From Eledone cirrhosa (Eukaryota), in NCBI GenBank assembly GCA_964016885.1, contig OZ024741.1, positions 221,278,001-221,342,000 of the forward strand: a stretch of DNA of 64,000 nucleotides. Direction: 5' to 3'. Of the stretch, positions 1 through 64,000 are shown one piece after another. The position numbers were made by a program, and so were the translations under genes. The notes under the pieces are model-generated. The model was not told the DNA's origin, made no database searches, and saw nothing but the letters and a program-made list of their open reading frames with translations. The number at the start of each line of letters is the position of its first letter. The stretch's first letter is position 1.

Positions 1-542
1 AGAAAAAATACAACAAAAACATCAACTGAAAACACGCACACACCCAACACTGACATAAACATACCGCCACAAACGACAACCACACCACCACCACAACCAG
101 ACACTTCACCAACAAAACAAACACCCACACCACTACAATCACAAACCCCAACCACAAAAAGAAAACTACAAATAGAAACAGTATACATAAAAAACAAAAC
201 ACATTACACATACATAAAAACAAGAAACAAAGAACTGATGGAAACTGTCCGAAAAGACTCCACAATACAAACGGAAGGGAAAACCTTCCCCACCAACGAC
301 CCACCCCCAAACCTCAAACTTATCAGGGTAACAACCCTACAGTACGAAACTTTAAAAAGGAACTTCCCACATGATGAGACCCCCCCCCCCTCGCCAAAAA
401 ACCCTTAACCGTGTCCTGCTAAAAGGATTCCCTCCCTCCCCAAACACCCCCAATCTGGACATGGAGATCGAACAACCCGACCTCCAGGAAACGAAAAGGT
501 AAGTGTTCCTGCCTTTTCTCTCCCTAACTCTTCTTCACCAAC

Positions 543-3500
543 ATGGCGACTATACAAGTTGGATGTTTGAATGTACATGGCCTGGGCATGCCCTGGAAAC
601 AGGGCCAGCTTTTAAATGATCTCAGGTCACATTGTATAGATGTGATAGCCATCACCGAGTCCAGGATTCACGACAAGCAGCAGCTAGCCCCCATGTTCGA
701 TGACTTTGAGATCTACGCATCTCTCTGTCAGCCAGGAGGTGGAGGGCGAGTTGCTGTTCTGTTTTGAAAAAACTTGGATCTCAAAGCACAGACGATTCAC
801 TTGGACCCGGAGGGCAGCTTGGTGGTCCTGGGCGTGAATGGTAGTGAAGGTGGAGCTTCCAGACTGGTGGCCATATATGCCCCAACTGGGACATCGCGAC
901 CAGAGTTCTTCAAGCATCTGGAGCCATTCCTGGGAACATCTCACTCCTTAGTATTAGCAGGGGACTGGATTGGCATCTTAAATGCACGTTGGGACTATGT
1001 AGGAGCTTGTGATAAAAGAGGGGTGTGTAATAGCCTAAAAAATTTCATCAGACAATTCCAACTGGCTGATAGATATCGACTAGCCTTCCCAAGTGTACCA
1101 CTGTAGACGTGGAGCAACCGCACTGGGTCTTCTAGATTTTGTATTTAGATAGATTTTTAATTAGACAGAATGGTAAGGAAACATTAAGCTGTCCACAAAT
1201 GCACATGGTTGCCTATTCAGACCACAAATTAGTCACCTGCATAGTCAACCTTGATAGAACACATAGACCCGGATACTGGAAGCTAAACATGTCGCTTCCG
1301 GCGCTTAAGGCTTACAGTAAACAGATTAGCACCTTAGTTAAGTGCCAGTTGATGGTGGCAATCATCAACAACAGGTGGTGGAGCTCTCTGAAGAGAGCAA
1401 TTAGAATAGAATCGATAGCCTTTAGCAAGGAAGTAGCTTTAGAAAAAAACAAAACCGAAAAGGAACTGGTAGCGAAAGTAGAAGAGGCTCTTAGGAATGG
1501 CAGTACAGCTGACGTGCTAGCGGCGAGAACGGCACTAGACCAGTTCTTCAACGTGAAACACAAAGGTTGTATTGTCAGAAGTAGAACACGTGCTCTAAGA
1601 AACGAGGGAGCCAAAGCTGTTAGTTGGGCCCTAGTGGCAGAGGCGTAAAGTGGCAACAAATCCACAATTCGGTCTTTGCAAGACAAAGATGGACGCATTC
1701 TACTTGAATCCAAGCAGATGTGCACGGCTTTCCAGCAGCATTTTGCACAATGTTCAGGCAAATCGGTATGTCGAGGGAGGTGATGGACTTCAGCTCCTAC
1801 CTCGATGGCGTACCACAACTCTCGAGCATGGATGCAGAGAACTGCGAAAGGCCGATCACAGCGGGCGAAATAGAAGATGCCCTAGGCCACTGCAGGAAAC
1901 GCAAATCACCCGGTTTAGATGGTCTACCCTATGAGTTTTACATAGGAATGCCAGACTTGTTTTCTGGCGTCCTTGAAGCGGTCTACTGCAATTGGCAGCA
2001 GAACGGATTCCCAGTTCTGTAGGCAGAGGCGTAGTAATGCTGATCAGGAAAGATGAGAACAAGGGTGGGGGGGGGGGGGGTGAGATAAGCAATTCCAGGC
2101 CCGTAACTCTGCTCGGCAATCAAGGTGAATGGCTACCTATCGGAGCCATTCCAAATCATGCGTTCCATCCGTCAGGGATGCCCTCTCTCCTCCATTCTGT
2201 ATGTTCTAACTCTCGAGCCATTACTGCGGAAGTTGGAGCTGTTGCAGGGCATCCCGATCGAACCAGGACTGCGGAAAGCAGGGTCAGCCTAGCCGATGAC
2301 ATAACCGTAATGGTGTCGAAAACCTCGGAAATCGGGGTAATAACCTATTACAGGAAAACGAAACGTTGACAAGAGCAAGACTAAACCCAAACAAGTCTGT
2401 CGGTTTGCAACTCGGCACATGGAGAGGCAAACCCATGCCTTCCGACAGTGTCGTTGGATGCTGAACGGAAGGACCGGTGAAATTGCTCAGGGTCTGGTTT
2501 GGTCCAGACCTCCAGGTGGACAAGAACTGAAACGAGGTCATGGTGAAGGTGTTTGCACTCACCCAGAAGTGGGCTGAGTGCAAAGTTTCCTTGAAAGGTC
2601 GAGCGGAGGTGGCGAATACTTACATAGCACCCGTCATCTACTACCGCTTGACAGTCGTGCCTTGTCCCCGCAAATACCTCACCAAAATCGAACGCCTACT
2701 CTTCAAGTTCCTCTGGAAGAAACAGGCTCCATTGGTGAGGAGATCCATCTGCTGTCAACACCCTTCTAATGGAGGGCTTGGCATGCCATGCGCAAACACG
2801 CACTGAGGCTACGCCATCTCTAGGTATTCCTGACCGGTGAACCGGTGTAGCTGTCGTTTGTGAGACAAGCTCTTCCACAACTCGTCTCACTAACAGAGCT
2901 GCAGTCCTGGGTCAAATGAAGACCGAAAATGGGTGCCTGGCACCTCGAGTGCCTTTATGCGCTCACAGCCCTCTACCAAGTAGAAACGGCAATCAGCGGA
3001 GACTCCACTTCGACATTCTATAGGGGATTAGTGGAGGATAAGTGCAACGATGTTCTCGGGAAAAGTCTAGGCATCGAGGAGGACGAACTGACCAGTCTGT
3101 TCGGGAGGACTTTCCGTCCAGGGCCTATGGATAACTTCCAGGGGTCTCTGGCCTGGTAGTGCTACCAAAGAGCTCTACAAGTTCGAGACAAAATCTACAG
3201 GCACGGACGCCCTTGCAGAGATCCTGCCAAAAGGTAACCGACCTGTGGAATTATGTCAAACAGCTACTGTCACGTGTGGGATGCATCCAGTTGTCAGCCG
3301 AGTCCATCGTAAGGATCACCCCGCCGCCTTCATTTAAGAACGAAGGAGAGGCGGTCTTCCTCCGTCTGGTGGCTATGGCGAAACAGGTAATATAGTGGAC
3401 GACGTTAAAAGGACTGAGGGAAAACACCTTTCTCTCCGGACAACAACTTATCCCCTTCTTTAAGTACCACTTCAGAAGGAAGGTGAGAGTGGAGAGAGAG

Positions 3501-3844
3501 GTGCTACACGCCAGTAAATTCGCTGAAAAGTGGGTGAATGTGGCGAAAATGGCCCGAGTGAATGGGCCTTCTCTGCATATAAAGCTGTAGGTTGAGGAAG
3601 ATAAACAGAGGGAAGACAGGAACACCTACAAACCGTGTTCCTGGTGTTGAGGGTTGTTCTATCCATGGGGTGTAAAACAACCCTGCAGTAACGATTCCCC
3701 CTATTGGGGATTTCAATTGTTATTTTATTATATATAGTTTATTGTTATTTATTAATGTTAAAGTTATATGATTTTTATGTAAAACCCCCGCCATCACGTC
3801 TTGTAATGTCCCATTTTTGTACGCCCCTGTGGCAAATAAAAAAG
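543..3844 (+). mobile_element. Degenerate L1/Tx1-clade non-LTR retrotransposon (ORF2: APE endonuclease + RT), with frameshifts and internal deletions
   Basis: Motifs in order: GCLNVHGL, LAGDW, YLDRF, SDH, PGYWKLN, RSR, KSPGLDGLPYEFY, RPVTLL, QGCPLSP (~2173), ADD (~2292), GGLG. Ends in AATAAAAAAGA at ~3836-3845. Part of the RT is missing near 2115. 230-540 may be the ORF1 tail. Confidence 0.9.
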
Positions 3845-4162
3845 ATATCTTACATCTCTTCACTGCACCAAATAATGTTAAATACATTGTACATTTCATT
3901 TATTCTATCTGTAAGCTCGTAACTGTAGCTTCATTGAACATTGTCACATGAAGCCTTGCTATATTTTTAATATAATATTTGCCAGTAACATTTTGAAATA
4001 TTTATATCTGTGTCTACAGATTCAAGGATATCTTTGTTCTGAAGAATCCAAAAATAGATGAAAGCAAAAATTGCTTCTTAAACTTTTAATATTTCAAATA
4101 ATAAATAGTTGTTCTATGGTTTTATATATATTATTGCATATATATATATACATATATATATA

Positions 4163-4318
4163 TAATATAAGATCAAAAGATGGTTAAAAGAGTTCCAAGT
4201 ATTTAACCATCTTTTGATCTTATATTATTTATACTCCAGTCCTATAAACTGTTGAGTGCTACTTATCCGATATTTGCATTGCTTTATTGTGCTACAATAA
4301 AACTCACCTCCTACATTA
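4163..4318 (+). mobile_element. Truncated copy of the hammerhead-bearing element family at 52540-52863, with a short 5' inversion
   Basis: Shares TTTAACCATCTTTTG(A/T)TCTTATA and ...AATAAAACTCACCTCCTACAT with the 52540 element. Inverted arms ~4163-4186 and ~4203-4227. Bounded by (TA)n. Confidence 0.7.
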
Positions 4319-4658
4319 TATATATATATATATATATAGTAATAAGAATATTTATATTTATATATATTTGATATAACTAAAAAATATGTAGGGTAGTACT
4401 AAGTACTATATATATATATAGTACTTAGTACTACCATTAAAATCCTTCTATTTTTCTCCGGATTACTTTTGGAACTACAACTGGAACCGTCGAGCAAATT
4501 CTACGTGAGCTGTCCATCTACTGTGTGTAATATTTATATTACAACACTACGGAAAATACTGTATATATATATATATATATATATATACTACTTTTAATGA
4601 ATCCTCTCTAGGTTTTTGTCTTTGTATTTATTATTACTATATATATATATATATATAT

Positions 4659-5310
4659 AAATGGAAAAAATGAAACAAAATTTCATTTCTCACTCTTAGT
4701 ACGGCTGTTACTTAAATATAAGTATGTATACGTACATACATATATGTATACAGATGTACAGTAGTATTATATATATACATACATGCACACACATATATAT
4801 GTACATTTGGGTTTACCGAACATTTATTATAAACAAACAGCCCGAATTAAGCCGTACAGTGTTTAGTAACCATCGTTGCTCTTTTGTTCAACACTGACAA
4901 AGGAACGCTGTACTAGTTTCAAGCTTATTAGCTATCGTCAGCATCATATACCTTCCTGCCAGATGATTGAACGTCTGAAAGTATATACTTTCCTTATGCA
5001 TATTAACGGCTGAGCAGCCTAATTTGCATATCGAGTGAGTTAGTCGACTGGGCGCACCGAAAACGATAAACGGAAAAAAATGAAACGAAATTTCATTTCT
5101 CGCTCTTAGTACGGCTGTTACTTAAATATAAGTATGTATACGTACATATATGTATACAGACGTAATTAATTCGGGCTGTTTGTTTACAAACAAACCGAGC
5201 ATTATAATAAATGTTCGGTAAACCCATATGTACATATATATATATGTATGTATGTACATATATACATACTACTGTACGTCTGTATACATATATGTATGTA
5301 CGTATACATA

Positions 5311-5312
<2 letters not shown>
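4659..5312 (-). mobile_element. Non-coding 410-bp-unit retrozyme/Penelope-like element (one unit + partial unit + inverted segment) in (TA)n
   Basis: TGAAAC(A/G)AAATTTCATTTCTC at 4671 recurs at 5081 (period 410). ~5165-5312 is an inverted copy of ~4720-4850. Hammerhead at 4906-4946. Second family member at 46695-47311. Confidence 0.75.
4906..4946 (-). ncRNA. Type I hammerhead ribozyme motif
   Basis: Minus strand: gatg CUGACGA u AGCU aaua AGCU u GAAA CUAG UA cagc. Palindromic helix III (ACUAGU), GUA cleavage triplet, one mismatch in helix I. Confidence 0.8.
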
Positions 5313-5383
<71 letters not shown>

Positions 5384-5662
5384 ATAACAAATAATAAAAC
5401 TTGCTTCTCAAGTTGAAGAATGTGTGGTAATTACTGCTATTTTTATATTTTCCTCTATTGGTATAAAGTGACAAAGTTGTTTTTCTTCTCTTCCTCTTCC
5501 TTCTCCCTAAGAAAATAACAATAAGTGTTCTAAAACCAAAGAAAAACAAAACTCAAAGTATTAAAAAACAAAAGTGATGATCCTATTGATGTGATGTTAC
5601 CCTAGTGACACATGGCACACTAACAGGTACCACACTGTAAACTCCTATTGATGGGTTGTTAC

Positions 5663-8600
5663 TTTGGTCTGGTCTGATGATCAGCTCCTTTCCTCTGTCA
5701 GGAGATGTGACTGACACATAGTATCAACAATGGAAAGACCAATGGAAACATTGTTTCCTTGGTCTGATCTGATGATCGGCTCCTTTCCTCTGTCAGGAGA
5801 TGTGACTGACACATAGTATCAACAATGAAACATTGTTTCCTTGGTCTGATCTGATGATCAGTTCATTTCTTCTGTCAGGAGATGTGACTGACACATAGTA
5901 TGAACAATGGAAACATTGTTTCCTTGGTCTGATCTGGTGATCAGCTCCTTTATTCTGTCAGGAGATGTGACTGACACATAGTATCAACAATGGAAACATT
6001 GTTTCCTTGGTCTGATCTGATGATCAGCTCCTTTCTTCTGTCAGGAGATGTGACTGACACATAGTATCAACAATGAAACATTGTTTCCTTGGTCTGATCT
6101 GATGATCAGCTCCTTTCTTCTGTCAGGAGATGTGACTGACACATAGTATCAACAATGGAAACATTGTTTCCTTGGTCTGATCTGATGATCAGCTCCTTTC
6201 TTCTGTCAGGAGATGTGACAGACACATAGTATCAACAATGGAAATATTGTTTCCTTGATCTGATCTGATGATCAGCTCCTTTATTCTGTCAGGAGATGTG
6301 ACTGACACATAGTATCAACAATGGAAACATTGTTTCCTTGGTCTGATCTGATGATCAGCTCCTTTCTTCTGTCAGGAGATGTGACTGACACATAGTATCA
6401 ACAATGAAACATTGTTTCCATGGTCTGATCTGATGATCAGTTCATTTCTTCTGTCAGGAGATGTGACTGACACATAGTATGAACAATGGAAACATTGTTT
6501 CCTTGGTCTGATCTGGTGATCAGCTCCTTTCTTCTGTCAGGAGATGTGACTGACACATAGTATCAACAATGGAATAATTGTTTCCTTGGTCTGATCTGAT
6601 GATCAGCTCCTTTCTTCTGTCAGGAGATGTGACTGACACATAGTATCAACAATGGAAACATTGTTTCCTTGGTCTGATCTGATGATCAGCTCCTTTCTTC
6701 TGTCAGGAGATGTGACTGACACATAGTATCAACAATGGAAACATTGTTTCCTTGGTCTGATCTGATGATCAGCTCCTTTCTTCTGTCAGGAGATGTGACT
6801 GACACATAGTATCAACAATGGAAACATTGTTTCCTTGGTCTGATCTGATGATCAGCTCCTTTCTTCTGTCAGGAGATGTGACTGACACATAGTATCAACA
6901 ATGGAAACATTGTTTCCTTGGTCTGATCTGATGATCAGCTCCTTTCTTCTGTCAGGAGATGTGACTGACACATAGTATCAACAATGGAAACATTGTTTCC
7001 TTGGTCTGATCTGATGATCAGCTCCTTTCTTCTGTCAGGAGATGTGACTGACACATAGTATCAACAATGGAAACATTGTTTCCTTGGTCTGATCTGATGA
7101 TCAGCTCCTTTCTTCTGTCAGGAGATGTGACTGACACATAGTATCAACAATGGAAACATTGTTTCCTTGGTCTGATCTGATGATCAGCTCCTTTCTTCTG
7201 TCAGGAGATGTGACTGACACATAGTATCAACAATGGAATAATTGTTTCCTTGGTCTGATCTGATGATCAGCTCCTTTCTTCTGTCAGGAGATGTGACTGA
7301 CACATAGTATCAACAATGGAAACATTGTTTCCTTGGTCTGATCTGATGATCAGCTCCTTTCTTCTGTCAGGAGATGTGACTGACACATAGTATCAACAAT
7401 GGAAACATTGTTTCCTTGGTCTGATCTGATGATCAGCTCCTTTCTTCTGTCAGGAGATGTGACTGACACATAGTATCAACAATGGAATAATTGTTTCCTT
7501 GGTCTGATCTGATGATCAGCTCCTTTCTTCTGTCAGGAGATGTGACTGACACATAGTATCAACAATGAAACATTGTTTCCATGGTCTGATCTGATGATCA
7601 GCTCCTTTCTTCTGTCAGGAGATGTGACTGACACATAGTATCAACAATGGAATAATTGTTTCCTTGGTCTGATCTGATGATCAGCTCCTTTCTTCTGTCA
7701 GGAGATGTGACTGACACATAGTATCAACAATGGAAACATTGTTTCCTTGGTCTGATCTGATGATCAGCTCCTTTCTTCTGTCAGGAGATGTGACTGACAC
7801 ATAGTATCAACAATGGAATAATTGTTTCCTTGGTCTGATCTGATGATCAGCTCCTTTCTTCTGTCAGGAGATGTGACTGACACATAGTATCAACAATGAA
7901 ACATTGTTTCCATGGTCTGATCTGATGATCAGCTCCTTTCTTCTGTCAGGAGATGTGACTGACACATAGTATCAACAATGGAATAATTGTTTCCTTGGTC
8001 TGATCTGATGATCAGCTCCTTTCTTCTGTCAGGAGATGTGACTGACACATAGTATCAACAATGGAAACATTGTTTCCTTGGTCTGATCTGATGATCAGCT
8101 CCTTTCTTCTGTCAGGAGATGTGACTGACACATAGTATCAACAATGAAACATTGTTTCCATGGTCTGATCTGATGATCAGCTCCTTTCTTCTGTCAGGAG
8201 ATGTGACTGACACATAGTATCAACAATGGAATAATTGTTTCCTTGGTCTGATCTGATGATCAGCTCCTTTCTTCTGTCAGGAGATGTGACTGACACATAG
8301 TATCAACAATGGAAACATTGTTTCCTTGGTCTGATCTGATGATCAGCTCCTTTCTTCTGTCAGGAGATGTGACTGACACATAGTATCAACAATGGAATAA
8401 TTGTTTCCATGGTCTGATCTGATGATCAGCTCCTTTCCTCTGTCAGGAGATGTGACTGACACATAGTATCAACAATGGAATAATTGTTTCCTTGGTCTGA
8501 TCTGATGATCAGCTCCTTTCTTCTGTCAGGAGATGTGACTGACACATAGTATCAACAATGGAATAATTGTTTCCTTGGTCTGATCTGATGATCAGCTCCT

Positions 8601-9602
8601 TTCTTCTGTCAGGAGATGTGACTGACACATAGTATCAACAATGGAAACATTGTTTCCTTGGTCTGATCTGATGATCAGCTCCTTTCTTCTGTCAGGAGAT
8701 GTGACTGACACATAGTATCAGCAATGGAATAATTGTTTCCTTGGTATGATGTGATGATCCGCTCCTTTCCTCTGTCAGGAGATGTGACTGACACATAGTA
8801 TCAACAATGGAAACATTGTTTCCTTGGTCTGATCTGATGATCAGCTCCTTTCTTCTGTCAGGAGATGTGACTGACACATAGTATCAACAATGAAATATTG
8901 TTGTTTCCTTGATCTGATCTGATGATCAGCTCCTTTCTTCTGTCAGGAGATGTGACTGACACATAGTATCAACAATGAAATATTGTTGTTTCCTTGATCT
9001 GATCTGATGATCAGCTCCTTTCTTCTGTCAGGAGATGTGACTGACACATAGTATCAACAATGAAACATTGTTTCCATGGTCTGATCTGATGATCAGCTCC
9101 TTTCTTCTGTCAGGAGATGTGACTGACACATAGTATCAACAATGAAACATTGTTTCCTTGGTCTGATCTGATGATCAGCTCCTTTCTTCTGTCAGGAGAT
9201 GTGACTGACACATAGTATCAACAATGGAATAATTGTTTCCTTGGTCTGATCTGATGATCAGCTCCTTTCTTCTGTCAGGAGATGTGACTGACACATAGTA
9301 TCAACAATGGAAGAATTGTTTCCTTGGTCTGATCTGATGATCAGCTCCTTTCTTCTGTCAGGAGATGTGACTGACACATAGTATCAACAATGGAAACATT
9401 GTTTCCTTGGTCTGATCTGATGATCAGCTCCTTTCTTCTGTCAGGAGATGTGACTGACACATAGTATCAACAATGGAAACATTGTTTCCTTGGTCTGATC
9501 TGATGATCAGCTCCTTTCTTCTGTCAGGAGATGTGACTGACACATAGTATCAACAATGGAAACATTGTTTCCTTGGTCTGATCTGATGATCAGCTCCTTT
9601 CT
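5663..9602. repeat. 83-bp tandem minisatellite, about 47 copies
   Basis: Unit TGATGATCAGCTCCTTTCTTCTGTCAGGAGATGTGACTGACACATAGTATCAACAATGGAAACATTGTTTCCTTGGTCTGATC. Period checked at 6661 versus 6744. Confidence 0.97.
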
Positions 9603-10022
9603 TTTTATTTATTTCTTCCCTATGTTACACATGATTAAAGCCATTAGTTACAGTTTTCTGTAGGATTAATCATTGATTCACTGTATATAGGATGGTGTGT
9701 GTGATGCTGGTGGTTGTGGTGCTGGTTGATGTTGTGGCAGTGGTGATGGTGTTGGTTGTGGTGGTGTAGGTGGTGGTTTTCATGGTGGTGGCGGTGGTGG
9801 TGTTCGTGGTGGTGGCGGTGGTGGTGGTTGGTATGTTGATGGCTGTGGTAGTCAGGGCAGCAGCAGTGGTGAAGGTAGTGATGATGCCAAGGATAGTGGT
9901 GGAGGAGTGTGCTCGTGGTGATGGTCGTGGTGGAGGAGTGCACGCATGGTGATGGTCGTGGTGGTGATAGTGATCACCTGCTTTGTGTGTATCGCTGTGT
10001 TTGTGTATATGTGTATATATAC

Positions 10023-10097
<75 letters not shown>

Positions 10098-10293
10098 CAT
10101 GTGTGTGTATGTATGTGTGTGGATACATATGAAGAGAGCTGGAAGTTGACTTAAAACACCTGCATCAGTTAGTTATGGAGCACTTAAGCAAGACTGTTAT
10201 GCCTGAAAACACTTGAAAATAAGCACAATACGTTAGCAGAGACATACACATTTATACACAAACATATACTGATGTGTGTGTATATATATAGTT

Positions 10294-10344
10294 AGTTTCA
10301 GAAGATCCTGTTAATGGTGAAAGCAGCCATTCTTTGCTTAAACT
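10294..10344 (+). ncRNA. Hammerhead-like motif with CAGAAGA core (diverged copy)
   Basis: agttt CAGAAGA tcctgttaatggt GAAA GCA..TGC TT aaact. Same family as 33538, 39124 and 50039. Confidence 0.6.
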
Positions 10345-10625
10345 TTAATCTGTTATTTTAATAAATATATATATATATATATATATACATAGGAAAAAGT
10401 ATGACCCCGACGGCAGAGCTCAAGCCGTTTGAGTCCAGAAATAGCCGTCGAAACGGATTGAGCTCTGCCGTCGTGGTCATACCTTTTCCTATTACCCACT
10501 CTACTACCCTAAGTATTGAGTACTCTGGTGCGTTATGGTCCATCTGGCTCCTTACCACAATTCCTTCGTTATATATATATATATTTCTAAGCCTCATGCT
10601 CTAACCACTAAGCCATGCACCTTCA

Positions 10626-10657
<32 letters not shown>

Positions 10658-10705
10658 TTATTAAAATAACAGATTAAAGTTTAAGCAAAGAATCGATGCT
10701 TTCAT

Positions 10706-11190
<485 letters not shown>

Positions 11191-11224
11191 AACATACATA
11201 CATACATACATAATGGCTGCAAAC

Positions 11225-11735
11225 TCTACTAAGGGTATTTATTGCAATCGCGTGTCAGATTATAGAGTTTGGTGCACTTTTTACGGCCAGCCACACAAAC
11301 CTGTACCAGATCCTGAACAAGCAATGCCTGTGCTTTGAAAGTTTTTTAAGTGGGGAAAGGCCTCACACTAGACCAATCCCACTCTCTGAGCATCGAAAAC
11401 ACTACCCGAAAAGGAGAACTGGTCAACATCATCGGATGCTTCCGAAGCAGCAGGTTTCTTTTTCAGAGTTTCTCTCTCCTAGAAAGGTGTTGTGGCAACA
11501 ACTGCGAGGGGGCTTTCACTCCCAGGTAAAAAAAAAAAAAAAGTACTATTTGGATGGCCATTGACTCTGTGAGTTCCTCCACCCTTTGCTGAGTTTTGTA
11601 TTTCATCCCGCAAGGTTTCCAAATATTACCCTCCTCACCAACCAAGCTTGGTGGGGTTGCCGGTTTAGTCGACCAACGACCCGCCCATGAGACAGGTTGT
11701 ACTGGGTTACATGTTATCAGTAGTACTCTAGACCA
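11225..11735 (-). mobile_element. RTE-type 5' UTR fragment (homologous piece at ~40140-40265)
   Basis: Minus-strand CTAGGAGAGAGAAACTCTGAAAAAGAAACC and GACTAAACCGGCAACCCC resemble RTE/BovB-like 5' leaders. CCAATCCCACTCTCTGAGC is shared with 40170. Confidence 0.5.
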
Positions 11736-12174
11736 AACTAACATGCATTCATTCATACATACATACACTGGGATATGTTAGTAACTGCCTCAATACAAAT
11801 CTTGAGAAGCTGGGCTTCACAGGAACAGAAAGAACACAACTAGTTAGGAAATTAAAAGTACAATCCATTAATGGAACAGTAAAAATATATAAAACATTTC
11901 AAAAATTTTGCATCTAATAACTGCATATACACATGTACAGATACAAACATATACACATGCACACATACAACTCAAAACATAGACATCCACACATACAATA
12001 ACATCCATATCTACACATGCATGCATGCAGGCATGCATACATAATCTACCTAGTTGATGTGTAAATTCCAATTGGAGAGTCTTGTGTCTATGTTAGAAAT
12101 CGACTCTCTCTCTATTGGTAAAACTTTGTGAAATTATAAAACCAGAAGAACATACATACATACATGTATGTATC

Positions 12175-13078
12175 ATCATCATTTTACGTCCGTTTTTCCC
12201 TGCTTGCAAGGGTTGGATCGGTCCTATTCAACACAGCATCTCTCCACCTGTGACAGTCCTTCATCATCTCCTCGGTGAGTTTCAATGATCTGAGGTCTGC
12301 TCTCACCACCTCCGCCCATGTTTCTCGTGGTCTACCTCTATTGTATGTTCCCGCCACTGGCACTTCCTGGCACTTCTTCACCCATCGGTCATCCTCCATG
12401 TCCATACCACCGCAGTCTCCTCTGTCGCACACTACATTCTATCCCACTCAGACACAGTTTCTTTCTCAACTCGTCTATGCTTGGTCATTCACGCACATTG
12501 ACATTGCACATCTAACGGAGCATACTTGCTTCATTTCTCTCCAGCCGTTGCATATCTTCTGCAGTTGCTGCCCATGTCTCACTAACATGCAGCATCGCGC
12601 ATCTCACACAGGCATCATATAACCGTCCTTTCATACGCAGGGAGAAACCCTTCTTTGTCAACAGAAGAAGCAGCTCCCTAAACTTCTTCCAACCCATCCT
12701 TATTCTAGATACTATGGCCTCGGAACACCCGCCTCCCATGCTAATCTGATGACCTAGGTACTGGAAGCTATCAACCAATTCTATAGAACACACCTGCATT
12801 GGAAAAATGTGTCTATCACTGCGATTACTACTGCCAACTTTCCCTGTACATCTACTGCATACGTAGTTTTCTCTACCTGTTAGTTTGCCTGCTATCCCAC
12901 TACATCTCTTGTGTACCCAAGATCTACATTGCGTACATTTTATGGAATTTATGCCAGTTCCTTTCCTACATATCGAACATGGCCATTTCCCTGATGGAAT
13001 CAGAGTATTGTCCTCTCTTCTACTTATCAACACTTTTGTTTTAGCTATGTTCACTCTGGGGCCTCTTGGTTCCAACTG
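12175..13078 (-). mobile_element. 5'-truncated RTE-clade LINE, subfamily A
   Basis: VNIAKTKVL, PHD-like Cys cluster, FQYLG, LHVSETW, RGRPRETW, tail GGACGTAAAATGATGAT. Confidence 0.9.
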
Positions 13079-13364
13079 CTGTATGTATGTATGTGTAAAT
13101 GAATACACATATATAAACATACATATATATATAAACATACACAAACATACATATTGTTGTTTTTCTTTTTAGATAATTTGTTTGTGTATTTGTGCACTTT
13201 AAGATTTACATACACATATACACACATACACATGCATACACATATACACACACACATGTATAAACACACAAACACATATGTGTATACATTTGTATTTCCC
13301 ATCTATCCAGAAATGAACAACAACATCCCAGACCTCATTTGCTTATGAAGTGAGGTGGAATTTG

Positions 13365-13520
13365 TCAGATTGGACCAAGGAAACAATGTTTCCATTGGTC
13401 ATTTATTTCAATTGTTGATACTATCTACTGCTCACAACTCCTGACAGAAAAAGCAGCATGAATCGAACTCACAATCTCATGATTGTGAATCCAATTCTCT
13501 AACCACTTAACCATACACGT
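13365..13520 (-). repeat. Solo diverged monomer of the 83-bp satellite, preceded on the minus strand by a tRNA-SINE head
   Basis: GACCAAGGAAACAATGTTTCCATTGGTC...ATTGTTGATACTAT...CTCCTGACAGAA is the reverse complement of the first satellite unit. SINE head at ~13458-13520. Confidence 0.75.
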
Positions 13521-14542
13521 CAAGATTCGTGTGTGTGGAAATATGAAATGGATATTCTCTTTATTTTTTTAAAAGAAATGAAAAGAAAATATTTCAGAAG
13601 ATCAGAAAAATAAGACAGTTAATGATTAAAGTGAGAGCTTATTATTATAAATTTACTTCAAAGGAACATTATCTTTAAATCTTCTGTTATCTAAATATAG
13701 GAATTTCACCCAAACTATTTATAATAGTTACTACAAACCAGAATTACACATTAAAAATAATCTGAAATATTTCTCTCTGTTTATCATATTTTTTTTATTT
13801 AATTCTACTCTATGGAGTTTGTTTTCTGTTTTTTTTAATCTGTTTTTTTTTTTTGTATCATTTTTGCATAGTTTTTTGCCTGTTTTTTGTTGTATTTGTC
13901 TGTTTTGTATAGTTGTTTTGTTTATTTTGTGTAGTTTTTGTGTATTTTTTTGTAGTGTTTATGTAGTTTCTTGTCTGTTTTGTGTAGTTTTTATGCAAAT
14001 TTTTGTCTGTTTTTTGTCTGTTTTGTGTTGTTTTTTGCTATGTTATTTTTGTGTTTTATGTAGTTTTGTTACATTGGCACCAAGCTCTTTGTCTCCATTG
14101 TAGTTTTGTTTCTTTAACTAACAATTGTATAGTTTGTACTTGTTGTTGGTGGAGGTTGTGTTGGTGGTGGTGGTGTTGGTGTTGGTGGTGCTGGTTGTTG
14201 TTGTGGCAGCAGTAATGGTGTTGGTTGTGGTGGTGTAGGTGGTGGTGGTGGTGTTGGCTGTGTGTGTGAGTGTGTATATGTATGTGTCAATGTTGTTATT
14301 GCTGTGGTCATTGTTGTTGTTGTTGGTGGTGGTGGCTGTGTGTGTGAGTGTGCGTGTGTATCTGTCAATGTGGTTATTGATGTGATCTTTGTTGTTGCTG
14401 GTGGTGGCATGTGTGTGTGTGTGAGACAAAGTGAGTGTGTGGTTATTGCTGTAGTCTTTGTTGTTGTTGTTGTTGTTTAGCCCAAGGTCAACCATCATTA
14501 AACAGACATATCTCTAACCCTTCCATTATCATATATATAATA

Positions 14543-15040
14543 ATAATAATGAAAATGATTGTGTACAGTGCTCAGGTGCACTACAACTCATCAAAGGTCC
14601 ATGTATAGTACATAGAATAATTGTTTCTACTTTTGGCACAAGGCCAGCAATTATCCCAGTGTATTACTGGTACTTTATTTTATCGACCCCCGTAAGGATG
14701 AAAGCAAAGTTAACCTTGGCGGGATTTGAACTCAGACCATAAAGGGTCATAACTCTTTGCTGCAAAGCATGGCGTCTGAACCTCTACTGATACTACCAAT
14801 CCACTGCCCTTGTACGTAGAATAATGTACAAATGTCAGGAAAGTGAACAGTATATGAGTCATGATATACACACAGACACACACATGCATGTGTGTGGAGA
14901 GAGAATCTCAGGTGTAGTGTTGGCGAATTTCAGGAAGTATGGAGATTTGAAGAATGCAGTGTCCCAGCAGCTAACAACTGATGCAGGTAGTTTGTTCCAT
15001 GCTTCAGCAACTCTGAGCAGGAAAAAATGTTTCTCGTGAA
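14543..15040 (-). mobile_element. CR1/Jockey-like LINE 3' end with a nested SINE (other copies 21095-21300 minus, 30865-31222 plus)
   Basis: RVAEAWNKLPASVVS...FK C-terminus and (ATT)n tail. The SINE at 14618-14810 is flanked by TAC(A/G)TAGAATAAT duplications. Confidence 0.75.
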
Positions 15041-15134
15041 ATACTTTCTATTTCAATGAATTAATGAAGATTTTTGAAGGGATTTACTGAACTTATTAAT
15101 CATTTCATTATTACATTAGTAATATTATGACATT

Positions 15135-15540
15135 CCATATCGGTAGAGCGCCAAACACCATATTTTGACGCATAAAGTTACGGCCCTTTTCATTCTGATT
15201 TCAAATCCTGCCAAGGTTTACTTTGCCTTTCATTATACAGGGTCGATAAAATAAAGTACCAGTAAAGCACTGGGGTTGATTTAAACAACTCCCGCTCTCT
15301 TCAAATTGCCGGCCTTGGGCCTAAAGTAGAAAGAATTATTATATTAATAAGATGGTGGGGGATCGGTAGTATTGGTAGAGCATCAGACACCTTGCTTCGC
15401 AGCATAGTTACAGACCTTTACGATCTGAGTTCAAATCCTGCCAAGGTTAACTTTGCTTTTCATCCTTATGGGATCGATAATATAAAGTACCAGTAATGTA
15501 CTGGGTAATTGCTGGCCTTGTACCAAAAGTAGAAACAATT
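15135..15540 (+). mobile_element. Two copies of an abundant ~190-bp tRNA-derived SINE
   Basis: B box GAGTTCAAATCC, core GGTTAACTTTGCCTTTCATCCTTACGGGGTCGATAAAATAAAGTACCAG, tail AAAAGTAGAAACAATTAT. Other copies near 14618, 24900, 27562-27855, 29945, 31046, 31223, 31311, 51309, 51507, 54331, 54514, 60823, 62960. Confidence 0.85.
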
Positions 15541-15997
15541 ATATATATAGACAATGATATATATGTCTCTGTACTATTGTTATATAAACAATGTGATATA
15601 TATGTCTATATAGTATTGTTATATAAACAATGTGTTACATGTGTCTAAATACTATTGTGATATATGTGCATATATACTATTGTTATATAGACAATGTGAT
15701 ATATATGTCTATCATCATCATCATCATCATCACCTTGTGCCCAAAATAGAAACAAGTATTATATAGACAATGATATATATGTCTATATAGTATTGTTATA
15801 TAAACAATGTGTTACATGTGTCTAAATACTATTGTGATATATGTGTATATATACTATTGTTATATAGACAATGTGATATATATGTCTATGATTACAGTAT
15901 TGTTATATATACAATATAATATATATATATATATATAGTATTGTTATATATACAATATAATATATATATATCTATATAGTATTGTCATATATACAAT

Positions 15998-16032
<35 letters not shown>

Positions 16033-16233
16033 TTAGTTATACTATTTATGGTTATGTAAACACAAAACCTTAAGCAGTTGTAAGTATTTTACACACACCC
16101 TAAATAGTGGTAGGCAGTAATGTATTACTACCTTATTACCAGTAAGTTAAGTAGCTCAATGTAAAAACATCAGATGATTTACAGAGCAGTTATATGAAAT
16201 ATAAGAATCAAAGAACTGTTCAAAACATTATTG

Positions 16234-16280
16234 TGCTTACAGCTGTTTCCTCCAAACCGAGGTTTGGATTCTTCGGAGCA
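16234..16280 (-). ncRNA. Type I hammerhead motif, CCGAAGA core (left arm)
   Basis: Reverse complement of 16564-16610. Confidence 0.7.
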
Positions 16281-16563
16281 ATTTATTAATGCATGGACAG
16301 TTATATGACCTCCTTTTCAGTCGAGAGACATACCAATACATATTCAAACATTGATACATATTCAAACATTGTACTTTAACCTATATCCTTGATTTTTGAT
16401 TGTACCTATTAATATAAATGTAATCTCAAAGTGTGTACTGCCACTCTAAATTCTGTAATGAATGTTGACCCTCAATGTTTGAATATGTATCAATGTTTGA
16501 ATATGTATTGGTATGTCTCTCGACTGAAAAGGAGGTCATATAACTGTCCATGCATTAATAAAT

Positions 16564-16610
16564 TGCTCCGAAGAATCCAAACCTCGGTTTGGAGGAAACA
16601 GCTGTAAGCA
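16564..16610 (+). ncRNA. Type I hammerhead motif, CCGAAGA core (right arm)
   Basis: tgct CCGAAGA a TCCAAACC tc GGTTTGGA g GAAA CAGCTG TA agca. Palindromic helix III ACAGCUGU, GUA site. Confidence 0.7.
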
Positions 16611-16641
16611 CAATAATGTTTTGAACAGTTCTTTGATTCTT

Positions 16642-16738
<97 letters not shown>

Positions 16739-17064
16739 TTGTTATATATACAATATAATATATGTGTCTATACAGTATTGTTATATACACAAAATAATAT
16801 ATATATCTATATAATATTGTTATATATACAATATAATATATATATCCATACAGTATTGTTATATATACAATATAATATATATATCTATATCATATATATA
16901 TATATCTATATGATATATATATATATATCTGTACAATACAATATGTATATATCTATAGAATATAATATATATATCTATATGATATACATATATATCTATA
17001 CAATATAATATATGTGTCTATACAATATTGTTATATATACAATATAATATATATATATTATATA

Positions 17065-18240
17065 GTGGTGGTGGTGGTGGTGTTTGTTGTTGTGGTGGGG
17101 ATGCTGGTGGTGCTGGTACTTGTGGTGATGGTGGTGGTGGTGCTCGTGGTGGTGCTCGTGGTAGTCGTGGTGGTGGTGGTGTTTATTGTTGTGGTGGTGC
17201 TGGTGGTGGTGCTTGTGGTAGTCGTAGTGGTGGTGGTGTTTGTTGTTGTGGTGGTGCTGGTGATAGTGCTTGTGGTAGTCGTAGTGGTAGTGGTGTTTGT
17301 TGTTGTGGTGGTGCTGGTGGTGGTACTGGTGGTGCTGGTACTGGTGGTGCTGGTGATGGTGCTTGTGGTAGTCGTAGTGGTGGTGGTGTTTGTTGTTGTG
17401 GTGGTGCTGGTGGTGGTGCTTGTGGTAGTTCTAGTAGTGGTGGTGGTGTTTGTTGTTGTGGTGGTGGTGGTGGTGGTACTGGTGGTGCTGGTACTGGTGG
17501 TGCTGGTGTTGATGATGTTGATGGTGGTGGTGGTGAAAGTGGCGGAGGTGTAGGTGGTAGTGACGGAGGTGGTGGTAGTCGTGGTGGTGGTGGTGGTTTG
17601 GTAGTAGCATTGCACTTGTATATTGTTTTTCTAAATGTAATTGGCAGTTTACAGGTTTAAAAGAAATATATGTAATTCCACATATAATTCCACATGTAAT
17701 TCCACATACACAAACACATACATACGTACAAACACACATACATACACACATACATATAAACACACATATATACATACAAACACACATACATACATACACA
17801 CATACACACATATATTACAAACACACATATATACACACATACATACAAACACACATACACACTCACATACATATTATAAACAAACATTAATAAGAATGGT
17901 TCCAAAACTATATGGAGATCTAAAAGTGTGTGTGTATGTAGACATATGTGTGTGTGTGTATGTATGTAGACATATGTGTGTGTGTGTGTATGTAGACATA
18001 TGTGTGTGTGTGTATGTATGTAGACATATGTGTGTGTGTGTATGTAGACATATGTGTTTGTGTGTATGTAGACATATGTGTTTGTGTGTATGTAGACATA
18101 TGTGTTTGTGTGTATGTAGACATATGTGTGTGTGTGTATGTAGACATATGTGTTTGTGTGTATGTAGACATATGTGCTTGTGTGTATGTAGACATATGTG
18201 TTTGTGTGTATGTAGACATATGTGTGTGTGTATGTATGTG
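17065..18240. repeat. (GGT)n-rich, CA-rich and ~22-26-bp GTAGACATATGTGT tandem repeats
   Basis: Direct inspection. Confidence 0.9.
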
Positions 18241-18954
18241 ACTGTGCAAATGGTGAAAACAAAAATTGCTTAAAATTTTAATCTATGATTATAATAAATA
18301 CATTATACATACATATAGATGTATATATATATGTGTGTGTGTACGTGAATGTGTATATGTGTGTGTGTGTACACACACATACATACACACACACACCTGC
18401 ATATAATACATCTAATTTCTTAGCATCTCTATTCCCTGTTCTCTCTCTCTCTATATATATATATATATACAAATAAACCTTTGTGGTGTAATCTACCCTC
18501 GTAATTTTAGACACGGGTTTACTGTGTTTACTTCTACACATATCCATATATATATATATATATTTATTAACGTGGAAAATAGACATTAAACCATAATGAT
18601 GATATATATATATATATATAAAATTATATATATATATATATATAATATTACTCAGAAGGCTCACTAAAAGTAGTAGACATCTTTTGCTAAAGGCCTATAC
18701 TGAAAGTATAGCTAGGATGAGGATGGGGTGGAAGAAGTTCAGGAATCTGTTACCTCTGCTGGAAACAAAGGGTTTCTCTTTGACAGTGAAAGGCAGATTA
18801 GTAGGTTGTGATTTGATGGGAACTTGGCTGCTATATCTAGCAGGTTGATCAACCATGTAGAAGCACCCTAGTTTTTGTTGTTGTTGTTTTTACTTTTGTC
18901 TGAAGGTTTTCCAGCTATGACCATTCCTTATATTTTCTCCAGTTGTGTTTATAT

Positions 18955-19500
18955 CCATGGTGATAAGAAGGACATCCAGCCTTAGAAAGCTTGCCAAACA
19001 AAGGGTCGGGTGGACCCTTCAGTTGTGACAAGGACATGACAGCCTCCCTAGCTGTACATGATAAACACACCCAGTGCATGCTGTAAAGGGGTCAGTGATA
19101 GGAATGGAATCCAGTCATAGAAAGGGTCGGGAGGACCCTTCAGTGTGTCAAAGACAACCTCCCTAGTGTTGGTAATCTACATGATAACCACATACAGTGC
19201 ATGCTGTAAAGGGGTCAGTGATAGGAATGGAATCCAGTCATAGAAAGGGTCGGGAGGACCCTTCAGTGTGTCAAAGACAACCTCCCTAGTGTTGGTAATC
19301 TACATGATAACAACATACAGTACACACTGTAAAGTGGTTGGTGATAGGAAGGGCATCCAGCCATTAAAAGCTTGCCAAACAAAGGGATGCGAGGAGCCTC
19401 AGTTGTATCAAAGATGTGATAGCCTCCCTAGTGTTGATGATAGGAAAGGCATCCAACCATAGGGTTGTGAGGACCTTTCAGTTTTGTCAAAGATATGACA
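18955..19500 (+). repeat. Degenerate ~125-bp tandem repeat built from the RTE/SINE AGGAAGGGCATCCAGC domain
   Basis: GCATGCTGTAAAGGGGTCAGTGATAGGAATGG at 19076 and 19199, with diverged neighbours. Confidence 0.7.
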
Positions 19501-19669
19501 ACCTCTCCTGTCCACTCGATAGAACATGAGACTCTACTTAAGTGAAATAATAGACCCCCCCCCCCTAGCTTTTCTGGGAGATCAGTGGCCCTACTTCAGT
19601 CTTAACTTTGTCTATGTAGACCCAGCAAACCCATGCTAGCAGGGAAAGTAATTTTAAGATGAAAGAGGA

Positions 19670-19829
19670 TAATGATGATGGCGATGGTGATGGTGATGAT
19701 GGTGATGATGGTGGTGGTGATGATGATGATGGTGATGATAATGATTGGTGATGATTTTGATGGTGATGATGGTGATGATGGTGATGACGAGGATGGTGAT
19801 CGTGATGATGGTGATGATGACGATGATGG

Positions 19830-19863
<34 letters not shown>

Positions 19864-20050
19864 CCTTCTATATTTAAGTCAATAGGGCGTGATTTAAGCG
19901 AAACTTAGCTGCTATCTCTAGCAGGTTGAGCTACTGTACAACTCCCTCCTTATATACCACCATGTAGATTAATAAAGTATATTTGTAAATAAGATTATCT
20001 CAATTAATCCTATTGTTTCTACTCAATTGGTTTTGGAAGATTTTGTTATT

Positions 20051-20131
<81 letters not shown>

Positions 20132-20267
20132 TGGAGGTGGGGTGGGTGGTATTTTTTCTTTAATTTTTCCTTCATAAATCATAGATAGGAATCATACTAT
20201 ATCGTTTGTTGTATTTAATTAAGTTGTATTTAATTGATAGTGATGGTGATGGTGATGATGATGATGG

Positions 20268-20299
<32 letters not shown>

Positions 20300-20306
20300 G
20301 TGATGG

Positions 20307-20337
<31 letters not shown>

Positions 20338-20515
20338 GATGGTGATGATAGTGATGATGATGATGATGGTGATGGTGATGGTGATGATGGTGATGGTGAT
20401 GATGATGATGATGATGATGATGATGTTGATGTTGATGTTGATAATGATGTTGATGTTGATGATGATGATGATGATGATGATGTTGATGTTGATGTTGATG
20501 TTGATGATGATGTAT
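19670..20515. repeat. (GAT)n and (GTT)n microsatellites
   Basis: Direct inspection. Confidence 0.95.
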
Positions 20516-20754
20516 AGCATAAAGTCCTTTTTTTATATATCCTATTGTGACCGTCGCATGCTCTCTGAAAATAAAATATAGGAGAGCATTGGTGTTTAAA
20601 CTACAGGAAACTGGGAAAAGGGGTCATGACCCAGGTGGGCCCGACTCCTTTAGAGTATTAGGAAGAATCAAGGACCGAAATACTTGCTTGATGGGAGTTC
20701 TTCTTCTGAAGATCTTCCTGCGATCTGCTCACCCTGTCACAAGTTTCCTCCTTT

Positions 20755-20965
20755 TAGGTTTTCTTCTTCTTCTTCTTCTTCTACATGAGAGGGCCATGGG
20801 GGCAGAGGCCTCAAACACTCCTTCCAGAAGGTCCTGTCAGAAGCAACCATTTCCAACTGACCAGCCAAGCTCATGGATGTTATCCAACCATCTTGCTCGG
20901 GGTCTACCCCTGGGTCTCCTGCCAGTTGGTTTTGCCTGTAAAATCTGTCAGTGATTCTATCTTAT
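20755..20965 (-). mobile_element. RTE-like LINE 3' end of another family, (GAA)n tail
   Basis: Minus-strand QAKPTGRRPRGRPRARWLDNI. Confidence 0.7.
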
Positions 20966-21739
20966 TAGGTTAACCAATGAAAACATTGACATAAACTATA
21001 TTTTTCTATGTATTTATCATCTTCAAACATGTTTATTATCTATCATACATCAAATATATAAGATTAAATAGAAGTACATACGTCTTATAATAATATAATA
21101 ATAATAATGATAATGAAATTATTGTGTACAGTGCTCGGGTGCACTACAACTCATCAAAGGTGCATGTATAGTACATAGAATAATATACAAATGTCATGTG
21201 TGCATGTGCATGGAGGGGGAATATCAGGTGCAGTGTTGGCGAATCTCAGGAAGCATGGAGGTTTTAAAGGATGCAGTGTCTCGACAGCTAACAACTGATC
21301 AATTTTTTTTTGTTTTTTCCATTTCGAAATAACTTCTACAGTACTAGTACTGTTTCACTTCTTTTTTTTTAGATACAGAACGAAAATTTTATATTATTAT
21401 TTATTATATATATTTATTATTTGTTATATATAAACATATGTCAAGTATATTTTACATAAAGAAGAGTGTCCCTAGTTATTGTCTGTGGAAATGTCTTGCA
21501 GTTTTGTCCATGGGGTGCAGCTCTGCCCTAGGAATAGAACATGTCACCCTCTCTTCTTCCTCCTCTCTTTCTTCAGTGGCCTAATAGTCCTTGTGTTTCC
21601 CTCCTTTTCCTCTCATTTATGGTATTTATAGTCCATTCTTCTATTTTCCCATACAACCAAATCTGCCCTTCTTTTCCCCTTCCCCCTTTTGTTCATTACT
21701 TAACCCTCCTTTAGTATTTACATTATTCTATATATATAT

Positions 21740-22572
21740 GAGTTCAAGACCGGCTGCCCATGGGAACTTCTCTATGCCCATGATCTAATGCTCATAGGTG
21801 AATCGATGGCTGAACTAGAGAAGAAATTCCAAACATGGAAGCATGGCCTAGAATCAAAAGGCCTTAAAGTTAACTTGTCTAAGACTAAAGTTCTAGTATG
21901 TAGGAAGGAAAATAGGGCACAGGTCCCCTTTGGTAGATGGCCATGCTCAGTGTGTAGGAAAGGAGTAGGCAGAAATTCCATTTTATGTCCCAAATGCAAA
22001 GTATGGGTACATAAAAGATGTAGTGGGATCACAGGTAAGCTATCTAAGAATGTAGACTTTATATGTGGCCAGTGCAATAAGTAGCAAGTGCCCACAGGAT
22101 ACTAGCTCCTTCTATTGCCCAGATGGCTCTATAGAAATAGTGGACACCTCCCATTACCTGGATGACGAAATCAGCAGTGGTGGAGGGTGTTCTGAAAGAA
22201 CAGTAGCCAGAGTCAGAACGGGATGGAAAAAGTTCACTATTAGCCGCTAAAAGTTTCTCTCTAAAAATGAAAGGCAGACTGTATGATGCCTGCATACAAA
22301 TACTATGTTACATGGCAGTGAGACATGGGCATTGTGTGCAGAGGACCTGCACAGACTGGAGAGAAACGAAGCATGCATGCTTTGTAATGTGGCCGTGAAG
22401 GTAACACGGTAAAAACCTCCCAGTCCACACTGTAAACATGGTTGGTGTTAGGAAGGGGATCCAGCCATAGAAAACCTGCCAGACAGTCCCATACAAGCGA
22501 GACGACCAATCTTGCCTCAAGTGGGACAATTCCCGTCTAAACCTATGCTAGCGTGGAAGATACACATTAAAC

Positions 22573-22623
<51 letters not shown>
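21740..22623 (+). mobile_element. RTE-clade LINE fragment, subfamily B, internally deleted
   Basis: GLKVNLSKTK, WPCSVC..CPKC..HKRC, (GAT)n tail. Confidence 0.88.
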
Positions 22624-22816
22624 ACTATTGTATTTTCATGGTAAACACTTTATTTCACATAATTATCTCACATAATATAGAATCTACGAGATTTTGATAC
22701 TATTTATTTTGAGAACAATACCTTAACATCAGTATGAGCAGCTGGTTATGGCTGGTTTTAAACAGAAAGAAGTGAGAGAATTCTGGCCAGACATGACTGG
22801 TTTAAATGCTAAAGGA
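22624..22816 (-). mobile_element. Uninterrupted partial copy of the TTAA-flanked MITE at 51198-51852
   Basis: Ends TAAATGCTAAAGGA-TTAA. Internal sequence matches both halves of the 51198 element. Confidence 0.65.
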
Positions 22817-23084
22817 TTAATTCTGTTTTTATCGTTTTTTTTCTTTTTTATATATTTCTATCATTGTAAACTAAATATAATCAGAATACTGTCATGAAAG
22901 TAGAACTACTAGTCTTATAGATGACTGAACTACTAGTCTCATGAGATGACTAACAAAAGTACAGTTTACATACTAATATATTGTCTACATAGTCAAGTGG
23001 TCTTTGCTTCAATTGAGATCAATGTCAAAATTTTATTTACTAAGTAGCCATGTTGGATTTTAAAGTTGCCTTGTACCATCTGTG

Positions 23085-24725
23085 TTGGTGTGGCTGTGTG
23101 ACTGTATGTGTGTGTGTGTGAGTGTGTGGCTGTATGTGTGTGTGTCTGGGTGTGTGATTGTATGTGTGTGTGTGTGGGTATGTGGCTGTATGTGCGTGTG
23201 TCTGAGTGTGTCTGGGTGTGTGGCTGTATGTGTGTGGCTGAGTGTGTCTGGGTGTGTGACTGTATGTGTGTGTGTGGGTGTGTGGCTGTATGTGTGTGTG
23301 TGTCTGAGTGTGTCTGGGTGTGTGGCTGTATGTATGTGGCTGAGTGTGTCTGGGTGTGTGGCTGTATGTGTGTGTGTGTCTGGGTGTGTAGCTGTGTGTG
23401 TGTGGCTGAGTGTGTGTATGTGTGTGACTCTCTGTGTGCCTGTGTATGAGTGTATGTCTATGTGTCTGTGTCTGTGTATGTGTGTATGTGTCTGAGTGTA
23501 TATCTATGTGTGTCTCTGTGTGTCTTTGTTTATGTCTATGTTTGTGTAGCTGTATGTGATGTCTATATGTTTGTGTGTTTGTGTATCTGTATGTGCGTGT
23601 CTCTGTGCGTCTATGTCTATGACTATATGTGTGTGAGTGTATCTTTGGTCATGTCTGTATCTGTATGTGAATGTGTCTTTATGTTTGTGTGTGTGAGTGT
23701 ATGTGTTTGTCAGCATATGTATATGTATGTGTGAATCAGTATGTGTGAACCAGTGTGTGTGTGTGTGTGTGTATATATGTCTGTGTGTATGTATATTTGT
23801 CTGTATGTATGTCTGTGTGTGTATATTTGTGTGTATATTTGTCTGTATGTATATTTGTCTGTATGTATGTCGGTGTGTGTGTATGTCTGTGTATGTATAT
23901 CTCTGTGTGTATATATATATATATATGTATGTATGTGTATGTATGTATGTGTATGTATGTCTGTATGTATGCCTGTGTGTATGTCTGTATATATATATAT
24001 GTATGTCTCTGTATGTATATATGTGTGTATATCTGTGTGTATGTGTGTATATGTGTGTCTCTGTATGCCTGTGTGTATGTATGTCTCTGTATGAATGCCT
24101 GTATGTATATATGTGTGTAGGTCTGTGTGTATGTGTGTATATGTATGTCTCTGTATGCATGTATGTGTGTATGTGTGCATATGTATATCTCTGTATGTAT
24201 GTATGTCTATGTGTATGTCTGTGTGTATAGATATATGTATGTCTATGTGTATATGTATGTCTCTGTATGTATGTCTATGTGTATATGTATGTCTCTGTGT
24301 ATATGTCTATGTGTATGTCTGTGTGTATATATGTCTGTGTGCATATATGTATGTATATGTATGTCTCTGTGTGTATGTCTATGTATCTGTGTGTATGTAT
24401 GTATGCCTATGTATATGTCTGTGTGTATGTATGACTGTATATATGTCTGTGTGCATATATGTATATGTATGTCTCTGTGTGTATGTCTATGTGTCTGTGT
24501 GTATGTATGTATCCCTATGTGTATGTCTGTGTGTATGTATGACTGATGTATGTATATGTATGTCTCTGTGTGTATGTCTATGTGTCTGTGTGTATGTATG
24601 CCTATGTGTATGTCTGTGTGTATGTATGACTGTATATATGTCTGTGTGCATATATGTACGTATATGTATGTATATGTATGTCTCTGTGTGTATGTCTATG
24701 TGTCTGTGTGTATGTATGTATGTCT
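23085..24725. repeat. GT/GTAT-rich simple repeat
   Basis: Direct inspection. Confidence 0.95.
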
Positions 24726-25066
24726 ACTATAGCAATCTAAAAGTAACAGACATCACTGAACCATGATAAGATGCCAGAAACAATTTTGTTTGACTTTACA
24801 GAGAATCATTGTTTTAAATGTTTAATAGATTTATTTAATAAATCTTAATAGTTTAATCCAGCAGCTGGCTTCTTGGTCCTATTTTTGCTCAGAAGAACTG
24901 TTATCGGTAAAGGGTCGGACGCCATGCTTTGCAGCAAAGAGTTACGGCCCTTTACTGTCTGAGTTCAAATCCCGCCAAGGTTAACTTTGCCTTTCATCCT
25001 TACGAGGTCAATAAAATAAAGTAATTGCTGGCCTTGTGCCAAAAGTAGAAACAATTATTTATACTG

Positions 25067-25685
25067 TTTAGCCAGAAAGAGAAGGGCTGTGTCTATGATG
25101 GAGACTAGTAGGAAGGTAGACAGCATCATTGAAACTTTTTAGGGTCCCTGAGATTTGAGAAAGGGTGAAGTCAGAAAAAGTGTTATTATTTTTTGTATTG
25201 CTTAGCCAGAAAGAGAAGGGTTGTGTCTATGACGGAGACTGGTATGAGGGCGGGTACATCCTTGAAATTTTATAGGGTCCCGGAGATTTGAGGAAGGGTG
25301 AGGCAAGTGCGCATGTCTCTTTTCAGGGCCTCTCAGACAGGTGGAAGGAAGGGACTGTGACAGTGATCCTTTTCAAGGCCTCAGAGATTTGAGGAAGGGC
25401 GAGGTTAGTTCCCATTCTCTTTTCAGAGCTGCAGAAACTGATGGGAGGTAGGGTAGAATCCTTGAACCTGTTTAGGGGCCTCTGAGATTTGAGGAAGAGT
25501 GAGGCCAGTGCCCATGTCTTTTTTCAGGGCCTCAGAAACTGGTGAAAGGGAAGGAGGGTAACATCGATTTTTTTCAGGTCCTCTGAGATTGGTGGGAGAG
25601 AGGGAAGGAGCGACAGTGACCTTAACACTTTTTAGGACCTCTGAGGCAGGTGAGAGGAAGAAACTGTGACATTACTCTTTTTAGA
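25067..25685. repeat. Degenerate purine-rich tandem repeat (TTTCAGGGCCTC(T)GAGATTTGAGGAAGGG motif)
   Basis: The motif recurs about every 55-60 bp, and TTAGCCAGAAAGAGAAGGG occurs twice. Confidence 0.65.
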
Positions 25686-26272
25686 GTCATATAGACTGCT
25701 GGGTGCTTTTTGTCATGACACCTACATTACCACTTTACAGTGTGGACTGGGTGCTTTTGTCATGACACCTACATTACCACTTTACAGTGTGGACTGGTTA
25801 CTTTTGTCATGACACCTACATTACCACTTTACAGTGTGGACTGGGTGCTGTTTGCCATATTGCCATGTTGCCATATGGGCTATATATATATATATATAAA
25901 TATATATATCATCATCATCGTTTAATGTTTATCTTCCACCCTAGCATGGGTTAGACGGGAATTGTCCCACTTGAGGCAAGATTGATCAGATGACTGTCTC
26001 GCTCATATAGGAAAGTATCTGGCAGGTTTTCTACAGCTGGATGCCCTTCCTAACACCAACCACATTTACAGTGTGGATTGGGAGCCTTCTTACCGTGTCT
26101 CCTACATGACCACTTTACAGAGTGGACTGGGTGCTTTTTGACGTGACACCTACACGACCTCGTATACATATATATATACCGGGCTGGTAGCTGCTAAGTG
26201 GTCGGCCGCCCTCATGTCTCTGATTTTCAGCACCATGGATTTTGTCTATTATATTCCTTTGTTATATTTCGA

Positions 26273-26330
26273 ATACCTGATGATGTCACCGGATTCATAC
26301 TGAACCCGGTCATTGAAATGATCATAGTAT
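26273..26330 (+). ncRNA. Type I hammerhead ribozyme motif within a ~200-bp insert (26180-26385) between TA runs
   Basis: atac CTGATGA tg tc ACCGG attcatactgaac CCGGT ca tt GAAA TGATCA TA gtat. Palindromic helix III AUGAUCAU, AUA site. Confidence 0.8.
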
Positions 26331-26391
26331 AATAAACCTTTTAAGGAATTACACCAGTCCAGCCTCCTGTTATTTTATAATTATATATATC

Positions 26392-26712
26392 ATCATTTCA
26401 TTTTACGTCCGCTTTTTCCCTGCTTGCAAGGGTGGGACGGGAACTGATTCTGGCTTTATTTCTACATCTGGATGCCCTTCCTAACACCAACCTCATTTAC
26501 AGTGAGTGCTGGGTGCTTTTTTTGCCGTTGCACCTCCACGACCACTTTACAGTCGAATGATAGGGACCCAGTCTCTATCATCTCATTTCTACAGCTGAGT
26601 CAACTGGAGCAATGTGAAATAAAGTGTCTTGCTCAAGGAAACAACACATCACCCGGTCTGTCACAACCTTTCGATTGCAAGGCCAATGCTCTAACCACTA
26701 AGGCATGTCCCT

Positions 26713-26715
<3 letters not shown>
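26392..26715 (-). mobile_element. tRNA-derived SINE with RTE-A-type tail
   Basis: Same head and body as 33148, tail CCCACCCTTGCAAGCAGGGAAAAAAGCGGACGTAAAATGAAATGAT. Confidence 0.85.
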
Positions 26716-26759
<44 letters not shown>

Positions 26760-27412
26760 ATAGCAACGAAGTGGAAATAAAATTGTAGGAAAGGTAAACA
26801 ACAAAACAAAACAAAACCCAGATGGATTAATATAGAAATGTTAATTCTATGGTATTTTATCTGACATAAAGTTGTATTAGATTGGCCTGGATTAAACTGG
26901 ATTAAACTGGATTATGGTAATATGATTAGGGCAATTAAACATGTCTGGTTTTATTGTCTTAATTAGCAAAAATATTCCAGTATTTTGTAAATATTAAGTA
27001 ATATAATTAATTATAACACAGCAGCAGCAGTAGCAGACACCTATACTGCTTTCTACTACAACATACATTACAACAACAACTACAAGAACAACAGCAACAT
27101 CCACAACAATAACAACAACAACATACACAGCGACAACAACATACACAACAGCAAAAACAGCGACAACATACACAACAACTACAGCATACACAACAACACC
27201 AACAACAACAATAACACAAGCATTTCCAGGCTATCTTCCTTAGTAAAAAAGGGCTTAACCTTGTGGTCCTTAACCTTGTGGTCCTTAACCTTGTGGTCCT
27301 TAACCTTGTGGTCCTTACCTTGTGGTCCTTAATCTTGTGGTCCTTACTGTGTGCTCCTTACCTTGTGGTCCCTATGATAGACATCCTCTGGAGTACACTT
27401 GTGGTAATTTGT

Positions 27413-27545
27413 AGAATAATGAGAACTCAACACAAGGAAGTAAAATACCGTCAAAGACAGCATTGGGTCAATTTATCCGACACTGTCATTGACGGCATTT
27501 TGCTGTTTTAACAGTTTCCTTACATTGAGTTCTTCCCATTGTTCT
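27413..27545. other. ~130-nt imperfect palindrome (MITE-like foldback)
   Basis: Nested pairs AGAACTCAA/TTGAGTTCT, AAGGAA/TTCCTT, CCGTCAA/TTGACGG, GACAG/CTGTC. Confidence 0.65.
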
Positions 27546-27949
27546 TTGAATTCTTCAAGTACCGCCGAGGTTAATTTTGTCTTTCATCCTTACAGGGTCA
27601 ATAAAATAAAGTACCAGTAATACACTGGGTCATTGCTGGCCTTGTGCCAAAAGTAGAAACAATTATAAGCAGTGGATTAGCAGTATCGGTAGAGGGTCGG
27701 ACGCCATGCTTTCCAGCATAGTTACGTCCCTTTACAGTCTGAGTTCAAATCCCGCTGAGGTTAACTTTGCCTTTCATCCTTACGGAGATCGATAAAATAA
27801 AGTACCAGTAATGCACTGGGTAATTGCTGGCCTTGTGCCTAAAGTAGAAACATTTATTCTTTGAATTCTAATACACTCGCACTTCAAACTCAATATTTGA
27901 GATAACTTTGTTTACATATGTGATAATTAAATACCCAGGTCTCTCATTG

Positions 27950-28745
27950 TAGGGTGTGATACCCAGGTATCTATTGTGGAGAACATATGTGATGTAATAC
28001 TCAGGTGTGTATTGTGGGGTACATATGTGGTGTAATACTCAGGTGTGTATTGTGGGGTACATATGTGGTGTAATACTCAGGTGTGTATTGCGGGGTACAT
28101 ATGCGGTGTAATACTCAGGTGTGTATTGTGGATTACATATGTGGTGTAATACTCAGGTGTGTATTGTGGAGTACATATGTGGTGTAATACTCAGGTGTGT
28201 ATTGTGGATTACATATGTGGTGTAATACTCAGGTGTGTATTGTGGGGTACATATGTGGTGTAATACACTGGTGTGTATTGTGGATTACATATGTGGTGTA
28301 ATACTCTGGTGTGTATTGTGGATTACATATGTGGTGTAATACTCAGGTGTGTATTGTGGAGTACATATGTGGTGTAATACTCAGGTGTGTATTGTGGATT
28401 ACATATGTGGTGTAATACTCAGGTGTGTATTGTGGGGTACATATGTGGTGTAATACTTAGGTGTGTATTGTGGGGTACATATGTGGTGTAATACTCAGGT
28501 GTGTATTGTGGGGTACATATGTGGTGTAATACTCAGGTGTGTATTGTGGGGTACATATGTGGTGTAATACTCAAGTGTGTATTGTGGGGGTACATATGTG
28601 GTGTAATACTCAGGTGTGTATTGCGGGGTACATATGTGGTGTAATACTCAAGTGTGTATTGGGGGTTACATATGTGGTGTAATACTCAGGTGTGTATTGT
28701 GGGGTTACATATGTGGTGCAATACTCAGGTGTGTATTGTGGGGTA
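27950..28745. repeat. 38-bp minisatellite, about 20 copies
   Basis: Unit GTACATATGTGGTGTAATACTCAGGTGTGTATTGTGGG, period 28021 to 28059. Confidence 0.95.
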
Positions 28746-29137
28746 CATGGCTTAGTGGTTAGAGCATTGGGCTTGCAATCGAAAGGTTGTGAGTTCAATC
28801 TCAGATCGGGGTGATGTGTTGTTTCCTTGAGCAAGACACTTTATTTCACATTGCTCCAGTTTACTCAGCTGTAGAAATGAGATGATAGGGACTGGGGTCC
28901 ATATCATTCCACTGCAAAGTGGTCGTGGAGGTGCCACAGCAAAAAAGCACCCAGTACTCACTGTAAATGAGGTTGGTGTTAGGAAGGGCATCCAGCTGTA
29001 GAAATCAAGCCAGAATCAGTTCCCATATGAGCAAGAGAAGGTCAGCAGACCGGACACTGCCCACAACAGGACAACCCGTCTAACCCACGCTAGCGTAGAA
29101 GAACAGACGTAAAACGGTGATGATGATGATGATGATG
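28741..29137 (+). mobile_element. tRNA-derived SINE with RTE-B-type tail (another copy at 36369-36767)
   Basis: A box TGGCTTAGTGG, B box GAGTTCAATCT, tail GACGTAAAACGGTGATGAT. Confidence 0.88.
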
Positions 29138-29329
29138 ATATGTGATAATTAAATACCCAGCAATTTATTTGTGCCCTCAGCAGGGTTTTTTACTTTTAGG
29201 ATGGTTAGAATGTTTGAATTCAATACCTGTATGTATAACTTTTCAATTGCAATTACTTGTGCCAAGCTAACTTTGATATGTAAAATAGAGGAGGTTTGCT
29301 GTGTATTCTAATTTATTGTGTAGGAGAGC

Positions 29330-29885
29330 CCCCCAGCCAAAACATGAAGTGTCATGGGCCCCCAAGGTCTAAATACAACTCTGGGTACTCTAGCATTACA
29401 CATCCACTGGAGCATGCTTGCTTCATTTCTAGCCTTCTCAGGTTTTCTGAAGTTATGGTCTATATCAACATGCCATGTAGTATGACAAAGTCTACCTATC
29501 AGTCTGAGAGAGACACCCTTTATTGTCAACTGAAGTACCAACTCCCTTATACTTCCAGCCTATTCTTACACTGGCCATCACACATTCAGTGCATCCTCCT
29601 ATACTGCTGATTAGATCTCCTAGGTAGCAAATGCTGTCAATGTCTATTTGTCAATGGCAGCTGAGTCTATTTATTTCACATGTGTTCTTACTCCTTCCTT
29701 CTTCTGTGCATCAACTAAATATAAAGTCTATCTTTTCCTTTAACCGACCTGCAATCCCACTACAATTTAGGTGTGTCCCTAGATTACACTGTGTACAACC
29801 CTTTTTCACACATTGAGCAAGGGCACTTCTCTGATGGTATCAGCTTCCTCTTCCCCCTTTGTTGAGTTTACTTTTAGGCCTTTCA
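29330..29885 (-). mobile_element. Old RTE fragment
   Basis: RNEASMLQWMCN and remnants of the Cys cluster. Confidence 0.7.
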
Positions 29886-30191
29886 AATCTATTTTTTCTT
29901 CCATGCCTAAAAGCAGAAGTACTAATATTTTTATTCATATTCAAGGGCAGTGGATTGGCAGAATTGGTAGAGCGTCAGACACCATGCCTTGCAGAATAGA
30001 GTTAGGGCCCTTTACGTTCTGAGTTCAAATTCCGCCGAGGTTAACTTTGCCTTTCATCCTTACGGGGTTGATAAAATAAATTAGTGGGGGTAATTGCAGC
30101 CCTTGTGCCAAAAGTAGAAACAATTATTATTCATATTCACTTCCAAGTGTATTTTGTGTGTATATGTCTCTGCATCTATATTGGATTACAT

Positions 30192-30225
<34 letters not shown>

Positions 30226-30559
30226 GGGGGGGGGGGGTTGTGGGTTGTGCATAGAACAATAAAAAAAATAGAAGTCAGGTGTAGGTGGTTAGTTCGTTGT
30301 TTATATAATCCTTTCAGAGGGTCAATTGATGAATTGAGATTGATGTAGGTCTACCATGGTAGTTGTTAAGTTACTACCCATTTCTAGTCTCAAAATCCTT
30401 GTTCAATCAGCTGTCTTCTTCAGAAACAGTGAGTGTTTCTGAAGAATATACACTGAATGCACATCAAACCTACTCTGGGTGATACAAAGGCAAAAGGGTC
30501 TAAAAACATCTGACTGATAAAATGACAAGTCAGTCAATCATATTGGTGGCCTCCCCACA

Positions 30560-30782
30560 GCCCCGGCAGACAGAATAGAGAAGGCGTTTCCCCGGAGGAC
30601 GGCAAGGGAGATGCACTGGAAAAGCGATTCCAACTTGCGGGGTTCAGACCTGCGGTGGTGAGTAGGGAGGTAGCCCTAGGGCTGAGGACACCAGAGGTCT
30701 CCACTGCCAAGGGTACAACCGCAAACCTGAGGAGAGCGACCAGTATTTGGAGAGTTTGGCCTCCTCAGCCCGACGTGCAGCA
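30560..30782 (-). mobile_element. CRE-clade-like (restriction-like endonuclease) retrotransposon 3' end
   Basis: Frameshifted AEEAKLSKY...PLAVETSGVL...FQCISLAVLRGNAFSIL. Second copy at 54915-55115. Confidence 0.7.
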
Positions 30783-31966
30783 GAATTATTATACACTGAA
30801 TTATTATTTTTTTTGTGCGTGTATATTTTGTTGGTCCTTATGATGAGGAATTATTTGAGATGTCCCATGCTAAACTACCTACATCAGCTGTCGAGACACT
30901 GCATCCTTTAAAACCTCCATGCTTCCTGAGATTCGCCAACACTACACCTAATATTCCCCCTTCATACACACACACACACACATGTATATCATGACTCATA
31001 CACTATTCACTTCCCTGACATTTGTATATTATTCTATGTACTATAAGGTTAACTTTGCCTTTCATCCTTACGGGGTCGATAAAATAAAGTACCAGTAATG
31101 CACTGGGTAATTGTGGCCTTGTGCCAAAAGTAGAAACAATTATTCTATGTACTATACATGCACCTTTGATGAGTTGTAGTGCACCTGAGCACTGTACACA
31201 ATAATTTCATTATTATTATTATTACGGGGTCGATAAAATAAAGTACCAGTAATGCACTGGGTAATTGCTGGCCTTGTGCCAAAAGTAGAAACAATTATTA
31301 TTATTATTATGGTGGTGGGCTGGCAGTATTGGTAGAGGGTCTGATGCCATGCTTTGCAGCAAAGTGTTACGGCCCTTTATGGTCTGAGTTCAAATCCCGC
31401 CGAGGTTAACTTTGCCTTTCATCCTTACGGGGTCGATAAAATAAAGTACCAGTAATGTACTGGGTAATTCCTGGCATTGTGCCAAAAGTAGAAACAATTA
31501 TTATTATAAAGGTAAAAAAAACATTTAAATTGATTAATCATCATGATTGACTTTCTTTCTCTCCGAAGAAGGTAAAGTACAATCTGAGATTCATAGCTAT
31601 TCTATTGATGAAGATAATATTTACACCATTTAAATAATTCCAGGTCACAGTTCATTTGAAACATTTGTAAGAGATTATAAACAATTATTTGATGAAAGAA
31701 GAGTTTCCATTGATATATTTGTATATGCATGCTCTGCTTATTCTTAACGGTATAACAACTTTTCCATGCTAAAATCTCTTTCTTCTCCAAACTCTTATAT
31801 ACATCATATAAGCATTGGGATATTCCTTTCTCTGTGAAATTGGCAATTGCACTCTATAAGTCTAGTTCTCTACTCTCTTTTGACAATTGATAATATAGTT
31901 CTACATTTCATACATATATATATATATATATACAGTATATATATATATATATATAGATATATAAAT

Positions 31967-32009
<43 letters not shown>

Positions 32010-32013
32010 CCTG

Positions 32014-32470
32014 GTGAAGTCTTACAAATCAGGGTTTGGGCACCATGGCCCACTCGAACAGAGAGTTATTTTTTACGGAGGCATATCTGGGTGTAGGAGG
32101 CTTATCCAGGATTTCTTGAAGGAATTTGTCCAAAGACTTCTTGGACTTGATGGGATCTGTTTCTGTTTTGAAGTGTTTTGGTGTAATGTTAAAGAGAGCA
32201 GGGCCAATTGAGGTGAAATAATTGTGCCGTATTGTTGTTATGAGATGCGAGTGAGATTTTTGTCGTGGGCGGATAGCATGGGGCCCAAGCCTTGGGTGTA
32301 CATTAAAGGTGATGCCAACATCATTTGGGCAATATTTTCCAGATCATGCAGATAATGTAGCGCTGGAATATTTTCCAGATCAGGCAGATAATGTAGAGCT
32401 CACAGTGATGTTGGAGAGAATAAAGGTTGAGCTTTTCTAATCGACTCCAATAGTCAAGGCCTGTCATGCC
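32014..32470 (-). mobile_element. CR1-like LINE C-terminal fragment
   Basis: LDYWSRLEKLNLYSLQ, WKI, GPALFNITP, LDKFLQEILDKP. Confidence 0.75.
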
Positions 32471-32558
32471 ATCTATCTTTTTGTAATCAATCTTTGGGGT
32501 GCTTCAACTTTTATGATACTTTGTTTCGTGTGGGGAGACCACAGTGGAAAACAGTATT

Positions 32559-32616
<58 letters not shown>

Positions 32617-32672
32617 TAGTGAAAGAATGAAGAGTAACATGGTTGGCTGTACAGCAAGGGGCTTTATTTCAT

Positions 32673-32783
32673 GTATCAACAATTGTTTCATTGATCAGGT
32701 GAGTCTAGGGGCCGCTAATCGCTCGAAGTTGCGTCGCTCGATCTCCATTACATTATTTACCTCTGACCAAATCCTCAGAATAC
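32673..32783 (-). ncRNA. Type I hammerhead motif with a large helix II insertion
   Basis: Minus strand: gtatt CUGAGGA u UUGGUCAG [~64 nt] CUGAUCAA u GAAA CAAUUG UU gauac. Palindromic helix III, GUU site. Confidence 0.75.
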
Positions 32784-33147
32784 GAATAATTCATACATGG
32801 CATGGTTTATATAGAGAAATAGCGTATAATCAAAACGATAACAGCAATAATAAAATATATGATAAATAGGTAAAGAAGTTACAGATGTAAAAAGTAAAAA
32901 ATAAGAAAAAAGATACAGTAAAAAAGTAAGAAAATGGAAAAATAATAAAAATATAAAGAAATAAGGATAAGTGAGAGCATATAAGTAGAGAATATGATAG
33001 TGGTGGTGGTGAGTTAGTGTACGTATAAGGATGGTGTGGTGGATTTAGTGCTAACATGGAAAGTCATATAACCTGCATAGGAATTCCCACGAACTCGCTG
33101 CCTAACTATGGAAACATCTTGTTGAGTCAAACAAAGCCGTATATGAT

Positions 33148-33478
33148 GGAGGCACATGGCTTAGTGGTTAGAGCATTGGCCTTGCAATCGAAAGGTTGTG
33201 AGTTCAATTCTCAGACCGGGTGATGTGTTGTTTCCTTGAGCAAGGCACTTTATTTCACATTGCTCCAGTTTACTCAGCTGTAGAGATGAGATGATAGGGA
33301 CTGGGTTCCCTATCATTCCACTGCAAAGTGGTCGTGGAGGTGCCACAGCAAAAAAGCACCCAGCACTCACTGTAAATGAGGTTGGTGTTAGGAAGGGCAT
33401 CCTGCTGTAGAAATCAAGCCAGAATCAGTTCCCAACCCACCCTTGCCAGCAGGGAAAAGTGGACGTAAAATGAAATGA
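33148..33478 (+). mobile_element. tRNA-derived SINE with RTE-A-type tail
   Basis: A and B boxes, tail CCCACCCTTGCCAGCAGGGAAAAGTGGACGTAAAATGAAATGAT. Confidence 0.88.
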
Positions 33479-33537
33479 TATATAGTATATATATACTATA
33501 TATATATATATATATATTTATTAAAATAACAGATTAA

Positions 33538-33588
33538 AGTTTAAGCAAAGAATCGCTGCTTTCACCCTTAACGGGATCTTCTGAAACT
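33538..33588 (-). ncRNA. Hammerhead-like motif, CAGAAGA core, in element 33516-33675
   Basis: Reverse complement of 50039-50089. Confidence 0.7.
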
Positions 33589-34051
33589 AACAAAGTCAAT
33601 CTGTAAACGCAGAAGTGGATATTTCAAAAAACGTTGCAACCGGAGGAAGACAGGAAGACGGTACTTTGGTTCGTGTATATATATATATATATATATACAC
33701 ACAGACATATGTATATGTGTGTATTTGTTGATAGAAATATAACAAAGCATGTTAATATGTATGGAATACTGTTAATATGTATGGAAGACTATTAATATGT
33801 ATGGAAGACTATAGTATGTTGAACTTGTGGCACTCAGAAGAAAGAAAACAAACAACAGATGTACAACTAATGACACAACATAGAGATTCCTATAGAAAAT
33901 TATATATGCATGGTCATAGACAATATTGCACATTATATATGCATTGTCATAGACAAATTATAAACATAACTGTGTATATGTAAATGTGGTATATATGTAT
34001 GCATGTATGCAATATATGTATATATGTAGTATGTATATGTGTATGTATATT

Positions 34052-34086
<35 letters not shown>

Positions 34087-34419
34087 ATATATGTGTGTGT
34101 GTGTGTGTGTCATACACTAGAGCCAATATATGTATTTATATATGTATATATGTGTATGTATCTATGATGTATATATATATATATATATACACTAGAGCCA
34201 AAATATGTATATATGTATGTAGTATATATATATATATGTGTGTGTGTGTGTCACACACTAGAGCCAATATATGTATTTATATATGTATGTATATATGTGT
34301 ATGTATCTATGATGTATATATATATCACACATTAGAGCCAATATATGTATGCAGTGTAATTATTTATAAATTACATATGCACCTTAGGCTTCAAAATATA
34401 ATTGCAGTGTTGCACATGG

Positions 34420-35730
34420 CAACACATCCCATCACACAACACACAACACAACACATCACATCACACAACACATCACATCACACAACACATCACAAAACAC
34501 AACACATCACACAACACATCACATCACACAACACAACACAACACATCACACAACACATCCCATCACACAACACATCACACAATACATCACATCACACAAC
34601 ACATCACACACATCACACAACACATCACACAACACATCACATCACACAATACATCACATCTCACAACACATCACACAACTCATCACATCACATCTCACAA
34701 CACATCACAGCACACAACACATCACACAACACAACACATCACACAACACATCATACAACACAACACATCACACAACACAACACATCACACAACACATCTC
34801 ACAAAACATCACATTACACAACACATCACACAATGCATCACATCTCACAACACATCACGCAACACATCACATCAGATCTCACACTACAACACACCAGACT
34901 ACACCACACTATACTATACCACATTATACCACATTATAATACATTACACTACTCCACACTGCACTGTACCACACCACACTACACTATACCACACCACATT
35001 ACACTATACCACTCCACAATACACTATACCACTCCACACTACACCACACTACACAATACCACACTGCACTGTACCACACTACACCACACTACACCACACT
35101 ACACTACACCACACTACACTATACCACTCCACACTACACTACAGCACACTAGTTCTATTCTATATTAATCAGTGTTGTTATTGACACTGTATTGAGAGAT
35201 ACACTACACTACACCACACTACACTATACATCACTACCCAACACTACACTACACTATATAACACTACACCACACTACACTACACTATAACACACTACACT
35301 ATACCACACTACAGTATACAACACCACACCACCCTATACTATACTACACTATACAACATTACACCACACCACACTACAATACACAACACTACACTACACC
35401 ACACTACACTATACCACACTACACTACACCACACTATACTACACCACACTACACTACACCACACTATACTATACCACAATACACTACACCACACTATACT
35501 ACACTACACCACACTATACTATACCACACTACACTACACCACACTATACTACACTACACTACACCACACCACACTACACCACACTACACCACACTATACT
35601 ACACTACACCACACCACACTACACTACACCACACTACACCACACTATACTATACCACACTACACTACACCACACTATACTATACCACACCACACTACACT
35701 ACACTACACTACACTACACTATACTATATA
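34420..35730. repeat. Pentameric (CACAA/CACAT, then ACACT/ACACC) simple repeats
   Basis: Direct inspection. Confidence 0.95.
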
Positions 35731-36191
35731 ACACAGTACTGACAGATACTCCCAATATAATATTACCAGGAATATATAAATAATAACACAATACTTCACT
35801 AAATATTCATAGCTTTATAGAAACTTACAAAAATCACAACTAGATTCTGTTGTTTTATATATTTACATAACTCACTATTAATGACTTTACAATATTGTTT
35901 TTATATGTTTTCTTCATTCTTCTGGACTTTTGTTGTGTTTTTGTTGTTTTATGTATTTGATATGTTTCCGTTTTTTTTATGTTTTTATGTTTTTATATTT
36001 TATGTTTGTGTTTTTGTTGTTTTTGTTATATTTTGTTATGATTTTGTTGTTTTTGTTATGTTTTGTTGTCTTTTTGTTATTTTTTGTTGATTTTTGTCTT
36101 GTTTTCGTTTTGTTATGTTTTTGTTATATTTTTGCATTTTTTGTTTTGTTTTGTTTTTTGGTTTTTTTTTGTGTGCAAAAGTCACAAGAAA

Positions 36192-36348
36192 GACTGTGTG
36201 GTTAAAAAGATTTGCTTTGCAGCCATGTGGTGTTGGGTTCCCACTGTATGATGACACCCTCAGAAAATGTCCTTTATTATAGATAGCTTTAGGCTTGACC
36301 AATCACTTGTCAGTGAATTTGGTAGATGGAAACCTTATGGAAGCCCTT
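36192..36348 (+). mobile_element. Old tRNA-derived SINE of a further family (copy at ~40295-40405 minus)
   Basis: GTGGTTAA..TTTGCTT..GGGTTC..CCCACTG head and GAATTTGGTAGA(T/C)(G/A)GAAA..GGAAGCCC tail. Confidence 0.6.
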
Positions 36349-36917
36349 CATTGGATTTATATATATATAGTGAGGCGCATGGCTTAGTGGTTATAGCATT
36401 GGGCTTGCAATCGAAAAGTTGTGAGTTCAATTCTCGGACCGAGTGATGTGTTGTTTCCTTGAACAAGACACTTTATTTCACATTGCTCCAGTTTACTCAG
36501 CTGTTGATATGAGATGATAGGGACTGGGGTCCCTATCATTCCACTGCAAAGTGGTCGTGGAGGTGCCACAGCAAAAAAGCACCCAGCACTCACTGTAAAT
36601 GAGGTTGGTGTTAGGAAGGGCATCCAGCTGTAGAAATCAAGCCAGAATCAGTTCCTGTATGAGCAAGACAAGGTCAGCCGACCGGACACTGTCCACAACC
36701 GGACAACTCGTCTAACCTATGCTAGCGTGGAAGAACGGACGTAAAACGGTGATGATGATGATGATGATATATATATATATATATATACCTTATAATTTAT
36801 CGAGGTACATGTTAAGTAGAGATGCCATAAAGATACTCACACATGTATCTGACTATACACATGGGTAAACAGACATTAAATAAGGATGAATGTGATATAT
36901 ATATATATAAGTATGAT

Positions 36918-37496
36918 GTTCCGAGGCCATAGTATCTAGAATAAGGACGGGTTGGAAGAAGTTTAGGGAGCTGCTTCCTCTGTTGACGAAGAAGGGTTTC
37001 TCCCTGCGTACGAAAGGCCGGTTGTATGATGCCTGTGTGAGGAGCGCGATGCTGCATGGTAGTGAGACATGGGCAGCAACTGCAGAGGATATGCGTCGGC
37101 TGGAGAGAAATGAGGCAAGCATGCTCCGTTGGATGTGCAGTGTAAATGTGCGTGAACGACCCAGCATAAATGTGTTGAGAGAGAAACTGTGTCTGAGAGG
37201 GATAGAATGTAGTGTACGGGAGAGGAGACTGAGGTGGTATGGACATGTGATGCACATGGAGGATGACCGATGGGTGAAGAAGTGCCAGGAAATGCCAGTT
37301 GAAGGAAGACGTGGTAGAGGTAGACCACGAAAAACATGGGCGGAGGTGGTGAGAACAGACCTCAGATCATTGAAGCTCACGGTGGAGATGACGAGGGATC
37401 ATGACGAGTGGAGAGATGCTGTGCTGAATAAGACCCGTCCCACCCTTGCAAGCAGGGTAAAGCGGACGTAAAATGATGATGATGATGATGATGATG
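36918..37496 (+). mobile_element. 5'-truncated RTE LINE, subfamily A, with open C-terminal frame
   Basis: ORF 36983-37471: LHGSETW, RRLRWYGHV, GRRGRGRPRKTW. (ATG)n tail. Confidence 0.92.
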
Positions 37497-38335
37497 CCTG
37501 TATACGAACAGCAATGCTACATGGCAGTGAGACATGGGCATTGCGTGCAGAGGACCTACGCAGACTAGAAAGGAACAAAGCATGCATGCTCTATTGGATG
37601 TGTAACAGTAATATACGTGAACGGCAAAGCATAAATGAACTAAGTGAGAAATTAGGAATAAGAGGGATCAGATGCTGTTTACTCAAGAGAAGACTACGTT
37701 GGTATGGTCACGTGATGCGCATGAAAGATGACAGTTGTATAAAAAAAAGTGCAGGGTGATCAAAATTGATGGTAGTTACGGAGTAGGTAGACCCAGAAAA
37801 ACTTGGGATGATTTGATAAATTCCGACCTTACGCATTTGCACCTCTCTAAGACAATGTCACTGGACCGAGATCTTTGGCACTACACAGTAATATAGAAGA
37901 CCCGCCTTGCCTATGTACAAAGCGAAACCTACAGTCAGTAGGCACCTCTTAACCAAATATACACCCAAATCCACCACCCCTACCCTATCCGCCCACTCCC
38001 ACTAACACCGCCCTCTCTCTGTAAAGTTGGTACCACAACATCCGGTCCAAATAAATGAGATAATGAGATCGAGATCAAGATCGTGTAGGTGTCACGAGAA
38101 AAAAACCACACAGTCCACGCTGTAATGTGACCGTGTAGGTAACACGGTAAAAAGTTCCCAGTTCCACACTGTAAATGTGGTTGGTGTTAGAAAGGGCATC
38201 CAGCTGTAGAAATCCTGCCAGATAGTCCTATTTGAGCAAGACACGGTCACCTGACCAACCTTGCCTCAAGTGGGACAACTCCTATCTAACCCATGCTAGC
38301 ATGGAAGATGGACGTTAAACGATGATGATGATGAT
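37494..38335 (+). mobile_element. RTE subfamily B 3' part with 3' UTR, followed by further tail-derived repeats to ~38875
   Basis: LHGSETWAL, RRLRWYGHV, (GAT)n tail. Confidence 0.88.
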
Positions 38336-38894
38336 AAAGCAGTCCTCTTGGTGTCATGATAAAAAGTGGCCAGTCCACACTGTAAAGTGGTCATGTAGGT
38401 GTCACAACAAATCGCACCCTGTCCATACTGTAAAGTGGTCGTGTAGGTGTCATGACAAAAAGCATCCAGTCCACACTGTAAATGTGGTTGGAATTAGGAA
38501 GGGCATCCAGCCATAGAAACTATATGTTGCTCTGTATGAGCAAAACATTATCTTCTGACCTGGCTTGTCTCACAATGGGACAGTTCATCCAACCCATGCT
38601 AGCATGGAAAATGGACATTAAACAAAATTGATATGACAAAAAGCACCCGGCCCACTCTGTAAAGTGCACGTGTAAAAGTGTAAAAGACACAGCAAAGAGG
38701 ACACATCACACACTGTCAATATGGTTGGTGTTAGGAAGGGCATCCAGCTGTAGAAACCCAGACAGAAACACTCCTATATGAGCGAGACATGGTCTCCTGA
38801 CCCAACTTGCCTCTAAATGGGACAAACCCGTCTAAGCCATGTTAGTGTGGAAGATAGACGTTAAACGATGAAATGATATATATATATATATATA

Positions 38895-39038
38895 CTAGCA
38901 GAATGGCCCGGCGTTGCTCGGGATCTGGTCTATGGTTCTTATATATTTTATATATATTTATCCTTATCGAGCCTCGTGAAATAAATGTTTATTTATATTT
39001 TGTTATTGTGTATGCAAAAATATCTGTACATGAATATA

Positions 39039-39112
<74 letters not shown>

Positions 39113-39223
39113 TAACAGATTAAAGTTTAAGCAAAGAATCGCTGCTTTCACCCTTAACGGGATCTTCTGAAACTAAAAAAATCAATCTGTGAACGCAGAA
39201 GTAAATATTTCGAAAAACGTTAC

Positions 39224-39260
<37 letters not shown>

Positions 39261-39507
39261 TATATATACATATATATACACACACACAGATAGTGTCATA
39301 ATGTCGTAATGCAGACAGCCAGACATACAGACAGTATGGGTGCGACCTTATAGCTATGTATCTATCTAAAAAGACAGACTAAGAAAAAGAGAGAGAGATC
39401 GCTTTTTAGACTAATAAGTATTATATGTGTAAAGTTTGAAAAAAATTGGTTGGGTGGTTCTCGAGTTTTAGGGAGTCAGACAGACAGACATGTTTTAGAT
39501 ATATAGA
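38895..39507 (-). mobile_element. Non-autonomous Helitron
   Basis: Minus strand starts A|TC with a (CTGT)n leader and ends with hairpin CCCGAGCAACGCCGGG then CTAG|T, matching the canonical Helitron termini. Confidence 0.85.
39124..39174 (-). ncRNA. Hammerhead-like motif, CAGAAGA core, nested in the Helitron's (TA)n
   Basis: Same sequence as 33538-33588. Confidence 0.7.
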
Positions 39508-39915
39508 TATATATATAGTTATGTAATAAACAACATAAAATAATTAATTCATTTACCAGTGGTTTTTTGAAGACAGATATTTATATGTCTTCAGTCATCA
39601 AAATGAATAACATGGAATGTTTATTAAATATGGATTTGAAAAAAAAATTTACGAAATATGAAAGTGAAGCTGAAATCAAATCAAAAAATTAAGAGGAAAA
39701 AAATATAAATAAATATCCAGAACATAAATATACACACACCCAAACACACGCTTATACGTAATAGTATGTAAACGTATACATTCTCACATAAGTAAGGGAT
39801 AAAAAGCTCTGTAGCCTACATAGAGCACTCTCTTTTCCTTTACCTTTCCTACGGAAATACTTCATATATATATATATATAAATCGTCCCTTTAATCTATC
39901 TTATTTCTCATTCTT

Positions 39916-39951
39916 TCTTCTGATGAAGGACTAGTGTCCGAAACGTTAAGA
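39916..39951 (+). ncRNA. Minimal type I hammerhead ribozyme motif in a ~165-bp insert between TA runs
   Basis: tctt CTGATGA a GGAC tagt GTCC GAAA CG TT aaga. Palindromic AACGUU at helix III, GUU site. Confidence 0.85.
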
Positions 39952-41019
39952 CCCACTTCCTGCTATTTCAAGAGTTAACCTAATATATACCTTCCATATA
40001 CTGTACCGATTGTGTTGTTATTTCTGTTTACCTTTTACATACATATAATATATATATATATGATGGCTGCCCCCTTGTTATCGAGTATGGCCATTGCATG
40101 ATATACCATTATTAATAATTATTAATTAATTCTATTGTGCAATGCCTGTGAGGAAAGACAGTGCACTGAGCCAATCCCACTCTCTGAGCGACAGTAGCTA
40201 TAACCCGAAAAGTAGAAAAGATCAACATCATCGGTAACTACTGAGCCGCAGGTTTTATATTGGAGTTATCCGATATAAAATCTTATATATATAAGGGCTT
40301 CCATGCAATTTCTGTCTACCAAATTTCTTTAACATGGCATTGGTCAACCTAAGGTTATAAAAACATACATTTTCCTAAAGAACAATGCAGTGAGACCAAA
40401 CTGAACAAACCTTGAAAATGGTCAAGAATTTGGTGGGATTTAGTAATATGTCCCTCAACAGAGCCAGTCCTAGACCTATACATGGTCTGCTCAGACTGAA
40501 CTATTACACCCACCACCCCACAGAACCACTTCACCTGTTTACATACCTGGACTGGTCAGACTGAACTACACCCACCACACATATCACTACCTCCCAACCC
40601 ACACCACCCCACCTCACCTGTTTACCTACCTGGTCAGACTGAAATATAACACCACACCACCATCACCACCATCACCACCACCACCACCATCATGACTACT
40701 ATCACCACCAACACCACCACCACCACCAACACCACCACCACCACACCACCATCGCCACCATCACCACCACCACCATCACCACCACTATACCACCACCATC
40801 ACCACCATCACTACCGTCACCACCATCACTACCATCGCCACCACACCGCCACCACCACACCACCTCCCTGCACAACACCACCATGTGGCTGTTTATATGT
40901 GTATGTGTCTGTATGTTTGGCTGTGTGTGTTTGTGTATGTCTATGTGTTTGACTGTGTCTGTATGTATGTGTGTGTATGTGTCTGTATCTCTGTGGCATT
41001 GTGTGTGTGGCTGTATGTG

Positions 41020-44000
41020 TCTGTATCTCTGTGTGATTGTGTCTGTATGTATGTGTGTGTATCTCTGTAGCAGTATGTGTTTCTGTGATTGTGTCTGTAT
41101 GTATGTGTGTGTATATCTCTGTGGCAGTATGTGTTTGTGTGATTGTGTCTGTATGTATGTGTGTGTATCTCTGTAGCAGTATGTGTTTGTGTGGCTGTCT
41201 GTATGTATGTGTGTGTATCTCTGTAGCAGTATGTGTTTCTGTGATTGTGTCTGTATGTATGTGTGTGTATATCTCTGTGGCAGTATGTGTTTGTGTGATT
41301 GTGTCTGTATGTATGTGTCTGTATCTCTGTGGCAGTATGTGTTTGTGTGGCTGTCTGTATGTATGTGTGTGTATCTCTGGTCAGTATGTGTTTGTGTGAT
41401 TGTGTCTGTATGTATGTGTGTGTATCTCTGTGGCAGTATGTGTTTGTGTGATTGTGTCTGTATGTATGTGTGTGTATCTCTGTAGCAGTATGTGTTTGTG
41501 TGGCTGTCTGTATGTATGTGTGTGTATCTCTGTAGCAGTATGTGTTTCTGTGATTGTGTCTGTATGTATGTGTGTGTATCTCTGTAGTAGTATGTGTTTG
41601 TGTGATTGTGTCTGTATGTATGTGTCTGTATCTCTGTGGCAGTATGTGTTTGTGTGGCTGTCTGTATGTATGTGTGTGTATCTCTGTGGCAGTATGTGTT
41701 TGTGTGATTGTGTCTGTATGTATGTGTGTGTGTATCTCTGTGGCAGTATGTGTTTGTGTGATTGTGTCTGTATGTATGTGTGTGTATCTCTGTGGCAGTA
41801 TGTGTTTGTGTGATTGTGTCTGTATGTATGTGTGTGTATCTCTGTAGTAGTATGTGTTTGTGTGATTGTGTCTGTATGTATGTGTGTGTATCTCTGTAGC
41901 AGTATGTGCTTGTGTGATTGTGTCTGTATGTATGTCTGTGTATCTCTGTAGTAGTATGTGTTTGTGTGATTGTGTCTGTATGTATGTGTGTGTATCTCTG
42001 TAGTAGTATGTGTTTGTGTGATTGTGTCTGTATGTATGTGTGTGTATCTCTGTGGTAGTATGTGTTTGTGTGATTGTGTCTGTATGTGTGTGTCTGTATC
42101 TCTGTGGCAGTATGTGTTTGTGTGATTGTGTCTGTATGTATGTATGTGTATCTCTGTGGCAGTATGTGTTTGTGTGATTGTGTCTGTATGTATGTGTGTA
42201 TCTCTGGTCAGTATGTGTTTGTGTGATTGTGTCTGTATGTATGTGTGTGTATCTCTGTGGCAGTATGTGTTTGTGTGATTGTGTCTGTATGTATGTGTGT
42301 GTATCTCTGGTCAGTATGTGTTTGTGTGATTGTGTATGTATGTATGTGTGTGTATCTCTGTGGCAGTATGTGTTTGTGTGATTGTGTCTGTATGTATGTG
42401 TGTGTATCTCTGTGGCAGTATGTGTTTGTGTGATTGTGTCTGTATGTATGTGTGTGTATCTCTGTGGCAGTATGTGTTTGTGTGATTGTGTCTGTATGTG
42501 TGTGTCTGTATCTCTGTGGCAGTATGTGTTTGTGTGATTGTGTCTGTATGTATGTGTGTGTATCTCTGTGGCAGTATGTGTTTGTGTGATTGTGTCTGTA
42601 TGTGTGTGTCTGTATCTCTGGTCAGTATGTGTTTGTGTGATTGTGTATGTATGTGTGTGTATCTCTGTGGCAGTATGTGTTTGTGTGATTGTGTCTGTAT
42701 GTATGTGTGTGTATCTCTGTGGCAGTATGTGTTTGTGTGATTGTGTCTGTATGTGTGTGTCTGTATCTCTGTGGCAGTATGTGTTTGTGTGATTGTGTCT
42801 GTATGTATGTGTGTGTATCTCTGTGGCAGTATGTGTTTGTGTGGTTGTGTCTGTATGTATGTGTGTGTATCTCTGTGGCAGTATGTGTTTGTGTGATTGT
42901 GTCTGTATGTGTGTGTCTGTATCTCTGTGGCAGTATGTGTTTGTGTGGCTGTCTGTATGTATGTGTGTGTATCTCTGTAGTAGTATGTGTTTGTGTGATT
43001 GTGTCTGTATGTATGTGTGTGTATCTCTGTGGCAGTATGTGTTTGTGTGATTGTGTCTGTATGTATGTGTGTGTATCTCTGTGGCAGTATGTGTTTGTGT
43101 GATTGTGTCTGTATGTATGTGTGTGTATCTCTGTAGCAGTATGTGTTTGTGTGATTGTGTCTGTATGTATGTGTGTGTATCTCTGTGGCAGTATGTGTTT
43201 GTGTGATTGTATCTGTATGTATGTGTGTGTGTCTCTGTGGCAGTATGTGTTTGTGTGATTGTGTCTGTATGTATGTGTGTGTATCTCTGTGGCAGTATGT
43301 GTTTGTGTGATTGTGTCTGTATGTATGTGTGTGTATCTCTGTGGCAGTATGTGTTTGTGTGATTGTGTCTGTATGTATGTGTGTGTATCTCTGGTCAGTA
43401 TGTGTTTGTGTGATTGTGTCTGTATGTATGTGTGTGTATCTCTGTGGCAGTATGTGTTTGTGTGATTGTGTCTGTATGTATGTGTGTGTATCTCTGGTCA
43501 GTATGTGTTTGTGTGATTGTGTCTGTATGTATGTGTGTGTATCTCTGGTCAGTATGTGTTTGTGTGATTGTGTCTGTATGTATGTGTGTGTATCTCTGGT
43601 CAGTATGTGTTTGTGTGATTGTGTATGTATGTATGTGTGTGTATCTCTGTGGCAGTATGTGTTTGTGTGATTGTGTCTGTATGTATGTGTGTGTATCTCT
43701 GTGGCAGTATGTGTTTGTGTGATTGTGTCTGTATGTATGTGTGTGTATCTCTGTGGCAGTATGTGTTTGTGTGATTGTGTCTGTATGTGTGTGTCTGTAT
43801 CTCTGTGGCAGTATGTGTTTGTGTGATTGTGTCTGTATGTATGTGTGTGTATCTCTGTGGCAGTATGTGTTTGTGTGATTGTGTCTGTATGTATGTGTGT
43901 GTATCTCTGTGGCAGTATGTGTTTGTGTGATTGTGTCTGTATGTGTGTGTCTGTATCTCTGTGGCAGTATGTGTTTGTGTGGCTGTCTGTATGTATGTGT

Positions 44001-44235
44001 GTGTATCTCTGGTCAGTATGTGTTTGTGTGATTGTGTCTGTATGTATGTGTGTGTATCTCTGGTCAGTATGTGTTTGTGTGATTGTGTCTGTATGTATGT
44101 GTGTGTATCTCTGGTCAGTATGTGTTTGTGTGATTGTGTCTGTATGTATGTGTGTGTATCTCTGTGGCAGTATGTGTCTGTATGTATGTGTGTGTATCTC
44201 TGTGGCAGTATGTGTTTGTGTGGCTGTCTGTATGT
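41020..44235. repeat. ~52-bp GT-rich minisatellite
   Basis: Unit GTATCTCTGTGGCAGTATGTGTTTGTGTGATTGTGTCTGTATGTATGTGTGT. Confidence 0.95.
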
Positions 44236-44407
44236 GTATTCGTCACAAATTATATGTGGTTTGTGTTAAGGTATAAAGTTGTTGATTGACTCATTGTATT
44301 TAATCATCTTTTATTGTTTCTCTGTCTGTCTGCCTGTCTGTTTTTACTTTTTTGGGTTTTTTGTTTTTTTTTCATATCAATAAACATCATTAAGTAGCAT
44401 GTGGTTA

Positions 44408-44440
<33 letters not shown>

Positions 44441-44448
<8 letters not shown>

Positions 44449-45706
44449 GATCGAGTATCGAAAAATCGGCGCACGAGTTCACGATAAACGAAATTCGATA
44501 TGAGCGGCAGAGGGCTCAATAATTCAGATGAATCAGAGCTATAACTATCGTTAAAATACCGTCACATATAGAACAAGTCTACAATCAACCATACGATTTA
44601 AAATCGATAAAGGAAGATTCGGGCCAAACAGATAAAAAATATCAATAAAACAATACGTCAATAATTTAAATGAATGTAAAATCATACCCGGACCCACTAG
44701 AAAGGTGTTAAATCTAGCTTCATGGGTTTCTGTAAATCCTTAGACTGTACTCTATCAGCTCACATATAAATATAAAAGCCTACTAGAATAAGTGGAACGG
44801 AGTTTACGTTGTCAACGAGTTTTTTCCTGGCGGCAGAGGAGTCAACTAGCGGTGAAAAACGCACATGGCATTAGACAAGGGAGATGACCCCTATATCCGC
44901 GAAAACAATTCGAGTGAATGTGGAAATACACATATCGAATTAGAGTGCTCAATAGACATGTTAAAATAAAACAAAAGCTATTCATCACTCAATAGAATCG
45001 ACAAAAAATGAGCAATAAAATTAACTGGTGGATAGCTATGTCCAGAGCTAAATATATTAGAAAGATCGAGTATCGAAAAATCGGCGCACGAGTTCACGAT
45101 AAACGAAATTCGATATGAGCGGCAGAGGGCTCAATAATTCAGATGAATCAGAGCTATAACTATCGTTAAAATACCGTCACATATAGAACAAGTCTACAAT
45201 CAACCATACGATTTAAAATCGATAAAGGAAGATTCGGGCCAAACAGATAAAAAATATCAATAAAACAATACGTCAATAATTTAAATGAATGTAAAATCAT
45301 ACCCGGACCCACTAGAAAGGTGTTAAATCTAGCTTCATGGGTTTCTGTAAATCCTTAGACTGTACTCTATCAGCTCACATATAAATATAAAAGCCTACTA
45401 GAATAAGTGGAACGGAGTTTACGTTGTCAACGAGTTTTTTCCTGGCGGCAGAGGAGTCAACTAGCGGTGAAAAACGCACATGGCATTAGACAAGGGAGAT
45501 GACCCCTATATCCGCGAAAACAATTCGAGTGAATGTGGAAATACACATATCGAATTAGAGTGCTCAATAGACATGTTAAAATAAAACAAAAGCTATTCAT
45601 CACTCAATAGAATCGACAAAAAATGAGCAATAAAATTAACTGGTGGATAGCTATGTCCAGAGCTAAATATATTAGAAAGATCGAGTATCGAAAAATCGGC
45701 GCACGA
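44441..45706. repeat. 615-bp unit x2 plus 36 bp (family A), inserted in (TA)n
   Basis: ATTAGAAAGATCGAG at 44441, 45056 and 45671. Confidence 0.93.
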
Positions 45707-45730
45707 TATATATATATATATATATATATA

Positions 45731-46536
45731 AACAAACATAAATTATTGAGATTCGCATTTCGGCCCAAGAAATAACGAAAAACAACCTCCGAGATGTGAG
45801 GCAAGTGCTCAATGATTCAGATGAACCAGAGCTATAGCAAACGTTAAAGGCCAAACACACTGAGACGATGGTTAAGCAATCATTTGCATAGCCAAAAAAA
45901 AAAAAAAAAAAAATAACGATCAAGTAATTCGGGTATTGAAAATTTACCCGGACCTCTGGAAGGTTGGTAAAATCCAGTATTTGGGTTTCTGCGGCTTCTA
46001 AATCAAGTACCGTCCGCTTACATAAATAATGTCAGGCTTCTGGTAAGATGATTGAACAAGGAAGCCACTTTCTCAACAGGTTTTAGTTCAATGTTAATAC
46101 AAGGACTGACTATTGCTGACTCCATGTGGGGATCGGCAAGGGGGGCAGCCCCTATATCAGGCGAATAAATTCAGTTGTGTATATTTTTGCAAGAATGCAA
46201 AAACATCACAAATCGAATAGAGTTCTCAACAGAAGGGTTAAAATTAACATAAGCTATTCATCAGTCAATAGAATCAACTAAAAAATCAAGAAAATTAACT
46301 GGTCAATAGCTAGAGTCTAGAGATAAATACAAACATAAATTATCGAGATTCGCATTTCGGACCACAAAATAACGAAAAACAGCCTCCGAGATGTGAGGCA
46401 AGTGCTCAATGATTCAGATGAACCAGAGCTATAACAAACGTTAAAGGCCAAACACACTGAGACGATGGTTAAACAATCATTCGCATAGCCAAAAAAAAAA
46501 CAAAAAAAAAAAAACGATAAAGTAATTCCGGTATTG

Positions 46537-46539
<3 letters not shown>
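45731..46539. repeat. 597-bp unit plus ~210 bp (family B, divergent homolog of A), inserted in (TA)n
   Basis: ACAAACATAAATTAT at 45732 and 46329. Seven collinear blocks are shared with family A. Confidence 0.9.
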
Positions 46540-46613
<74 letters not shown>

Positions 46614-46663
46614 TATACATATATATATATATACATAATACATATACATATATATATATATAC

Positions 46664-46694
<31 letters not shown>

Positions 46695-46695
<1 letters not shown>

Positions 46696-47311
46696 AAGTA
46701 TGTATACGTACATACATATATGTGTACAGACGTACAGTGGTATGTATATATATATATATACATACATGCACACATATATACATGTACGTATGGGTTAACT
46801 GAACATTTATTATAATGCTCGGTTTACCCGTAAACAAACAGCCCGAATTACGCCGTACAGTGTTCAGGCAACGATCGTCGCCCTTTTGTTCAACACTGAC
46901 ACAGGAACGATGTACTAGTTTCAAGCTTATTAGCTATCGTCAACATCGTATACCTTTCTGTCAGATTATTGAACGTTTGAAAGTATGTACTTTCCTTATG
47001 CATATTAACGGCTGAGCAGCCTATTCTGCATATCGAGTGAGTTAGTCGGTAAACCCATACCGACTAACTTAGTGACTTAGTCGGTAAACTTACCAACTAA
47101 CTCACTCGATATGCAGATTAGGCTGCTCAGCCGTTAATATGCATAAGGAAAGTATATACTTTCAAACGTTCAATAATATATATACGTTCAATATATATAT
47201 ACATACTACTGTACGTCTGTACACATATATGTATGTACGTATACATACTTGTATTTAAGTATCAGCCGTACTGAGAGTGAGAAATGAAATTTCGTTTCAT
47301 TCTTTTCCATT
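46695..47311. mobile_element. Second copy of the 410-bp hammerhead element, with inversion
   Basis: 46695-47050 matches 4720-5046. 47090-47311 is inverted and ends TTTTCCATTTA|TATA, the same terminus as 4659. Confidence 0.8.
46908..46948 (-). ncRNA. Type I hammerhead motif (C3U in this copy, perfect helix I)
   Basis: cgatg UUGACGA u AGCU aaua AGCU u GAAA CUAG UA caucg. Confidence 0.75.
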
Positions 47312-47327
47312 TATATATATATATATT

Positions 47328-49257
47328 GAAGACAGGGAAGGCAACCGGTCCATCGGGTATAGCTGCCGAGATGCTGAAGGCATCTGGGTCTGTAGGTCAC
47401 ACCATAACCACACGTATTGTTAACCAGGTAATACTAGGTGTCATACCAAAGGATTGGTGCAGTAGCATCATTGTCAACTGCTACAAAGGTAAAGGTGATG
47501 CACTAGATAGAGGAAACTATAGAGGTATAAAGCTGATGGACCAGGTCATGAAAATAACAGAAAGAGTTATAGCACAGTTTATTAGGGACCTGGTGAAACT
47601 AGATGAGATGCAATTTGGGTTTGTGCCAGGAAGAGGCACCACTGATGCCCTCTTCCTTGTGAGGCAGTTACAGGAAAAGTACCTAGCTAAAAGTAAGCTG
47701 CTCTACCTGGCATTCGTCGATCATGAGAAAGCCTTTGACAGAGTTCCACGTGCTATAATCTGGTGGGCTCTTAGAAAACTAGGAGTAGATGAATGGCTTG
47801 TGAAAGCTGTAAAAGCCATGTAATGGGGAGCAGTCAGCAAAGTTAGGATTAGCAATGACTTTAGCGTACAGGTCAGTGTACACCAGGGCTCTGTTCTTAG
47901 CCCTCTCCTGTTCATCATAGTTCTGCAGGCAATAATGGAGGAGTTTAAGACCGGATGCCCATGGAAACTCCTGTATGCAGATGACCTCACACTTATAGCT
48001 GAATCTATGGTAGAACTAGAGAAGAAATTCCAAACTTGAAAGCAGGGACTAGAAAGAAAGGGTCTCAAAGTCAACCTGACAAAGACTAAGGTCCTTGTAA
48101 GTAGACGAGAAAACAGAACCCAGATTCCCTCAGGGAAATGGCCTTGCTCAGTATGTAGGAAAGGTGTAGGTAGGAACTGCATTCTCTGCCCCAAATGCAA
48201 ACAATGGGTACGCAAGAGATGTAGTGGAATCTCAGAAAGCTTAACTAAGAATGTAAGCTTCACATATAGCAGCTGTGTTGGGACAGCAAGCAGCAAACAG
48301 CCACAGGAAACAAGTACTACCAAACTCTGGGAGGGCTCTGTAGAAACAGTAGACAGCTTCTGCTACCTAGGTGACCGAATTAGCAGCGGAGGTGGGTGTT
48401 CGGAAAGTACAATAACTAGGGTAAGAACGGGATGGAAGAAGTTCAAGGAGCTACTGCCACTGCTAGCTGCAAAAGGCTTTTCCTTCAAAATGAAAGGCAG
48501 ACTGTATGGTGTGTGTATACGAACAGCAATGGTACATGGTAGTGAGACCTGGGCACTGTTTGTAGAAGACTTGCGTAGATTAGAAAGAAACGAAGCCTGC
48601 ATGCTCCGATGGATGTGTAATAGTAATATACATGAATAGCAAAGCATAAATGAATTGAGAGAGAGACTGAGCATAAGAGGAATCAAATAGTGTGTGCAGG
48701 AGAGGAGGTTGTGTTGGTATGGACATGTGATGCGTATGAAGGATGACAGCTGCATAAAAAGGTGTAGAGCACTAGAAGTCAATGGAAATCGCGGAGTGGG
48801 GAGACCCAAGAAGACCTGAGATGAGGTGATAAAAGCCGACCTTACCCAATTACACCTCTCAAAGGCGATGAGACACGACCGTGACCTCTGGCATCACACA
48901 GTAATATAGAAGACCCGACCCCCCACGGGTACAAGCCAAAGCTGAAGCATATAGATAATATGCCCCCACACCCTCCTACTGCAAAGTGGTCGTGGAGGTA
49001 CCACGGCAAAAAAGCACCCAGCCCACACTGTAAAGTGGTCGTGTAGGCGCCACAGAAAAAAGCACCCAGCACTCACTGTAAATGAGGTTGGTGTTAGGAA
49101 GGGCATCCAGTTGTAGAAATCAAGCCAGAATCAGTTCCCGTATGAGCAAGGCATGATCAGCCGACCAGACACTGCCCACAACAGGACAACCTGTCTAACC
49201 CATGCTAGCGTAGAAGAACGGATGTAAAACGGTGATGATGATGATGATGATGATGAT
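47328..49257 (+). mobile_element. RTE-clade LINE subfamily B, RT domain to 3' end, with stop codons
   Basis: KATGPSGI, NYRGIKL, QFGFVPGRGTTDA, DHEKAFDRV, HQGSVLSP, YADDL, YLG, HGSETW, (GAT)n tail. Confidence 0.95.
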
Positions 49258-49685
49258 TGGCTTCTGGATGGGAATGTTGTCTTACAATTGATCGTATGTG
49301 TGTGCTCCAAATGAAATGGTTGAGTAAATTGTAAACAACAAAATCAAAATCAAAATCACTGGATATTGATTTAAACCTTTTATTGTTATAATTAATTGCC
49401 AAAATTTTCTCTTGAATTATGGTCGAGTGCTCCAAATCGGTGAAATCATGCTGCTATAATAATTGTTTCTACTTTAGGCACAAGGCCAGCAAATACCCAG
49501 TGCATTACATTAATGCTGACTGATGAGAGTTCCCTTGTCCAGAATGTTCTGGTTATGGGTTTATTATTAAAGTTGTGCCAACTTACACAGCTCCATATGC
49601 AAATTAGGCTAATCAGCCCATCTACACAGGCAAAACCACTATATATTTTCATCTGTCTCCAGTTCCAGCAGAGAGAAGAGAAAGT

Positions 49686-49728
49686 ACTGCCCTGATGAGG
49701 GCCAGAGCCCAAAATTCACGTAGACAGT
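49686..49728 (+). ncRNA. Decayed type I hammerhead motif
   Basis: actgcc CTGATGA GGGC caga GCCC aAAA ttcacg TA gacagt. G12 appears lost by a CpG to CpA change. Confidence 0.6.
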
Positions 49729-49804
49729 TGGCCCCTGCTGCTTCGGCTGAAATCCACTAGATGGCACTGGCTGTCAACCTTTCAGTATGTGCATATATAA
49801 TGTG

Positions 49805-49845
<41 letters not shown>

Positions 49846-49930
49846 TAATAAAAATAAATTTGAAGACTAAAATCCAAAGAGGGCTCGATAAGGATAAATA
49901 TATATCAAATATATAAGAACCGTAGAGCAA

Positions 49931-50105
49931 ATATTTATTAAAATAACAGATTAAAGTTTAAAGTATCGTCTTCCTGTCTTCCTCCGGTTGCAACGTTTTT
50001 TGAAATATCCACTTCTGCGTTTACCGATTGACTTTGTTAGTTTCAGAAGATCCCGTTAAGGGTGAAAGCAGCGATTCTTTGCTTAAACTTTAATCTGTTA
50101 TTTTA

Positions 50106-50112
<7 letters not shown>
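49931..50112 (+). mobile_element. CAGAAGA-hammerhead element with inverted terminal segment (ribozyme motif 50039-50089)
   Basis: ATTTATTAAAATAACAGATTAAAGTTTAA at 49933 is inverted at 50084-50111. Motif: agttt CAGAAGA t CCC gttaa GGG t GAAA GCA gcgattctt TGC TT aaact. Confidence 0.75.
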
Positions 50113-50173
<61 letters not shown>

Positions 50174-50329
50174 TGCAAGACCAATGGTAAAACTATTTGA
50201 GATTTATTGTGTTGCAAACTTATCCAACCCATACTAGCGTTGAAAACAGATGTTGAAATTGGTGTTGATAATGGTGATGGTGGTTATAATTAAGGTGATA
50301 CTCACAATAATGATGACACCAACAACGAC

Positions 50330-50358
50330 AGTGATAACATTGATGATGATGATGATGA

Positions 50359-50389
<31 letters not shown>

Positions 50390-50810
50390 AATTATCACCA
50401 CCACCACCAGCATCGCCACCACCAGTACAACCACCACTACCACCACAACTACCACTACCACCACCACCACCACCACTACCACTACCACTAACATCACCAC
50501 CACCACCATCACCACCACCAGCACCACCATCATTACCACCACCACCACCATCACCACCACCACCAGCACACCACCACCATCACACCACCACCACCACCAG
50601 TACCACCACCAACATCACCACCACCACCACCACCACTACCACCACCACCATCACCACCACCACCACTATCACCACCACCACCACCACCACCACCACCACC
50701 ATCATCACCACCACCAGTACCACCACCAACATCACCATCACCACCACCACCACCAACATCACCAACAACATCACCACCACCACCACCACCACTATCACCA
50801 CCACCACAAT
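50330..50810. repeat. (GAT)/(CAT)/(CAC)n microsatellites
   Basis: Direct inspection. Confidence 0.95.
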
Positions 50811-51197
50811 TCTGATTATGATCAGGATCATGATTTAGATAATGATCAATCATAATGTTATCATCATAGTCCCCTAATATTCTCTCAGATATTCTGTCAG
50901 TATCAATTCCTTACAGACATGCAACATTTCTATATTAAGTTCTGCTCTGACAGTATTTATACAAATCTTTATAGCTAAGTCTGTCTCTTCCACGCAAACT
51001 AGACTTTCATCTTATCAAATATTCATGTCTTTTGTTGTACTCATGCAGCTTCTACATCACAGCATCACCTCATCGTGATACAATCATACCACTGGCTTTT
51101 TTTGTTGTTGTTGTTTTGTTGGGTTTTTTTTTGGGGGGGGGGGGGGTCCGCTTGCCGTTGAAATGTGTAACAGCTGGGATAACCTCATGTCTTTTAA

Positions 51198-51852
51198 CTC
51201 TTTAGCATTTAAACCTGCCATATCCGGTGAGAATTCTCACACCTCTTTTTGTTTAAATCAATCATGAATGGCAGCTCATACTTATGTTAAGGTATTGTTC
51301 TCATAATAAATAATTGTTTCTACTTTAGGCACAAGGCCAGCAATTACCCAGTGCATTACTGGTACTTTATTTTATCGACCTCGTAAGGATGAAAGGCAAA
51401 GTCAACCTCGGCGGGATTTGAACTCAGATCGTAAAGGGACGTAACTATGCTGGAAAGCATGGCGTCCGACCCTCTACCGATACTGCCAATCCACCAATCT
51501 CATAATAAATAATGGTTTCTTATATAGGCACAAGGCTAGCAATTTGGGCGGAGGGGAAAGTCAATTAAATTGACCCCTGTGTATGACTGGTACTTTATTT
51601 TATCAACCTCGTAAGGATGAAAGGCAAAGTTAACCTCAGTGGGATTTGAACTCAGATCGTAAAGGCCCGTAACTCCATGCTGCAAAGCATGGCGTCCAAT
51701 GCTCTACCGATACTGCCAATCCACCGCCCTAAATAAATAATATCAAAATTTTGTAGATTCAATAGATTCAATATGATGAGATAATTATGTGAGATAAAGC
51801 CTTTAGCATGAAAATACAATAGTAAATATAGAGTAATGTAAATGCTAAAGGT
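51198..51852 (+). mobile_element. piggyBac-like (TTAA-flanked) MITE carrying two nested SINEs
   Basis: TTAA-CTCTTTAGCATTTA ... TAAATGCTAAAGGT-TTAA. The first SINE is flanked by the CTCATAATAAATAAT duplication. Confidence 0.7.
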
Positions 51853-52156
51853 TTAAAACACATTACATTGCTATTTTCTTAACACGAGTCAGCCAGAGTA
51901 TAACCTCAGAGCAACATTGTCATACCACTGGGGTTGTTTCCACTTGCCGATGAAATGTGTGATAGCTGAGATTTGGCATTAGGAAGGGCATCCGGCCATA
52001 GAAATTAAGCCAGAAACAGTTCTGTATGAGTAAGAGATGGTCACCTGACCTGACTTGTCTCACAATAGGACAACTTATCTAGCCCATGCTAGCATGGAAA
52101 ATGTATATATATATATATATATCATATATAATATATCATCATTATCATCATGTGTG

Positions 52157-52213
<57 letters not shown>

Positions 52214-52756
52214 CATATAAACACACACACACACACACACACACATACATATCATCATCATCATCATCATCATCATTTAACGTCCGTGTTCCACGCTTGC
52301 ATGGGTTTGGACGGGGGTTTTCCCACTTGAGGCAAGAGTGATTGTCTTGCTCGCATAGGACTGTCTGGCGGGTTTTCTACAGCTGGATGCCCTTCCTAAC
52401 ACCAACCACATTTACAGTGTGGGGCTGGGAGGTTTTTACCGTGTTGCCTACACGGCCACATTACAGCGTGGACTGTGTATTTTTTTGTCGTGACACCTAC
52501 ACGATCTCATTTGTTTCGGCCTGGATATATATATATATATATGTAGGAGGTGAGTTTTATTGTAGTACAATAAAGCAATGCAGATATCGGATAAGAAGCA
52601 CTCTACAGTTTGTAGGACTGGAGTATACATAATATATAAGAACAAAAGATGGTTAAAAGAGTTCTATGTATTTTATTATTCGCATTTCAAAAACATGTGT
52701 TGATTTAAAACTGCACTATCCACAAGTGTTTTTTAACCTTCATATCATGTCTTCCT

Positions 52757-52825
52757 ATTTTATCTGATGAAAACACAAATATTATTGCATGATGATATTT
52801 GTTTTTGAAATGCGCATAATAAAAT
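52757..52825 (+). ncRNA. Type I hammerhead ribozyme motif in inverted element 52540-52863
   Basis: attttat CTGATGA aaacACAAATATTAT..ATGATATTTGTtttt GAAA TGCGCA TA ataaaat. 7-bp helix I, palindromic AUGCGCAU, AUA site. The 3' half is repeated inverted at ~52670-52696. Confidence 0.88.
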
Positions 52826-53013
52826 ACAAAATCTTTTAACCATCTTTTGTTCTTATATATTATATATATATATATATACAGTATTTTCCGTTGTGTTGTA
52901 ATATAAATATTACACACAGTTTGTAGATAGCAGCTGTTTTAGGTTATGTAACTGTTATAGAAACACGTGTCAATAAATTCCTTTCAACTAAACTGTATCC
53001 ATTGAAATCTTTC

Positions 53014-53050
<37 letters not shown>

Positions 53051-53214
53051 TAAACACAGTTGCCACTAGGAAGGTCATCCAGCTGTAGAAACCAAGCCAG
53101 AATCAGTTCTGTATGAGCAAAACATCGTCATCTGATGTGACTTGTTCAATAATGAGACAACTTATCTAACCCATGCTAACTTAGAAAATGGACATTTGAC
53201 GACGTCAATCAGAG

Positions 53215-53570
53215 CATATCTTCTCTGTTCAAGCCTGAATTTCATCTTCCCCAATTGGATCTTGCCACATTTGCAAACGATATGGCGTTACTTCACTCAT
53301 CAGAAGATGATCTCAAACATGCAACCAATAGGTTTGTTGCCAAGTGCTGCATGACAGTATATTGATTGGAGAACAATAATTAAAATGAGGTGAGGGACTG
53401 TGATTCTGTTCCAGATGAACACCTGTCCACATGAGGAATTCCTTGCTGAACTCATTGTTAACTCTCTCCTTGCTGACAGCATCTTTGTACATGGCATATA
53501 TGGTGCTCACAAAACATTCATCTACAACAGGGTTTTATGAGGGATCACTAAACACTTTCTCCAATTCAAC
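53215..53570 (-). mobile_element. Old RTE RT fragment
   Basis: VDECFVSTIYAMYKDAVSKERVNNEFS resembles VDEWLVKAVKAM at 47790. Confidence 0.65.
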
Positions 53571-53571
53571 A

Positions 53572-54330
53572 AAAGCACCTAGCCAGTATCTAGGAAAAAA
53601 GGAGGTTCGATTCTTCATAGAAGCCCAGGGCAACTTCTTATTTTATCTTTAAGGGTCTTCACTCTATTTCATAGATAATTTTATATGAGACCACCACTCT
53701 TTATATTAACTTTATCCCCTCAACACCTCATAAATGTCTGAGAGAACCACTAAGTATACACAATGTTTGTTGACATCTAAAAGCGTAATTCACCTATCTA
53801 ATTTAAGACAGTAAGAGTTGTCATGATCCCTTGGTTTAACGGTTTAAAGTACCTAGCTGGTATCTGGGAGATATGAGGTTCAATTCCTCATAACGCTGAT
53901 GGCAACTTCTTTTTTATCTTTAAGGGTCTTCACCCTATTTCATAAATAATTATATATGAGCACACCACCCTTTGTATTATGTTTACCTCAACAACACTTC
54001 ATAAATGTCCGGAGATCAACTACATATATCCCATGTTTGTTGACATTTAAAATCTGTAATTCAGCTATCTAATTTAAGAGAGTAAGAGTTGTCAAGGTCC
54101 CTTGGCTTAATGGTTTAAAGTACCTAGCTGGTATCTGGAAGATAGAAGGTTTGATTCCTTGTAGAAGCCTGATGGATACCTTTTTTTCCATCTGTAAGGG
54201 TCTTCCCCTTATTTTATAAGCTTTTCTATAAGCTATTTTATAGCGTCTCTGTTCATGAGCACACCACTATTTATATTAACTTTATCCCTTCAGCACTTTG
54301 TAAAAGTCTGCGAGATCAATTATGTATACA
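53572..54330 (+). repeat. ~272-bp diverged tandem triplicate, each unit with a tRNA-like module
   Basis: AAAG(C/T)ACCTAGC at 53572, 53846 and 54117. A box TGGCTTAATGG, stem-loop CCTAG-CTGGTAT-CTGGG, B box GGTTCAATTCC. Confidence 0.8.
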
Positions 54331-54914
54331 TTATTGTTTCTACTTTTGGCACAAGGCCAGCAATTATCCCAGGGTATTACTGGTACTTTATTTTATCGAC
54401 CCCATAAGGATGAAAGGCAGAGTTATCCTCAGCGGATTTGAACTCAGATCGTAAAGGGACATAACTGTGCTGTAAAGCATAGCGTCCGACCCTCTACCGA
54501 TACTGCCGTATACATAATTGTTTCTACTTTAGGCACAAGGCCAGCAATTATCCAGTGCATTACTGGTACTTTATTTTATCGACCCCGTAAGGATGAAAGG
54601 CAAAGTCAACCTCGGCGGGATTTGAACTCAGATCGTAAAGGGACGTAACTATGCTGGAAAGCATGGCGTCCGACCCTCTACCGATACTGCCAATCCTACT
54701 GCCGTATACATAATGTCCTCTAAATATAGTGGTTTGCTCATAGCTAAGTATTTCTGTCATGGTCTCACTAAGAACAAGATATTGGTGGTACCCCATTCTA
54801 ACACAAACCCAAACTACATCTCATCCAAGCTAATTAATTCTCTTGTTAATCACATGTTATAAATCTTTCAGCTATGTCCATAATTTGGCCCATCACTATG
54901 ATGTCTCAATAGTT

Positions 54915-55115
54915 GCCTCTCCAAATATTGGTCGCTCTGACAGGTTTGTGGTTGAGCCCGTAGCAGTGGAGACTACTGGTGTCCTTGGCCCCAGGACCAC
55001 CTCCTTACTCAGCACAGAGTTGGCTACCTGTGGGTAGCGAGCTGTAATGGCTCTTCCAATGCATCTCCCTCACCATCCTCCAGGGAAACGCATTCTCTAT
55101 TCTGTCTGCCGGGGA
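54915..55115 (+). mobile_element. CRE-clade-like retrotransposon 3' end
   Basis: FVVEPVAVETTGVLGP...LFQCISLTILQGNAFSIL. Confidence 0.7.
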
Positions 55116-55142
55116 CACGGGGCAGCCATTTGATCATAATAG

Positions 55143-58100
55143 TGAGAGATGGGGAGAGTGGGAGAGACAGAGGCAGTGACAGTGGGAGTTTGGTTCCTTT
55201 GTGTTCAGACCTGGTGTATATGAGAGATGGGGAGAGTGGGAGAGACAGAGGCAGTGACAGTGGGAGTTTGGTTCCTTTGTGTTCAGACCTGGTGTATATG
55301 AGAGATGGGGAGAGTGGGAGAGACAGAGGCAGTGACAGTGGGAGTTTGGTTCCTCTGTGTTCACACCTGGTGTATATGAGAGATGGGGAGAGTGGGAGAG
55401 ATAGAGGTAGTGACAGTGGGAGTTTGGTTCCTCTGTGTTCACACCTGGTGTATATGAGAGATGGGGAGAGTGGGAGAGATAGAGGTAGTGACAGTGGGAG
55501 TTTGGTTCCTCTGTGTTTAGACCTGGTGTATATGAGAGGTGGGGAGAGTGGGAGAGACAGAGGCAGTGACAGTGGGAGTTTGGTTCCTCTGTGTTCAGAC
55601 CTGGTGTATATGAGAGATGGGGAGAGTGGGAGAGACAGAGGTAGTGACAGTGGGAGTTTGGTTCCTCTGTGTTCAGACCTGGTGTATATGAGAGGTGGGG
55701 AGAGTGGGAGAGACAGAGGCAGTGACAGTGGGAGTTTGGTTCCTCTGTGTTCAGACCTGGTGTATATGAGAGATGGGGAGAGTGGGAGAGACAGAGGCAG
55801 TGACAGTGGGAGTTTGGTTCCTCTGTGTTTAGACCTGGTGTATATGAGAGATGGGGAGAGTGGGAGAGACAGAGGCAGTGACAGTGGGAGTTTGGTTCCT
55901 CTGTGTTCAGACCTGGTGTATATGAGAGGTGGGGAGAGTGGGAGAGACAGAGGCAGTGACAGTGGGAGTTTGGCTCCTCTGTGTTCAGACCTGGTGTATA
56001 TGAGAGGTGGGGAGAGTGGGAGAGACAGAGGCAGTGACAGTGGGAGTTTGGCTCCTCTGTGTTCAGACCTGGTGTATATGAGAGGTGGGGAGAGTGGGAG
56101 AGACAGAGGCAGTGACAGTGGGAGTTTGGTTCCTCTGTGTTCAGACCTGGTGTATATGATAGATGGGGAGAGTGGGAGAGACAGAGGCAGTGACAGTGGG
56201 AGTTTGGTTCCTCTGTGTTCAGACCTGGTGTATATGATAGATGGGGAGAGTGGGAGAGACAGAGGCAGTGACAGTGGGAGTTTGGTTCCTCTGTGTTCAC
56301 ACCTGGTGTATATGAGAGATGGGAGAGTGGGAGAGACAGAGGCAGTGACAGTGGGAGTTTGGTTCTTTTGTGTTCACACCTGGTGTATATGAGAGATGGG
56401 AGAGTAGGAGAGACAGAGGCAGTGACAGTGGGAGTTTGGCTCCTCTGTGTTCAGACCTGGTGTATATGAGAGGTGGGGAGAGTGGGAGAGACAGAGGTAG
56501 TCACAGTGGGAGTTTGGCTCCTCTGTGTTCAGACCTGGTGTATATGAGAGGTGGGGAGAGTGGGAGAGACAGAGGTAGTCACAGTGGGAGTTTAGCTCCT
56601 CTGTGTTCAGACCTGGTGTATATGATAGATGGGGAGAGTGGGAGAGACAGAGGTAGTGACAGTGGGAGTTTGGTTCCTTTGTGTTCACACCTGGTGTATA
56701 TGAGAGATGGGAGAGTGGGAGAGACAGAGGCAGTGACAGTGGGAGTTTGGCTCCTCTGTGTTCAGACCTGGTGTATATGAGAGGTGGGGAGAGTGGGAGA
56801 GACAGAGGTAGTCACAGTGGGAGTTTGGCTCCTCTGTGTTCAGACCTGGTGTATATGAGAGGTGGGGAGAGTGGGAGAGACAGAGGTAGTCACAGTGGGA
56901 GTTTGGCTCCTCTGTGTTCAGACCTGGTGTATATGATAGATGGGGAGAGTGGGAGAGACAGAGGTAGTGACAGTGGGAGTTTGGTTCCTTTGTGTTCACA
57001 CCTGGTGTATATGAGAGATGGGAGAGTGGGAGAGACAGAGGCAGTGACAGTGGGAGTTTGGCTCCTCTGTGTTCAGACCTGGTGTATATGAGAGGTGGGG
57101 AGAGTGGGAGAGACAGAGGTAGTCACAGTGGGAGTTTGGCTCCTCTGTGTTCAGACCTGGTGTATATGAGAGGTGGGGAGAGTGGGAGAGACAGAGGTAG
57201 TCACAGTGGGAGTTTGGCTCCTCTGTGTTCAGACCTGGTGTATATGAGAGATGGGGAGAGTGGAAGAGACAGAGGCAGTGACAGTGGGAGTTTGGCTCCT
57301 CTGTGTTCAGACCTGGTGTATATGAGAGATGGGGAGAGTGGGAGGGACAGAGGCAGTGACAGTGGGAGTTTGGTTCCTCTGTGTTCACACCTGGTGTATA
57401 TGAGAGATGGGGAGAGTGGGAGAGATAGAGGCAGTGACAGTGGGAGTTTGGTTCCTCTGTGTTCACACCTGGTGTATATGAGAGATGGGGAGAGTGGGTG
57501 AGATAGAGGCAGTGACAGTGGGAGTTTGGTTCCTCTGTGTTCAGACCTGGTGTATATGAGAGATGGGGAGAGTGGGAGAGGTAGAGGTAGTCACAGTGGG
57601 AGTTTGGTTCTTTTGTGTTCAGACCTGGTGTATATGAGAGATGGGGAGAGTGGGAGAGACAGAGGTAGTGACAGTGGGAGTTTGGTTCCTCTGTGTTCAC
57701 ACCTGGTGTATATGAGAGATGGGGAGAGTGGGAGAGACAGAGGCAGTGACAGTGGGAGTTTGGTTCTTTTGTGTTCACACCTGGTGTATATGAGAGATAG
57801 GGAGAGTGGGAGAGGCAGTGACAGTGGGAGTTTGGTTCCTCTGTGTTTAGACCTGGTGTATATGAGAGATGGGGAGAGTGGGAGAGACAGAGGCAGTGAC
57901 AGTGGGAGTTTGGTTCCTCTGTGTTCAGACCTGGTGTATATGAGAGATGGGGAGAGTGGGAGAGGCAGAGGCAGTGACAGTGGTAGTTTAGTTCCTCTGT
58001 GTTCACACCTGGTGTATATGAGAGAAGAGGAGAGTGGGAGAGACAGAGGCAGTGACAGTGGGAGTTTGGTTCCTCTGTGTTCAGACCTGGTGTATATGAG

Positions 58101-59015
58101 AGATGGGGAGAGTGGGAGAGACAGAGGCAGTGACAGTGGGAGTTTGGTTCCTCTGTGTTCACACCTGGTGTATATGAGAGATGGGGAGAGTGGGAGAGAT
58201 AGAGGCAGTGACAGTGGGAGTTTGGTTCCTCTGTGTTTAGACCTGGTGTATATGAGAGATCGGGAGAGTGGGAGAGACAGAGGTAGTGACAGTGGGGGTT
58301 TGGTTCCTCTGTGTTCACACCTGGTGTATATGAGAGATGGGGAGAGTGGGAGAGACAGAGGTAGTGACAGTGGGGGTTTGGTTCCTCTGTGTTGAGACCT
58401 GGTGTATATGAGAGATCGGGAGAGTGGGAGAGACAGAGGCAGTGACAGTGGGAGTTTGGTTCCTTTGTGTTCAGACCTGGAGTATATGAGAGATGGGGAG
58501 AGTGGGAGAGATAATGGCAGTGACAGTGGGAGTTTGGTTCCTCTGTGTTCAGACCTGGTATATATGAGAGATGGGGAGAGTAGGAGAGACAGAGGCAGTG
58601 ACAGTGGGAGTTTGGTTCCTTTGTTTTCAGACCTGGAGTATATGAGAGATGGGGAGAGTGGGAGAGATAGAGGCAGTGACAGTGGTAGTTTGGTTCCTCT
58701 GTGTTCAGACCTGGTGTATATGAGAGATGGGGAGAGTGGGAGAGATAGAGGCAGTGACAGTGGTAGTTTGGTTCCTCTGTGTTCAGACCTGGTGTATATG
58801 AGAGATGGGGAGAGTGGGAGAGATAGAGGCAGTGACAGTGGGAGTTTGGTTCCTTTGTGTTCAGACCTGGAGTATATGAGAGATGGGGAGAGTGGGAGAG
58901 ATAGAGGCAGTGACAGTGGGAGTTTGGCTCCTCTGTGTTTAGACCTGGAGTATATGAGAGATGGGGAGAGTGGGAGAGATAGAGGCAGTGACAGTGGGAG
59001 TTTGGTTCCTCTGTG
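55143..59015. repeat. 78-bp minisatellite, about 50 copies
   Basis: Unit GAGAGATGGGGAGAGTGGGAGAGACAGAGGCAGTGACAGTGGGAGTTTGGTTCCTCTGTGTTCAGACCTGGTGTATAT. Confidence 0.97.
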
Positions 59016-59060
59016 TACATGTGTGTGTGACTGATTTAATAGTAATATTTTTTCCATATA

Positions 59061-59409
59061 CAGTGTATCCCCGACATTTGCGGTCCCAGTTATTTGCAAA
59101 ATTTTCCTTAGAACCTGTCTAATAATTGTTCGTAGAAACCACCGCATATTCGCGGAATCGTAAATATTTTCAACAATTTTTTTAATGGTTTTTATCTTGG
59201 CCATATATATTTTTTAACGCTAAATTATCAACCACAATATTTCGTATTTGCCGGTCTATTGAACGCCCCTTCGCATAAGACGGTCCCTCCTTTTTTATTA
59301 TATGTTGACGTTTATAGGCATTTTTATGGACCACGTCCAATATTCGCGTTTTTTCACTCTTCACAGGTTCTCTAGGAATGTAACCCCCACGAATACAAGG
59401 GGACAACTG
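59061..59409. mobile_element. Tc1/mariner-superfamily (pogo/Tigger-like) MITE
   Basis: TA|CAGTGTATCCCCGACATTTGCGG ... CCACGAATACAAGGGGACAACTG|TA. Confidence 0.75.
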
Positions 59410-59916
59410 TACTATGTAATACATTGATATATGTAAGCAATAATCTATATAACTATAAGTTAATTCAGATACTGTTCACCCTCTTATCAAATACTTGCTA
59501 TTGGAAGTTGCCTCTCTCTCTAGAACATCTTGTTTGATTTTGTAGAAGTTGGTAAGGGCAAAGCTCTGTCAATTACTAGTGATGACACTTCCCTGTTTAG
59601 ATACAGTACTGGACTTATCTATAAGCTAAATAAGCTATAGCTTAGGGTCACACACCCTCAGGACCTTATTAAATATATTTTTATTTTATAATTAGTTTTT
59701 TTATTTTTAACACTAAATCATTAAAAATTATCATCAACATCATAATCATTATCATCATCACCATCATCATCATCATCATCATCATCATCATTTCATGCCT
59801 GTTTTTCCATGGTTGCTTGGGTTGTACAGGTTCTTCTCAGTACAGCATCTCTCCATTCGTCCAAGGACATAACGCATTGCCCAGTCTGGGAATCGAACTC
59901 AGCCACGTGCCTTCAC

Positions 59917-59948
<32 letters not shown>

Positions 59949-59974
59949 ATATACATATATATATGTGTGTGTGT

Positions 59975-60017
<43 letters not shown>

Positions 60018-60422
60018 CCTGTATGAGCAAGGCATGGTCAGCCGACCAGACACTGCCCACAACAGGACAACCCGTCTAACCCATACTAGCGTGGAAGAAC
60101 GGACGTAAAACGGTGATGATGATGATGATGATGATATTGTCAATACATCTCTTCATAAATTATACATGTCCAACAATCTACTCTGCTACATTCAAATCTA
60201 GGTGTGTAACACTAATTTAGATGAAAGGTGAAATACAAGTGTATAGAGAGTAATTAGTAACTTAGTATCTTTGTATGTTAGTATGTTAGTACCTTTGTAG
60301 TACATTAGTACCTCAGTACTTTAGTACTATAGTTAGTACCTTAGTACATTAGTACGTTTGTATGTTAGTACCTTAGTATGTTAATATGTTAGTACTGTAG
60401 TAATTTATTATGTTAGTATAAT

Positions 60423-60590
60423 AGTACTTTAGTTAGTACCTGGTACATTATCACCGTATGACCTTGTACTAACCATCGTCAATAATACAATGTCTACATG
60501 AGCTGAGCAAACTAACCTCATCACTTTTATATTATAGTTGACACCGTTTTAGTACTAGGTGATAATGTACCAAGTACTAACTAAAGTACT
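60423..60590. other. Foldback with ~33-bp inverted arms inside an AGTAC-rich simple repeat
   Basis: AGTACTTTAGTTAGTACCTGGTACATTATCACC / GGTGATAATGTACCAAGTACTAACTAAAGTACT. Confidence 0.7.
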
Positions 60591-60999
60591 AAAGTACTTA
60601 GTTATGAAAATACTTAGTTACTAAGGTACCTGCATAATTTATGTAGAAGTTCTCTAATAACTTTGTTAGATATCTGAATGTTGTTGTTGTGGTTGTTATT
60701 GTTTAACCACAGGTCAGCCATGACTGATACAGTTAGAAATACCTTGATTCTTTCCTATGTACAGGAAACGTCCTTCTCATCATTGACAAAGCTGCTGTGG
60801 TTAAGATGCTTGATGTAGAATCATAATTGTTTCTACTTTAGGCACAAGGCCAGCAATTACCCAGTTCATTACTGGTACTTTATTTTATCGACCACGTAAG
60901 GATGAAAGGCAAAGTCAACCTCGGCGGAATTTGAACTCAGATCGTAAAGGGACGTAACTATGCTGGAAAGCATGGCGTCCGACCCTCTACCAATACTAT

Positions 61000-61240
61000 G
61001 TCTTGGGTTGAGTTCCTGGATGGGTTGCTATGTTGTGTTAAGCAAAACACCTTATTTTACATTGCTACAGTGCACCCAGGTGAGAGGTAGTACCAGCAGT
61101 AGCTGGGAAGTTAATCCTACAATAGACTGGCGTCCTGTCCAGGGAGAGTCTTGTACTTTCAGCCACTTAATGCTAAGGAAACCGAGATAAGCACCAGCCT
61201 GATGATCCTCTGGATCAAGACAGACTTTAGACTTAGACTC
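61000..61240 (+). mobile_element. Old SINE (V/Meta-SINE-like central block)
   Basis: Block GACTGGCGTCCTGTCCAGGG, tail GAAACCGAGATAAGC..GACTTTAGACTTAGACT. Confidence 0.5.
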
Positions 61241-63198
61241 TATCCTATTTACAGGAAACTTCCTTTTGATCTTGACACAATTGTTATTGTTGCTGTTTAG
61301 CCCCAGGTCAGCCATGATTGAGCAGACCTATTATCATATGTATTCCAGCCATGACCATCTAAATGTTTTCTCATGTGCAGGGAACCCAGGACCAGATTTT
61401 TTAAGGTAGTAGCTATGGTTTGAGGATGATTTAGCTAATATTTCTTGAAAGTCAAGAGACCATTTAGGAGCTCCTTCATCGGCTTAAACTCCTGTGTACT
61501 TTTTTTTTATTGACCTCAAAAGGATGAAAGGCAAAGTGGGCCTTCCCTGGATTTGAACTCAGAGAGCAGAGAGCTGGAACAAATACCACAGTTTGAGATT
61601 TAGAAAAGAGAAAAACATTGGATTGTCATGCCTGGAAATCCTTTGATCTAGGATTACTTGTTGAGGACCAACCTGGGCATATACAGAAACATTTGGATGT
61701 CATTTAATGTTCTTTTATTAAGAACTGGACATTCCTACAGTAGCATAGCTAGAAGAGGGTCCAAGGGTGCAGTCCGACCTAAGTAACATTTTTATGGGGA
61801 CGCCACTTTTGGGTCTGCTATAAGTGTTCTTTTAATGATGCAGCATAATATTATAATTGTACACAGACTAATTAATATATAATAATTTTAAAAATTATAT
61901 ATATATCATCATCATCATCATTATCATCATTTAACGTCTATTTTCCACTCTAGCATGGGTAGGACGGGCTGTCCATTATGAGATATCTGGTCAGGGGACC
62001 GTGTGTCGTTTGTGCAGGGCTGATTTTGGTTTGGATTCTACGGCTGGATGCCATTCCATATATATTAGGAGCAATATGTATTTTTTGTGGGGTCTGGGGG
62101 GCAGCAAACTGAAGGGCTGCCCCGGGCAGTCCCATGTGGTACACACTCTAGCTACATCACTGTATTCATACAGGATGAATATTGTCTGGTAAAATTATCT
62201 CTTTTTTAGCATGTCTCTAATGAAATACACCATCATCATTGTTTAACGTCTATTTTCCACACTGACCATGTCTAGCTCATATGGATCTGTATTTTGGCTT
62301 GGTTTCTACAGTTGGATGCCCTTCCTAATGCTAACCGCATTACAGTATGGATTGGATGTTTTTTTATTGTGGCACCTAAACAACCTCCTTATAGTGTGAC
62401 CTGGGCATTTTTTGTCATGTCACCAGCACAACCACTTTACAGTGTGACCTTGGCATTTTTTGTCATGTCGCCGACAGGACCACTTTACAGTGTGACCTGG
62501 GTACTTTTTGTTATGACACCAACATGATCACCTTATTGTGTGGACTGGGTGCTTTTTATTGTGGTACCTAAATAACCACCTTACTTCACATAAGCAGGAC
62601 ATATCTTAACTTACTGAAAATAATCTTCCCTTGTTTTCATTATAATAAGGTTTGCTTATCAAATGCAGGTCTGAAATCTCATTTAAGGTCACATGATATA
62701 AATTAATTTACATATGATGTTAACACAGAATTTATATGTCAGGTTTAACACAAAACAAGCAAGTCATCATCTGGAGGCCATAAAAAACATTATAAAACCC
62801 ACAGAGATGGGGAAGATTTGGGATAGGACACTTTACCATCAATACCTTCTAAACTACTGCAAAATTTACTAAACAAATCCCTTTCATTCCATGTCTGGAC
62901 TTAAAGGCCCCTTACAGACTCACAGTAGACATATTTCTACTTAATATTATATAATAAAAAGGGGCGGTGGATTGGAAGTATCAGTAGAGGGTCGAACACC
63001 ATGCTTTGACGCATAGAGTTATGGCCCTTGCCATTATGAGTTCAAATCCCGCCGAGGTTAACTTTGCCTTTCATCCTTACGGGGTCGATAAAATAAAGTA
63101 CCAGTAATGTACTGGGTAATTGCTGGCCTTGTGCCAAAAGTAGAAACGATATTATATAATAAAATGTTATAGTTTGCTTGAAACATTGTATATAATAT

Positions 63199-63596
63199 AT
63201 AACGTTGAAAGAGATAGAAGGCTAAACAATGTAAAATGGACTGTAAGATGAGGTAACGAAAGGTAAAAATAAGTTACCTGGTAATCATTTTGTTTTTTGC
63301 TGTTGTTCTTCTGTTTTCTGTCCAATATTTCGCGACCTAAAAGTCCCTTCATCAGGGTTTAAGGAACTTTCAGTGGATAATGTTCCAATTTCCTCGCTTT
63401 GGGATTAAATTTTGATTTTGATTTAAATTTTTCTAAGTCATTTTCAAGCGTTCTTTTATGGTTATTTCACTTTCCACGAGAAATATTGGACAGAAAAAAT
63501 AACAACAAAACAAAGATTACCAGGTAACTTACCTTTCGTTACCTCACCTTATAGTCCATTTTACAATGTTTACCCTTCTATCTCTTTCAACGTTAT
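63199..63596 (-). mobile_element. Penelope-like terminal fragment with imperfect inverted arms and a decayed hammerhead (63322-63357 minus)
   Basis: Arms 63199-63331 / 63480-63596. Minus strand: cc CUGAUGA ag gGAC uuuuag GUC gc GAAA UA UU gg. Confidence 0.7.
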
Positions 63597-63643
63597 TTTA
63601 TATCAAATATTTACACAATCAAGAAGAGTCTTGCTCAGTAAGA

Positions 63644-64000
63644 TCATCATCATCATCATTTTACGTCCACTTTTCCCTGCTTGCAAGGGTGGGACAGGTC
63701 TTATTCAGCCCAGCATCTCTCCACTTGTCACGGTCCTTCGTCATCTTCACCGTGAGCTTCAGCAATCTGAGGTCTTTCTCACCACCTCCACCCATGTTTT
63801 TCGTGGTCTACCTCTACCACGTCTTCCTTCAACTGGCATTTCCTAGCACTTCTTCACCCATCGGTCATCCTCCATACACATCACATGTCCATACCACCGC
63901 AGTCTCCTCTCTCGCACACTACATTCTATCCCTCTCAGACACAGTTTCTCTCTCAACACATGCATGCTGGGTTGTTTACATTGACATTGCACATCCAACA
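63644..64000 (-). mobile_element. RTE subfamily A 3' end
   Basis: Reverse complement of ~37130-37490. Confidence 0.92.

What the first reader, a model, noticed from the sequence alone, without database searches (positions are those of the whole stretch)
44441..46539. Two divergent ~600-bp non-coding units with covarying stems, more than unit length and a shared breakpoint: candidate new circular-template element
Seen: family A (615 bp x2 + 36) and family B (597 + ~210) sit side by side, each bounded by (TA)n, without a credible ORF or TIRs. Seven collinear blocks are conserved: GCTCAATRATTCAGATGAAYCAGAGCTATA; TACCCGGACC; TGGGTTTCTG; AAGGGG..CCCCTATATC; ATCGAAT(T)AGAGTKCTCAA; AAGCTATTCATCASTCAATAGAATC; AAAATTAACTGGT..ATAGCTA. 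One stem covaries (A CTAGA..TCTAG, B CTGGA..TCCAG) and the AGGGG..CCCCT hairpin keeps pairing with different loops. TTCATC..GAAT near the unit end can pair with ATTC-A-GATGAA near the unit start, across the monomer junction. Both inserts begin at the homologous position (after AGAG(C/A)TAAAT) and end at different points beyond one unit. Inference: target-primed copying of a circular or multimeric structured RNA (or ssDNA), like the neighbouring retrozyme-like elements but with no recognisable hammerhead, so possibly another ribozyme or processing signal.
Basis: partly seen in the sequence, partly recalled or inferred. Interest (0 to 1): 0.8.

Follow-up and report, generated by a model that had tools for sequence, protein, structure and literature searches.

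The report
Hidden oversized hammerhead retrozyme family
These 600-base repeats belong to a family of protein-less mobile elements with thousands of copies in (TA)n tracts of this animal genome; each unit carries an oversized hammerhead-shaped RNA motif that is predicted to cut itself, and the units are likely copied round and round from RNA circles by the enzymes of Penelope-like retrotransposons.

Summary
A (615 nt x2 + 36, identical) and B (597 + ~213) are two of about 20 families of one ~600-nt non-coding element. Copies have one fixed end at (TA)n, a scattered other end, and arrays of up to 26 near-identical units. It is disguised by a U3-A8 core, an extra A before G12 and hairpins inserted into helices II and III. 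A pattern for it gives 5,295 genomic matches against 11 in the control. The helices covary; a pseudoknot and a downstream blocking helix are also conserved. The fixed end lies 250 nt past the predicted cut site, and each array carries one haplotype, as expected of rolling-circle reverse transcription of one RNA circle. One twin-primed Penelope-like insertion switches onto B and back, which points to the mobiliser. Verdict: a new variant of animal non-LTR retrozymes. Cleavage and circular RNA are not shown, and about a quarter of motifs have a mismatched 3-8 pair.

The parts
44411..44442 (.). (TA)n target tract at the fixed end of A
   Evidence: same flank at 126 of 152 left ends
44441..45055 (-). 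Family A unit 1 (615 nt); RNA is the minus strand, its fixed 3' end at 44441 overlaps the target by ATATAT
45056..45670 (-). Family A unit 2, identical to unit 1
45671..45706 (-). Family A partial third unit (36 nt), the variable 5'-truncated end
44686..44827 (-). Expanded type I hammerhead of A unit 1: helix I 44820-44816 with 44690-44686; core UUGACAA 44815-44809; C9a 44808; helix II 44807-44800 with 44739-44732; extra A 44731; GAAAC 44730-44726; GUC with C17 at 44691; predicted cut between 44691 and 44690; pseudoknot GGAA 44827-44824 with UUCC 44797-44794
44697..44717 (-).
44620..44624 (-). Blocking strand (GCCCG) that can pair with the 5 nt after the cut site instead of helix I
45301..45442 (-). 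Expanded hammerhead of A unit 2 (C17 at 45306)
45706..45730 (.). (TA)n tract between A and B: B's target tract, into which A likely inserted later
   Evidence: A units identical, B units 94% alike
45730..46326 (-). Family B unit 1 (597 nt here because of an expanded A run; other copies about 585)
45946..46088 (-). Expanded hammerhead of B: core UUGAGAA 46076-46070, G12 at 45989, C17 at 45951
45930..45934 (-). Blocking strand of B (ACCCG)
46327..46539 (-). Family B partial second unit, variable end
46539..46694 (.). (TA)n tract at the variable end of B

Best explanation
This is a non-coding element that inserts into (TA)n tracts as phased tandem copies and carries an enlarged type I hammerhead motif on its minus strand; it likely cuts itself out of tandem transcripts, likely closes into a ~600-nt RNA circle, and is likely copied back into DNA by a Penelope-like reverse transcriptase rolling round that circle. 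Shown: the phased arrays, the (TA)n target, the conserved core and covarying helices, one haplotype per array, and chimeras with Penelope-like elements (PLEs). Inferred steps: (1) an array of more than one unit is transcribed, probably by Pol II or read-through, since the RNA has 3-14 U4+ runs and no conserved A/B boxes; (2) two successive hammerheads cut at GUC|C and release a monomer; (3) the ends are ligated; (4) a downstream strand then takes over the 3' side of helix I and keeps the circle uncut; (5) a PLE GIY-YIG nuclease nicks (TA)n, the 3' end pairs with the AU-rich site 250 nt past the cut, and the RT runs round the circle until it falls off at random; (6) older arrays collapse by recombination to 1.x units.
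For: Polarity: the minus strand folds better (z -2.83 vs -1.87; lower energy in 16 of 16 units folded as circles), and helices I and II hold 57 G-U against 11 A-C cells on that strand (summed). Core: in 28 rows G5, A6, A9, GAAAC and GUC are invariant at 62% mean column identity. In 30 old copies gathered by overall similarity, not by motif, U3 29/30, G5 30/30, A8 30/30, A9 30/30, G12 29/30, A13 and A14 30/30, C17 24/30. Helices: 92.0% of cells paired vs 87.6 +/- 0.7 shuffled (0/500), 32 double-changed cells vs 16; core-anchored helix II 171/196 vs 143 +/- 4 (0/2000). Genome count 5,295 vs 11 control. U3-A8 and an unpaired base after A9 are described in PLE hammerheads (PMC4209133); U3-A8 is described as active in vitro (PMC3088659). 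Circle: 36 arrays of family A with 2 or more full units carry 18 array-wide haplotypes, 21 are fully uniform, and a 26-unit array has two variants of its own in all 26 units. The RT reads through the cut site: none of 17 listed loci ending in the 30 nt around it stops there. Mobiliser: L150 reads TA - PLE2 3' end (cDNA sense) - B from mid-unit across the junction - PLE2 (cDNA sense) - PLE2 (sense) - TA. L107 joins a mid-unit start to PLE1; L060 and L096 are head-to-head pairs, a PLE hallmark (PMC8557442). PLE1 also ends 163 nt past its own hammerhead at an AAUAU site. Blocker: position 1.2 pairs G-C in 12 of 12 and A-U in 9 of 9 aligned rows; predicted pairing probability about 0.9 in the circle.
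Against: No cleavage or RNA data. The 3-8 pair is not strict: 1,187 of 5,295 U3 motifs have G8 and 85 have C3, mostly with A8 in one subfamily, so about 24% are mismatched, including the 26-unit array. The extra A before G12 is not among the natural variants in the passages I read. ViennaRNA forms helices II and III but not helix I in nascent fragments. Helix I covaries weakly (58/2000 shuffles reach it) and helix III is invariant, so uninformative. The number of pairs with double changes does not exceed shuffles (330/500), and the rows are related; the blocker's covariation may be one or two events. No sequence homology to PLE1 or PLE2 ends was found, and only one clean PLE-B-PLE chimera was seen among about 70 non-TA junctions. 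A ~60-unit array and an unplaced array have mixed units, so local amplification also happens.
Confidence: 0.8

Rival explanations
1. The hammerhead-shaped motif is slow or dead and serves only as a fold recognised by the PLE protein. Linear tandem transcripts (or template jumps on linear monomers) are copied, and long arrays grow afterwards by unequal crossing over.
For: About 24% of motifs have U.G or C.A at 3-8 and still spread. Helix I is not predicted to form. Mixed long arrays exist. Eight of nine Xenopus retrozyme dimers did not cleave in vitro (10.64898/2026.07.22.740005).
Against: The catalytic residues are the most conserved columns across families 46-93% identical. The youngest family has the longest uniform arrays while older ones mostly have 1-2 units, the reverse of growth with age. 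New variants appear in all units of an array at once.
Confidence: 0.12
2. The element is a viroid-like circular RNA that also replicates RNA-to-RNA, and the genomic copies are its fossil record written by PLE reverse transcriptases.
For: Deep radiation of same-size, ORF-less, fully structured families with no autonomous parent found. A blocking helix like those of viroids and plant retrozymes, which animal retrozymes mostly lack (PMC7229834).
Against: A hammerhead core was seen on one strand only. Structure is branched, not rod-like. Haplotypes form a nested series shared among genomic arrays, which DNA-RNA-DNA cycles explain. No relatives in viral or metagenome hits.
Confidence: 0.05
3. A non-autonomous rolling-circle DNA transposon (Helitron- or Replitron-like) with a fixed origin and failed termination.
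For: A fixed end, a variable end and tandem arrays are also expected of rolling-circle DNA transposition (recalled).
Against: G-U-rich folding on one strand and a hammerhead core. Template switches within PLE insertions and head-to-head pairs. Same target and end geometry as the PLEs.
Confidence: 0.03

Closest known systems
Animal non-LTR retrozymes (Cervera and de la Pena 2020, PMC7229834; Li et al. 2026, 10.64898/2026.07.22.740005)
   Same: Non-coding, low-GC tandem repeats with one type I hammerhead per unit, dispersed as monomers to multimers, co-existing with PLEs and proposed to move through RNA circles.
   Different: Unit about 600 nt (170-400 nt in the 2020 paper; 51-972 bp in the 2026 preprint). 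Hammerhead about 140 nt with hairpins inside helices II and III, U3-A8 core, extra A before G12, pseudoknot and a conserved blocking helix, which that paper says most animal retrozymes lack. No homology found to the two PLEs examined.
PLE hammerheads, including the U3-A8 variant of Schistosoma Cercyon elements (PMC4209133)
   Same: Type I order, unpaired base after A9, G10.1-C11.1, long helix II, U3-A8 core, fixed 3' end some way past the ribozyme.
   Different: Those are minimal motifs without a stable helix III that work as dimers. This one has a stable 3-4 bp helix III plus an inserted hairpin and is predicted to fold as a monomer.
Non-autonomous PLEs such as MRC1 of Chlamydomonas, and (TA)n-targeting Naiad, Hydra and Neptune PLEs (PMC8557442)
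   Same: 5' truncation, partial and multicopy head-to-tail tandems, inverted 5'-adjacent copies, microsatellite target.
   Different: No ORF; no shared 3' sequence with an autonomous family was found; Naiads and most Chlamys are described as lacking canonical hammerheads.
pDo500 satellite of Dolichopoda cave crickets (PMC2837043, search listing only)
   Same: A hammerhead-bearing animal repeat of similar size (about 500 bp by its name).
   Different: Described as satellite DNA; the present element is dispersed, phased and target-specific. Its hammerhead was not compared.

Membership tests
Type I hammerhead ribozyme | Order helix I - YUGANRA - helix II - GAAA - helix III - UH - helix I | tested here: met
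Type I hammerhead ribozyme | Three helices supported by compensatory changes | tested here: met
   helix II strongly, helix I weakly, helix III invariant
Type I hammerhead ribozyme | Watson-Crick pair between positions 3 and 8 | tested here: inconclusive
   U-A in 4,108 of 5,380 pattern matches, U.G in 1,187, C3 in 85 (mostly C.A)
Type I hammerhead ribozyme | Helix II closes directly on G12 | tested here: not met
   a conserved extra A lies between 11.1 and G12, opposite N9a (28 of 28, where the anchor required it; 29 of 30)
Type I hammerhead ribozyme | Tertiary contact between helices I and II | tested here: inconclusive
   4-bp pseudoknot, 89% of cells paired, only one-sided changes in the MAFFT columns; GAAC/GUUC, GGAC/GUCC and GGAA/UUCC seen by eye
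Type I hammerhead ribozyme | Score above an Rfam hammerhead model | tested here: not met
   no Rfam hit at gathering score in the window, no hammerhead at E up to 10 in the region
Type I hammerhead ribozyme | Site-specific self-cleavage | not testable with these tools
   needs in vitro transcription
Animal non-LTR retrozyme | Non-coding tandem repeat with a hammerhead in every unit | tested here: met
Animal non-LTR retrozyme | Expressed as circular RNA | tested here: inconclusive
   no RNA holder listed
Animal non-LTR retrozyme | Sequence homology to a PLE pseudo-LTR (Li et al. 2026) | tested here: not met
   none to PLE1 or PLE2; other PLE families of the genome were not examined
PLE-mobilised insertion | Fixed 3' end, 5' truncation, partial tandem, microsatellite target | tested here: met
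PLE-mobilised insertion | Inverted 5'-adjacent copy or co-insertion with PLE cDNA | tested here: met
   L096, L060, L107, L150; few cases
PLE-mobilised insertion | Target-site duplication | not testable with these tools
   hidden by the (TA)n target
Helitron / rolling-circle DNA element | Two defined termini (recalled) | tested here: not met
   only one end is fixed
Satellite DNA | Long local arrays without phased, target-specific ends | tested here: not met
   dispersed on many contigs, phased at (TA)n; two long mixed arrays are exceptions

The most novel reading that the evidence does not exclude
A long-lived lineage of ~600-nt self-cleaving circular RNAs with a hammerhead architecture that present descriptors cannot see (branched helices II and III, U3-A8, extra A, pseudoknot, on/off blocking helix) behaves as a viroid-like replicon in an animal. 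It borrows several PLE reverse transcriptases and perhaps also replicates as RNA, and similar hidden hammerheads explain other 'ribozyme-less' tandem retroelements.
Probability: 0.15. Interest if true: 0.85.

Novelty: new variant of a known kind. Interest (0 to 1): 0.62.

Why it matters
Mobilisation of animal retrozymes by PLEs through RNA circles is a proposal resting on co-occurrence and sequence likeness in the papers I read. This genome holds direct footprints: single-haplotype arrays up to 16 kb and a PLE insertion that switches onto the retrozyme and back, with very young PLEs and a very young retrozyme family side by side, so the cycle can be tested. The hammerhead itself is a natural experiment: over 5,000 copies in about 20 families show that large insertions, an extra core-flanking A and mismatched 3-8 pairs are tolerated. 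It also shows that Rfam and short-spacer descriptors miss abundant animal hammerheads.

Tried and rejected
Rfam: nothing at gathering score, only (TA)n noise at E up to 10. A canonical-core regex on the window missed the motif. Pile-up of truncated ends at the cut site: not seen in the first 100 rows of two searches (only the second window spans the site for most loci); one array ends exactly there (L079) and one a base short next to an assembly gap. Compact form of the same motif in the genome: 16 matches vs 19 control. Autonomous parent with the same hammerhead: not found in PLE1, PLE2 or next to the oldest family. Six short motifs gave only scattered, unrelated hits in the Craig et al. supplement, and the Octopus Naiad 3' ends read by eye did not resemble the element. 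Pfam named nothing in the PLE1 protein. RNA: no RNA holder listed. Run X2 (type not on record) holds A as one 645-nt contig, one unit plus 30, with no real cover of PLE2; a tandem array gives the same contig and holes prove nothing, so I do not count it. Pol III boxes: not conserved. L227 was a chance match of the pattern. One search used a mis-indexed structure (replaced); the nhmmer table is a stale file and was ignored. Earlier findings of the scan: none returned.

Full report
Observation. The window holds family A (44441-45706; period 615, 651 of 651 identical) and family B (45730-46539; period 597, second copy 94% alike), bounded by (TA)n tracts. They align collinearly at about 63%. The host genome is 3.0 Gb in 1,796 contigs; its repeat content reminded me of octopus, a recalled impression that I did not test.

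A large dispersed family. A has 560 first-look candidates, B 3,599, family D 4,557 and the oldest family 1,759 (lower bounds, 38-40 scored each). One 25-nt block has 2,188 exact matches against 0 in the control. Clustering 147 full monomers gave 22 representatives, 46-93% identical. All are about 560-650 nt and lack long ORFs. Of 152 left ends mapped, 128 lie within 25 nt of the unit start and 126 have a (TA)n flank; 174 right ends are spread over the whole unit and 106 have (TA)n. These loci are the best hits of searches, not a random sample.

Polarity. The minus strand folds at -145.3 kcal/mol (z -2.83, 0 of 20 shuffles as low), the plus strand at -122.7 (z -1.87, 1 of 20); 16 of 16 units fold lower on the minus strand. 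The U-rich composition of that strand favours this, so it is supporting evidence only. With the RNA on the minus strand the fixed end is the 3' end, as in target-primed reverse transcription.

The hidden hammerhead. On the minus strand each unit reads CCYG - YUGANRA - N - helix II with an inserted hairpin - A - GAAAC - helix III with an inserted hairpin - GUC - CRGG. This is type I order. I aligned 28 rows: 23 of the 29 cluster representatives (six near-duplicate or truncated ones dropped) plus window A, window B and three others. About half came from a pattern that required C3, so their 3-8 counts are biased. Mean column identity is 62%, yet G5, A6, A9, AGAAACC and GGUC are invariant. With the named structure 92.0% of cells pair against 87.6 +/- 0.7 in shuffles (0/500) and at most 44% when partners are slid; double-changed cells are 32 against 16, but the number of pairs with double changes (6) is no higher than shuffles. 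Anchored on the core, helix II pairs in 171 of 196 cells (shuffles 143 +/- 4, 0/2000), helix I in 134 of 140 (58/2000) and helix III is near-invariant. An unbiased set, 30 old copies taken by overall similarity, has U3 29/30, A8 30/30, G12 29/30 and C17 24/30. Genome-wide the pattern gives 5,295 matches with U3 (control 11), 1,187 of them with G8, and 85 with C3 (control 0; one of 18 fetched was chance). A compact version does not exist above chance. Rfam sees none of it. U3-A8 and the unpaired base after A9 are described for PLE hammerheads (PMC4209133, parts 1-2 of 4 read), and U3-A8 is called active in vitro, with pseudoknots between helices I and II common in other hammerheads (PMC3088659, passages and section 8). 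Against full activity: the extra A before G12, about 24% mismatched 3-8 pairs, and no helix I in predicted folds of nascent fragments.

Two further conserved pairings. A 4-bp pseudoknot joins the flank of helix I to the helix II insert (89% of cells). A strand 20-60 nt past the cut site pairs with the five bases after the cut (97 of 105 cells; position 1.2 is G-C in 12 rows and A-U in 9) and is predicted to replace helix I in the circle with probability near 0.9. It would be made only after the hammerhead, so it could allow cutting during transcription and block it afterwards (inference). Cervera and de la Pena note that most animal retrozyme circles lack such a block, unlike plant retrozymes and viroids (PMC7229834, passages and sections 14 and 17).

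Evidence for a circular template. The predicted cut (44691|44690) lies 250 nt from the fixed end, so insertions are permuted relative to a cleaved monomer, and the RT passes the cut site repeatedly: none of 17 listed loci ends there (first 100 of 509 rows). In 43 A-type arrays examined, 36 have two or more full units; 21 of these are fully uniform, most others have single-unit changes, and the array-wide variants define 18 haplotypes; lengths reach 13, 14, 16, 16, 18 and 26 units. The 26-unit array has two variants in every unit that the five other arrays of its lineage lack. Older families mostly show one to two units, the opposite of growth with age and compatible with collapse by recombination. 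Against a single cause: a ~60-unit array and an unplaced array have mixed units, and assembly could have smoothed units.

The mobiliser. Two very young PLEs are present: PLE1 (1,329-aa frame, 4,423-bp tandem unit) and PLE2 (784-aa frame plus an upstream ORF, 4,796-bp unit; 150 of 150 scored matches 100% identical). I call them Neptune-like from the motifs seen (RT, C-terminal GIY-YIG with an upstream CxxC finger) against the descriptions in PMC8557442 (passages, sections 6, 11, 20, supplement searches and part 24 of 59); Pfam gave PLE1 no name. Both end at AAUAU in (TA)n; PLE1 ends 163 nt past a minimal hammerhead. Locus L150 is a twin-primed PLE2 insertion whose left strand runs from the PLE2 3' end into B at mid-unit with no (TA)n, across B's junction, and back into PLE2. 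L107 joins a mid-unit start to PLE1; L060 is head-to-head with PLE1; L096 is head-to-head between families C and D. These are few cases, and I found no homology between the element and either PLE, unlike many Xenopus retrozymes (10.64898/2026.07.22.740005, parts 1-3 of 5 read, supplements not seen). The main partner is therefore not settled.

What is known. It works like an animal non-LTR retrozyme and meets the sequence-level tests; cleavage and circular RNA are untested. I found no description of this element or hammerhead form in searches; passages of an Octopus vulgaris repeat annotation (PMC13282606) do not mention it, and its library, Dfam, Repbase and the supplements of PMC7229834 were not seen and may hold it as an unclassified repeat. 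PMC7151607 (one passage) and PMC2837043 (listing) were used only for background.

Verdict. New variant of a known kind, interest 0.62. The element type is known; the hammerhead architecture, the blocking helix and the genomic footprints of rolling-circle copying by PLEs are what is new.

Noticed in passing
window 39920 (+), 63355 (-), 26277 (+): Hammerhead-core motifs (CTGATGA...GAAA) of other repeats; the first two look like PLE minimal hammerheads.
   Followed up: no
window 47281-48900: Broken LINE reverse-transcriptase fragment (Pfam RVT_1, E 4e-12).
   Followed up: partly
window 46790-47330: Another (TA)n-flanked repeat arranged as an inverted pair (arms about 46930-47060 and 47090-47180); related pieces flank several loci, likely a further twin-primed family.
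   Followed up: no
window 41030-44204, 5740-9603, 55143-59016: Minisatellites of 52, 83 and 78 bp.
   Followed up: no
L427-L428 (26-unit array); L278: All 26 units carry A8-to-G in the hammerhead core. In L278 and L427-8 one site varies in 5 of 13 and 5 of 26 units, which could be repeated miscopying of one template site or gene conversion.
   Followed up: partly
L165-L169, L178, L179, L184 left ends: Family D junctions often carry one or two extra copies of a 6-nt unit-end motif next to (TA)n, as if the RT primed, slipped and primed again.
   Followed up: no
L288:2858-2901: An A array continues directly into a short piece of a distant family in the same orientation, a likely switch between two retrozyme RNAs.
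   Followed up: partly
L141-L142; L186: Two very young autonomous PLEs with 19,244 and 17,863 first-look candidates; no hammerhead was found in the PLE2 3' region by a simple regex.
   Followed up: partly
PMC8557442 supplement, part 24: The published Octopus Naiad 3' ends hold GAAAC, then a possible UH, then CUGAUGA, i.e. hammerhead core halves in permuted order; possibly another overlooked hammerhead.
   Followed up: no
L429-L430 (about 38 kb): About 60 mixed units of one family, still bounded by a phased start and a truncated end at (TA)n: a retrozyme turning into a satellite.
   Followed up: partly
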